A stretch of DNA of 64,000 bases from Syncephalis fuscata S228 (taxonomy: Eukaryota; Fungi; Zoopagomycota). Positions within the stretch are counted from its first letter, which is position 1, and every line of letters begins with the position of its first letter. Shown piece by piece: positions 1 through 64,000 of this stretch. The position numbers and the translations under genes were made by a program. The notes under the pieces were generated by a model. It was not told where the DNA came from, ran no database searches, and worked only from the letters and a program-made list of their open reading frames with translations. The stretch spans positions 62,001-126,000 of the forward strand of contig JAHLTZ010000032.1 in assembly GCA_025786725.1 (NCBI GenBank), in the 5' to 3' direction.

Positions 1-364
1 TTGCCACTGTCGTGACCTATCCATATATTATGGCCAAGGTACGTATGCAATGGAAGCCGTCACGAGAAGAACGCGCTACTGGTCGGGCAGTGCGCTATCG
101 CAGTGCCATCCATGTATTAAAGAAAATCTACGCAACGGATGGACTTCGCGGCTGGTACAATGTGAGTCAATTGCTATATTTGCTCATATTACCAAATAAC
201 TAATAATAATAATAATAATAATGCTTATTGATAAATGATAGGGAATGCAAGCGCAAATTAGCAAGGCTGTATTATCCCAAGCGTTGATGATGATGATTAA
301 GGAGAAGCTAACACTGTATACCATACTTCTTTTTGCGCTATTTCGACGTGGTAACACGGCATAA
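1..364 (+). CDS. 3' end of mitochondrial-carrier-family protein, peroxisomal adenine nucleotide transporter (ANT1/PMP47-like), partial
   Basis: ATVVTYPYIMAKVRMQ carrier signature; intron 162-241 (gtgagt...ag); last exon GMQAQISKAVLSQALMMMIKEKL...NTA*. Confidence 0.75.
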
Positions 365-516
365 ATATCTTGATGAATATAATAAATGTCTTGTAGACTG
401 CAAATCTATTGATAAAAGTGTTTTTATTTTACAAAAGCTAATATTGCTGTTATTATTATTTCAAAGTGCGCATTTTTTCCATTCGTTTGGTAGCATTGTT
501 TGTTGCAACAGTAATC

Positions 517-1918
517 ATGTCTTCTGACGACGCTTTACCGAAATCACCGGCTCAGAATGCTTCGCCTACGTCAGAAGAAGGCACTAGTCCGCTGTAAGTA
601 GACGACCTGAATTATCAGGTGCAATACTGACTGACATTCAGTTTAGATGTAGTTAATGTACTGCAGCAAAGCGTTGTTGGCGTGCAAAGCTCATTCTCGC
701 AAGTTTATTCGGTAGAGTGGAAGACAAGTTCAAGACGGCCTTTTAGAATATACTAATATTGGCATGGTTGATTCATTGTATAGACACTTGCTATGAGTTT
801 GAAACAAAGCGCTGAGATGGCTCAGTCAATGAATTCTGTAATGGAGCAGTTTATGCAATCTAACTTGAAAATACGCAAGTAAATCAAATACAATAGTATA
901 CAGAGTAGTTGGCAATGGGCTTACTGCTAGTAATATAGATACCAATGTACTGCCTAGGAAACAAGAAATGCATGGGGCACGACTAGTTATAACCATTGTT
1001 AATACAGGCACATTTCCTATTCCAAATCTTTCGCTTTCTTTAAAATTTAAACGTCGTGGTGAAAGTGAGGTAAATAGCGGTAAATAGGCTATTATGGTGA
1101 TTAATTAAACGTGTTGTGCTTTAGTTATTGGATTCTATTGTCGTATCACGTCCAACAATCGATCAAGATTCATCATAGTAGGTATATGTTGTGTTGCTTG
1201 GTTCATTTGATTGATAGATGTAACTATTTAGTAAACCATTTATCTGTTTGGCTAATGAGCCGGTAGAGCCATTTACACTTGTACCGCAACAGAAATTGAC
1301 CGATACAGTTGAGTTGGTGCCTGATCACCTATATCAAGTAGGCAGTAATTTGTTGAGTGATTCCTACATATTGATGTGTGTGTGTATTTATAGCTTAACG
1401 GTATTATCACGGCAACTTTTCCATCTCCAGGTAGTGGTCGTATACTTGAAGTGCAACAAATAACGGGCGTATATCTAGTAGATCAGGTAAATTGAAAAGT
1501 GAATGTAGTTTATTTCTAATTAGACATTAGATGCAAACACGATATCCATTTAATCAAGTAGAAGTAGATTCTAATGCACATGAGGAGCATAGTCGAGATG
1601 TGACACTGCCACTAGAAACATTGCGCAGTCTATTAAATATTCGGCCTTGTGATGGCATTGATAAACAGACCAAGTTTGCATTTACAGTAAGTAGCATGTT
1701 ATTGATTGATGACAATATATTAATCTCTGTAGACAACATTTAATACCAATAATAACATTGGTATTTGTGGACAAGTGGAGGAAATTACAACTGACGGCTA
1801 CAAAGCCAAGTGTAAATTGGCATGGATGATGAATGAAACGGCCACTAGCAATGAATTTGAGCTTATTGATCGAATCGTTGAAGAGTTTGATATGATTCGC
1901 AATAGCCGACATTTATAA
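517..1918 (+). CDS. multi-exon hypothetical protein
   Basis: ATG at 517 (MSSDDALPKSP); successive short exons bounded by gt/ag (TLAMSLKQSAEMAQ, GARLVITIVNTGTFPIPNLSL, EPFTLVPQQKLTDTVEL, TRYPFNQVEV); ends FDMIRNSRHL*. Exon structure approximate. Confidence 0.55.
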
Positions 1919-2021
1919 AAATAAACTGATAACAATTACAAATACTATATTTATTGTAAAAGTTGTCGAATGTCAGATTTACTTTTATTCTGCCATTTCT
2001 GTCGTGTTGTTTGCACCTTAT

Positions 2022-2694
2022 TTAGGCGCTTTTTTTGTTCGAAAACACCGACTTTATCGTATCGGCAATAGCCTGTTTGGAGGCACGTCCTGGCTCGATA
2101 CGTATAGCGCGCATCACTCGGCCCATATCTTTAACGGTCGTTGCGTCGACCTCATCAACCGCGCGTTTTACTTCCGTTTCAATTTCCTGTGGTGTTAGTT
2201 GGGCGGGTAAATAGCCTACAAGCATGGTGATTTCTTCCTGTTCTTTCAAAGCCAAATCATCACGATTTGCCGATTTATAAGCGTCGATAGACTCTTGGCG
2301 TTTTTTAATAGATCGTTGTAAGGTGATAATTACACCTGTATCACTAAGTGCTGCTGTGGCTGTTTCATCGTTCGTAGCGTTCTTTTCAGCATAGGTTACC
2401 TCAGTGATAACTGATTTTAACACTGCAACTCGTGGTTTATCTTTAGCACGCATCGCTTGCTTCATATCGTTGCGGATCGTTGCCAATAGACCAGCATTAT
2501 TTGACTGCTGATTTTCTAGCTAGTCTATGAGATTGACAGTAAAAATCATATTATCTCTCGTTCTCACCTTGATGGCAGATAAAGGTCGTTGATAAGCAAC
2601 GTGTTGTGTTTGTTGTTATAGCATTAATATGCTCAGCTGAACGATAAAGCGTCGATGGACGCATAAACAACGCACGACAAATAGTACGATTCAT
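2022..2694 (-). CDS. AIM41: mitochondrial GatB/YqeY-domain protein (AIM41-like)
   Basis: IRNDMKQAMRAKDK...IKKRQESIDAYKSANRDDLALKEQEEI...YLP...KDMGRVM is YqeY; Arg/Ser/Thr-rich presequence exon starting 2694; one intron. Confidence 0.85.
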
Positions 2695-3889
2695 GATAAA
2701 TATAAAATAATGGGTGAAATCGGAAGAAAATAAAAAATGCGTCACAACTGTAATTGGTTTTATTAACATACTAAATACCATTTATAGTTCTACTATTTTA
2801 TGGTATAATAAAATTGATATTGATTTATTTAAATAATAAAGCGATGAACAATAAACAAGCGAACATTATGCAAACTAGTAACAGCATTGTATACTGATAC
2901 TAATGTGATATTATACTGGCTGAATCATGATAATAGTTTTCGTAATGCTTATGGTATACTTGCAAATATATAGAATTGACTACTTACAAACATGTATAAT
3001 TGCAAGGCTTATATATTGCATTTTGTTTGAATTACAATACTGCTCCAAGCGCATTGGCATATACCACTAGTTTATGTTTATGAATACAATGTTTATAAAT
3101 TGGCTATAAAAACAAATTGTATAATAATCTAGCCTATATACAGAATATTTTTTAATAAATATACACTATTGAGTTTAATGAATAAGTAGCAACATAATGA
3201 TAGAGGCACTAAACATATGCCAAAATGATAAAGCGCTGATTTGTGGACCCGAATAAATAAAATAAAATGATTTGTATGTTTAATCATTATAGTCAACAGT
3301 TTTACATAGTTGAATTAAACATTTATTTTATTAAACGTGAAGCTAAGTAATAAGTAATATGGATCAGCAAATTATTATAGCTTATTGTAAATCTACTATA
3401 ACATATATCTCCTTGTTGTAGATTGACTATGTTTCTATTCAAACTGCTGTTTGTTCGTCGCTAGCTCTATTATTTGTACAACTCGACCAATCATTTGCTT
3501 GCCATATGGTTTCTTAATATGGCAATCGGTGTTTATACACATGTGCGCTGATTCGCCAATGAAGCCAGCTCAATACCCATCAGAATTAGTACACTCGTAC
3601 TATTATCCCCTGTAGGCCTTCAATGGATAACGAGTCCATGTGCGTGTCTGCAACTATTGCAGTTCCTACTTAACGGCCAGCCAATGCTATTGATGTATTC
3701 TATGGACCACCACAGCAGCAGCTTCCTATATTAATGTGGCCTTGGCCACTTCCCATCTCATTCTAACACTACTCTACTCTTTCTCCTACCGTGTTGTTAC
3801 TTGTCCGTCAGTTCTCCATAGTCTGAACTTTTCGGCCACCTCCCCTATAAACACTTTATCAATATCTTTTCTTATACTTTCTAGTCAAT

Positions 3890-5251
3890 ATGCGTGAATG
3901 TATCTCCCTCCACGTTGGTCAAGCCGGTGTCCAGATCGGTAATGCCTGCTGGGAGTTGTACTGCTTGGAGCACGGTATTGCTCCTAATGGTGAGCGCAGC
4001 GATGTAGACAGCACCGTTGGCTCCCACAACGACAAGTCGTTCAGCACTTTCTTCAGCGAGACCGGCGCTGGCAAGTATGTGCCACGCTCTGTCATGATTG
4101 ACTTGGAACCAGCTGTCGTCGACGAGATCCGTACCGGCAGTTACCGCCAGCTCTTCCATCCAGAGCAATTGATCAGTGGCAAGGAAGATGCCGCTAACAA
4201 CTACGCTCGTGGTCACTACACCATCGGCAAAGAGTTGGTCGAGTCGGTCGTTGACCGCATTCGCAAGCTTGCTGACAACTGCTCTGGTCTTCAAGGCTTC
4301 TTGCTCTTCCACTCGTTCGGTGGTGGTACCGGTTCCGGTTTGGGCGCTCTTTTGATGGAACGTCTTAGCAAGGACTATGGCAAGAAGACCAAGCTTGAAT
4401 TCGCCGTCTACCCAGCTCCAGAGATGTCGACTGCCGTTGTTGAGCCATATAACTCAATTCTTACCACCCACACCACATTGGAACACGTTGACTGCTCCTT
4501 CATGGTCGATAACGAGGCCATCTACAATCTATGCAAGACCAACTTGCACGTTGAGCGCCCAACCTACGTCAACTTGAATCGCTTGATTGCTCAAGTTGTG
4601 TCATCAGTCACTGCTTCCCTTCGTTTCGACGGTTCGCTCAACGTCGATTTGAACGAATTCCAGACTAACTTGGTGCCATACCCACGTATCCATTTCCCAT
4701 TGGCTACCTACGCTCCAATTATCTCTGCTGACCGTGTCAACCACGAACAATCCAACGTTCAAGACATTACTTTGGCTTGTTTCGAGAACAAGAACCAGAT
4801 GGTCAAATGTAACCCAGACAAGGGCAAGTACATGGCCTGCTGTCTATTGTACCGTGGTGATGTTGTGCCCAAGGATGCCACCGCCGCCATCGTCAAGGTC
4901 AAGGGATTGTCCACTGTCCAGCTGGTCGACTGGTGCCCAACCGGTTTCAAGGTCGGTATCAACTACCAGAAGCCAACTGTCATCCCAAGCGGTGACTTGG
5001 CTCCAGTTGACCGTGCCGTCTGTATGTTGGCCAACACCACCGCCATTGGTGAAGCCTGGCAACGTTTGGACCACAAGTTCGACTTGATGTATGCCAAGCG
5101 TGCCTTCGTCCACTGGTATGTCGGTGAAGGTATGGAAGAAGGTGAATTCAGCGAAGCTCGTGAAGATTTGGCTGCTTTGGAGAAGGATTACGAGGAAGTT
5201 GCTCTCGAGAGCGCTCCCGATGATGATGAGCCTTTGGATGAGGAATACTAA
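3890..5251 (+). CDS. TUB1: alpha-tubulin (intronless)
   Basis: MRECIS start, GGGTGSG motif, C-terminal EEY; 453 aa uninterrupted ORF. Confidence 0.98.
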
Positions 5252-5499
5252 ACGGATTATGTGTGTATAGACGTGTATTCGCCTATATTATACAAGTCTT
5301 AGTACTAATAAACGGTTGCTACTGCTTTTACAAATTAATTACCAACGTTTAAATACTTGTAAATGATTAATTAACATTTAATTTATTTACAATGCTATAA
5401 TTCTGTGAATAATCGTTCAATTGCTGTTTTATTGTCAATATTTATTGTGATTTAAGAATAGATACAGACTAAATTATATAGCTAACTATTTCATTTTAT

Positions 5500-7318
5500 T
5501 CAAAGCAACTCCAAGATGGTCTGAGCTATACTGGGTTGCATAATGAATTGGGCGTGAATTGCTTTTGGTAGTATTGAATATGAAATGTTGTTATCTTTCA
5601 GATAGCTGGACAACTTGTACGAATTAATAATACCATCATGTTCAGCAAGAATAACATGCGAATCTTTGCGTAAATTTTGTGGTAATAAGATGTTTTCATA
5701 CCTAATTTTGTATATCAATCACAATAGTTTATAATAAAGTTTAGCAAATAGTTTGTATCATAACATTAATTATTTACCACCAGAAATGACGACTTAAAGT
5801 CAGTGCTATGCCGTGTTCGCTACTTATGACGCAGCGCAGTAGCTGTAATAGCCAGTCGGACGGCGATCGGTACAGTGCATTGTGTATAAGTTCAGGCTCC
5901 CATAGCTGGAAGCAAACGGGATCTATAAGTATGGTGCGTTGTAAATAGCGATGCGAATCATCAAGATTCGACATCCACGCACAAACAATTGTACCAAACG
6001 AGTGGCCCATCCAAATGGCCGGCGGCAATTGATGTTGATCAAAAATGCGACATACAGTTTGAACAATTTGCAGTCGACTTGGTATGGAAAGACGAGGCCA
6101 GCGATAGGTCAAATGGTCTAGATGCAATAGAACTAAAGGACGGTCACGGCCGTGACGGCGACAAAGTTGCCAAAAGAATCTCAAATAAGGTGTCAAGCCT
6201 ACATTCGATGTAAGCGATTATAGTTGTTGTATTACTATCTGCTATAAAGTTACCTAAAGATAGACCATGAACAAATACAATGGGCGTAGTTTGTTGTGAC
6301 AGTGATTCATCGCCTGGATTACGATACCAATAAATAAGATGATCAGTTTTTTCTTTACGAAATCCCAATGCTTTTAGGCATAGCGTAGTAAACCATTGAC
6401 CAATATGAATAAGCTAATAACAATAGCAATAGGAATGATAAAGTAATAATTGTAATTGTAATATTAAAGGTAGATTAGCTTTAGTTTATACTAATTTACT
6501 AGACAACTTACCACATAGACCATTAATGGTCGAGGAAATATGCGCACTGGATCAAATGTTAATCTCATGCATTTTACATCATTTGCCCGACCTATTTCAG
6601 TGGCAAATGGCACATCCTCCTGTATATCGTCAAGCATTTTGTGCAGCTCGGTTGTTTCACCTGCCGATAGTGAGTCAGGCTCTTGGTTATAAAAGGCCCA
6701 AGCTAGCCACTCGAGTGCGTTATCACGTCGCACCTGATGTAGCTGACTATTAAGAAACCAGCCCTGCACCAGAGTTTCCCCATTGTTCTTTGCGTATGAT
6801 CGTGTATGATTGAACAATTGATGACGATACGTCGGTGAAAAAAATGGCGCCTCTATTTCAGGCCGAGTCATTTGACTACGGCGGATTAATAAGTATTGAT
6901 AGGCGTAGAAAAGAAGTTCAAGATTAAACCAACTCCATAATAGTAGAAATGAAAGGCGACGTGTTGGATAATCGGCCGTGTTTTGCGCACGAATGTCATC
7001 GGTTATCCATTGCCATGTAAATAGCAAAGCAAAACCAATAATAATTAGATTTAGGCCATAGATTGTATACATCAATCCGGTGACTAGACTATACGCAAAT
7101 CCTTCTTGCCACAACCACTTGATCGTTAAAAGTAACGAGGTATGCCAAGAAGGCCATGATTGCTGTGATGATTGCTGGTTTATCGGCAATGCCTCCTTTG
7201 GCAATGTTGGAGACGATGACAGTGGCGTCTCATAAGTTTTAACTAGTTTGTCTAAAATACTAGCTTGATCCATCGTAGTTTGTACATCCTGGGGAAGGGT
7301 GCTTGTTTCGGCTGACAT
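5500..7318 (-). CDS. membrane-anchored alpha/beta-hydrolase fold protein
   Basis: N-terminal TM segments, PIVFVHG, GHSFG nucleophile elbow, LIDPVCF; introns and one apparent frameshift near 6200. Confidence 0.8.
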
Positions 7319-7767
7319 GATTATAAAATAGTGTATGATATGTAGTAATAAGCAAAGAAAAGAAGTGGCGATTGTGTTTGTCACCTTGTATTTTTAGGGA
7401 TTTTATATCATTGACTGCTATGCCCCCCAATATAAACGAAGCAAGAATTGTGCTGCAGTTAAAGATTTAGGCACGTGCTCATACATACCTCCTATTACAC
7501 ACCATATTAATCGTAATGAAGTCAAAAGTGATTATAATGCAGAACAGCATTTGAATTCACATATTTATAATATTATTAATGATTTCTAATTCCAACATTA
7601 CTTCATTGTTACTTAAAATAAAAAATCAATTTAAACACCTGAATAGACACAATGGATTGCAGAATGTTAGAACAAAAAGTATTGCTTTAAATAAAGTACA
7701 TCGTTTATTATTTGGTCAGAATTATTGATTAATATATATTATAACCGTAAAGAAGAAAAGTGACGTA

Positions 7768-8342
7768 CAATTTGCTGCATCAATGGTCGACAAATAAACT
7801 GTGCCTACCAAGTTGATACCAAGAATGCTCAAGACAATGGTGAACATCAGAAACGCTAGTCGCCCTACCTTTTGTCGCCATAGATGAGTATCTTGCATTG
7901 CAAATCTGCCCAAATGCAACAGTAGAAGATTGGAAGATAGAAAAGACCATTCAGACGCAAGGAAACCACGCTGTACGTAGTAGCAACAGTAATGAATGTG
8001 GAACGATATGAAATCGCGATCAATGGCTTCTAGTAATATTCAAGCAATCTTTCTACACATAGCCAGCAGCAATAATGATAGGCCTTAAATGTTTCAAAGA
8101 AATTAAATAGTATGTTGCATTCTTTATTTAAATGCTTAAAATTATTATTGATACAATGTTCTGTTACATATAATCAATTTTATTTTATGGAAATAATAAT
8201 GTTATTATATTACATTAATATTTATTGTAATATCTCATTTAAACACAGTTTAATCCAATCAACTCGTCAACTATTTAAATCGTTACAATTGCTTGCGCAA
8301 AAAAATTTGCAGCCCATGAGGGAATTAAGGTAAATATCAATC
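7768..8342 (+). mobile_element. 5'-truncated non-autonomous Fanzor-derived element (copy 1, type-B 3' end)
   Basis: Decayed translation FAASM..K*TVPTK...VAIDEYLALQICP.CNS...ECGTI*NRD.MASSNIQAIFLH..NNDRP; homologous to 23040-23365 (-) and to the 3' tails at 48620-48835 and 34501-34645. Confidence 0.8.
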
Positions 8343-8670
8343 AGTCATGACATCATACTACCTAATAAATAAATGCATAATTATAAGATGTGATGGTTAT
8401 ATTAATGAGATAGATAAAGACAGTATTATTAAAAGCTCATAGATACAAAAAAAACAATTGCAATTGATAAGCATAACAAAAACATTTTGTAGTAATTTTG
8501 TTTTATTTTTAATAATAATAATAATGACTAATCGAATGATAAATGTATTTAAATATGGCAATAGTAGCTCATTTCGATAATTCAGTATTAGAGAATCATT
8601 AATGATTGATCGGATAAAACAATGAGTGGCTCTTTCCCCTTTACTTCTATATCACAATATTCATTATAAT

Positions 8671-10587
8671 TTATTCCTGCATAACCATTGCTTCCGATGG
8701 GTTGCTTCCGCGCCATCGTTTACCAATAGCCCCTTGCGATAATGATGTGGATGTGCCGGAGGAGTGGTCGGAATTCTTGCCATCTAATTTACCGGCTGAT
8801 ACCAAATTAAAGGCTTGTTCAAAGTAGTGGTTGGGATGTGTAATTGTTTCTACCGAGCCGGCAGTAGCAGCTATTCTGCCTTGTTGTCGCGCACGTGCTA
8901 ACTGAGTAATCTCAAACAGTTTGGTGCATGCCACTTGGTAATGTCCGCCAGTAACCAATTGAATCATTTCCTGTATTTCAGTCTCATCCACTCCAGTAGA
9001 TAAGAGTTCACGTCGTAGATTGTCGGTGAAAAGTGTCTAAATGGACATCCGTGATGGTCCCCTGTTCCTGGCTGGCTACCGGTAATAATACGAGCACAGC
9101 TATAAGGTGTGTAATCTGCTCGTTTGCCTTCCATGCCATAATTGTGTCGAATGTTATAGACATATTTCTTTTGGAATTCATCGTCTGTTGCTTTGTAGAA
9201 TGATCGGCGCCAATACACAATGCTTTCTTCCATTGGTAGGCCAATGCCCTGGATTTACAGGATTAAGTTTACTGTTGCATGCTTTAATTGCTGGCATTTA
9301 CCTTTAAAAATAGACCAAATTGCATACGACCGCCATGTTTCATATGGCCATCTGTGCGCAATAAATTATTCAAATGGCTCATACACAATGGGAATAATGC
9401 TGATAATGGTTCAACGTCGTCAGCAGTGATCTTGCCGGCTACAGCACCTGTGGTGTATTCTTTGCCGGTATTCTGTCGACTGATATTTAATAAACGGGTA
9501 ACAACCGTTCATCTTCATCCATACGTGGTAAAGCTTTGGCACACATCTAAAACAATGATATGTAAATGTATACAAATGATGTTTACCAAGTAACTATTTA
9601 CCTCCAGCGATGCTGTCAGTCTACGTTTAAACTCGCTAATCACTAGTGCTATTTGCTCCATGGCTGGGACGTAAGCATAGCCGTTACGTAAATAGACACG
9701 GCGTTGCTGCACTAGATCCAACGCATCTTCAAAATTGACCTATCGATTACAGCATGGCGTTGTTTATTAGTCTATCGGCTATATCTGATCACAAACTTAC
9801 TTCAAGAAATACTTCGCTGTCAAAATTAAAGTTGGGGATATGTGTGTAGGAGGCGATTAATTCAGCTTTCATTGCATCCTTTTCATCTTTACTAAGCTGT
9901 TCAACTCGATATCAGAACGTTGTTATCATAGAATATGTACTGCTTACCTGCTTATGGCCTAGATTTAGGCCTGATAAAAATCGTTGCTTTTCCGTAGAAT
10001 CCGCCGCGCCAAACGGTGTCTAGACAGCCAATTGTGTTAGAGAATGGCAAATGACTAGTAATTCGTCAGTATGAATACTTACTTAAATAACGCACATTCA
10101 TATCGAATAAACCAGTTACGTAAATCTTCGCTAAACAATACGCTATCAAAATGCTTTACTAGACAATAGACGATCTACTTACGTTCGGCAATAAGCAAGT
10201 CGAAGAATAAAATGTGAGATATGGTCTTTGCGACGCTCATCGTGCCGAATGGCCATAGAACCAGCGGAAACAGAGAGACACATACGCTCGCGACAAACAG
10301 CCTCAACCTGCTTGAACACCTCGGCATCATCGCGGCTGCGTAGCTGTGCAGCCTCTATTGCCTTTAACACTACTTAGCTGTTAGTCTAATAACGAATCTG
10401 TAGTAATAAATACTGTACCTTGCAAACGATCCAAAGCGAATTGTTCGAATTCCTCAATGCTAATTTCAAGCATTGGCGCCTTTTGATAAAAATTCAAGCG
10501 CGTTGGATAGTCTGAATCTATTGCAACCTCGCCATGGCTCGATAGCCCTCGCGGCCCACGCTGCTTGCTGTTTTTATTTAAAAACAT
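8671..10587 (-). CDS. PRI2: DNA primase large subunit
   Basis: [83 protein letters not shown]; several introns; frameshift near 9025. Confidence 0.95.
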
Positions 10588-11479
10588 TATTGTATGTGCA
10601 AGGGAAACATGGGCTAATAAAAACACGAATAAAAAAATAGGTAAAAATTGTTTTTGGACAATTTATTAGCAACTTAACGCGACTGGTGTTACATGACGAC
10701 ATTTAATAACATTTGCTCTATTGAACGTAGATGTACACAGAATAACGATAATGATAATAAATATACGATACTGAATTAATGGCTAATGATTGATGCCACT
10801 TACCGCCTAGTTTCATGTTTAAATGTGGATAAACGGTACATTTATTAGAACTTGACATGAGAGTAAACTAAATGGCAGCTGTCAAATGGTCTTGGTTTTT
10901 CTAAATGTATACTTAAAACGTATTGAACTAGCAGACTAGTTGCACTGCAAGCGCTAATGTCTTGGAAACACCGGATAGTAGTAGTTGTCGCCATTAATAT
11001 CATACTCTTAAAAAATATTTGCAGGAGTAAAGGGATGACTAAGAGAACGATGGATCAGAGTTGACATAGCCTCTACTATTCCTAGACTATCACAGAGCCT
11101 GCAGGGATGGTGCAAATGACGACAATGAAAAGCTTTATTGCGCTATTAATTTGTTAAACAAACAGCTCAAATAAAAAATAGAGCAAATAGTAATGTGTAT
11201 TTGATAAAAAATATAGCTCCACAAAGAAGATGCTATAGCGTGTAAAATAAATAAATTAATGTATAACATAAAATAAAGAAATTACAATTTGAGATGAAAT
11301 ACACTAGTTTACTAACTGAATTGCGAATGAAAGAAATATACCGCAATTAAGTTGGTCGTTTAATTTAGGCCATTCAGCACCAATGGCGAAAAGGGTAATT
11401 TTTGTTTAAACAGTATTACAGCCAATGCTGTAGCCTCTGCTTAGACCAAAGGCAGACTCTTTCTTTTACAACTATATCG

Positions 11480-12562
11480 ATGCATTTTCATATTCTCGGT
11501 GCGGGAGCCGTCGGGCTTTGGACGGGCTATCATTTACGCCGTCATGGCCATCGGGTCACATTATTGCTGCGTAGCGATGAAGCTGTGGCTAAATTTCGAC
11601 AGCACAATTTTATTCGCCTTGTTGCGAAGTATGATGGTAGTAATCGTATAGGCGAAGTAATGGGGATTGAAGCTAAAACAGCCACTCACATACACGTGCC
11701 TATAAAGCGATTACTGATAACGACTAAGGCATACCAGACACGCGATGCGTTTGCCAGTGTTTATCCTTGGTTAACAAAACATAGTAATGTTATTTTGTTG
11801 CAGAATGGGATGGGTGTACGAGAGCAGCTTTTAGAACAGTATTATAATCCAACTGCTTCAACGAGTGTAACGGCTGGGTCAGCTGAGCGTCTGAATATGG
11901 AGATGCCACGTTTTGCTCATGGTGTTACATCTATCGGTTGCATGTGTACTGGAATAAATCAAGTAGATTATACAGGTACTGGACAATTTTGTTTTGGGCC
12001 AGCGGTTGATTTTGAAACAGAGCCAAATGATGACGAACTTTACGCTACGCTGTTGGCACTCCATAAGCTGCAATCGGATTCAGCCTACCCAGTACCAATG
12101 GACGCAGCAACCATTCATACCCACATGCTCACAAAACTCACTGTCAATGCTTGTATTAATCCGGTAACGGCACTGCTTGGGTGTTCTAACGGAAAAATAC
12201 ACGAGCAAGTTTGGGGCAAGGACATGTTTACGTCCATCTGCCATGAAATAGCGGGGCTGTTACAGAAGGTGACGGCAGAGCCTCGCTCCAATACACCGTT
12301 TAACTTTCCACCGTTCAATGCAACACAACGCCAAATGTTTGATAGCGAGAAACTAATGCAAACAGTTTTTAAGATCTGCGAACAAACTGCTGGTAATCGA
12401 TCTTCAATGTTGGTTGACGTCGAGTCAGGCCGAAATACCGAAATTGATTTTATTAACGGCTATTTAGTTCGGCTAGGACAGGCATTTTCATGTGCAACTC
12501 CATTAAATAGCTTGCTTTGGCAATTAGTTCACGCGCGTACTTGTTTAGATATTAACAAATAA
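11480..12562 (+). CDS. PAN5: 2-dehydropantoate 2-reductase (ketopantoate reductase)
   Basis: HILGAGAVG Rossmann motif, TTKAY, LLQNGMG, KLTVNACINPVTA, NRSSMLVDV..GRNTEIDFINGY. Confidence 0.92.
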   Translation: MHFHILGAGAVGLWTGYHLRRHGHRVTLLLRSDEAVAKFRQHNFIRLVAKYDGSNRIGEVMGIEAKTATHIHVPIKRLLITTKAYQTRDAFASVYPWLTKHSNVILLQNGMGVREQLLEQYYNPTASTSVTAGSAERLNMEMPRFAHGVTSIGCMCTGINQVDYTGTGQFCFGPAVDFETEPNDDELYATLLALHKLQSDSAYPVPMDAATIHTHMLTKLTVNACINPVTALLGCSNGKIHEQVWGKDMFTSICHEIAGLLQKVTAEPRSNTPFNFPPFNATQRQMFDSEKLMQTVFKICEQTAGNRSSMLVDVESGRNTEIDFINGYLVRLGQAFSCATPLNSLLWQLVHARTCLDINK

Positions 12563-12848
12563 AATCCGCTCATTAACACGCAATAGGGTGTTTAATTAAG
12601 ATAAAACGTGTTTTATTAATTGGAATAATTGTACTCGTGTAATTCAGGCGAAATTACACCATAGGCGAGTGTTTAATATCGTAAACTAGAGTATACAATC
12701 TAGTATGCAGTTTGAAGTCCAGCTTTTGTTATAAATAGCGGTAGTTGCAATCTATTCATTTGTACCAACGTCAGCCAACATTCTAGCCTACAAGTAAATC
12801 ACTTTCTCACTAGTCATCTAACGATTTTCAGCACTTCAATTTTACATC

Positions 12849-13308
12849 ATGGTCACTTACGCCGCCACTATCGCCGCCGCCGTTTTGGCAATTACTGCTA
12901 TCGCCACACCACAAGTATCTGTAGAAGCTGCTGCTGCAGGCCCATCTCCTTGCGCTATCTTTGAACAGAATGCTCCTACAATCACTTTGTTCAAAGTTGC
13001 AAATCAATACGTTTGGTTAAGATCTGACTTCTGGGCACCATCCGCTGATGGCAAAAAGTGCACTCACAACGCAAATATCCACAAGCAGGAATACAAGCAA
13101 GGAAAAATGCCAACCGTGCCTGGTGTTAAGGCTACCGTAGAGTGCTGCTTAGAATTTTTCGGATGCATGCGCATGCCAGGTTCCTCCAGCGTAAGTTATT
13201 AGCAATCATGATTATTTCTAAATACTAATTAGAATTTATTTGTAGCCTAAGCCATGGGGACAGTTTACCATTGCAGACTACAAATGCAACGTTTACGAAA
13301 AATCATAG
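12849..13308 (+). CDS. small secreted cysteine-rich protein (6 Cys), candidate effector
   Basis: Hydrophobic signal peptide; intron 13192-13245; exon 2 PKPWGQFTIADYKCNVYEKS*; TATA-like tataaata about 120 bp upstream. Confidence 0.75.
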
Positions 13309-14159
13309 ACAATTTAATAAAATATAGCATTTTCTACTTTAACTGGTACCGATATTGATTAGTCGCTAATAATCGACTCACAAACTGACGACTAAGCTTT
13401 TAAGCTCTGGCAATCAATATAGAAGCCACGTTTAATGAGTGACAAATAAACAACAATGCCTTGTGTGTCTTTATTAAACAGTGCCCATTAAGCTATCTTT
13501 TGTATGGTATTTTCCTTTGAACTAATTAGAATATAATAACTATTTCTGCAACATAAATGAATTATTAAATTTAGTTTGTACTTCATTCACGTCTAGCACA
13601 TGTGCTTGAAAATATAAAAAATAAAAAATACGGAGCTTAATAAACGGGGCATTTGAAACACAAATCAAGGGAACATAAAAGTGGCACAGAAATAGGATGG
13701 TGATTGAATAAATTGCTAAAATATTTGCTTGTAAAAGTACTGTTACAAATGGGCTGTATTGACTTAGTTGGAGGGCTGGCGGGGCGACGATCTGAAGCAA
13801 AGTTTGAAATGGGCTGATAGCGTATTCATTAATAATAAAATTCATACAATATTACAATATTATTGTTCATACAAACTGCTTTGATCTACAATACCCATAC
13901 TGATGACAGATCAAGATTTTTAATCAAACTTCAGACCGCATCATCAAATGGTTCCTATCCAAAATCAATCTAATTACTAAAAAAATCTACAGAACTTGGC
14001 GTTAAAATTATCCATCGACTTAGTAGTACTCATTTTAACTAAGCACGATAATTTATATAATAACGATTATGACTATGGTTGATTATACTAAAAAACAATT
14101 TATTACATCGCTAAATATCTTTTGTATAGTAATATCTGTGGGTTAATATGAATAGTTGA

Positions 14160-14411
14160 TTATTTAATGACTCCTTTGCCGTTCATTGCTGTGCCAAAAG
14201 CAGCCCCAACAATGGTTCCTGTTTTGCTATATGGATCTGTGTTGCTATATGGATCTGTGTTGCTTATCGGATTGCTGTAAAGATCCAGATAGGCGTTCGA
14301 TAGCCACTCTGGCCATCCAATTCCAAGTGCAACAACTGGAGCAGCTTCTACATTTTTTGAAAATCCAGCCAAAGCGACAACAGCCAAAAGCATTGAAATA
14401 CGGATATACAT
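14160..14411 (-). CDS. small secreted peptide precursor (SNTDPY tandem repeat)
   Basis: MYIRISMLLAVVALAG...VEA-AP signal peptide; 83 aa. Confidence 0.65.
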   Translation of the reverse strand: MYIRISMLLAVVALAGFSKNVEAAPVVALGIGWPEWLSNAYLDLYSNPISNTDPYSNTDPYSKTGTIVGAAFGTAMNGKGVIK

Positions 14412-15308
14412 CGCGAAAATCTTAGATACCAAACGTGGTGATAACGAGTGTTGATGCAATTGCGTTTAAAGTATAGATGATAGTGAGACTAACTTGGCCG
14501 GCAAGCTAATAAGAGAATATGCGTGATAAAGCTGCGAAGATGGATGAAACGGCTCGATACTAGTAGCGTGGATTAGAAAATGCCTGTGATTTAATACTGA
14601 TTATAAGAGTGGTGCTGCGTTTGAATTGTATGACTAGCGGAGTAAGTGTGGGTGTCGGCTACTTAACTGCAAATCAATGAGGAGTCGCACGTTTCAATCA
14701 TCCAGTTTCGGCAACCTGAATACTATTTTCAACAAATTCCTGACTGGTTTATCGCTGTCGGTAGGTGAAGTTTGTAAACTACTCCTAGGTCTATCTTCAT
14801 GAAACGAACTTGGATTTACAGAGTCGCCAATATTAGTTTTGTTCAAGGCTGCCCCATTAAACAATGTTTTAGTCGAAATGCCATAATAATTAGTCTGAGC
14901 ATTTTTACAAAAGAGCGTGTGGTTCATGCCCTGTTTGGGTTTATCTAACAAGGCGATTGAATTAGCAATCGAACATCTCCGTTTTCAAAAATCTAGAAAT
15001 CAAGTTCTGAGTTTAGTCTCTAGCTATGTTAGTACTTTACAAATTCCGGTTATTCACCAAACTGGCACAGCAACTAAAATAGAATAAAAAGAAAGGCTAG
15101 AATTTTTTATTTTTTATTATTGGATGGTTATTTATAAAATCGTTATTTCTTAGCAATATTTATAGATAAGTAGCTGTGGTGTTCAATATTCATCATACAT
15201 GATGCCTAATATGAGTCTTTGATGACCAAAAAAAACTAAGTAGATTTTGCTTCTCAGCTTCTTAGCAAGCATGGCTGTTTCTGTAGTATTAGTATACGTT
15301 TACAGATT

Positions 15309-15569
15309 TCATTCAGCTACGGCGGATGGATCGTTTGATAAAGTAATTCCAAACGATACTCCACCCCATGAACTACTTTGAGAGGAGCAAAAATAAATAC
15401 AGGAAGTACTCCATGAATCATCGCTCCAGTTAATCCAATTTTGAAAGAAAGAACGTCTTGAAAGTCGTTTAGTATAGCTATCAGCGCTTCTTTCTACTGG
15501 AGCAGCCGATGCATTGGTGATAAGAATTGCAATAATTAAGACTATAAGTGGGTAGATGAAGAGACGCAT
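15309..15569 (-). CDS. small secreted peptide precursor with Kex2-like sites and SCIYFCS core
   Basis: Signal peptide ...NASA-AP, KR/RR, aromatic-rich mature region; paralog of 16927-17229. Confidence 0.75.
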   Translation of the reverse strand: MRLFIYPLIVLIIAILITNASAAPVERSADSYTKRLSRRSFFQNWINWSDDSWSTSCIYFCSSQSSSWGGVSFGITLSNDPSAVAE

Positions 15570-16926
15570 AATGCCAAATTATATTATAGCAGTATCGCAG
15601 TTTAGATGCAGATTAACTGTGATATAGGCTAATGATAAGGAAATAGCGGCTAAGCCATAAATGTGTTTACGCGTGTTTAGAGAGTAAAATGGCTGATCGT
15701 AAAAAGTGAATAATGATGATTAATGGCAGACACAACCCTGATCTTTTATAGATCGTCGTCATAGTCAATGAATTAAAACATAGTGTTAGCGAGAAAATGG
15801 CTAAGGTAAAAACACGTCCTATGGCTCGGTTTACTCGTTAAAATAGTCGCTATACGTCAACCAATAGACTGGCCACTGCTTATATTGGCCTTAAATTCCG
15901 CCTTATTTCCAATACATAGCTATTTTTAAGAAAACACACACACAGTATATAACCAATATTCGGCCTATTCTCTAAAAATTAAGTTGCTTAAGAAGATTCC
16001 AACTGTACAACAGGCAGTAAACTATCCATGCGGCATTTGCAATTGCCTAACCATTTACCGGGATCACAGGCATGAACAATAAGCGATAGTTGATTTGAGA
16101 AACCATACTAGATTTTGTGGTGATCGCTAGTAAATCAAATACTTTTCTGTTGCTTTTTTATTTTTGTGTATTATTTTGTAATTTATCAACATAGCACACT
16201 TGCAGCTAATTTATAAACGCAAATGATTTGGCAATAAAAGTATTGTTTTAGAAACAATTAACATGGCGGCTGGTATTGAATATATTTAGCATATCACTCA
16301 TTGCCTTTCATCATCTTAGCTTTTCATCATTACAGTAAAATCTTTAATAAAACTAGCATGTGCCAAACATGGCGTTTCAATAACTACAATCAAAGAGCAT
16401 AGATAATTATTTTTGGCTTGTTGCTTAAACAATTATGTAGATAATCGTTTTCTTTTTTAAGCACAGGCTAAATCTTTGTAAAATAATTATACAAAATAAT
16501 TGCTATTATTCAAATATAGAGTACAACAAATTTATGGATTTATCCAAAAACACTAGATAAACTGCTATCCATGCCAAAAAACAATATTAGATATGGCATC
16601 AAATTGTGTGTGCTTACAAAAAGTAGTGAGTTGTTTACTGAAGTGCGTTAGATAAAAGACGTTAGCTTGATATGGGTGTAAATTGTAGCTATAGCATAGC
16701 TATTACTTCAAATTTAATTAACATAAATAAAGGTGAAGATGTTAGAATATTAACTAGTTTAGAACAATAAGCAATATTTGAATGATAAGTCGCCAATGAA
16801 TAACAATTATAATTTGAAATTTTGTTTTAAATAATTAATTTAATCTTCGGCAAGTATATTAAATAATGAACTCTTGTTTACTTATTTATTAAAACGTTAC
16901 TAAATAAATAAACAATAATAGATGCA

Positions 16927-17229
16927 TTAGTGCTTATTATTAGATAGTTTGGTATTAGTTGACTTGGGCGGCATTAGTTTGTCTTGCATCACCATTTTCG
17001 AAGGTGCGTAGAAAAAGCTCAGTGGTCCGGATGAACCAGATCCGTTTCTGGAGCAGAAAAAGACACAGGAGTTGTTGGGTGAATTCCATAATCTAAATCT
17101 GTCAAAAAAACCACGCTTTGACAAGGCGGTGCTGCTGTTATAATCATCGCTTGCCACAGGCATAGCTGATACACTTGCAGCCGAGGCTGCAATAAGTAGC
17201 GCAAATACGGCAAAGCTTGACAGCTGCAT
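16927..17229 (-). CDS. small secreted peptide precursor with Kex2-like site and SCVFFCS core
   Basis: Signal peptide ...SVSA-MP, then LSKR-GFF; paralog of 15309-15569. Confidence 0.75.
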   Translation of the reverse strand: MQLSSFAVFALLIAASAASVSAMPVASDDYNSSTALSKRGFFDRFRLWNSPNNSCVFFCSRNGSGSSGPLSFFYAPSKMVMQDKLMPPKSTNTKLSNNKH

Positions 17230-18096
17230 GTTGCTTAAGATACGTGTGCTAGATTAGTGAGTGCTGGGTAAAGTGTCGTAGCAAAAAAGCATTAAAGGCT
17301 AATTGGTCGTATTCAATACAGTCAAGACAGTTAGCGATACAAACAATTGATTAAGGGGCGTGAGAGAAGTGTAAAGAGGATTAAATGCATTTTAAACAGT
17401 TGACTTTTAAACTAAAAGCTCCACTGGTTATAAGATAAAAATATACATTATTTCCATGGAAAGGGATTTGTGAAATATAGAAATTTCTACTATTGAAGCG
17501 TGGTGACCATGTGTTTGTGAGCGACAGCAAGCTAATTTAGTCATTAGTGCACTGACCTTAATGAATTAGTCATATATCAGTGGTAAATAAATAAACCGGT
17601 CATCGGTAACGGAAAAACATTTGCAAATCATCCTTACTATAGTTGCATCAAATTGTTGACTGTGATAAGTCCTATGCGTTTGAGCAAATATCCGTTTGCT
17701 ATTTATTAACGGAATAGTATATATATCAAATAAATACCGCAAACTGACTTTCATTACCAGTATCATATTGCTGCTAACATCTCGATAGCAGTTTGTATGA
17801 GTTGAATATACTATTATTAACAATATACGATTCTCTAGCTCATTGCATAAATTTATTTTAGAAATAAGGCCTAATTAGTTACTCGGTTTTAGGGTCTAGG
17901 CACGGACTGACATTGAGTTTGTTCAGTATCACACTGTGTACAAATTTGCCGCTGACTGACCGTACACATAGGCGAGCATACAGATTATACAGATATAAGA
18001 AATTATACAAATGTAATAGAGAGAGAATAAATGGCTTTATTACTGGTTATTTTAACAAAGTAGCACACGGGTATCACGGGGTGTAAACACGTTAAA

Positions 18097-18342
18097 CTAT
18101 TTGTCGGCCTTTTTGTCCTTAGACTTTACGCTGATGGAAAAAGCACTACTTCCCCATGAGCCACTGGACTTTTGATCCAGTGTACTTTTGTAGGGCGTTG
18201 AAGTCCACCAAGGTAAGCTCCAAAAGTCGTATCCAGAAACAGCGGCATCATCATGCTTTGATAGCGCCGGAAGGCCATGTACTGCTCCACCAATACTGCT
18301 TAGCGCCGCAAGCAGAGTTATAATGGTAATTGAGGGACGCAT
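18097..18342 (-). CDS. small secreted peptide precursor (Trp/Ser-rich)
   Basis: MRPSITIITLLAALS...VHG-LP signal peptide; SWGSSAFSIS resembles SWGGVSFGIT of the 15309 gene. Confidence 0.65.
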   Translation of the reverse strand: MRPSITIITLLAALSSIGGAVHGLPALSKHDDAAVSGYDFWSLPWWTSTPYKSTLDQKSSGSWGSSAFSISVKSKDKKADK

Positions 18343-19283
18343 CGTTATATGAATTAGTAAGTGGATGAACGAATGATCAGTGCAGATGTAGTGTGCGATC
18401 CAGCGCAGCAATGATATACGTTAGTGATGTAAGAGTTTGGTAAGTACCGATAGCGTTGGTAAGCAAGCGTATGTAGACGAAATAGCGTAGTGGAAAGAAA
18501 TCGTTGGTTAAAGTAGACGGTAAGCAAGAATCGGCAGCTTTAATTTAAATTGATGCTTAAAAAGTATCAAAAACATGTGTTATTAATTCAGTGCAGTTCC
18601 CCGAATATTTGTTGTTAGAGAATTGGAGACATACGGAGTATCGGTGGAACATAAAAGCTAGAATATTGTTTCAAACAGCTTGACCATTCTATTTGATGAG
18701 ATGACGGGTACATTTTGATTTGCCTTTCTTGGCCAAATAGCGTAAATGCATCTCTCCTCTAATATTGTGTCAGCAGTATTTAGTACATAGCTGAGTGTTT
18801 TTATTGTACCGAATAAGAATGATTGAGGGATATAAATCATTCTAAATCATCAGTGTGTTTTATAGTAAGGCTCGACTAATGGCTTTAGCAGATCAAAAAT
18901 CACTCTATTAGCATATCCAACATAAACCATACCATTATTTGATGAATCATTCTGATGTCAAACCAAACAGCCATTGGCATCGCTGCTGTACTTATTGCTA
19001 TCCCGTTTTTTAGAATATTCACACACTACATTTGATTACGTTAGTAATATACTCGCGTTATCTATTTTAGCAATAATATTAATAGTCCATTTAGTTGTCT
19101 TATTCATTTCTATTGTTGCTATTGTATTAATATTAAACAGCTCATTAGACTTTTAGTGTAACATAATGGTAAATGACTATATTTAATAACATCTGCGTAA
19201 TTGAGGTATATATTCGTTCCATTAAAGAGGGGGTCAACTAGCAAGTTTTGTTTAATCATCACATTTATTGTTGTTTGAGGGAC

Positions 19284-19432
19284 AAATGACTAAATTTAAT
19301 AACATGTTATTTATTGAACATGATGGTGAATGGCGAGTGATGTCAATCATTAAAATACTCATCATTATAGATTTATTGTCCAGTATGCATATATCCTTTA
19401 TTCACATAAATCATTTAACAATATAGTAGACA
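19284..19432. repeat. dispersed AT-rich repeat, second copy at ~33955-34104
   Basis: Shared text atttaataacat...tattgaacatgatg...aatactcatca.t.tagattt.tt.tccagtatgcatatatcc...tcattt.acaatata.tagacac. Confidence 0.65.
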
Positions 19433-21406
19433 CAATATATTAATAAGCTGTTTGTTTATTGCTAATTGCATTTTTTGACTAGTTCAAATCTTTGCACGCA
19501 TTCAGTCATATACATTATAGCTTCGTTATTGTTATTATATAACTTTTGTCCATTCTGTCCTATATCATTCTATGTTTTATCAAAAATACTTTTTGTTAAA
19601 AGTTGTTTTTTTTGTTATTGTCTATACTCTTTGTAAATTACAATTTAGTTTCCTTAGTTGGATACACATACACTATACTTTATCACAAATATTCATACAC
19701 TTTCTTTGATTATCATTTACTTTATATCATTTTACTGATTTGAAACTATGTATTTTGCATTAATAGAAATAAAATCAAAATAATATAGTGTTGAGTATAT
19801 GATACTTAGATTGAGCCATATATCTGGTATTAATAATATTATAATACAATAACTTGCCTTTGACATTTAAAATAACATCAGTTTTATAAAAATTGCTGTT
19901 TATTCCAAATACACAAGCAAAGAACAATGCACTTCTATTTCATTACAAAAATGTGCGCTATATTAGAACGACATGCATCAGCTTCATTAATAATTTATAA
20001 ATACACAAGTCCGTTTAGTTTAATCGTATGTTTTATACTACTCTCAGCATCATAAAAACATATTAAAAGTTGTAATAGATGGCATATATAAGCCAATATG
20101 CATTAATAATTATATTTTACAAATGCTTGCTTTAATATCCGACGCAATATATCAAACAAATACAACAAATTTTTATAACTACCGTTTTAAATAGCATAAT
20201 CTACTAATTTAATGACTAAAAGTAAAAAGAATAATCAATAGATTTATTTTAGTTTGAACATTGCCGAAATCATACAATGATAAAATTGAAACATTAATGA
20301 TAACTATTGTTGAAATATTTAAAGCATCAAAGAGGGCTGTAGCAACTAGTGAGCTATTTTGATGTTAATTAACGTGCAACTCACATTCTGTACAATCCCC
20401 ACTTGATAAGGTAAAATAGCTTTCTGCTACTGGAATAAATCCATTTCAATGTGCTACGGATAATTGTAGTCAAGCACTTTAGTAACTTGGCTTTTCTTTG
20501 TTTCAATATTTCTGTGTTTCTTCCTTTAAGCACTAAATAGTATATACTTGTTATTTAATTATTTCTATACGCATACACAAATTCACAACATTTCAAGCTA
20601 CAACAAATTAATTTAACATCAGGCAACGCCTCTTCTCGGGCACGCTTTAAATTTTGACGTGGGACAAACAAGAAAAATACATGCCAGTTGATTGCCAGTT
20701 TTTAAAATCGGCAAACAATGGCAAATTCTACTATAACTCATACCAAGTTCCATGGCCACTTGCTCATGCATGCTTAGTCAATTGATATGAGCTGGTGAAT
20801 TCACACATTGGCGCATTGTTTAATTTTTCCATAGCAAGACCGGTAACAATTATGTATTTGCTAGCTATAACCTCAACAATAATGCTTTTGTCAAATTTAC
20901 AAACATGCCATTCCTTGTATCAGTTACTTACTGTTTTAAAATCACAAACAATTCAACAGCCAGCGTCGTTTTCAACAAGATTAACAAAGTAATTGATGGA
21001 GTAAGTATTTCGGTGCAATTATTTATCTCTTGCCATTGTTGCAAGTGGGGCAAAACGCAATTGAATTGTTAAAATAAGTAAATAAGAATTGCATATTTAA
21101 TAATTAAAAGCTAAATAAAGTTTATTATGCACTAAATATTATTTCCTTTACTAGTTAAAGACAACGTTTGCAAATGTTAATATTTTACAAAGTAATATTA
21201 AAAATGACTATTTACAATACTATATACAAATACTTCAAACAACATGTTAATAATACAAAATAACTTACTAAATTAATACTTATATTGTTTTATTATGATT
21301 CATGTAATGTACTATTAAGCCTAGTCATTGCAAATACAAGGTGGTTCATACAGATGTTATTTAGTCATAGTGTAATATATGGCTTGATCAAAATAATAAA
21401 AACAGC

Positions 21407-22400
21407 TTAACGCATTACTTCAGACTTTGCAGTAACAATCTGAGACAAATTAAGAATATTATCGGTTTTTGGGCGATGGTTAAACTTTGCAGTTTTACCA
21501 AATTTTTGGCAATGGTTGATTAATATTGTTGTGACGACCACACTAACTATGTATAAGCTACATATATAAGTAGTTAACCATTATCACTTACCTATCTATA
21601 ACAAAAAATGTATCAGCATTGACTTTATGCGCATATACAATAACAAAAATGGAACAAATAATGTTGCATGACGTGGCCAAAAGCATTGTTTGTATTCCAT
21701 CGCGCGCTAGCTGTTTCCATGCTTCCGATCCAAATAGGCGATACTGCTTTAGGGCGATGTAACAAAAGATGGCCGAGAATAATACGTTGATTGGCACATT
21801 AATTACAAACCAATACCAAAGAATAAACTGAGGATAAAAAACTAAACAAGCAATCTTTTCTTCTAAGGTGGAGAAGCTAAGGTATATTAGAAGAAAAGGA
21901 AACGCGAGTTGTGATATCATTATTGGGATACTAATATACAATATCCATTTTTGTCGACAAAGTACTAAATAAACCTTCTGAAGAAGTATCAAACCATTGC
22001 CAACCATTGCAAATGATATGTTGAATGTAAGAATCCATATCATAATCCGACAATTAATGGGAGAGTCGACGTACATCGATATAACCGCCAGAATGATCAG
22101 GCTACTTAAAACGGAAGGAAGGAAACAACACCACGACACTATGCTGCGAGGCCGTGATATAACCATTCTACTGGCAATGATAAGGTTGCGACTAAATATA
22201 CAAAACATTATAATGTGTACTACAATCAGGATTTGTACACCAAGCAGTCGAAGACGTTGGCTAGCAATGTCGCCGGTGGCTTCTATAAAGAAATCAAATA
22301 TGCTCTTTTCGCCAAGCGGATGAAGGCGGGCACCCCATTGCTTTATATCGCTATTCATCCACTCATTGTAGTCTGAGCTGGTATAGTTAATGAATGGCAT
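21407..22400 (-). CDS. orphan 7TM/GPCR-like membrane protein
   Basis: Seven hydrophobic segments; SWCC, NCR, QKVYLV, QYRLFGSEAWKQLARDG; intron after FVID; last exon with RPKT; paralog of 49141-50086. Confidence 0.8.
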
Positions 22401-22924
22401 TATGTACCGATAGTATATATGTATAGAAACAATACGATATAAAGTGGTAAATATGTTAGCGTAAGATAAAAAATGCTGAACAACCAAAGAGTGCATACGA
22501 ATCAGGTGTACGTTTTATAGCCATCAAATTTTGACTATATTATTAACGAGTCATTGAATTGATGCAATAAACCTGTTATGCATATCATGGCTGTCACATA
22601 GGTCATGCTGACACTAAACTGGATAGCAGCATGTATTTCATACTACTCACAAACCACATGACAATAAAAGTATCAGTGCGCATCAGTAGGAAAACAGGCC
22701 TTGTCGAAAATACACAGTAATGATATTGCAGAATAATTGAAACAATTCAGTATTATAGAACTATTAGAATTAATAAGCCAAAAGTAATCATGCTGACTAT
22801 TTTTTGCATATTATGAAAACATACATTTCTTTTCTAAACGCCATAACAATTGATTTAAAAAGTGAAAAAAGCATAGTAGAAAGTGAATGCAAATTACAAG
22901 TTATCAAGTTAATAAAATTGATTT

Positions 22925-23670
22925 GGATGAACTGTACTTTGACTCTTACATTTTGAGTCCTCAAAGCAAAATTCGTTCTAATTGAAGTCATGCTGTTATG
23001 CACAACAAACATAGCTATAATGTGTTAATTTGACTATTTTAAAATTCACGAGGCCAATCATTGTTGTTATTGGTCATGCGTAAAAAATTGATCGAATATT
23101 AATAAAAGCCATTGATCGCGATTCCATATTGTTCCACAACTGTTGTTGTTGTTACTACGTACAGTGTGATTTCTTGTGTCTGAATGCTCTCTTTTATCTT
23201 CCAATCTTTTACTGTTGCAATTTGGGCATATTTGCGATGTAAGATACTCGTCTATGGTGACAAGAAGGTAAAACGACTAGCGTTTCTGATGTTCACCATT
23301 GTCTTGAGCATTCTTGGTATCAACTTGGTAGGTGCAGTTTATTTGCCAGCCATTGATGAAGCAAATGGCCTCCACCATATGCAATAGTGATAGATTGAGT
23401 ATCTTCACCAGGAAGATCTTGTGACGACAGTTGTAACCAGGATATACAGTATGCCGTTGAGGTTATTTGAACAGGTATTGATGTAAAATAAGAAAGATAA
23501 AAACTAGGGATTGAATAATGTTTTTTATTGATGTTCAAATACGCATGCTATTTATATTGTTATATTTGATATTATCGGATAATATGCTATTGAGCAGAAC
23601 AATAAGATAGTATTAAGAAAATATGATGAAATAAGTACATAAAAATGTGGGGTCAAAGTACAGTAGCTCC
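22925..23670 (-). mobile_element. non-autonomous Fanzor-derived TIR transposon (copy 2, type-A 3' end)
   Basis: TIRs ggatgaactgtactttgac (22925) / gtcaaagtacagtagctcc (ends 23670); flanks attgattt vs atcgatct (6/8 TSD); minus-strand remnant TIAYGGG.FASSM.GK*TAPTK...VTIDEYLTSQICPNC...CGTIWNRD. Confidence 0.9.
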
Positions 23671-23756
23671 ATCGATCTAATTAATTTGTCAATTATTCAT
23701 TACAATCGATTTTGTAAAAAAGTTGTTTACTGTTCTGCCGCTTTTGAAAAAGATAA

Positions 23757-24163
23757 ATGGATTTCTTTGCTGCCCAAAGATCTTTCTATATTTTACAGGA
23801 AACAATCATTGCTTTTGGTGATGGTAACTTTGGTGCGTCTATGAAAGAAAAACTATCTACCCCTACACGAAAAATCACCAAAATTATCAAGCAAATAACC
23901 AATAAGTCCAATAATTTTATTGAACTTATTTACGTTGATGACTATAGGACAAGTCAAGTTTGTAACGGGCGTAAAAAAAGAAAACTGGAAAAAATAACAA
24001 CTATTGGATTAAAGCGTAAAATAAATGTTGTACTCGAGTGCCAATCTTGTGGCATAGTATAAAATCGCGATGTAATGACTGCGAAAATATACACAATATT
24101 TTTACACACAAAGCAAGAAATAACGATAAAAGTCCGATTGAATTCAGACGTGAAGACAGCTAA
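23757..24163 (+). pseudogene. Fanzor (TnpB-like RuvC nuclease) C-terminal remnant, second family
   Basis: TIIAFGDGNFGASMK...PTRK...YVDDYRTSQVCN...VLECQSCGIV*NRDVMTAK/NI..IF...P.EFRR: RuvC-II region, Zn finger, RuvC-III; internal stop at 24060 and a frameshift. Confidence 0.9.
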
Positions 24164-24293
24164 TTATCAATTTCTTTTCAATAATGCGACTAATAGGACT
24201 TCTTTGCATCCCCACTGGTTAATTCCAGTAAGTAGAATCAGGCTGTTTGTATCATTTTATTAAATTAAAACTACATATTTAGTAATGATCATA

Positions 24294-25162
24294 TTACAGT
24301 GCATCAACATTTAATAATGTCCGCAGTACATTATGAAGTATAAACGCTGTAAGTCCCCAAATAGCTGGCGCATTTTCTGGCACACCTGGAAGTCCATGGA
24401 TTTGCCATTCAGGCACGAGTGGACCTTTGCCACGAAATTGAATTAAACGCCAGCGCAATGGATTGATCAATTCACGAAACGATACGGCAAAAACGGCCTC
24501 AACTTCATCGTGTGCAAATTTTAATGCCGATACAGGAGCACTCGCGGTAAATGGTCGTTCAATATAGCCAACGAACGGGTGAACACGAATCGTGAGCGAT
24601 TTATCAGGCAATGTGTGGTGCATACCAAGTATTTGTATAATTTCCGATGCAAGTCCAATTTCTTCTTGAGTCTCTCGTAGTGCAGTTGCTGTTAAATTCT
24701 CATCCGTAGGATCACGTTTTCCACCGGGAAAACTAAATAGTGGAATACAAGTGTGAATAAAACAACAACAACGGCATAATAACGTGACGCCTACCTAATT
24801 TCTCCGCGGTGAGCCTTTAGCCGCGAACTACGCAGTGTGAATAGTACACTGGGCTGGCCATCAACCATGCACAGTGGCACTAACACACTTGCGTCGCGTG
24901 TCGGCTGCTTTTCGCTGTAGCGATAACGATAAGCTGGTGGGCGTGCACGCTCTAGTCGTTGGCTATACTTATTAAGTGTCGCTGCATCAAGAGTATCCGG
25001 CAGTGTAATTGGTACTTTATTTTTTAATAAAGGTCTATTGGTTGTAAATGTACGATAAAATAGCGATACTAGTTGCTGCTGTTGGTGTAGCTGCTGTTTT
25101 GATACTCGATACGACGACAATAACTTTCTGCAGTGGGTAAACGGCTTTATAGCTAAAAACAT
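24294..25162 (-). CDS. PCD1: NUDIX CoA diphosphatase (PCD1/NUDT8-like)
   Basis: ASVLVPL...VLFTLRSSRLKAHRGEI/SFPGGKRD...TALRETQEEIG Nudix box; IWGLTAFIL. Confidence 0.9.
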
Positions 25163-25204
25163 GGTGTTAATATAATAATAGGAATAGTTTAGCTAGGATT
25201 CAAA

Positions 25205-26052
25205 TTGTTGCTGCAGCCATCGTTGTTGTTACGTATTATCATATTGGCCATGCTTATTCTCGCCTTTTCTTATCATTGCCATGGTATCCATGATGTTTAT
25301 TTGCTAGACATGCAAATTCAGCTATCTTTCATCGCCCAATAACTTTATGTTCCGATATTTACCGGCTGCTTTTTAGAACATTGGTAAAAGCTTACTTTTT
25401 AACTTGTCGAATTTTGAATATTTTACCTGACAATATTCCCAGCACACATCCAATTACATGGTGCTATTTCACAACCAATATACGCATGTAAATAATGATG
25501 ATAATGATGTAAATTGCTATTGTACATCGATAGCATATCAACACTATTATTATTATTATGACTAAATGAATAACTGGTATGTAAAATCAACATATTTATT
25601 AACCAAATAAACATAACTTACATTCAACTACTAGTTTATCTGCTTTAAAATTTTATTGTTTAAGCTGTATTGTCATACATAAGCATAAAGACTTTGACAA
25701 CAGCTATTAATGTGTTAAGCGACGCTAATGTGCTTGCATTATGTATCGGCTGCTTTTGCTATAATTATAATGCTTAATCACGATAAAAAGTGCCTTATTA
25801 AATTTTATAGTTGAAAACATGACTAATATACAAATATTAATACTTTAGCTATAATCCATGTTGTTGTTACAACTGTCATTGTTGTTACATATTATCATAT
25901 TGGTCATGCCTATTCTCGTTTTTTTATTATTGCCATGGTATCCATGATGTTTATTTGCTAGACACACAAATCTAGCTATCTTTCATCATCCAATAATTTT
26001 ATGTTCCGGTATTCACCGACCGCTGTTTAAAATACGACAAAAGTTTTACTTT
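25205..26052. repeat. imperfect ~195-bp direct repeat (25205-25400 and 25861-26052)
   Basis: Shared core attgccatggtatccatgatgtttatttgctagaca...agctatctttcatc. Confidence 0.85.
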
Positions 26053-26631
26053 ATTCCGACGTAAAATATGGGCAATATTGTGGCGAAAACGCGTAAGTAT
26101 CACCGAGACGGAATAATCGTCATTGAATAATAAGACAGTTTCTATAGCTCTACCTACAGGGGCAGAGCCCCGACATAGAGACTTGTACTTGCACCATTTT
26201 ATACAGTGTTTTGCTTTACAAAGAAAGCCAAGCATGCCGATCATTGATTGGCCCTACCAGCATTTTCGAACGAATAAGCGTGCAATCCCTGTCTTCTGTC
26301 GATAGGCATAGAAGCGCGTGTCCCTACATACACACATAGGGGCATATCGGCACTGATTGGTTTGGTGTGGCGGCGTGTGGACCAACCGGAAGTCGCGGCG
26401 TGAAAACGTCTGTGAAGAAGAAAAATACCGGCGCCATTTTGCGCTTTATCTAGCTGGCACTTGCCTCCCCCGACCGCCCACCGGCTTTTTCTTTTCTCGT
26501 TCGTTATTGTCGCGACGACCTTTTTTTTATATACTTGCATCTTGCGCCTAGTGGAGTCGGTTACTGCTATCCGCTCTCTATTACTACTTGATATTCCCCC
26601 TCGCACACTCACCTAGTCTTCATTGAGCAAC

Positions 26632-27698
26632 ATGGCCGAAGGCAAGAAGAAGTCCGGAGTTACCTCCTTCGCCACCGATCTTTTGGCCGGTGGTGTTTCT
26701 GCCGCTGTCTCCAAGACTGCCGTCGCTCCAATTGAGCGCGTGAAGCTTTTGCTTCAAGTCCAGGCTTCGTCTACCCAGATTGCTGCTGACCAGCAGTACA
26801 AGGGTATTGTCGATGCCTTCGTCCGTATCCCCAAGGAGCAGGGTATGGCCTCTTTCTGGTATGTACACTAAGCTTGTATGCACGTATGCACAATTGGTGC
26901 AGTATATTTGTTTTGTGCTCGATCTTTGTAATGGCTGTGCAAGATCTAGTCGAAATACAATAAATAAGCGTAAATAATGCACATACACCTACTAACATTT
27001 GCTTTGTTGCATTTAGGCGTGGTAACTTGTCCAACGTAATCCGTTACTTCCCAACTCAAGCCTTGAACTTTGCCTTCAAGGACAAGTACAAGCAGATCTT
27101 CCAACACTGGGATGCCAAGACCGACTTCTGGAAGTTCTTCGCTGGTAACTTGGCTTCTGGCGGTGCTGCCGGTGCCACTTCCCTTCTCTTTGTCTACCCA
27201 CTCGACTTTGCCCGTACTCGTATGGCTGTCGATGTCGGTAAGGGCAAGGAGCGTCAATTCACTGGTCTCGGCCAATGCATTGGCTCCATCTACAAGAAGG
27301 ACGGCTTCCGCGGTATCTACCAAGGTTTCAACGTCTCTGTTGCCGGTATCATTGTCTACCGTGCTGCTTACTTTGGTGGTTTCGATACTGCTAAGTCTAT
27401 TCTCATCAAGGACCCCAAGAAGGCTACTTTCTGGCAGAACTGGGCTATTGCTCAAGTTGTTACCACTGGTGCCGGTATTATCTCTTATCCATTTGACACT
27501 GTCCGTCGTCGCATGATGATGCAAGCTGGCCGTGGCGAAATCCTTTACACCTCCTCCATTGACTGCTGGCGCAAGTTGGCTGCCACCGAAGGCTACCGCG
27601 CCTTCTTCCGTGGTGCCTTCTCCAACATTCTCCGTGGTACCGGTGGTGCCTTGGTGTTGGCCTTCTACGATGAAATCCAAAAGTTCCTTGCTAACTAA
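26632..27698 (+). CDS. AAC: mitochondrial ADP/ATP carrier
   Basis: [34 protein letters not shown] hallmark; one intron at ~26859-27016. Confidence 0.97.
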
Positions 27699-28467
27699 AG
27701 GATGTCACGTTGTCCACAGCATATTTCCCCTCCTTCATTACTACTACTACTGCCCTTCACTTGTGTTGCTATGTCGACTATTTAAGCCAGTTGTACAATG
27801 TCTGGCCTTTATAGATGCACTAGCCATTATAGTCTATAAGCTCCTTTGTTACTGACTGACTAGTATCCGCGATAACGACTGGGTCGTTGTTGTGAGCATA
27901 TCTATAATAGCGCGTAGACATTACTGACTTAAAAACATAAAATTTATAAACCATCGAGTTGAAATCTAATTATTAGTGTGTATTTTGTGTAAAATTTGTC
28001 TTTGCACGTATGTTCCACGTCAATGAGTCTGTTTGTGTGTATAAACGAATTTATTTATTATTAACAATACTATTATTACCACACACTATAGTCAGATTGA
28101 CTCACGCTCACTCTTACTCTATCTCCTGAATACACACTGTTACCTTTAGAGGTGCGCGTCTTAGTATTACTCAGCGGCACATATACTGACTAGTCAAATA
28201 TTCTCTAGGCTCTTGTTATTGTTCTTTCGCTTCTTTCTTCTCTTCAAATTCTATTTCAATTGTTGAAATCTTAAGCTTTCTTTTTACCTTTTCTTTCTAT
28301 CTTATTTGTGTGAGTGTGTTGAATTCTTTCACAACTTTGCACGCTACCAATTTGAGATTTCCTCTATTCGTCATTATCAGTGTGCACATAACGTGTGGAT
28401 AATCTAAGCAGGAGTATTATACTTTTTCTTAAATTCATTATACAATAGTCGTACTTGTCGCTTGATC

Positions 28468-31367
28468 ATGTCCACTGTCAATTCTCAAACTGCTACTACT
28501 ACTACTACTACTACTGCCTCTTCTTCATCCGGCCATCGGGAGAATCGTCGCGATAATGGACGCCGTAACAAAGCAAATACAAATGTAATGTCATCGACTG
28601 CAAAAACGGTGAAACAGCAAGACCATGCAAAAAACAAAGACAGCAACAGTAAGCATGGCAGTGATAGTAACTCCAATCGCCCAAATACCAGTCGTCGTAA
28701 CCAGCGGGCCACAGGTGAACGTCAAACCAGTCATAAAACCAGCCGTAAACCAAAAGATTTGCTCGATGACACTTCTTCTACTTCAAATTCGTCTCAAAAG
28801 GCTACATCATCGGTAGCCGACGAAAATGATACAGATATGAATATGGACGGTCATTGCTTTATTTGCACTGAACCAATTAAGATATCGGCAGTTGGAGAAT
28901 GTGAACATCGAATCTGCCATGTTTGTTCGCTACGTCTACGCGCTCTTTATAAAAATAAGCATTGTGCCTATTGTAAGGCAAGTATTAATGATGAATATAT
29001 AGCTGACAAATAGTCATTAATAACACAACGATATAGACCGAATTAAAATGGGTGGTATTTACCGAGGATGCCATACGTGAATATAGCTCCTTTGAAGAGA
29101 ATGAGCCGGCCTGTATCGATTCGGTGTTAGGTATTAGGTATCAGTATCAGGAAACATTTGCCGAATCAACCGCACTGCTTAAGATGAATTGTCCCAAAGA
29201 GGATTGCAACGCGACCGCCGGTCATTGGGGCAAGTTAAAGGCACATATGCGCGATGAACATCGGTTATCATTCTGGTATGTAAATATTGCTAATATTATT
29301 GGATTAAATACCAATTGCTATTTTGTGTCACTTTTAGTGATTTATGTATCAAGTATAAAAAAGCATTTCCGCATGAGCATTTGTTATTTACTCGTAACCA
29401 ACTACGAGATCACTATCGAGGTGTATCGCGCGATCCATCCAGCGGATTCCGTGGACATCCCGAGTGCAGTTTCTGCAATCAAAACTTTTACGATGATGAC
29501 CAACTTTACGAGCATTGTCGAGATCGACACGAACAATGTCATTTGTGTGTAAGATCTGGCGTGGGACGACATCAATACTATAGAAATTACAAAGAGTTAG
29601 TAAGTAATTAATCAAAATGATTATTTAACAATGTTTAGCTAAATTTAATTAATTAATCAACTAACCGTTGCTTAGGAAAAACATTTTAACCAAGATCATT
29701 TTCCTTGTTTGTATCAAGATTGTTTAGATAGTAAATTTGTTGTATTTGCCACAGATATTGATTTAAAGGCACATGAAGTAAGTTTATATTGTTTATATTG
29801 TTTTAATTAACATTGATCCTTTTATTATTAGCATGAAGTACATGGCGTAGCTTCTACTGGCCAACGATCCATACAGCGCAATGCAAGACGAATTGATATT
29901 GATATTGTTTATACGAATGGACCATCACAACGACAACGAGGGCAACGTGATCAATCAAGAACAGATCGCGCTGTAAGTAACAATGTTTACTATATAATTT
30001 ATATTAATTAGTTAACTGGCTTTACTTTCTTATAGCCCACTGGACCTTCACCTTCATCTTCAATAAGCGCAATAAGAGATCATTTACGTGATGATGGTCA
30101 ATCCTTCATTTCTACAACACCAAACAGTCAATCGCGAATACGTATTTCAGACGAATCAAGCTCAAGTTCGCTTGGTAGTAATCATCATTATAATAATAGT
30201 AATAATAGTAATAACAATAACAATAATAACAACAACAACAATGATGATGATGATGATAATGATACACGTCGTATTCGAGTACCTGTCGGTTTTGGTCAAT
30301 TGAGTGAAGAACCACGTACTATTATTACCAGTGCAGAGGCAAGTTCAAGTAATGGCACCTCATCATCAACTGGTGATCCTCAATGGCCCACATTGGGCAA
30401 CCGGCCACCCACCATGCAGCCACCAAAAATGGATCCAGCAGTTAAAAAGTAAGCTAACCAATCGATCGATGGCGTACTTAACACATTGTTTAACGTGCAT
30501 ATTTAGGTGGGTCGAGCCATTATTGGAGCGTTTTTGTCCTAAACTGCACAACAGCCAAGTAAAACTTACTCAGCTGCAAATACTGTTAACCGACTATTTT
30601 AAAGACAAATTAAGCACCCCTGACTTCCTTAGCAGCATTGCCAAGTTAACGCCTGACGAGTCAAAAAGCCTTACAGGCAAGATTGTTACAGCAGTTATTG
30701 ACCAATTAGAGAATGAAAAAAAACGACTTGAACTACTAAGCACTTGGAAGGATCAGCTTGCCGTGGTAGGTACAATGTGCATGCATATGTCTAGAACAAG
30801 TAGTAGGGTCAACTTGAACTATTAGCTAATATCATATTATTCGAATAGGATAAACAGTATCCAGATTTACAGCCTTCAGACTTTTACACATCTAGCACAC
30901 TTGGACGGTCCAGCACCCCCACCTCTACACAACCTAATAGCTGGAATACAAACGTTAACACCGTCAAGTCCACGTTACACGTCGATCAAGACTGGGATAC
31001 ACCTAGTTGGGGCAAGACAGCACCGGTTGCACGATATGCGTCTGCTAGCAATGCCTCTGCTGGTCCTTCCACGCGACGACCCGAAACCAATCGTACCAAG
31101 GCTAGTGGCTCGCGTACCGTTTCTGATGTTGTTCGCAACGGATTTACACCCGTCGTTGACAATCGTGGCAGTTCTAGCGACTTTCCTGCACTGCCTACGG
31201 TTCCTCGCACACCACGGCCTGTTGTGGGCAAGCCAGTCGCATCCGAATGGCTAGGTGGACGGCCAAACAGCAATGCAGCAAATACTGCGCAAGGCACATC
31301 ACCCAATCAAGCCAAGGCTAAGAAAGGAAAAGGCAAAGGCAAGACATTGCTTTTCCATTGTGGCTAA
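28468..31367 (+). CDS. HEL2: ribosome quality-control E3 ligase (RING + C2H2), HEL2/ZNF598
   Basis: CFICTEPI...CEHRICHVCSLRLRALYKNKHCAYCK, GFRGHPECSFC, HCRDRHEQCHLC, C-terminal KKGKGK.LLFH; multi-exon. Confidence 0.92.
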
Positions 31368-31499
31368 TAAAAAATCAGTTGTGCGTCATTTTGTTACACA
31401 TTATAATTTACTTGTGCCTTTTGTCTAAATAGTACCAGCGTTTAACTGCATGTTTAAGCACAGCAGCAATGGGTCACGTGTGTGCTTTGAATGTTTGTA

Positions 31500-31547
31500 C
31501 ATGCGTGTGTACGTGTATGTGTATGTGTGCGGGTGTGTGTGTGTGTA
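31500..31547. repeat. imperfect (GT)n microsatellite
   Basis: gtgtgtacgtgtatgtgtatgtgtgcgggtgtgtgtgtgtgt. Confidence 0.7.
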
Positions 31548-32094
31548 TCCCATACGCACATAATGTCTTGTTTTCAACGGATTTGTATATAGGTCGATGT
31601 ACGAAGGCTAGATATAGAAAACGTTAATCACCAACCAACACAATTTCTGTATTGGCGCTCCCACATGCGTACACTTTATTGCGAAAATGAACCAGTCAAC
31701 TGCACCATTACCATGTGATGATGACAATGATGCGTGAAACTACAGGCTGGGCTGTACAGCGAGTGCAGTTGTGGTGCTTAAGACACCCATCAATTCTGGT
31801 TTTACTTGGGCGATAGCCGAGGATACTTGCACACCACATGGATAAGATAGTCGATGTTGTATACGGCAACATTCGTATAGAACACTCGATTACAGCACAA
31901 ACTTAGATCGTAATCCAGTATGTGACCTCTTCTCGCCTCTCTCGTGCGTTCACATCCTCGTCCTTCTCCGCTTTCTTTATTCCACCTTCTTTTACAACTT
32001 GTTATTTATTCCTACCATTGTGATTATTATCCGTATCATTATTAGAATTATTAAATCGTTAGTAGTAGTAGTAGCTCTATTATTGTTTACAGAA

Positions 32095-33536
32095 ATGATG
32101 GAACAACTTAGTGAGCAAGAAACACTGACAGTCAGCCAATGTGGTCTAGTATGTGGCATCCTTGGTGCTCTTGGGTCAACAGGCATTATTTCGGTATGTA
32201 GTACACTTAAAACCAACTGAATAAACATTGATAGACCAACTATTTACTAATTAATTAACACATTTGTATCTGTATATTACAATCTATTATTTCACAGACT
32301 TATCATATGTCTTCTCGCTTTAGAACGCCCATTGCGCGCATTCTTTATTTTAATGCCTATGGTGACTTCATTGGCTGTATTGGCCACTCGCTTGGTTTGT
32401 ACGTACACTGCGTATTTCATCAAATATTGGTTTGATTGATAATTATTTTCCACACAAATTTACTACAAATATATCTTTACCCCTCATGCATATGCATGTA
32501 CAAATTTACTAACTATGGATGTTTCATAGAATGGCCCTTTATTATCCACCTGGCGATTTTTGGTGCCAGTTTCAGGCCCTGCTTGTACAAACCGGTTATC
32601 TTTGGAGCCTGCTCGGCATCGGTCTTATCGGTGTCAATCTAATGCTCATTGTTGTAAAACGTATCTCATTGAGGCGCATTCGCAGACTGAATTATATATT
32701 CTTTGCCATTGTAGCCGCTCTGGCTATCATCAATGGCGTTGTTCCATATCTTGTGTATACGACGGAACAAGGCGGTTTTATCTACGTGCCTATGGCCGGA
32801 TGGTAAGTTGTATTACTTAACGTCTGGTATAGCTCAGTCTCTAATAATGACCATAGGTGTTGGCTATCAGGCAATTATATATATTTACAAATTATACAGC
32901 TTCATTTTCCAATCTGCTTCGTGTTTTTGTCCAACTCAATGATTTTTTTTTGGGTTGGTAAAGTATACCACAAAGTATACATGCGAATGAAAAATAACCC
33001 GCGTGAAGTGGCAACAAGAGGATCCGTTCGCCGTTACTTAAAACGTTACACGCTATTAGCCATATTATTCACGATAATCTATATTTTTTGCTGGTAAGCT
33101 GCTTTTTATCGCCATTTACGTATAAAACTAATGAATTATGCAAATTTACATTATAAAACGTAGGATTTCAATTTTTATTAATCGTATGCTGGTGTTTTCA
33201 GGCACCACTGTTTATTTTATCGTTATTTTACGCGATGTATGCACACCCCTGCGCGGTGTATTCAATCTTGTTCTTTTTTATCTCATGGCCACATTTACCG
33301 CTGGTGAAAGCCCTGTCCCTCCAGGCCAACCATTGGATGTCTATAAGCTGCATGTTATCTCCGGAGAGGAGCCTCCATCGCCCAACAAGCCATTCCATGA
33401 ATTCACAAAATCCTACGATGCACCTTATGCACTCTATCCATACATGGAAGGAGCCGCTATGCCACGTCCCGATTCTCAAAATGTTGCTTTATTGAACCGA
33501 GACTCGGAAACCATAACGCCTCCATATACACCATAG
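32095..33536 (+). CDS. cAMP-receptor-like (CRL) GPCR, copy 1
   Basis: 7 TM across exons; CQFQALLVQ, GW/CWL, YIFCW, PLRGVFN motifs typical of the CAR/CRL class. Confidence 0.8.
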
Positions 33537-34500
33537 GCGAAGCATTGTTGCGCTTTGGTGTTGTAATCATTTCCTTTAAATGAATACCGTTTTTCTTATG
33601 CTCATCTGTATTACCTAAGTTTTAATAATTATAAAATACTTGCTTGCCTTAATATGACATAAACACAATGATCTTATAAAGTAAGCAATATATAAGATTT
33701 TCTTTTAGTTATTAATTACTACAGTTTGACTTTTAATAAGCTTAACAGCACTTGCAATTGAAATAAAGAAACAAATATAAAACCAAATTTATATAGCTAC
33801 CTAAGTGTAAGGAATGATATAGTAACAATGGGTTATTTAATTGTCCTATTTATTGTGCTATTGTTATTCCGTTAATTTGTATGTCATTTTATTCTATTAT
33901 TATTATTATTTATTTTATAAAAATCTACTAGCCATTTAATGTGATTTAGTGATCAAATGGCTATATTTAATAACATCCAGTCTATTGAACATGATGATGG
34001 GTGGTGAATGGCATCAATTATCAAATACTCATCAATGTAGATTTGTTATCCAGTATGCATATATCCACCATTTACTTATATCATTTTACAATATACTAGA
34101 CACGTTCTATTGTTTATATGTTCCATTACACTTTACTCATTCCATTCATTGCATTATATACACTGTAGCTTCAAAATCATTTTATATGCTTTCTTACGGT
34201 ACATTTATCCTTTTATGTATCATTCTATACTCGCATAGCCATGCTCTATCCAAAACTACTTTTATTTTTATTCTAGCTTTATTATTGATAAATGTTGACT
34301 AGTTACGCTCATCTGCCCATGCATATATACCCAATAACTTTAACATAGCTAATTGTTGTTGAATATTGTATGTCCACTATATTGTATATTGCTTTATTGT
34401 CTAGTAAATATGCATTAGCTATTGTAGTTATTCTTTTTGCTCTAGCACTATTATTAATAAAGTTTTACTAATTCTGTTTATCTGCTCATTAAACATGTGT

Positions 34501-35063
34501 AATTGAAGTTTACTTTGCATTTCCAGGGCAGTAAATCTTTTTACGCAATCAATTGTAATGATTTGATTTGATTAAATTGTGTTTAACCCATCATTTACAA
34601 TAAATATTAACGTAATGTAATAATATTATCATTTCCATAAAATAAAAGCCATTGGTCGCGATTCCATGACATTCCGCATTCGTTGTTATTGCATCTATGT
34701 ACAGTTTGAATTATTGCATCTGAATGGTCTATTCTATTTTCTAATATTCTACTGTTGCATTTTGGGCATATTTGCGATGTAAAATCAATATTAATATAAT
34801 TAGTATAAATATTGTTTATTAAACAGCCACTTCCCTATAGCCAATCTGACTAAATAAATGACAACATATATATATTAAACCAATAATAAAAATAACTAAT
34901 TAGTTACATTATTGTACTGATAATTACACATAAATTAATTAACGTTGGATGTAATATTATACATATTATAGTGATGAATGGATGTTTAATTGTATTGAAA
35001 AGTGTTAAGAAAATAAAGTAAAATGAGTAAATAAAAATGTGGGAGTCAAAGTACAATGGCTCC
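34501..35063 (-). mobile_element. non-autonomous Fanzor-derived element (copy 3, type-B 3' end)
   Basis: Terminus gtcaaagtacaatggctcc at 35045-35063; remnant LTSQICPK.NSR...HRCNNNECGMSWNRD at 34782-34648; body homologous to 48125-48835; TSD not resolved. Confidence 0.85.
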
Positions 35064-36217
35064 TACAAATTTAAATTAAAAGCTAAAAGAAATTGGCGTA
35101 TTTTGCTTGTCATTTGGTATAATATGTCGCGCCAGATGTAATAAATGTAGAAGAGAGTGCTGTAACAAGTACCTTAATGATGTATAGTAGCTACACATCA
35201 CTGCTGATAAAAACTGGTGTGCATGAATTTGCGAGTGATACGTAGGATGTTAATAGTAATGTGTACCACTTACGCACGCGCTATTGTTGCATAGGATAAT
35301 GCATGAAATGGTAAGAATAGCCAGAATCACAACACTTACTACTATGCTATCAAATCCAACACATTTTGTTACTCTATGCTATTGATTGGCTGTTAAATAA
35401 AATATAGATTATTTTTCTTGCTGTTTATCTAGTAGTTATTGTTATGCAATACTGTTTACTAATATCGCGCTTAAATCTGCATTAAGAATATGTAAATAAA
35501 CCGGATTACAAAAAACTGCATATTTATTTAATGATAATGGATTCAGTTTACTTTCACGGAAGCTCCAATCATGACAACAAACATTGGCAAAGTTCGATAT
35601 ATGGGCTCCGATACTGTAGTATCGGCTTGACTAATGGCGAGCGTAAAAGTTGAAAGAAAACAATTATCAAATCTATTTCAATACGCTGTATACTTGATAA
35701 ATATAAGATTTTAGCGCAGGATCCACCATTAACGGCAAATGATGCAATCTTACAGCAACATAAGTCTTGAAAAAACTGCGCTAGTTGACCGAAAGGAGCG
35801 AATATGTGGTAAAAACTTGTATTACTATGCTCTGTAAATAATAGCCATAGCGAACCAAAAAGGTATGAAGTTCTAGAAAGTAGTCAGATCCGGTTTACAC
35901 ACAATCAAGCACATATGTATGCATAACCACGCATGATATTTCGCTGTAAAGAACAATGGTACGGGTAACCTGCAAGTCCACCATGCGAAGCCCGTAGAAT
36001 ACTGTCATTGGTTGTGTAACTTTAAACCACGGATACTACACGCGCAGGCCACACTGATCATAGTAAAGCCATAACCAGTTTATTAGCAGGATATATAGTC
36101 TAGATTTTCGGATCTTGAGGACTTCCCCAAAAAACCGCTACATTATTTTTGTATTAATTACCGTCAACCCTATTAAATAATTATCATATATGTTCATTTA
36201 TATAAAGACTTACAGCA

Positions 36218-37498
36218 ATGGCCGGCCTTACTGAAGATGAATCGGCCGTGCTCAACTGGTGTGCGCTAATAACATCTTCATTGGGCACTCTAGGCGCTTT
36301 AGCTATTATAGTGGTAAGCTAGCTGGCTTGTTGTCTAGAAATACGATGGTACCACGCTATAGCAGATAAACTAACTCAATGGCAACAATTTAGAGCTATC
36401 ACATATCTGCTCGATTCCGTACGCCCATCGCTCGTATCATGTATTTTAATGCATACGGTGAATTCATGGGCTGCATTGGACAAGCCATTGGTTTGTACGT
36501 GGATGAAACAAACAAGCACAACTACTCTACCGGCCATGCTAACTAAACTATTTGCTTTCCATATAGCTTTGCTATTACTTTTCCGGCAGAACATCCCCTT
36601 TGCCAGTATCAGTCTGCAATTCTACAAACTGGATTGTTATGGGGCGTAATAGGCGATTCGTTAATCGGCATTAGTCTTTTGCTTATTGTTATAAAACACG
36701 TATCGTTAAAACGCATTCGCAAGCTAAATAATATTTTGTTTACTATCATTGCAGTCATTTCAGTTCTTAATGGATTTGTTCCTCTATTGGTTTATAGTAC
36801 GAATTCAGGTGGCCTATTGTATGGGCCTATGGTGGGATGGTAGGCAATAAGAGAATTAATGGATTCAACTTGCTAATAGCCGTTAACTTAGGTGTTGGCT
36901 AACAAGCAATTATACCAGCTTGCAGTTTATACAGCTTCACCTACCCATTTGCGCAGTATTCATAAGCAACACGGTTATTTTTATCTGGGTTGGTATTGTA
37001 TATTATAGGGTATATAAACGAATGCAAAACAGCTCATGCGATAATACATGTAAAGAATCGCTAAGCGATATTTAAAACGATTCTCAATGCTTGCCATTTT
37101 ATTTACTATAATCTATATTCTTTGCTGGTTAGTTGATACACCTCCGCATATTAAGATGTGCTTAATAGTTGCTTCTATTTAGGCTTTCAGTATTCATTAA
37201 TAGACTACTTGCCTTTGCAGGCATAACCATATACTTTATGTTCATATTGCGCAACGTTTGCACACCCTTACGTGGCCTTTTCAATTTGGTTTTATTTTCA
37301 GTAATGGCTATATCGACTAACATTACTAGCCCGAGTCCTATCAGCAAAGAGTCAAATATGTATAAATTACATTTGATTTCAGACGACGAACCTCCATCAC
37401 CCTGCCGACCAATCTATGAAATTGGAAAGACTTATCAGGTTTCTGATAACCTCTATCCTTATATTACACGCGAACACATTGTCAGCTCAAATTGTTGA
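36218..37498 (+). CDS. cAMP-receptor-like GPCR, copy 2
   Basis: Same exon structure as 32095 gene; CQYQSAILQ, GPMVGW/CW, PLRGLFN; possible frameshift near 37060. Confidence 0.78.
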
Positions 37499-38750
37499 AG
37501 GTCTATTATTGCCGAAATGCTGAGACTATTTTGACAACATATCGGAATAATAACATATAGTTTTGATACGTTTTTTGCTGATACAAGCCAAATGTTAGAA
37601 ACTAGAAATCATTATTGGTATAGCAACTATTGTTTTGTTGCATAGACTCTGCCTGTTGTTTCCTGCGCTGTATTAGGCAACAGCATAATAAATTGTTTTC
37701 CATAACTGTAATATTTACAAAGTATACCATTTTAATGTTTAACGATATACAACATGTATATTTGTATAATAATTACGATGAAATACATGATACGTCTTTT
37801 AGCTTTACGTTTGCTGTGTTTAGGATATACAAGATTGATAACACTACTTCTAAATTAAAGATATTATTTATAGGCACATCTACTTTTTTTTTAATAAGAT
37901 GTTACATTTTGTTACTCTATTATTAACTTTACTGCAGCTTACTATTTTGTGCTAGTGTCCAGTCTTTTAAATAAAATATAAATTATTTTTTTTGCTGTTT
38001 ATCCGGTAGTTATTGCTTTGCAATGCTGCCTATTAATAGCATGCTCGAATATGCACCAATCATGCGTAAATAAACCGGATCACAAAAAACTGGTTATTTA
38101 TTTAATGATAGCAGATTTGGTCTACTTTTACAGAAGTTGTAAATGTAACGTTGAAAATTGGCGAAAACTAGATATATTGCCACTGCTGTTATAATATAGG
38201 TTGGCTTGGTTGGTAATGAAGCTAAGATTCTAAAATACAACTATTATATCTACTTTGGTATTTTGTATACGTGATAAATATCAAATCTTTGGCGTGATTA
38301 TAAAGCACGATGAGTTTTCAGAAAAACTTTGCTAATTAACCGAAAAGGCAGAATATATTTTAAAAACTTGTATGTGTTGTGTTCTGTAGGCAGCAATTAT
38401 AGGAAGCCACAGTTGGTATAAATTTCTAAGAGTTATTCAAATTCAGTCTACATGCAAATAAGCATATATACGCACATGGCCACACAGCACATTGCACCAT
38501 CAAGAACAATGGTGCGGGTAATTTGCAAGTTCACCACATGAAGACCATACATCGCTGCCATCGGTCATGCAACTGCAGGTCACACTGATCATAGTAAGGC
38601 TTGATCCAACCCATGAGCTGAATAGATAATCCATGTTTCTGTATTTCAATAACTCTTTCCAAAAAAGCACGCAAATCCATTAGTTTTTGTATAAATTATT
38701 GTCAATATCATTAAATATTTATATGTTTGTTAATATAAACAGCCGCATCA

Positions 38751-40028
38751 ATGAGCGATTTTACCAAAGATGAATTGGCCGTGCTCAACTGGTGTGCGCT
38801 AATAACATCTTCATTGGGCACTCTAGGCGCTTTAGCTATTATAGTGGTAAGCTAGCTGGCTTGTTGTCTAGAAATACGATGGTACCACGCTATAGCAGAT
38901 AAACTAACTCAATGGCAACAATTTAGAGCTATCACATATCTGCTCAATTCCGTACGCCCATCGCTCGTATCATGTATTTTAATGCATACGGTGAAATCAT
39001 AAGCTGTATTGGACAAATTACTGGCTTGTACGTGGACAGAACAAACAAGCATAGCTAACTCATCGGACATACTAAACTAATTTGTTTTCAATGCAGCTTC
39101 GCCGTTAACTTCCCGGCAGAACATCCGATTTGCCAGTATCAGGGCGCAATTGTACAAACTGGGCGATTATGGGGCGTATTGGGTGATTCGCTAGTTGGCA
39201 TCAGTCTATTCCTTATTGTTGTGAAACACGTGTCGCTAGAGCGTATCCACAAGCTAAACAATACTTTGTTTGTTATCATTGCAATCATTTCAATTCTTGA
39301 TGGATTTATTCCTCTATGGATTCATAGTACGCCAAAAGGCGGTCTATTGTATGGCCCTATGATGGGATGGTAAGGAACAACAAAGACAGTAGGCTGAATA
39401 TACCAATAACCATTGACTTAGGTGTTCGATAACAAGCAGCTATCCCAATTTACAATTTGTACAGGTCCACTTGCCCATTTTCTTAGTATTTATATCCAAC
39501 TCAGTGCTTCTTACATGGGTCGGCATTGTTTATTATAAAGTTTATAAGCGAATACAAAATAATCCATGCGATGAAGCATCAAAAGAGTCGGCCAAGCGAT
39601 ATTTACAGCGCTTTTCAATACTTGCTACCGTATTTACTACAGTATACATTCTTTGCTGGTTAGTTGCTGCATTTCCGCTTACTACAATATATCTAATAGC
39701 TGCTTTGTTTAGGTTTTCGCTTTTTATTAATCGGCTACTTGTCTTTGCAGGTATTACTACATACTCTATGTTTATATTACGCAACACTTGCACACCACTA
39801 CGTGGTATTTTCAACTTAATTCTATTTGCAGTAATAGCCATATCTACCAATACTACGAGTCCAGATTATATCAATAGAAATTTAAATGTGTACAAGCTAC
39901 ATTTAATATTGGACGATGAACCGCCGCCACCTTGTCGGCCAACCTATGAAGCCGGAAAAACCTCTCAAACTTTCAATAATTCTTATTTTTATCTTAAACA
40001 AAAACACTTTGTCAAACTAAATTGCTAG
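38751..40028 (+). CDS. cAMP-receptor-like GPCR, copy 3
   Basis: Tandem duplicate of copy 2 including ~0.8 kb upstream (35395-36217 vs 37968-38750) and the 3' flank; PLRGIFN. Confidence 0.78.
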
Positions 40029-40265
40029 TTTACTGCCGCCAAACTACTAGAATTACTTTTAAAAGTACATCATTATAATAACATTTGGTTTTAACGTTTT
40101 TTCAATACAAGCCAAATACCAAATGCTTGCAACTAAAATGCATCATTATTAGAGCAGCTATTGTTTTTATTGTATAGGCGCAGCCTTTTATCTTTTGCTT
40201 TGCATTTAGACAATAGCGTAATAAATTGATTTTCCCATAGTAAATGCAATATTTATTACAAAATA

Positions 40266-41463
40266 TTATTGGGCGTTCTTTTGCTCTTGTCGCTCGGCAA
40301 AGTAAGCTTTTAAGCTGTCACCGCCAAACACCATACACACCTGCTAGATGTCAGTAATAGTTTGCGTAGTCCATTAGCCACTTACAGTTAAATAAACACC
40401 TAAAGCAATCCGAGGCGTTACTCCACGATAAAAGCCCAATAGGCCATTACGCTGATAAATATAACGTGCACACGTCCAAATATTCATATTTGCTGGTCGA
40501 TCGGCCGACTTGGCTGCTGATTGCATTTCTACACGAATAACCTAAACAGTTTGCTGTTAATTGCTAGCAAGACTTTAAATAAACAAATGCTTACCTCAAT
40601 AGGTTGATTCCAGCATGCCAATGCTCCTCCTATAACCGATGCTAAACAATAACGATTAAATATAGTACTAAACAATCCCGTTTACTTCTTACATAAAATA
40701 CGTTCACCTGTAGTTAGTTTGCGCGTACTATCTGATCCACGAATTACATGCTCAGTCACGCGAGCAATACCTTTTCAAAGGGCCATTTGATATAAGTCTA
40801 ATGAAGTATTAAATATGCGCTACATCAAACTACTAACCAAAACGAGATCCCCAATTGGTCATTTGACGTACTGCCACCGCTGAAACACCTTTATTCAAGC
40901 CGCGAATACCTTCGCGCTGGAACACGTCGGCCGCAACCTTCCAAGTCGAAGCATTTACACCATCGGCTGATTTGTGTCGTGTCACTTCTACGGTTTTCAT
41001 AAAAGTACAAAATCCCATTGTTGTATAGGCCTGAGCAATACCTCCAGCCATGCCACCCAGTAAGCCAGCTACGGCGGGTGAACTGCCAAGAACAGTGCGT
41101 GCTTGATAATCAATTTCACTCGAGGTAAACAGTAAAACACCTCCCTTGGTCGATGCCTCAATCCACGCCCATGGAATTAAGCCTTGATAAAAGCCGCGAA
41201 AGCCGCCACGCTGATACGTCTTTTTAATCGTAGTAACCAAACCGTCTTCACGATGAGCTGTAGACATTACCGTTTACTTTAGACATGTCACACCAAATGC
41301 ATTCCTATTGTCTCTACTTACCTGCCATATGCGTCTTGACTACTTCGAACGGCTGGCCAAGAGTCGAGACTTCAAAAGTCTGGATCGCCGCACCCAGTGC
41401 AATATTAGTCCATGACACTGGCTTTTTTTGTGTTGATGCACTAGAAGCCGTTTGCTTGTCCAT
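40266..41463 (-). CDS. YHM2: mitochondrial citrate/oxoglutarate carrier
   Basis: [79 protein letters not shown]. Confidence 0.93.
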
Positions 41464-41769
41464 GGCTATTTTAGCAATAACTGGTACAAAGAATTTATTT
41501 AAACAGCTGATTAATATTCAGACTGGCGGGTAAAAAAAGATGAATAGCAATGTACTGACCACAGGCATTGACGACGCGCGTCGCTGCAGACATGAAATCC
41601 ATATCTGAAATCGACTCCAACTGATCTGGATTGACCTTTTAATTTACATTGACCCCTTTGTCAAGTTCCTTGTCAACTACATACTATTGCCTCTTTCCAA
41701 TTTCATATCTTTCTTCTAAAACTAGATCTACAGCTTTTCACTTTACACGATCGTGCTTTAGTTCTTACA

Positions 41770-44099
41770 ATGAAGCGTGCATACGGCGGACCACCAGTTG
41801 CTTATGCCAACAATGCTGGTGCCAACGGCTATACGCCGGGTCATCAGGCACATCCACCTCGCCATCACCACAATCCACAGCAGCCACAGCAGATGCAAGG
41901 CGGCCCAGGACAGCATCACAACCAACAGGGCGGCTATGGTCGGCCCCGCGGACAGCGCGGCGGTATGATGCATCGTCAGCACTACCATCATAACAACAAT
42001 CAGTATGCAGCACCGATGACACAACAGTCACCTATCAATTTTGGACAGCCAGCTCCAATGCAAGCACCTCACGCTATGGCACCAGTCTCATCTATTGCAC
42101 CTCCACTTCCTCCAGGCCCACCTCCTAATGCACAGCCGTCACTGATGCATAATATGCGTCCATTCCAAGGCCGTAACTATAATGCTGGCAATAATCACGG
42201 TGGATCAATGCCAATGGGTGGCAATACGCATTCTGGTCGTGGCAGAATGGGTGGTGCTGGCATGGGCCATAATAACAACAACAATTTTGTTCAAAGTGCC
42301 AACCAAACACCAGTGGCTATGAATGTTGGACCACGACCTGGATTACCAGCACCATCGTTTCCACCTGTCACTAATGCTAATACTAATAATACTAATAACA
42401 ACAATAACAATAGCGTTGGCACTAATAACAACAACAACAATAGCAATACAAATATACCTATGGCCAAACGCCAACGTCAAGGAGGTATAGGGCGTGACCG
42501 ACCAAGACATATGCATCAAATGCATCAACCACGACAAAGACATAGAGTACAAAGTCAAAGAAAACAGCACCAACAGCGGCAAATGAGTCCAGCTGTTACT
42601 ACTAGTGCAGCAAATGCTAAATCTAACGATGACAACAAAAAACAAGATAAAAAGAACGATGATATGGCCGAAAAGAAAAAGTTTTTGACTTTAGGCTAAT
42701 TCGCACTGTTATTGGATCATATACAGCTGGTGAGTATCATTTTTTATTAATTACTAATCAGCAATAATTATAATAACTATGAATTTATATTAATTTATAT
42801 TGATTATATTATTTAGAATCAACCGATGCCATTCCAGGTGGCCATGAACCGAAGCTTCGGTTTTATTTGCAAGACTCGGAGGATGGTGAATCACGACCGG
42901 ATGCTATTGCTATTACATTAGAAAGTGGCGTTATTCGCTTGTTTATACCTATTGAAAATGTCGACCGTATTCGTTTAGATATTGCTGAAGCAAGATTTGA
43001 ATTACATACAAACGGTATGCTTCAGGTAAGCTATTGATCAATATACTTGCTAATAATCTATTAATACTAATTCATTAAAGATGGAATGCTTGACAGACAA
43101 TGGATTTCAACCAGTCGAAGGCTCATCGAATCAGTTTTCAGAAACTACTAAAATCATTTGTATGGTGGATCGTGCACAGCCAATTACAGCACCCAAAGCT
43201 ACCGAAGAGTGCATTCGACGCTGGAGTGCAGCCAATTCACGCTTTCGTAAAGTGCTTGAAGTAACGCCGGGTGTGGAACCGGTAAGTAATAAGCAATAGA
43301 TGGATTTAATACTATCACCTTATGATTAACCTGCTATTGGCAGCCACGCACGCTTAAAGACATCATAGACGATTGGGCCCGTAGTTCAGGCCATGGCGAT
43401 CGTGGTGATCGTCTAAAGTTTGGCAGAGTGCATTTGTTTACTTCGGACCGTTTGCTTGAACTGCTTCGTCGTTCGCTTCGTAAAGATAGTCAGGCAAGCA
43501 TTGCATTCTCTGGGCTTGTCTCTCTTGTACAAACACTATCGGAACGTGCAACTGTTGTTGACCCCGAGTTGCGAGAGATGGTTCGCCCAGTGGTGGAACG
43601 TTTACCAGAAGCTGCGATATTTCGCGTAGCAGAACTTATGTGGGAGGAATGGATAACTGAAAACAAAGAGACTATGAATGAAAGCAATACTGCGAATGGC
43701 TCGGCACTGTCCAGTCCTACGCAGGTAAAGCAGAGTCCAAAGCAAGCACCAGAGCAAAACCAGCCAGCCTCAGCTGCTACTGCAACAGATAGTGATGCAG
43801 CAACGGCAATGTCAGAGGTAGCGGCAACGGCGGTGGCAGCTGTTGCAGCTGTTGTAACAGCCGCTGTAACGGATGAGCCTGCAAAAGCTGCTTCGCCTCT
43901 AACGTCGCTTGAAGAGATTGGTATAATTCCATCTTTACCGCAGCCTGAAGCGCCTCTGGATCAAACAGTGCTTACTACAAAGAATCCAAATGACCAGTCG
44001 GCTGTCTCTCTTCCAGCTGTCTTACCAGCAATGCCTGTCTTTGAAGAGGACCAGGACTCTGCCATGAGCGAGTCCGAGCCAAGTGATCACGAACACTAG
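41770..44099 (+). CDS. hypothetical protein with Q/N/G/P-rich N-terminal low-complexity domain
   Basis: 309-aa low-complexity first exon, further exons with gt/ag introns, 223-aa terminal ORF; frameshift near 42690. Confidence 0.7.
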
Positions 44100-45655
44100 G
44101 CGTCCTCTAGATAGCGCGTTTTACTTTGTTGTGAATAGTACTATCCTTTTTTTATTGTCATTATGATGGTACTTCATTTATATCGCAATTGCATCAGGCA
44201 TGCATTCTAAATTCACTATGCTTGCTATGGTTGGTTTTTCTACTTGGCAATACCGCCTTGGCCTTTCTACTCTTCTTCATGGTGAAACACATTGATTATT
44301 TGCGCGCTTGATTGCACTGCTCGTTTCGTATGTTTGCTCATTATATTTGTCATTATTTGGTGTGAATATGGGATTATATTTATGCTGCGTTCCAATCAAA
44401 TGGCTACTGTTTTTCGTTTATTGTACTGCTGTTAAAGCTTTGTGCCATTTCTGTACTTTCATCTAATCAACCAGCTATACGATGGATTATATCTGTGGCT
44501 ACGATTATTATCACCATTACTATTGCTATTATCGCTATGACTATTGGTATTATACAATAGATGAGGATAATGACGTTGATGTTGTTATTGCAGCTATTGT
44601 TGTTGATAATAGTGATACTGAGTGGCTACTATACTATCAATTTAAATAACTGGGCAATCTATGATTACATTATATTGATTGAAACAAATTACCAATGCTA
44701 TGTTTATTGCCATTTTTGCAAACAACAAATACGATAATTGGATTATATACATTTTATACATTTTATAGATAGATAGATATACTAAATATGCGCTATTTGA
44801 TAATGGATGATTATTACAACGGTTTAACAAAGATCGACCATATAATACGGCCACAATGATTCCACTCTACTGAAATACTATAATCCTATTTTCATTTACA
44901 TTTTATAAATAATACTATAAAAATGGTTTACACTGACTGATAGTATTTCATTTTATCATATATCAGTAGTTTACTATTACTGGTGTTAGTATCTTATTTC
45001 CATTTTTATTATTATTATATATTAACATCATTAAATTAATATGACCATTAATATGATCAGTTGTATTGTTATATATTATTATTATTTATTATTATTATTA
45101 TTATTATTATGTGCATTGTTATATGTTATTGTTATTGCAATGGTTGTTGTATCATTGTAACAATAATGGCTAGTTAACCAATCAACGCTGTCATGAATAC
45201 ATCCTCTCTTGTACTTTCATGTGGCGTTGATTGGTTGGCTAGCCATTATTGTTATTGCAGTAGTGGCTGTATTTGAATACAACTACTACACCAATCCACC
45301 TGACACGTTTATTTCACTTCTGTGTACTTTTTCTTTTTACGTACCACGTCATTCTGTCTATTACGCCAACAATATTTTACTTGATTGTTTCTTCCTGCGA
45401 GTAATAGCGATATTAATAACATTGGTATAGTTGTAGTCTATCTACAGAGTGTACATTGTTACTATAACACTATCTCTACCCTACTATTGTTATTCTTTAG
45501 TTTCACGCTTTTCTATCACGTTCAGCAATAACAACAACAACGCTAACAATAGCAATAGCATAGTATTTTTGATTAATTGCTATACAGTTGTAAATTGTAC
45601 CTTCATTTACTCTATCTTTATTTGATAATTGCTGGTTAAATTACGTACAGATACA

Positions 45656-47129
45656 ATGTCGACTGCTGCCTCTCCCATCACATCAGTCTCCGAAGCAAAT
45701 CACGAGACAGAATCGGCTCCAACAACAGAGTCGGCACGCAGACGTCGTGCTGCACGCCAGCGTCGTATTCTTGCCTCGGGTACAGATCGTCTTAACCGTA
45801 TTCGAGCTACATTTAGTGGTGAAGATGTGTCATCGCAAGTGGCGGCAAATCTCGTCCGGCAAGTGGACGGGCTACACCATTATCTCGTCCAACAACACCT
45901 TATCGTGAACGTAGTCCAGAACGAGAAAATGGTAAGTAAATTAAAGCAAAAGTATATAGAACTATAGAATGCAATCTAATACTTGTATGATTAACTGGTT
46001 CTGATACAGTAGATTCTGATAAATCCACAGCTTTTACGACAAGACCCATGCCTATCGAGATTCCTTCTCCTTTAAATGAGTTGGATTCACTTAATAATAA
46101 TAATAATAATAATAATAACGATGATAGTAATCAAACATTAAGCGCTGGTCTTATTTAAATTCACCTACATCATTGCCTCCTCATAGGCCATTGATGCGTA
46201 CCTCCTCTGCAGCCTCACTTCGTAGTCGGCGACATACACGACGGCCATCTGTGGAATCAATGACCGATATGGGCACAGTTGATGGTGCTAGTACACCAAA
46301 TATGCATAGTGGCCGTGAACGTAGTCACCATAGTCGACGTCCATCGTTGGCCGATGCCATGAATGATGCTATTCGCTCCTTGTCCGTTCAAATGATGCAT
46401 CCCTCACTATCGTCACGCCATCTTGTTGACGATCATGAATTAATCAAATGAATCAGCCGCATTCTGGCTTGCCTTCAAGTGACGATTGGATGTCTGGTAT
46501 GCCTATGGTAGCCGTTCACGTCGTGGTAGCGATGCCTCGGTCATTCTTATGCAAGAAATGGCACAGCTGGGCCAGTTTGCTTCATTTTTGCCACCCGATT
46601 TGGCAAATATAGCCAGTGGTGGTATTCCGCCCTTTTTACCCGCTGAATCCATTGAAACAATGGATACTAAACGTCGTAGACGTCAATGGCAGCTACTGCA
46701 TTTTGCAACTGTGCTAGGATTATCGCTGATAGTTGTGTCGTCACTCTTTAATGCAACACCATCAGCAGCCATCACTGCTACCGACACCTCCTCCTCTAGC
46801 TGGTTATCTAGCTGGTTTTCCGGTACTGTAAGTAACCACTATAAATGCAAGCGCTATAATTAACAAATATACCATCATTTATATAGCCGCTATTTTACAT
46901 ATTTCTTACTATGGAAATTGGATTGCAGTCATTCCGTCTTATGTTCGACAAGCGTATTGCTCCCCGCATCATCCAGCTACAAACACAATCTTCGCATATT
47001 AGTCAAATATTAGCATTAGCATCGCGATACAAGCTAATTTGGAATACATTTCTACTCGATCTATGTGTTCTCATATTTGTAGTGGGCATGGCTGTCGTTT
47101 GGTCGCCACAAGATACTAACGAGAAATAG
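45656..47129 (+). CDS. GET2: GET2/CAML-like ER insertase receptor
   Basis: ARRRRAARQRRILASGTDRLNRI N-terminal motif and C-terminal TM helices. Confidence 0.7.
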
Positions 47130-47487
47130 TATAGCAGCAATGACGACAGCAATAGATCTATTGGACAAAACCTTGGTTAAATATAATACAGTAATAGCTT
47201 ATTTTATTACATCAATTATTATATTTAAATCAAATGAATCTGTATTGTCGCGGCTCTGCCTTTATTACACTCGTTTTCTTTCATTCTTTCATTCCTTCAT
47301 TATTTTAGTTTCTATAATCACTCGGATTTTCCTTACGCTACTTGTTTTCAATCATCATTGCCATAATCATCATCATCATCATTATTATAATAAAATAGTA
47401 CTATTTGTTTTCTGATCATCTATTTGGCAGCAATAATAGCATAATTTATATTAATTAATTTTATCAAATTTCTTTTCATCCTGGCTA

Positions 47488-47953
47488 TTATGCCGATGTC
47501 ACAGTTGATGAGGCACCGGCAAGTTTTACGAATTCACGGCACACCTGCTCGCTAGTTGTTCGTTTAATTGCCATTTCCTTAATAGATCCGTCAACTTTAT
47601 ATTGTTTAATAATTAGCAATTGAGTCAAGTGTCTATCATCTTACTTACTCATTTGCATGGTAAGTTTGGGCGCCTGTGGTGTCGAGACGCGAGTAACGCG
47701 AAACTCTACCTGTGGATTGCTGAATTGTAACTGCGGTAGATTTTCACGTATAAAATAGCTAATAAATACAAGAATATCGATAACTATAAATGATACTGCT
47801 AACAATGCTATCTGTTTGCAATACTTACCGCGCACCAAAGTTGGCGGAATTACGATGGATGCTTACAGTTACTTTACGAACATTTGGCAGTTTTTGAGCA
47901 CCTAATCCATGCAAGAGACGTGCCATAATCGATTGAACGCGTGTTTGCGACAT
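47488..47953 (-). CDS. MRP49: mitochondrial ribosomal protein, L51/S25/CI-B8 domain (MRP49/mL61-like)
   Basis: NFGAR/YFIRENLPQLQFSNPQVEF; two introns. Confidence 0.75.
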
Positions 47954-48124
47954 GTTTTTCAATTGTTCTAAATATGATTCAATGAGATTGGCCACGAAGA
48001 TACAGTATTTACGCAAACTTACGCGTGGATTGTTGACACAATAAAGCGATTTGTAAAAAAGGGCACAATAGCTAATTAAAAAAAATTAAAAAAGCTGAGC
48101 AAATAATATAGATATTAAATCATA

Positions 48125-48835
48125 GAAACTATTGTACAATGATTTCATTTATCTATCCATTTCATCCCTTCACTTTTAAATACAATTAAACACTCATTCA
48201 TTACTATAACATGTATAATATTGCATCCAACACAATTGATTGATGTGTAATTATCATAAATAATGTAGTAATTAGTTATCTTTATTATTGCTTTAATATA
48301 TATACTGTCATTATGATATTAATTGTTCAAATGCCATTTATTTAGTTAGATTGGCTATAGGGAAGTGGCTGTTTAATAAACGCTTTATAATAATTATATT
48401 AATCTTATCTTACATCACAAATATGCCTAAATGCAATAGTAGAGTATTAGAAAATAAAAAACCATTCAGATGCAATAATCCATGCTATATATAGATGCGA
48501 CAAAAATGCGGAACGACATGGAATTGCCATCATATTAATTCTATTAATATTCGACCAATTTTCTACACATGGCCAACAACAATAATAATCGGCCTAAATG
48601 TTTCAAAAAGATCAAATAGTATGTTAATTATTTATTTAAATGTTAAAATAGCAGCCACTAATACAGTTTTTCTGTTACATTTAATCAGTTCTACTTTGTG
48701 GAAATGATAATAAATTACATTAATGGTTATTGTGAATGATAATTTAAATACAAATCAATTATTCAATCATTATGGTTGATTGCGTAAAATGACTTGTTGC
48801 GCTAAATGGGGGGGGGGATCAAAATGATGCCAACC
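48125..48835 (+). mobile_element. non-autonomous Fanzor-derived TIR element (copy 4, type-B 3' end)
   Basis: Left end gaaactattgtacaatgat (degenerate TIR), right end ...tcaaaatgatgccaacc; flanks aaatcata / aattaata (6/8); remnant YLTSQICPKCNS...CGTTWN....SINIR.IF.HMANNNNNRPKCF. Confidence 0.85.
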
Positions 48836-49140
48836 AATTAATAAATTTAAATATAAATTTAGTACATGGATGTGGTGTTGGTGGCAGGTGAAATTCTATT
48901 TGGCCCCTTTCAAACTTTTGCAATTGTCAAGGTAGGAGCGCAGATTTGTTATCACCTGCGTGTTTCGCAACAGGTTTATGTAAACCAGCTCACATGACAT
49001 GTTGTGGCGTGTATCCCGCTTTATAGAGCTTGATACGCGGGCCTCCCACTCGATGTCTAATATTCTTCAATTGTTTATCTTTTTCCCGCCAATCTTAAGC
49101 ACCTGGTCGTGCATCCATACCACATTACTATCAAGCATCT

Positions 49141-50086
49141 ATGGCCCCTAGCGAACCTTTCTACTACTGGGGCAATATCAAAATATTTCGCTCTGGTGAA
49201 TTGAATGGCTTTGACTTTTTAACTGAAGAGTTGAATGATTTGAGCGAAACAAGAGTACGCTTCTACAGCATCGGAATACAATTGCTGATTAACCATATCA
49301 TTCTCATTGTTTTTGTACGTAACTTCTACCATGGCGTAAAGATGGTTGTGGGGTGTCCAAAAACTTGATTGCTTGGTGCTGTTTAATGCCAGCAGCGCTA
49401 GGATGTGGCTTTCAAATCACAGCTATTAATTATGCACTGCCTAGTGAAGTAAATTGTCGTACTACAGTTTGGGGATATAGTGTTGTAATTGTAATAGTTA
49501 ATATTTTTGTTGACTTCATTATATTGCACAAAGCATGGCTGGCCCATGGAAGAAACACTTGGCTTTTTGTTGTAGGCATTTTATTGATGCTACCATTGCC
49601 CGGGACTGTATACGTTGTTTGGATGTACGGAGTGATTAAGGCAGACCGTGCCGTTGGCTGCTTGTTTATATACCCATACTACTACCCGCTTCTAAAAGTG
49701 GCCACCGAACTTCCTATCAACTTGGCTTTTTCCGCTGCGTTTCTCGTTGTAATAAGACGGCAGTACAAGCAAATGGGCTCGCGTGTGTGGAAATATTTGC
49801 TTAAAGAAGGATTTATTTATGTGTTTGGTGTTGTCATTTCCAACGTTACATGTCTACTTATCGCCACCACTAAACCAAATCCAAATATTGGTGAAGTGGT
49901 ATTTATTATTGATTGTAAGTCGCGAGATTGTAAAGCATAAAATAATTAACTAAAATACATTTAGGGGCAATTATTTCAACGCTTCTTATTGAGCAGCAAA
50001 AAGGTATTAGCAAGGCCTTTAAGCAAGACGTCCGGCCGAAAACCGACATGTCGCCACTTAACATTACCATGATTGAATACAAATAG
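49141..50086 (+). CDS. orphan 7TM/GPCR-like membrane protein (paralog of 21407-22400)
   Basis: AWCC, NCR, HKAWL, RQYKQMGSRVWKYLLKEG; intron in ID/W; RPKT tail; frameshift in A-run near 49360. Confidence 0.8.
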
Positions 50087-51242
50087 TATTGTCGACTGTC
50101 TATGACTATAAAGCTTTTAATTCTACTGTGATTTTTACATGACTTTGTATCTGTGCTTACTGGCAACTACACCGTTGTAATGATCCTATCAATCAATTTG
50201 CAACTAAAACATAGCCTTTGTAGGATTTTTACCTGTCATGCCCAACCAATGCTTAGAACAGGTTGGTACCGACTCTATCACTGCTATGGGTCGGGTCAAA
50301 CCAGTTAGTTTGCTGTTGTGCGACCAATGCGTTTAATATGCATCAAAATTACAAAATATTTGGGCATAAAAATAGCAAAGGAATTATTGAGCTCTGCAGG
50401 TTTTATTGGCCAAAAGGTTGATGTCACACATTTCTAACATGTAGTAAAAACTTGTTTACTACGATACTAATTGTTATTTAAAAAAATATTTCAGTGCAGT
50501 CGCGCCTTTATGCCTAAAAATAACGGCTATGTATATGCTTAGTATTTAATTCATAAAATAACAGCATCATTATTATTGCATACTACTGTACTTTGCTCTT
50601 TTTTGTTTAAAAAGTCATTAAAAGCATTTAGTTTGGCGCTTTTTTATTTTTTGATTATATATTAGTATGGATACTAATTGTGCTATTTTATAAGTAGCAC
50701 GTGTATTAACTTTTAATCAACCTTACTGGTCTTATAATAAATATAAAATATACACATTCAGTAAAATAAATGCGTTTAATCTACTTGCATAGCAAGCAAA
50801 TGACTTGATACTGTGTCCAGCTTTATTACTTCTATTGCTATTAGAAAATACAAAATAGCATTTACAGTTTAACTTACATCATTGCTATATAGTAGCAAAA
50901 TCAACTAATTCCATAAAAAAATTATATAACAATCAAGCTGGTTAACTAAAAAGAAAAAACATCACATGATAATTACTAAAATAGATTATTTAAACAAGTA
51001 AAACCTGAAATACACGCTTTAGGTGTCCTATTTAATAATTCAAACTGACATCTAGCGCATGCTGACGTCCTTTTATATTATATTATCATATGAGTTTAGA
51101 AACGCTTGCCAGGTACTTATTCAAAGTATTTTGTCTTATATACGTCTCATTTTTTATTTTCTTTTTATCGACATTTTTTCATACAATTAAATCATACAAT
51201 TAAATCATACAATTATTTTAATATATAATCAACCATAACGAT

Positions 51243-53072
51243 ATATCAAGACAAGTAAAACTACTGGCAATATTTACACTGCTACTATTTTGTTCAACAC
51301 AGTATTTTGCCGTAGACAGTGCCAAAACACATGAAGATGATTTTCGCACAAAACCTAACCATAACCGTCGCTACATTGGTTCTAAAATCACTGGCAAACA
51401 AGTTTATGTAACACCCTATTATGCACCCACCGGTGTTCAAAAATTTCACGCCTTGGGCTTAAAGGGAGAGGCGTAAAACTCGGGATTCTCGACAGTGGAA
51501 TCAACCGTGGAGCTGAGGCAGTTAAAGAGAATTATGGTCATTTGCACAAATATGTAGAGAATGCTAAAATACTAAAAAAACTAGATAGCTGCAATAATCG
51601 AGGCGTGCATCTGGCTGGAATTGCTGTTGCAAAAACCAAATATTTCACTGGAATTGCGCCCGAGGCAACACTCGGCACTTATCGCGTATTTGGCTGCAAA
51701 GGTCCAACTTCAACCTCAATAGTGCTGCAAGCTTTGACAACTGCAATCAATGATGAAATGAAAATTATTGTATTGCCGGAAATTGCCATTGTAAATGAAG
51801 ATAGATTTAAGTTGAGAGAAACAATAGAAGATGCTGCAAAACAAGGTGTGATTATGATTGTTGCAGCAACGATCAATAATTTTGTAAATCAGCAATATTT
51901 TTCATATCAAGACCTTCCTGTTTTGAGCGTTGGTGGTGCTAAACAAAGTATCGCCTATCACATTGGTTTGAAGAAAAAACAACTGGACGTCGTATTGAGT
52001 TTAGTTCCGCATGCTCAAACATGACATATAACTTTGGCAAAGAAATGGATATCATTCTAACAATTCTTTAATTTCTTAAATAAAGATTTTGATGGATTTG
52101 GCCAAGGAAGGATTGTTCTTATTCAGTATGACGAAGCAGAGATGCAGGCTTTAATAGAGCTTGCTAAAGCAACAAAAGTGGCTGCACTTATCACTGTGCG
52201 TGACCCTTCTCAAAAAAGAAGAAAATGCGATGTACCTTTATTCAATATTAGTGAAGAAGATGCTTTATTTATAAAAGAAGGCTATAGAAATAAGAGTGGA
52301 TACAAATATATTTTTGCAGAAAAGTATGGCTACATTAAGGATGGCAGTGTTACTGTCGACACAGCTGGACCGCAGAATGAACCGTTCATGCCACCTTTTT
52401 ATCCCGACATTTTGGCACCGAGTTACAAAATCTACACTACCACTATTTTTTCACAAGCAAACAAACCTCATTTCAGCGATATATCAGCTGCTGTTGCCTA
52501 TGTTGCAGGTGCAGTTGCATTATTGATTGAAATTAATGACAAGAGTTTGATTAACGTTAAATCTATCAAAGACATGCTGCAAAACAGTGCAGTTCCAGTC
52601 AAAGATATTAATGTAGATTCCTACGCTATTGCATTATATCAAGGCGCCGGTATGCTTAATCTCAACAGACTAATAGATATCGACGCCATTCGCGTTTCCC
52701 CATCTTCAATTAATATGGGGGATACCTATGCCAATGTGTGAATATACCGATCCAAATTTCATCTCTATTTTCCGCGTCAACATCGTATAGACTTTCACAT
52801 ATTCCAACTGCTGCAATTATAAGGTCAGAAATTACTAGTGCATGTTATCAAGACCATTTGTAGCTGCAACCGTTTTATTTCCAAAATCTATTGAAACGCA
52901 ACCATATCAAATAGCCGAAATTACGATACAAATCTGTACGCCGACGAATATATTGAAGGATGAGATATGGTCATATTCCGGGTATGTTGTAATTGATCCC
53001 AATCCTGGAGTCAATGGGTCACCATCAAGCCGAGCTGTTTTTATTCCATACTATGGAACAGTTAAAGGCTAA
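51243..53072 (+). pseudogene. degenerate subtilisin (S8)-like protein, probably catalytically inactive or pseudogene
   Basis: Signal-like N-terminus lacking ATG; GVKLGILDSGI (Asp), DSCNNRGVHLAGI (His->Arg), PDILAP, SDISAAVAYVAGAVALL, QGAGMLN; at least 3 frame breaks. Confidence 0.7.
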
Positions 53073-53880
53073 GCAACTTAGATATAGACCATGTTTAACG
53101 CTATTCTGTTATTTATTGACAATATTACAATAAATTAGCAAATGAACCATATACATTTATTTAATTATTTTTTAATATAATGTATTAATATATAGTACAT
53201 ATGTCATTTAGCATTATGCAAGCCATGTAAAGTTTAAGAACCTATTTGAGGTGCTGGCTTGAAGCGTATGCTCAAAAGAATGGGTTTAACGCGCTTTTAA
53301 TTGATAACAGCTCAAAACCTGTCCCACTTGTCAAGCTCAAAGTTTAGAAACCTTCAAAATAATCGATAATTCACGTTCGTATAGCACCGCAATCATCCAA
53401 AAATAAAGTGTCATGAGCTTCTAAGATACTATAACTTATAGACTGAATACAAAATAAATATTTATTCTAACATTTAGATTGTTTGTAGGCGCACAAACCA
53501 AGATTGTAAGAAAGCTTATGAAACGTTTACTGGTGCAATGTAGCATTGTGACTTGGCTAATGCTTTAATTTAAACATATTCTTAAAAGTCTACGATTGAG
53601 TGTTATTATACTGGATGGTTTTGAAGAAGCTGGTTTACCTTGGAGTTTATCGACTTTAAATAATATGGTAATTATTATAATTATTTTTAATGTCGGTTAC
53701 TAATTTCTAATTATCTTTTTTATAAGATTTAATTTATTGTGCTTACTCAAACACATAGTCTACAACTTGGCTGCTATCACTTATCTATTATTTTATATTT
53801 ATTCCGTTGTGTACTAGTGTATGTTCTATTAACAGTCGTTATTTTTTTATCAGCCATGCTATTATAATTATTACAAAATG

Positions 53881-53886
53881 ACGCGT
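53881..53886 (+). promoter_or_regulatory. MCB-like element (ACGCGT) upstream of RAD18
   Basis: acgcgt 111 bp upstream of the ATG, second core ccgcgt at ~53923. Confidence 0.4.
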
Positions 53887-53996
53887 GAAATTATTTTTAT
53901 ACCATAAAATTTTGTTTACACTTCCGCGTAACGCTCCTCTCCTTCAAACAAGCAAATAATTTTATTAAAGCTATTGCAATCACCACTCCAAGCAAT

Positions 53997-55482
53997 ATGG
54001 ATTGGGAAGATTCCTTGCAGTGGTCAGACCCCAATCTATTGGAGCTTGACCAGCGATTGCGCTGTCCTATCTGTAAAGAATTCTTTAAAGCGGCAGTCAT
54101 GTTCGCAGAATGCTCACACAACTTCTGCTCCATTTGTGTACGTCGTTCCATTTCTGCCGAGGGCGTGTGTCCAGTGTGTCGACATGCTGTTCTAGAGACG
54201 AATCTGGTACGGAATAGTGTACTAGATGCCTTGGCAACTAGCTTTGCTTTGACACGGTAAGTAAGATTACAATGATGAAAGTTTATAAACGAATAGCGAC
54301 GTAATAGACCACATTTACACGAGTTAATGGAAAAGACGAGCGTATCTAACGGCATACCATTGGAAACAGCAGCACAAACCACGCCAATTGCACGTAGAAC
54401 ACGCTCTGCTATCTACGATACAAGCGCATCTAGCGACCCACAACAAATTAATGGCGATTCTAGCCCAAAGCGAAGGAAAATAATGCTAAATTCTACCAAC
54501 AAAACATCGCAAAATGCCGGCCATACTCAGTCATTCAATAAACAAATATCGCGTCAGCAATCGAGTGCTAAACAACCTGAAGATACAGGGGAATGCCCTA
54601 TATGCGGTCAAATATATGGCTTATCTCATTTGAATGCTCATGTTAATCGATGCATTGAAAGTAGCTCGTCTTCATCGCCTGTCACATATCAGGCATTACC
54701 GGCACAATCACGCTATGTACCGCCAAAGCTATCAAAATGTGCTATGGTGTAATGAAAGACAAGCAACTACGGGCATTATTAGATGTACGCCATTAGACAA
54801 ATATATTTAAACCTTGCTAATTTGTTATATAACTACTAGCAACACGGCTTGCCAACCCACGGTGATCGAGCAACGTTAATCCGACGACATAAAGAGTTTT
54901 CCCTTTTATACAATGCAAACGCCGATCTTCCCCAGCCAAAACGGCCAGCCGAAGTAGTTAAACAGTTTCTAAAAGATGAACGACAACACTCAATACACAC
55001 ATCGCATGGCAGTTCTACAAGAACACAGCCGATAAAACTAGACAAGGAACATATTGAATCTCACGGTAATACAATGATATATACTACTGTACAATCTATC
55101 TAACTTGCTAAATAGAAAAACGCTATGAAGAGCAATTTCAAGATTGATAGAAAAAGCAAGGTCAACCTATGTAAAATCTAATGAATGCTCAAATGATACA
55201 ATATCCAATGAACATAAAAGCAGCGAACCAACTACAACAAGCACACCTTTAATAGATACAACATCCAATGATACCAATCCTAAACTATTATCCAAACAAA
55301 CAAGAACGAATGATTCAACAATAACAACAGCTGATATTACATCTGATCCATCAACGAGTGCCACTTTTATTATGGCATCTCAAGAGATGGATGATATACA
55401 CCACTTTCTAGCTAATGATTCATTGAACATTGACGACGACGACGACGATGATGATGATGATGATGACGCATTTGCAATATAA
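53997..55482 (+). CDS. RAD18: E3 ubiquitin ligase RAD18
   Basis: LRCPICKEFF..ECSHNFCSICVRR..CPVC RING; CPICG..LNAHVNRC UBZ4; SAP-like GLPTHGDRATLIRRHKEF.LLYNAN.D; acidic tail. Confidence 0.93.
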
Positions 55483-55590
55483 TTTGAATTTGTCTATTTA
55501 ACTTGTTATTTGAATAAGCATTAAAATATGAAATGTTTTCGATGCTTATAGTGATAGCATCACAGTCATATTAATTCATGATGAATTGGT

Positions 55591-55899
55591 TTAACGCGCC
55601 TCAAATTGAATCACTATTATGATAATAGAGATTAGTGTGGGCTATACATCATTCTGACAAACTACTTACTTCGAGTGGTGCGTCGCTTATACATAACACG
55701 ATGACCGCATTCGCGACAACGAATAGGCTCACGCGGCTTCAGTTCATTATCAGCGCCACAATCTAAATTGCTCACTGTCAGTCTACTGTCTAGTTATTAG
55801 TAGATCGATGACTTACTAGCACATAGATAAACAATTTGAGGTGTTTGGTGGATTGGTAGAATCCCTCTGATTGCCTTGATCTTGTTGTATCGATTCCAT
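55591..55899 (-). CDS. RPB12: RNA polymerase I/II/III shared subunit RPABC4
   Basis: Spliced: [45 protein letters not shown]; two introns; start exon needs one frameshift. Confidence 0.93.
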
Positions 55900-56112
55900 G
55901 ACGATATAGTTATGAGATCGTACGCGGCTAAAGTAAATAAAGATTCCTATGTCGACACACGCACAGATAGCTGCAAAAGAAAGGAATAATGAAAATAAAA
56001 ATGGCACCTATTCTTTCACCATAATAATTCATTTGTTTTTTCCCCAATAATAGTCACTATTTACTACGTTTAAGTTGTTTAAATAAATACGTTAGAATAT
56101 AGTAAATTTTAT

Positions 56113-56762
56113 GGCTGCATTGTACTTTGACTTTTACATTTTGAGGCTCCAAACCAAAAGCTCGTTCCATTTGAAGTCATAGCGTTGCTATACACAACAT
56201 AGTATATTACTTTCTATTAAAATTGTAATAAATGATTTAATAAATAATGTAACATACTATTTGATCTTTTGAACATTTGAGGCCGATTATTATTGTTGTT
56301 GGCCATGTGTAGAAAGATTGGTCGAATATTAATAGAATTAATATAATGGCAATTCCACGTGTTCCGCATTTTTGTCGCATCTATATATAGCATGGATTAT
56401 TGCATATGAATGGTTCTTCTATTTTCTAATACTCTACTATTGCATGTTGGGCATATTTGTGATGTAAGAGCAATATTAATATAATTTCATAAAGCCGTTT
56501 ATTAAACAGCCACTTTCTATAGCCAATCTAACTAAATAAATGGCATTTTGAACAATTAATATCATAATGACAGTATATATATTAAAGCGATAATAAAGAT
56601 AACTAATTAGCTACATTATTTACTGATAATTACACATCAATCAATTAGTGTTGGATGCAATATTATACATGTTATAGTAATGAGTAAGTGTTTAATTGTA
56701 TTTAAAAGTAAAGGGATGAAATAAATAAATAAAAGATATGAAAGTCAAAATAGAATAGCTCC
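56113..56762 (-). mobile_element. non-autonomous Fanzor-derived TIR transposon (copy 5, type-A 3' end)
   Basis: TIRs ggctgcattgtactttgac (56113) / gtcaaaatagaatagctcc (ends 56762); flanks aattttat vs aattctat (7/8 TSD); remnant LTSQICPTCNS...CGT/WNC...SINIRPIFLHMANNNNNRP. Confidence 0.9.
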
Positions 56763-57160
56763 AATTCTATAGTAATATATGGCGGTACAAATAAGAAAAG
56801 AAGAACCAAATTTTGTTTGTCCGTTAAATAATGCCACGCAATCATACATATCACTATTTGTAGCCGTATTTTTATAATACCAATTATAATTATTAACGAC
56901 TACAAATATGAAACTTTATAAGACTATTTACTTATTTAATTTTTATTTAATTGAAGCTATTAAACCATTAATATTTATATTACTTATCTTTGTAGTTGAC
57001 AGTCCATAACAGTGGCAAAAGGCCAGTGGGATTTAATTTCTTTTCCGACCAGAACCTAACAAGTCCAACCGCCGTTTTCTCTTGCTACTCCGTGTTTCGT
57101 TCTTATTCTTTCTTGTAGTATTCTCTCGTTATTTGTAAGCGCTCTGTATCAACCTTTAAT

Positions 57161-58960
57161 ATGAAATTTGGTAAATCATTGGAACGGGAAGGACAAGATC
57201 TTCCCGCTGAATGGCAGCAATATTTGGTGCATTATAAAGATCTTAAGAAATGCATTCGTAAAATTGTTACTGAACTGGAGGATGCCGATAGTGTTATTCG
57301 GCTTGAATCGGGTGGTTTATTTGTAAAACTTACGAATGGACAGATAGCCTTGCCACAACAAGTAACTTATGCGTTTTCAGGGACTGGCAGTGAAGTGCAT
57401 CCAACACTGCAGATTGTTTTGTCCGATGAAAGTGAGACATCGGCATCTACTACAGATGATGATACGGCAGAAGAGGGGGAGGAGGAAGAAGAAAGAGATA
57501 AAGCAGATGCAAAACTGCCAATAAATGGTACGAATAAACAGCAAGTAGCGGATAGTTCAGTGTTATTTAATGAAGAAATAAAGAAAGAAGAGGTGAAGAA
57601 AGAAGCAGAGGAGGACAAAGTGATACCAGACACCAGTCTACCATTAATAGATGACAAATTATTATTTAATCATCAAACTACACTACCAGCCATGAATGAA
57701 TACGGACAACGGCCTCGACGGGCAACATTGACAATTATTAATCGCGTCACCGGCTTATTGGAGCAACGGTAGGTATTATTGGACTATTCGAATCTAGTAA
57801 GGTACTAATCTATCGTAATGATAGAACCATTAGCTATGAACTACAAGCTGATACCGAATTCTTTCGACATTTGACTAATACGTTGAGCGAGATTAATGCA
57901 TTTCATATCGAGGCACAAAATGATTATAATGCCCGTATTCAACAAATCACATCCTTATTGGCCAAGGGTGCATCGCCATATGGCAAGGATTTGTATACAT
58001 GGCGTGAGATTATTGAATTGTACTTGAAAGCCGAAATATGGACGGTAGAGAAGGCAACTTCGCGCGAAGATACACCATTTCTGGTGGCTCGCAATAAATT
58101 GGATTGGTTTCTACAGGAAGAGCAACGACTTGGACTGGTAAGCGGTACAGGTACTATTTACGTATAGCTAATTAACAAGCTGTATTATAGAGAAAGCGAC
58201 TTCAATTGGCTTCATCGCGTCAAACGATGAACGCCTTTGTACATGTAAGTACCGAGTAGTTGTGTTATTTATTGGCTAATCAATACAACTATAGTTACTC
58301 AATGAATTGTGTAGTATCAGGCATATGCAATCGTTAAATCAATTGGCCGTAGCCAAGATTTTAAAGAAGCACGATAAGCGTACCCATTTGTCGTAAGCAA
58401 TTTATTGAATTTAATACCGTTATTTACTAAGCACTATGTATTACCTAGAGCACGGTCCTATTATCCTGTATTTATGAGCAACATCCTTTTTTTACCATGA
58501 ATCTATCTCATAATATAGTTATGGCTATTTGTGATAAATTTGTGGCTATTGTGCCGCGTGTAGATGACTATGCGTGTCCCATATGTTACGGTAAGTTCAT
58601 CAGCAATGTATTAGAGATTGGCTAACTAGTACAACTATCAGGATTATGCTGGAAGCCTATCCGATTGGTGTGTCGTCATCTCTTTTGCCTACGATGCCTA
58701 ATTAAGGCCCAAAAAACAGACATGCATGACTGTCCGATCTGTCGACATCCAAAGGCGGTCATTGATGCCTATGCGGATCAACTGGACACACCATTAATGA
58801 ATATGCTGGCCCTGTATTTTCCACGTGAATTAAACAGAAAAAGAAAGACATTGATCGGGAAGTCGGGCTGGAAGAGGCTCAAATGATTAGCGGTGTTGAT
58901 TGGCGTTCTTCCGAAGAACGTGGGATGATGCGTAAAGAGGACACGTGTACCATATCGTAA
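57161..58960 (+). CDS. SPX-RING E3 ubiquitin ligase (fission-yeast Pqr1/Spx1-like)
   Basis: MKFGKSL...HYKDLKKCI SPX start, NQLAVAKILKKHDKRT, CPICY...CRHLFCLRC...CPICR RING; ends CTIS*. Confidence 0.9.
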
Positions 58961-60160
58961 TTAATAAAGTAATATCATTATCCACTTCCAATTCACATGT
59001 CACGGTAAATGTGTAAAAGAATGCATACGCAACGTCATCAAGTATCATTGAAATGACATTAACGCGATATTTTTAAACAAGCTTTGCCTAAATTAAGCGA
59101 AATTGGGCCACACTATTGATGTTTACTATCTGCCTATATCATTGCCATTGTATGGCCGTATTATCGTATACTGAATACGCTTTATTTACTATAATCTCTA
59201 ATAAACTTTGCTCATCATACTATATTTTTACTACCAGTATTTATACCTTTGTCATTGTGTGTTTATACTACTATATATTGTTGTAATACAGAGTAGGCAA
59301 TTAGATAGTATATTAAAATGATGTAAACAATGAACACGATGAGCAATCGACAGAGAAACGTTTAATCGTAATGCGCAATGATAGTGTAGTTTTTAAAGCT
59401 TTGGCTAATTGTGGCCTGGATTGTGTAGTAAAACATAATGTTTTTTTAACAAAATTAAATAATATGCATAATAAGCTCAAAGTATAAAGAAGACATATAT
59501 ACGATGTCGCCGTATACATGCATAATAGTAAAATAATTATATGAAATTTACATTACATACAGATGCCTATGATCACAGCCTCACACAATTTTAAAAAAAT
59601 AACAATAATAAACATGCGTTTTACAACTTGAATACATTTCCTGTTGTTAGAGATAACTACCACTTATGTTTGAATTTCCTGAAACAAAAAGAACTATGCC
59701 GAGATTTCTCTAAAAGGCTTCTAAAAATATATAGCTTTTGCAAAACAGAAAGGCGTATCTTTGACATCTGTGGTAATAGTTCATTTACCGCCGAAGATTA
59801 TTCGGATAAAAATACTTGCACCTTGATACAAATTAATTATTGCTCATTTGATCTAAATTTGTATTTGCATTCATCCATTTATTTACCTAGTAATGACACT
59901 CGTGTTTTATAATCTATTAAAATAATAAACACGTGGTGCGCAATTATAATTTACCATAAATTATATTGCAAACACGCCGTTTTATAACAATGGTTACACA
60001 AATGGTAATAGGAAACATGCAACTCCTTGGTCTATCACGCTATCAAAGCTATCGCCACTGAGACGTTTAAAAACGAAATAACGTGGCTTTAAATTCGCCA
60101 TTATATACAGCTTGCACTTGTTCCTTTGTTTTCTATTTTTCACGTATTTGACCATTCATC

Positions 60161-61081
60161 ATGACAAAATCCTATATCATTTACGCTGCATTAGTATTGC
60201 TGCTCACTTTCAGTAGCACTAATGCATCTCCTGTACCTCTGCGCAACTTTTTTAATCCAGACAACAGATATGAGAGACAAAATCAAAACTCTATGATGGA
60301 TGATGATCCAATGTACAACTCGAATTTTATGAATAATAACGGCAATCAGTTTGGATCAGGATCTCAAAGATTTGGCGGCGGCTTTAACGGCGGCATGGGC
60401 GGCGGCTTTAATGGAGGCATGGGCGGCGGCATGGGCGGTGGAGACTTTCAAGATCGTATTCAGGCGCTAGGAATTCAGAACAAAGGATTACATGCCGTAT
60501 CGATCCCAGGCATGGAAGGATTAGGTCTTCAAAATAACAACATGGGTGGTATGGGCGGCATGGACGACATGGACGACATGTATGAACGAGATAGAATGAT
60601 GGGTGGTGGCTCAGGCGGTTTACTCAACTCCATGGGCAACGATAGATCAAGTAATTTCATGAATGGAATGAGCGACGGCAGCAGTAGTTTTGGTGGAGAT
60701 CAAGCGTCCAATAAAAAAATGCTTAAAACACCACCAAGTGTATTAGAGCCATTTACGATACAAGGTCCTAATGGTCCAATAACATTTGGTCTTCCAGGCG
60801 TTAAAAGTGATCCCACCACGAATATGCAATCTGCCGGTGACGACTCAAGTTTTGGTGGATCCTTTGGACATTCAAGCGAAGGAGGCATGGATTCTCGGTT
60901 AGGATCTGACTCGAATTCATTTGATCGCAATTCCAATTTCAATAGTAACTTTAATGGCGGCTTTAATGGTAACTTTGATGATGGCCTTGATCATCGCAAT
61001 AGTTTCCGTGGCCGTGGTTCGGCCGAAGATTTAAAGATAATCAATATAGTTGATTTTTCTTACTACATAAACAAATGCTGA
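60161..61081 (+). CDS. secreted Gly/Met/Asn-rich low-complexity protein
   Basis: Signal peptide MTKSYIIYAALVLLLTFSSTNA-SP; GGGFNGGM repeats. Confidence 0.75.
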   Translation: MTKSYIIYAALVLLLTFSSTNASPVPLRNFFNPDNRYERQNQNSMMDDDPMYNSNFMNNNGNQFGSGSQRFGGGFNGGMGGGFNGGMGGGMGGGDFQDRIQALGIQNKGLHAVSIPGMEGLGLQNNNMGGMGGMDDMDDMYERDRMMGGGSGGLLNSMGNDRSSNFMNGMSDGSSSFGGDQASNKKMLKTPPSVLEPFTIQGPNGPITFGLPGVKSDPTTNMQSAGDDSSFGGSFGHSSEGGMDSRLGSDSNSFDRNSNFNSNFNGGFNGNFDDGLDHRNSFRGRGSAEDLKIINIVDFSYYINKC

Positions 61082-62015
61082 GTTTAGAATAGAATATGCA
61101 TAAATTAGCTTATATTAAATTAGATTATATACCATACTATTGTAATTAAAGTGTAACATTATAAACTCTATTTATACAGTTATTTGTAACTAGTATGTTA
61201 TTGTTATTAATCAAATCATATAATGTTTATTTCAAATAATAGAATAAAGCATAAAATGTAAGCAAAATAAGGTGTAGCTATGACAGATTGTTTTTATCTA
61301 TGCTGCATTTCCTTCTGGATGATGTAGCAATTAATTATATACTAATTTATGATTAAAGGTAATAATTAATAATACTATAAAGTACCTATAGAGACTATAT
61401 CGTGCAATTAAAATGTTATATTTTATATCAATAAATACATGGTACACAATAAATAATAACATTTGGAATCCTATACTACCCCTACATATTTGGTATAAAC
61501 GTTAAATAGAACGAAGTAATGCTGAGCTAGCATGCAATATCCAAATTGGTTCAAATTGACAACAATCACGTCAGAGGATAGCCTATTGATCTGCGGGTAA
61601 ATAATAATACATGATCGTAGTTTTAATTATCATAATTACTCTTAAAGTCGTCGTTTTTGAAACTAGAATAAGCATGAGTTTGCAGAAGACTACATCTTTT
61701 ATTTATTACATATTAATATAAAAGCAATAATATTATATAAAATCTAATGACTGATCATTTATAATAGTTGAGTAGCGTACATTAAAATGCCTCTTATTAC
61801 TGCAGTTTATTGTTGAGCTCAAAATAGGCAATACTGTTACCAATTATAGCAATTAGTTTATTTTTAGAAGTTTCAAGCTCCATTTAGCTTAAATTTACAA
61901 GCAACTTATGAATATGATAAATGTGACATCCGTTCAAAAACTCATCATTTCAATATTTTTCATCCTTTCACCTGTAATGAATTACAGTTAAACCATACGA
62001 TTAACATTATTCATC

Positions 62016-62827
62016 ATGAAATCAACTACTGGCTTTGTCATTTCTGCAATGATTGGCGTATCATCGTTTTTAGTCAATGCTATTCCATACCAAATTGCAA
62101 CTTACCACCAATAACATGAATATTAATGGCAATAGTGGTACATATCCAAATTACAATTCAGTGGCGGCATTAATAGCCTTACTGGCTCTACAGTTGCTAC
62201 CAATGCAGCTATGACGACGGGATATAACAATCCACTGGATAATTCCATGATGTACAGCGCAGGTGCTGTAAATGGTGTGCAAGATTACAATACGCAAGGT
62301 TACAATACACAAGGTTACAATACGCAAAATATTGGCATGAATAGTATAGGAAATAATCTTAATTATATAGACTTGTCCTCATCTTTGTAGGTTTAAGTAA
62401 AGCGATAACTTAGATTTACACTTTAATATATTTTTAAATTAATTTAGGCTAAATTCTAATGGCTTGGCTACCAATGCTAACATGGGCGGAAACTTGCCTT
62501 TTGGCGCTACTTCAGACACAAGTGCATTTGGTATTGGAGGCACAGGCACATCTACCATTGGAGGCACAAATGCATTTGGTATTGGAAGTGCTGGTACATC
62601 TAAACTGGGGCACAAATGCATTTGGTACTGTAGGCACAGCCTCGCCTACTACTGGAAACACAAATGCATTTGGTACTGTAGGCACTGGCTCATCTACTAC
62701 TGAAAACAAAGGCACCGATTATCGCTCACTTTTGAATCATATAACTGCTGGCAGCTCGAATTCAAACGCTAATTCTAATCATGCTGGAACTACCGCTGGT
62801 ACCAGTAATTTGCATTCCGGTTTTTAA
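62016..62827 (+). CDS. secreted low-complexity repeat protein (frameshifted as assembled)
   Basis: Signal peptide MKSTTGFVISAMIGVSSFLVNA-IP; QGYNT and TNAFGxxG repeats; frame breaks near 62100 and 62605. Confidence 0.55.
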
Positions 62828-63226
62828 TACTTTTGAAATGTCCAGCAATAAGCCAACTTAAACATATGGATAAGATCTGTTTGATTTTATTTAGTAGTAT
62901 CAATTATTCGGTTATTTTGCGTTTACGCACTTTACACAATTATAATAGTTGAAATCATTCATATGATTATTTTAATTTTACGTGTATACGTAAAATAGCT
63001 ATATGTTTAATCAACTTTTACTAAATAATAAAGAATAGCAGTTTTTTTAAATAACTAATAATGGCATAGTTTACATGTTTAAACATTGTAAAAATATAGC
63101 CTAGCCAGCTCAATAAAACACATTTAAATATGTTATAGTTGCAGTATTGTTTAATAATAGCAATGAGTGGGTTTGAAATCGTCCATTTGTACTTTGATTA
63201 TTTTTTATTTTTTATTTTTAGTGATC

Positions 63227-64000
63227 ATGACCACACTTGCTTCAGAACAGACGACAGCTGCTGCCACAGCTGAACGTGACGCTGTTGCAGCAGGAACGCA
63301 ACTGGAGGCGCTGATAGCAAGTTATCTGCTCGACGAACGTACCGCAGAGTACCGCGTTGCTTTTATTAGCGAGCTTTTAGAAAGCAATGCATTGTTGCGG
63401 CGTTGTAGTGGGGAAACCAATGGCTCCAAAGTGCCTAGTGCTGCACTGGCTAAATGGTGCCTACGCGTCAGTGCACTACTGCAGTCAAAGATAGACGGTA
63501 CTAGGCTTGCGGGTATCCATTTAGTACGTCTTACAGTACGACAAGGTGTGCGGCTTGAAGCAAAGCAGGCCAAACTGTGGACCACCTTGCTAATGGCGCA
63601 ACTTAATGTAAGTATAGTGGCAGTTGAAAGCTAGCTAGTTATAGAAATAGTACTATTGAATGGTATACTAATTTTATTGGTAGACATTGGTACAACAGCA
63701 GCAACAGCAGCAGCAGCAAGGATTACAAATACGCAACGTAGCCAGTACTATACTGGAATTATTGCTGGTTTGTGTGGACATGACTGAACTACACAAAGAA
63801 CTAGTAACGCCACACGCATCAAAGTTTTGTGCACAAATGCTGATTTTTGCCGAAAATGTTGATGTATTTGTAAGTTGGAGCCAGTTAGCTGATTCACGCA
63901 ATTAACAACAGATGATGTGTAGCCATTTGTATTGGAAACAATTGCAGAAGTAGCACGACATTTCCCGGGACCGGCAAAATCGACCTGTGAACGTGCAGCA
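63227..64000 (+). CDS. RIX1: pre-rRNA processing protein RIX1/PELP1, N-terminal part
   Basis: KWCLRVSALLQSK....RLAGIHLV RIX1 N-domain pattern; introns; runs off the window. Confidence 0.7.

Follow-up and report, generated by a model that had tools for sequence, protein, structure and literature searches.

A dead Fanzor1 relic with a predicted guide-RNA scaffold in the genome of the mycoparasite Syncephalis fuscata

A protein is recognised as a Fanzor by a glycine or proline at the canonical RuvC-II glutamate position together with an alternative glutamate near the zinc finger, a rearranged RuvC site that is also present in Fanzor2 and in some TnpBs (PMC10530073, PMC10711439). TnpB and Fanzor nucleases cut empty donor sites, restoring the transposon (PMC10432273, PMC13565253). 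In Mucorales, Fanzor1 is represented by PpFz1 of Parasitella parasitica (PMC11423790) and by ROr, MCi and PBl (PMC3627910); the published PpFz1 RNA is made up of a 7-bp SL1, 12 nt, a GTAAGC inside SL2 and then the guide (PMC11423790 Table S3). The ghost Spu-1 loci of Spizellomyces punctatus are short non-autonomous elements (~550 nt) with a scaffold at the right end and no working gene; they are young, bounded by TIRs and expressed, and have intact partners (PMC10432273). Also relevant are the CRe-1/2/3 Fanzor-Helitron2 families (PMC3627910) and the bacterial IStrons, in which a group I intron is combined with TnpB (PMC10690162).

The window considered here, the whole 64,000-nucleotide stretch of Syncephalis fuscata S228 DNA that was analysed, carries on its plus strand the 3'-terminal ~122 codons of a Fanzor1 gene (23796-24163), part of an element that we call A (Table 1). 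Its host is a mycoparasite of the Zoopagomycota, a group not listed by Bao & Jurka 2013 (PMC3627910). A has the same C-terminal motifs as the Mucorales Fanzor1 proteins (Gly, DE-x-TS, C4 finger, WxRD) and the same scaffold order, SL1 being followed by a short linker and by SL2 with GTAAG, but it consists of the tail only, with catalytic and zinc lesions. Like the ghost Spu-1 loci it is short, non-autonomous and endowed with a right-end scaffold but no working gene; unlike them, it has decayed by 12-21%, retains a portion of the ORF and shows no TIR, and no partner was found for it.

Table 1. Positions of the features of elements A and B in the window
Feature	Position	Strand	Remark
Element A, 5' non-coding part left of B	22845..22916	+	left end not fixed, possibly from ~22700
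Left 8-bp target duplication of B	22917..22924	+	
Element B, 746-bp non-autonomous TIR element	22925..23670	-	~30-bp imperfect TIRs, GG...CC
Right 8-bp target duplication of B	23671..23678	+	6/8 alike
Element A, rest of 5' non-coding part	23679..23795	+	common to most copies; no Fanzor homology
Fanzor1 C-terminal remnant	23796..24163	+	natural stop at 24161-24163
RuvC-II Gly	23817-23819	+	canonical RuvC-II Glu position
Alternative Glu site, Asp in this copy	23940-23942	+	
Zinc finger	Cys 23961, Cys>Arg 23970, Cys 24039, Cys 24048	+	
Trp>stop	24060-24062	+	
RuvC-III Asp	24069-24071	+	
1-base deletion	near 24082-24086	+	
Predicted scaffold hairpin SL1	24184..24209	+	6-bp stem, 2x2 internal loop, 2-bp stem, 6-nt loop
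Predicted hairpin SL2	24214..24229	+	3' arm extends into splice donor
GTAAGT splice-donor-like motif	24228..24233	+	

A preliminary description of this stretch had listed the motifs IIAFGDGNF, PT-K, VDDYRTSQVC and LECQSC, and all of them are indeed found on the plus strand at the place claimed, in one 101-codon frame (23757-24059). It had also held that the glutamate had become aspartate and the tryptophan a stop, so that the copy was dead; a TAA does replace the tryptophan, ahead of NRDVMTAK, the aspartate is there, and further lesions point the same way. In all, the remnant has suffered the E>D change, the loss of one zinc cysteine (the second, now CGT for arginine, 23970-23972), the stop and a frameshift. 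The cysteine loss was absent from that description, as was the one-base deletion, across which its 'KNI' had been read; the natural stop of the gene, a TAA, is located in the shifted frame. Fanzor homology begins at about 23796, the 13 codons ahead of that point not being Fanzor-derived. No Fanzor homology was found upstream of 23796, and the ATG at 23757 is therefore incidental.

At the sequence level, the similarity of the remnant to Fanzor is not due to chance. A profile of the Mucorales relatives matches 23796-24113 with an i-E of 3e-36, and PF07282 is above its cut-off at contig positions 85883-86086 (32.3 bits vs 26.3), the stop-free piece alone falling under that cut-off (E 8e-4). A search of the PDB with the remnant fragment gave chance matches alone. 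Searches with broken proteins used each stop-free piece on its own, and consensus peptides and predicted exon junctions were used in local comparison only. The C-terminal signature of the Fanzor/TnpB superfamily (PF07282: [TS][TS]xx, a C4 zinc finger, x(5,50) and RD) is present, with the second cysteine lost here and kept in the consensus of the copies of A. Profile assignment to a zinc ribbon outside TnpB, the outcome that the preliminary description had named as fatal to its case, was looked for, and the profile makes no such assignment. The glycine lies at 23817, and the alternative glutamate, aspartate in this copy, is followed in the consensus by six residues and then the first zinc cysteine, and is kept in 10 of 17 aligned rows. 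The claim of a Fanzor1-type rearranged RuvC thus stands as regards the glycine and the alternative glutamate (consensus VDEYLTSQVC, WNRD) and falls as regards type, the motif not being specific to Fanzor1. Since the rearranged site alone cannot separate Fanzor1 from Fanzor2, the Fanzor1 label comes from the relatives and not from the motif. The RuvC-I DPG motif is deleted in this copy and in all other copies of A, which counts against a working Fanzor and not against descent from one. The remnant is a dead, ordinary Fanzor1 relic that encodes no nuclease.

A profile built from the stop-free pieces retrieved 217 related proteins, the nearest named relatives of A being proteins of Parasitella parasitica, Rhizopus and Rhizomucor (Mucorales). 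Identity to the Parasitella proteins CEP16359/CEP15551 is 61% over 97 aa, a figure that refers to these two proteins, PpFz1 not being among the matches of A. In a tree that holds no Fanzor2 reference, A falls into one group with these two Parasitella proteins and a further two from metagenomes (support 97/82). The relatives have the RuvC-I DPG, are 786-863 aa in length when complete, and yield a RuvC-I profile that matches SpuFz1 (E 1.9e-9), and it is on these grounds that A is assigned to Fanzor1. In several metagenome contigs a relative (L133, L134; P0156) is an intact single-exon Fanzor1 of 812 aa, whose copies split 36 bases past the stop and are without a splice donor. At four-fold sites A and Parasitella are identical in 8 of 21 cases, no more than is seen between Mucorales families. 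Recent horizontal transfer was rejected, as synonymous sites are saturated; any transfer from a host would have been old, and ancient vertical descent is an alternative.

Searching the assembly (29.36 Mb, 371 contigs) with A gave 33 DNA matches, which are 70-86% identical and cover at most ~590 bp of the 656-bp query. The consensus of this family (17 rows) restores VDEYLTSQVCNKC and WNRD, and because it keeps E and W, the lesions of the window copy are its own. Each copy likewise has its own lesions, damage to catalytic and motif codons varying from one to the next. Copies that are nearly complete share 79-88% identity with the consensus, differences from which fall on 15.6, 14.4 and 16.4% of codon positions 1, 2 and 3, a pattern of near-neutral decay; a pN/pS of 0.6, rather than 1, speaks against this. 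At least 9 of the 33 matches are found, always in the same orientation, on the 5' side of paralogues of the window's 7TM-like gene (those on contigs C68, C92, C307, C301, C124, C223 (twice) and C361 among them), having multiplied together with that gene family, and others come as near-identical segment pairs; independent insertions therefore number roughly a dozen.

Beyond the coding tail, the copies have in common a 5' non-coding part, from ~22845 (perhaps 22700), and 45-95 bases 3' of the donor motif. With element B (see below) cut out, the independent copies L009, L010, L018 and L021 align from 22846-22870, and L011 from 22704. In one subfamily (L004, L007, L011) SL1 and the donor stand ~100 bases further apart, and L021 is without the scaffold yet keeps the tail behind the donor. 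Like the CRe-1/2/3 families, A has an excess of 3' ends among its copies; unlike them, it has a fixed 5' junction in most copies, and searches gave neither Helitron ends nor variable duplications. No left-right inverted match exceeded shuffles in 11 A loci, and a search for a target duplication was negative as well; a left flank of L011 that seemed to mirror the right end failed the shuffle test. As neither TIRs nor a target duplication were found, the way in which A moved is not demonstrated, and it may never have been mobile as a unit of this size.

The 5' part of A is interrupted by element B, which carries on the minus strand a second Fanzor1-lineage tail (DEYLTSQICPNC...WNRD, 23115-23276). 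Over 17 B loci a duplication length of 8 was the only one above shuffles (p 0.0005), and a TA duplication was rejected in its favour. Since the paralogous loci L002, L003 and L008 carry A without B, B must have entered A later. A first look at the genome gave 550 candidates of B, and the window itself holds four more partial Fanzor remnants of the B type, at 7768-8109 (+), 34641-35072 (-), 48406-48617 (+) and 56110-56469 (-). On one side only, B loci favour an ATTA-like target at positions -11 to -8 relative to the left end in Fanzor sense (A15 T19 T17 A18 of 23), with no mirror image on the right side, which resembles a TAM footprint (the PpFz1 TAM is ATN). A literature search for a link between Fanzor and Merlin found no paper. 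A third Fanzor family, C, appears in L024, L025 and L029, composites in which a family C Fanzor tail and the right part of B are joined back to back. A, B and C are 31-42% identical in pairs, and AU tests reject both an A+B clade (p 0.0016) and an A+B+C clade (p 1e-6). Family B is marked by its 30-bp GG...CC TIRs, its 8-bp duplication and its lineage; A is without TIRs and is kept apart by the rejected clade. The distinctness of A from the TIR family, proposed in the preliminary description, is thus upheld by 42% identity and the AU test, and its minimum of two Fanzor lineages in this genome can be raised to at least three.

Very probably, what survives here is one dead member of an old family of non-autonomous DNA elements, A, that derives from a Fanzor1 transposon. 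Deletion of everything upstream of RuvC-II would have turned that transposon into A, the remainder, from the final ~122 codons through the stop to the scaffold, being kept because it adjoins the right end of the element. Established Fanzor/TnpB biology suggests that the ancestral RNA-guided nuclease cut empty donor sites and so helped the transposon to persist. About a third of the A matches would then have multiplied passively with the 7TM-like gene family. B was inserted into this particular copy later.

Between the stop and the right end of A lies what we predict to be a structured guide-RNA scaffold. SL1 begins twenty bases past the stop, is common to the Parasitella and metagenome relatives, and has the same fold in the window, L012, L072, L076 and L083. 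Across 13 rows 88.5% of its cells are paired, with two-sided changes in six of the eight pairs, a level reached by 3 of 500 shuffles; slid controls are 34-51% paired. No Rfam family matched the scaffold. Behind it come SL2 and the GTAAGT, the latter followed 26-36 bases on by a branch-point-like motif in 7 of 15 family A copies, a motif lost in this one. Of 12 relatives, 10 have a donor no further than 75 bases from the stop (shuffles 1.9, opposite strand 3) and 8 have both donor and branch-point motif (shuffles 0.3, opposite strand 0), counts that are indicative, the pattern having been picked after seeing the data, the shuffle being crude and the families related.

In the relatives this donor is predicted to open one or more introns reaching up to, or close to, the end of the transposon. 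A Parasitella parasitica copy (L132; MU619424.1, 1218-4798) has both ends, a TA duplication and 191-bp TIRs, with ~2.3 kb of its interior reading N; its right arm consists of four back-to-back intron-like units of 81, 80, 87 and 68-71 bases, which together span from the scaffold to 8-11 bases short of the element end. L079 and L080 diverge directly past a terminal AG-like site. We tentatively propose, as something possible but not yet probable, that in this clade of fungal Fanzor1, to which family A belongs, the spliceosome builds the native guide RNA by joining the scaffold to a flanking guide, the terminal repeat (up to ~330 nt) being removed as a chain of back-to-back introns. As the relatives suggest, splicing in the RNA of the ancestor of A would have linked the GTAAGT donor with an acceptor where the transposon ends, taking the terminal repeat out and leaving the scaffold joined to flanking DNA as guide. 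If so, the hairpin in which the donor can be paired may work as a switch, and the published PpFz1 RNA would be the unspliced form in yeast. Several acceptors that are weak or far from the branch point speak against this proposal, and no spliced read was seen; a literature search for spliced Fanzor guide RNAs found no report of it. Were it correct, A would resemble the IStrons in having splice signals that overlap the guide region at the right end and a hairpin that can hide a splice site; IStrons, however, are bacterial and self-splicing and their splicing destroys the guide, whereas the signals of A are spliceosomal and splicing would build it. A is not a member of the IStrons, which are marked by a group I ribozyme and TnpA in a bacterial IS; 22500-24500 has no Rfam match of any kind.

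The GTAAG may instead have nothing to do with a splicing of the guide, a reading that we regard as conceivable and somewhat short of likely: it would simply be part of SL2, with the guide starting right behind it as in PpFz1, and the downstream introns would serve the mRNA or spare host transcripts. The PpFz1 RNA, which has the same order and works unspliced in vitro (PMC11423790), is in keeping with this, as are the pairing of the donor with the upstream arm in L072, L073 and L076 and the missing donor in two relatives, L074 and L134. That RNA was, however, defined in baker's yeast rather than in its host, and the DNA past the donor is fixed among copies in L076/L132, in L071/L072 and in family A, so that an unspliced guide would not be derived from the flank. 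Furthermore, L082 and L090 have an extra intron inside a conserved linker, and their predicted joined exon is the same as that of L078.

The genes on either side of A are transcribed. To the left, a 7TM-like orphan gene (minus strand, 21319-22451, or 21588-22496 in the comparison of its paralogues) with at least 29 paralogous matches and no Pfam match is transcribed and spliced (49-nt intron, 21543-21591). To the right, a gene that by eye is Nudix/PCD1-like (24294-25172, minus strand) is convergent with the remnant, ends 60 bases from the donor motif and has a 62-nt intron that RNA contigs confirm. Host introns are short (49-62 nt) and of the GT-AG type. Between this gene and the next, where no ORF of 100 aa starts, RNA contigs lie within 25416-26528, one of them with a 58-nt GT-AG intron (25576-25633), and a duplicated block of ~230 bp lies inside. 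The recurrent position of A upstream of 7TM-like receptor genes could mean that it has been retained there as a promoter or terminator element. We think this very unlikely, as plain co-duplication accounts for the arrangement, most listed 7TM paralogues have no A match, the retained pieces vary in extent, and the 7TM-like gene of the window is still transcribed despite the insertion of B into this copy.

The preliminary description had envisaged intact Fanzor copies elsewhere in the genome, and four genome searches revealed none. The longest open frame was 168 aa among the best 40 PF07282 matches and 274 aa among the best 150 matches to the C-terminus of a full-length relative, and a single-protein search with the middle of Fanzor gave no match. 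A RuvC-I profile found one locus, outside the A matches (C317:733825-734267, minus strand), which is split over two frames, a 235-aa open frame running into a frameshift and a TAA. As these searches scored the best candidates exon by exon, a heavily spliced intact gene could be missed, and the absence of an intact Fanzor is likely rather than proven. In one run no RNA contig fell on 23722-24303, both neighbours being covered and spliced; small RNAs are invisible to such data. That the locus is a living ghost, its protein dead and its scaffold expressed as guide RNA for an intact Fanzor elsewhere as in Spizellomyces, is most improbable: this copy does retain SL1, SL2 and the donor, and ghost RNAs do work with SpuFz1 (PMC10432273), but the searches gave no partner, the remnant lacks RNA contigs in that run, identity to the consensus is no higher for the scaffold of this copy than for its dead coding part (81% vs 87%), and the window hairpins alone are no more stable than shuffles (z -0.96).

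Fungi are known to carry dead Fanzor tails on non-autonomous elements, and this genome has hundreds of them. A, B and C each have different neighbours outside the genome, Mucorales proteins in the case of A and B and an unplaced metagenome protein in that of C, which fits an old, repeated exchange between the mycoparasite and its hosts without proving it. The remnant of A preserves the layout of scaffold plus donor, and the lead on splicing rests with the intact Mucorales relatives rather than with this copy. If the guide is spliced, this would explain how a Fanzor can reside on a transposon with long terminal repeats and yet take its guide from the flank, and for editing with PpFz1 and other Mucorales Fanzors the definition of the guide RNA would change.

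Follow-up and report, generated by a model that had tools for sequence, protein, structure and literature searches.

Background

In the chytrid Spizellomyces punctatus, 134 ORF-less "ghost" loci of the Spu-1 type have been described, the omegaRNAs of which work with SpuFz1 (Saito et al. 2023, PMC10432273). The ghosts are sequences of about 550 nt with inverted repeats of about 30 nt. They are devoid of any Fz coding sequence, although the genome also has 19 full-length SpuFz1 genes, and they are strongly conserved in their inverted-repeat and omegaRNA regions; the passages on Spu-1 report a conserved CA upstream of the 5' inverted repeat and make no mention of a TSD. The original prediction for the locus analysed here had rightly named these loci as its precedent.

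Fanzor1 elements with TIRs and TSDs and without a transposase have already been described in Mucorales (PMC3627910). These elements contain a complete Fanzor1, and they have 9-bp TSDs and TIRs resembling those of confirmed MuDR elements. Furthermore, non-autonomous TIR/TSD transposons carrying Fanzor2* or Fanzor1 have been reported, the autonomous partners of which were not identified (10.1101/2023.08.09.552727). They are of the cut-and-paste type, encode only a Fanzor, which is intact, and have TSDs of 4-5 nt with the target motif inside; this motif is fixed on insertion (in the ascovirus group, TTTAN to a TTAN duplication).

The MITE family described here shares with the Spu-1 ghosts the short length, the high copy number, the bounding inverted repeats of about 30 nt and the derivation from a Fanzor1 element, but it keeps a coding tail and has an 8-bp TSD. 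With the Mucorales elements it has in common that it is TIR-bounded, transposase-less and Fanzor1-carrying and resides in a zygomycete host, whereas it differs in retaining the tail only, in the 8-bp TSD and in its host Syncephalis (Zoopagomycota). It is likewise alike in type to the elements of 10.1101/2023.08.09.552727, also in having a target motif that is fixed on insertion, but its TSD is 8 nt long and variable, with the motif at one edge.

According to the original prediction no description was known from this fungal group, and no paper in the searchable literature links Fanzor with Syncephalis or Zoopagomycota. Ghost loci and transposase-less TIR/TSD Fanzor1 elements had already been published. 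In its present form the finding is one of annotation, adding a Fanzor1-derived MITE family in a Zoopagomycota mycoparasite, and the flank motif N7-T|AAW described below is the more useful by-product.

The copy at positions 56113-56762

The window, i.e. the whole 64-kb stretch of DNA that was analysed, has a G+C content of 37% and corresponds to positions 62001-126000 of contig C246 in an assembly of 29.4 Mb in 371 contigs. With a probability of roughly 0.8 we regard the copy at 56113-56762 as the fossil of a non-autonomous cut-and-paste DNA transposon (MITE) with a Fanzor1 tail. It comprises the following features, where P0156, a 570-aa Fanzor-like protein, served as reference for both remnant pieces:

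56113..56762, minus (strand of the Fanzor remnant): full-length MITE copy, 650 bp, AT-rich, 88.5% identity to positions 1-665 of the family consensus
56105..56112, no strand: left copy of the 8-bp TSD, AATTTTAT
56113..56142, plus: left TIR GGCTGCATTGTACTTTGACTTTTACATTTT, the Fanzor-3' (RE-like) end
56113..56219, minus: from the remnant end to the TIR tip; by position and by analogy with Spu-1 the putative site where the omegaRNA scaffold would lie, with the guide running leftwards into 56112 and below
56220..56396, minus: piece 2 of the Fanzor tail remnant, ..WNCHYINSINIRPIFLHMANNNNNRPQMFKR.., matching the C-terminus of P0156 with 53% identity over 34 aa (E = 7e-12, single comparison)
56400..56486, minus: piece 1 of the Fanzor tail remnant, ..INIALTSQICPTCNSRVLENRR.., matching "VDEYLTSQICPLCQTRTVANVR" of P0156 with 50% identity over 22 aa
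56733..56762, minus: right TIR, reverse complement GGAGCTATTCTATTTTGACTTTCATATCTT, the Fanzor-5' (LE-like) end
56763..56770, no strand: right copy of the 8-bp TSD, AATTCTAT, matching the left copy in 7/8 positions

The element starts with GGCTGCATTGTACTTTGAC and ends with GTCAAAATAGAATAGCTCC, and inverted-repeat finding returned TIR arms of 24 nt with 79% complementarity. Piece 1 spans the first CxxC and the position of the RuvC-II Glu, which was lost at the deletion junction. In piece 2 the NRD of RuvC-III now reads NCH and the second CxxC is gone, and a stop codon lies between both pieces. The frame of this copy is broken, and PF07282 was not recovered in it. The MITE sits between divergently transcribed, spliced genes.

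Sister copies in the window

Five related copies had been predicted within the 64 kb. All of them were recovered by a BLAST search of 56113-56762 against the window, each at the predicted start, with the limits taken from repeat-coverage profiles. The four sister copies are:

48125..48835, minus: 93% identical to the body of the 56113 copy, with a longer alternative 3' module (subfamily B'); TSD TATTAATT / TATGATTT, 6/8, then AAT
34501..35063, plus: B' 3' module, internal deletion, perfect right TIR, no clear TSD
22925..23670, plus: divergent copy with both TIRs, 73% identity to consensus positions 1-368; TSD ATTGATTT / ATCGATCT, 6/8
7768..8335, minus: eroded ends, consensus positions 124-368 followed by the B' 3' module, no clear TSD

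The predicted high density holds in so far as five copies in 64 kb exceed the genome-wide density, which is one first-look candidate per 45 kb (652 candidates), by a factor of about 3.5, yet this is only a mild local excess. The 8-bp TSDs, which had been described as near-perfect in the best copies, are present at 56113 (7/8), 48125 (6/8) and 22925 (6/8); the copies at 34501 and 7768 have no clear TSD. The copy at 22925 is nested in another repeat, and a paralogue of this repeat (L045) represents the unfilled site, carrying the 8-mer once: ATCAATTT.

In the members of subfamily B' a longer module of about 200 nt (..CAGCAAATCATTTTACGCAATCAATTGTA..) takes the place of consensus positions ~50-123. 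Apart from the window copies 7768-8335, 34501-35063 and 48125-48835 they include the loci L038, L043, L048 and L074, so that the same MITE body circulates with either of two 3' modules on the RNA side, B or the longer B'.

A genome-wide family with TIRs and 8-bp TSDs

The family has a unit length of about 665 bp and amounts to several hundred copies or roughly 1% of the genome. A whole-genome DNA search returned the 652 first-look candidates, of which the best 40 were scored and proved to be complete or nearly complete, their identity to the 56113 copy being mostly 80-84%. Copies are 87-91% identical (9-13% divergent) to the 665-bp consensus, which was derived from 30 loci aligned with their flanks, and the pairwise identity of independent copies has a median of 82.6%.

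The consensus ends GGTTGAATTTTACTTTGACTCTCACATTTT and, reverse-complemented, GGAGCTATTGTACTTTGACTTCCACATTTT form TIRs of about 30 bp that are identical at 23/30 positions and differ mostly at positions 3-6 (left GGTTGA, right GGAGCT), following the pattern GG(T/A)(T/G)..ATTGTACTTTGAC. The TIRs had been predicted as a 19-mer, which has 4 matches in the window versus 0.01 expected; the repeats are actually longer, as given above. Allowing at most 2 mismatches, the 21-nt TIR core matches the genome 179 + 172 = 351 times, compared to 0 matches for the reversed control.

With the element boundaries fixed from the consensus, a TSD of at least 6/8 was found at the fixed offset in 5 of the 22 non-redundant full copies, whereas 0.54 were expected from shuffled pairings (permutation P = 1e-4). 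Two more copies gain such a TSD after a boundary correction of one or a few bases (L015 with 8/8, L013 with 6/8), and the full copies gave no signal in a 9-bp register. The TSD statistics together with the unfilled site L045, which carries the 8-mer once, show that the MITE was inserted with an 8-bp TSD. The original prediction had made itself dependent on TIR/TSD pairs being reproducible across copies, and both the 351 versus 0 core matches and the TSD permutation result demonstrate this reproducibility.

TIRs at both ends, a TSD of fixed length, short size, high copy number and the absence of a transposase ORF (longest ORFs below 60 aa) characterise the family as MITEs. The analysis supports the prediction that the copies are MITE-like, internally deleted derivatives of a Fanzor-carrying TIR/TSD transposon in which the zinc finger/RuvC-III tail and the 3' end were kept.

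Fanzor origin of the coding tail

On the strand opposite to the consensus the family tail reads ..(V/I)IDEY(F/L)TSQICPKCNSR.L.NRR.HLDAIIHAV.RCNN..CG.TWNRDHMASINIQSIFLHMANNNNNR.QMFQRNQ and comprises the RuvC-II Glu, a zinc finger of the form TS-x-x-CxxC...CxxC and the RuvC-III motif RD-x-NA-x-NI. The RuvC-II Glu, the zinc finger and the RD motif of RuvC-III define TnpB and Fanzor (PMC3627910). As C-terminal criterion we used [TS][TS]-x-x-C4 zinc finger-x(5,50)-RD after the RuvC-II Glu. This arrangement is present in the family copies and has decayed in the 56113 copy, where one CxxC and NCH are left.

It had furthermore been claimed that most of the element was deleted while the coding tail was retained. 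This is borne out by remnants of 70-145 codons across copies, whose recurrent breakpoints form an internal-deletion series, and by PF07282 scores of 33-38 bits versus a cut-off of 26.3 in the preserved copies. The copy at 34501 was matched by PF07282 with 26.3 bits on the minus strand (34655-34813).

A profile built from four open tails retrieved 203 proteins at E <= 0.001 among 1.84 billion representatives, with E-values down to 6e-21. The long matches (559-1037 aa) were all aligned at their extreme C-termini, and in each of the six long matches that were scanned PF07282 was the sole Pfam family above the cut-off. A search against solved structures gave Guillardia Fanzor1, TnpB, Cas12g and SpuFz1 as best hits; their E-values of 0.05-0.75 are weak and thus consistent with, but not decisive for, a Fanzor origin.

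These weak structural matches, as well as the broken frame and the missing PF07282 match in the 56113 copy, are what might be expected if the locus were an ordinary MITE with an AT-rich interior that resembles Fanzor by chance. However, PF07282 lies above the Pfam cut-off in the better-preserved copies, the family profile finds Fanzor-like proteins always at their C-termini, and the motif order DEY-TSQ-CxxC...CxxC...NRD-x-NA-x-NI is kept in family copies, which also read ..IDEY(F/L)TSQICPKC..C(N/G)..WNRDHMASINI... On these sequence grounds the Pfam score and the profile search effectively refute a chance resemblance, the probability of which appears negligible.

All named relatives of the tail belong to the Mucoromycota (Thamnidium, Rhizomucor, Cunninghamella, Rhizopus, Parasitella, Umbelopsis, Backusella and Benjaminiella), and no other Zoopagomycota were found among the named close relatives. 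Syncephalis is a mycoparasite whose hosts are Mucoromycota (Mucorales); the assignment of the genome to it is supported by a PanE-like protein in the window, which shows 65% identity to Syncephalis pseudoplumigaleata, compared to 34% for the next best match. The restriction to Mucoromycota would fit a transposon transfer in which the family may have passed between host and parasite, but it could also simply reflect biased sampling. The closest relatives, from Thamnidium, Rhizopus, Parasitella, Rhizomucor and Cunninghamella, come from the same group as the described Mucorales elements (PMC3627910).

Two contigs with full-length relatives, L081 (Logan) and L082 (Thamnidium), were considered as a guide to the ends of the parent element and rejected since they share only coding similarity and no TIRs with the family. 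In L081, which contains P0156, an open frame of 165 aa that runs off the contig lies one stop codon upstream of the 570-aa ORF. Hence the P0156 protein may be longer, or L081 may represent a transcript with read-through or frameshift.

Nuclease, coding decay and RNA

According to the original prediction the copies would form a current repertoire of guide RNAs, each with a different flank-derived guide, served in trans by an autonomous element encoding transposase and Fanzor. Four full-length Fanzor1-like queries (568, 570, 863 and 1037 aa) were compared with the 29-Mb assembly in six frames. Each of them matched dozens of places, but only with its C-terminal tail: no match extended upstream of about residue 423/570, 428/568, 732/863 or 935/1037, and the matched portion corresponds to the last 85-145 residues. 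A complete Fanzor with WED, REC and RuvC-I was not found in the assembly with the four queries, and no PF07282 match in the genome is part of an open frame exceeding 168 aa. The long Fanzor-encoding copies that had been proposed as a check did not turn up in these searches, which give figures for the best-scoring candidates in a 371-contig assembly that may lack an intact Fanzor. PF01385 had no match and NF040570 matched only with positions 322-387 of 389; both are prokaryotic TnpB models and uninformative for the N-terminal parts.

The evolution of the Fanzor tail is close to neutral, with a pN/pS of 0.76 and 19 new stop codons in 21 copies relative to the consensus. Conservation amounts to 74% at consensus positions 1-30, 79% at 31-60 and 85% at 61-90, compared to 89-97% in the interior, so that the putative omegaRNA (3') end is the least conserved part of the MITE. 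The Spu-1 ghosts show the reverse pattern, their inverted-repeat and omegaRNA regions being strongly conserved (Saito et al. 2023). For a ghost locus of the Spu-1 type a full-length Fanzor element with related inverted repeats would also be expected in the same genome, and the 19 full-length genes of Spizellomyces contrast with none found in the Syncephalis assembly by the searches described above.

RNAalifold predicted four pairs (-0.03 kcal/mol) and no shared fold for the last 155 nt of 25 copies, such alignments of decayed copies being a weak test of RNA structure, and no Rfam match was obtained. Single-sequence folds are mildly better than those of shuffled sequences (mean z -1.3; -1.6 for the 56113 copy with its flank).

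The locus is represented in one public RNA run, apparently an mRNA library of assembled spliced contigs. Since these contigs contain GT..AG introns of 50-56 nt and most of them match the window with an identity of 99% or more, their sequence identifies the run as the transcriptome of the same or a very close strain. Contig depth is zero over 56025-56208, a stretch comprising the left TIR together with the positions of the putative scaffold and of the guide it would have. Since small RNAs cannot be seen in assembled contigs of an mRNA-like run, which might fail to capture a small omegaRNA, the zero depth means that support is lacking but does not prove silence. Within the interior of the MITE there is overlap with contigs that stem from other members of the family.

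It is nevertheless conceivable that the copies form a live ghost-locus repertoire, expressing omegaRNAs with flank-derived guides while the Fanzor is encoded elsewhere or missing from the assembly. Their architecture is like that of the Spu-1 ghost loci, the omegaRNAs of which are functional (PMC10432273), none of the deletion derivatives has lost the 3' module, which is also kept across three tail families, the fold z-scores are mildly negative and a one-sided WTTA occurs where a TAM should be. However, neither the four queries nor two HMMs revealed a full-length Fanzor, the coding sequence decays neutrally, the 3' end is conserved least and has no consensus structure, and the RNA contig depth is zero there. 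Taking these points together a live repertoire seems highly improbable, and the claim of a current repertoire was not sustained.

The original prediction had stated that the lack of small RNA and of an intact Fanzor would reduce the family to a fossil, and with no intact Fanzor detected and no support from the one RNA run this is how we read it: the family looks like transposon debris, not like a live guide-RNA system. It thereby documents the survival of such a family beyond its nuclease.

Two copies (L017 and L019; C279:253887-254551 and 265762-266415) lie 12 kb apart, are 98.5% identical and have unrelated flanks and no TSDs, which points to gene conversion between neighbours or to an event much younger than the rest of the family. 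Their identity despite different flanks counts against the fossil reading, as it could mean recent movement instead of gene conversion.

The 56113 copy might alternatively persist as exapted regulatory DNA, i.e. as promoter or 5' UTR of the neighbouring genes. On its left side a spliced minus-strand gene (55400-56024) ends near 56024, with the deepest RNA coverage in the 5.5 kb examined. On its right side a 975-nt plus-strand contig begins within the right end at 56695 and continues into the downstream gene up to 57667, and the same run has contigs with loose ends that carry other family copies. However, contig ends at repeats are often assembly breaks rather than transcription starts, and the 56113 copy is conserved no better than other family copies. 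We therefore consider exaptation improbable.

The fossil reading suggests the following history. As shown by homology, the ancestor was a TIR-bounded element of roughly 2-3 kb with a Fanzor1 gene. Internal deletions took away the part from the 5' untranslated region down to RuvC-II, leaving about 240 bp of the 5' end, the last 70-145 codons and about 200 bases from the frame end to the 3' TIR (about 125 of them non-coding). A transposase acting in trans would have recognised the ~30-bp TIRs and generated 8-bp duplications, preferentially at N7-T|AAW, giving rise to the several hundred copies. In the days of an intact Fanzor, an omegaRNA reading through the TIR into the flank was probably produced from the 3' module, as in Spu-1 and its ghost loci. 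At present the copies decay neutrally with no intact Fanzor detectable, and the element lacks a demonstrable function beyond that of intergenic DNA between two divergent genes.

A one-sided motif in the flank

Among 35 non-redundant right (GGAGCT-type) ends, T occupies position +8 in 30, A position +9 in 29, A position +10 in 29 and A or T position +11 in all 35. TAA occurs at exactly +8..+10 in 22 of these ends, compared to a background of 3% (binomial p = 3e-25). The resulting motif N7-T|AAW lies on the Fanzor-5' side and straddles one TSD edge only. At the 56113 copy positions 56770-56773 read TAGT, i.e. the T|AAW motif with one base decayed. The mirrored TTA is absent on the left flank, where only the T at -1 that is required by the TSD and an A or T at -11 were detected. 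Cut-and-paste (DDE) transposases usually prefer palindromic targets, which makes this asymmetry unusual.

In Fanzor orientation the motif corresponds to WTT directly upstream of the TSD, the first base of which is A, so that insertions have the form 5'-WTT[A-N7]-element-[A-N7]-flank. A guide running out of the 3' TIR would consist of the TSD (A-N7) and the flank, and WTT(A) would thus be located just 5' of the target in the unfilled site, in the position of a TAM. The TAMs known for Fanzor1 are likewise short AT-rich sequences (TTAA, CATA, ATN).

N7-T|AAW may therefore be a fossil TAM or an asymmetric preference of the transposase. Tentatively, the one-sided motif could be the fossil TAM of the lost Fanzor, a reading that we consider doubtful. 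In composites of two tail families (see below) the motif remains associated with the GGAGCT-type TIR, in these elements found at the 3' side of the A tail; since the orientation of the B tail is the usual one in the composites as well, they do not separate the two possibilities.

If the motif was a TAM, only insertions landing beside it would have reached fixation, and Fanzors in TIR/TSD transposons would have had the empty allele as their target, and not the excision footprint, thus serving for homing or drive. The role of Fanzor for TIR/TSD transposons was left open in the discussions of Saito 2023 and Bao & Jurka 2013. The asymmetric N7-T|AAW motif provides a testable prediction of such a role.

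Superfamily and candidate transposase partners

As TSD criteria for the superfamily, 8 bp with short TIRs was used for hAT and 8-11 bp, with TIRs often starting with G, for Mutator/MULE. The TIRs of hAT elements usually start with YARNG. The 8-bp TSD of the MITE would fit hAT, but its TIRs start with GG and not with YARNG. A hAT affiliation was rejected due to this GG start and to the absence of Dimer_Tnp_hAT matches in the genome, the latter being a weak blank because the positive controls were silent as well. The DDE_Tnp_IS1595 (Merlin) domain was not found in the genome either.

The 8-bp TSD is at the low end of the Mutator/MULE range. MULE domains were detected at about 10 places of the genome, at least 4 of them in uninterrupted open frames, and none lies inside a long TIR pair among those listed; MULE copies are located, among other places, at C90:23312, C351:15327, C336:21728 and C339:307853. 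Candidate long elements with these TIRs, possibly autonomous or with cargo, are marked by two pairs of perfect, inward-pointing TIR cores at C339:593247-599721 (6.5 kb apart) and C328:389908-399675 (9.8 kb apart).

Further tail families

A third tail family, A (..DIDEYNTSKVCSKCKKKEMAG..WQRDVNASRNM..), was observed in composites only (L031-L033, L035, L036, L042 and L043). From left to right these comprise the left TIR, a B tail, in some cases an internal right TIR, an A tail on the strand opposite to that of the B tail, and the right TIR. The A/B composites thus have an outward-pointing Fanzor 3' end at each terminus, and their deletion derivatives have the outer TIRs in common.

Family C is a second, unrelated Fanzor 3' fragment (..YVDDYRTSQVCN..), which is located in the window at 23671-24261 on the plus strand, directly after the MITE at 22925-23670. 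It was matched by PF07282 with 32 bits in the genome search and is without the GG..TGTACTTTGAC TIR. Its relatives L034, L037, L045, L047, L050 and L063 share upstream sequence common to the paralogous loci, and their homology stops at the conserved hairpin CTGGTTAACTCCAG, which is followed by a GTAAGT resembling a 5' splice site.
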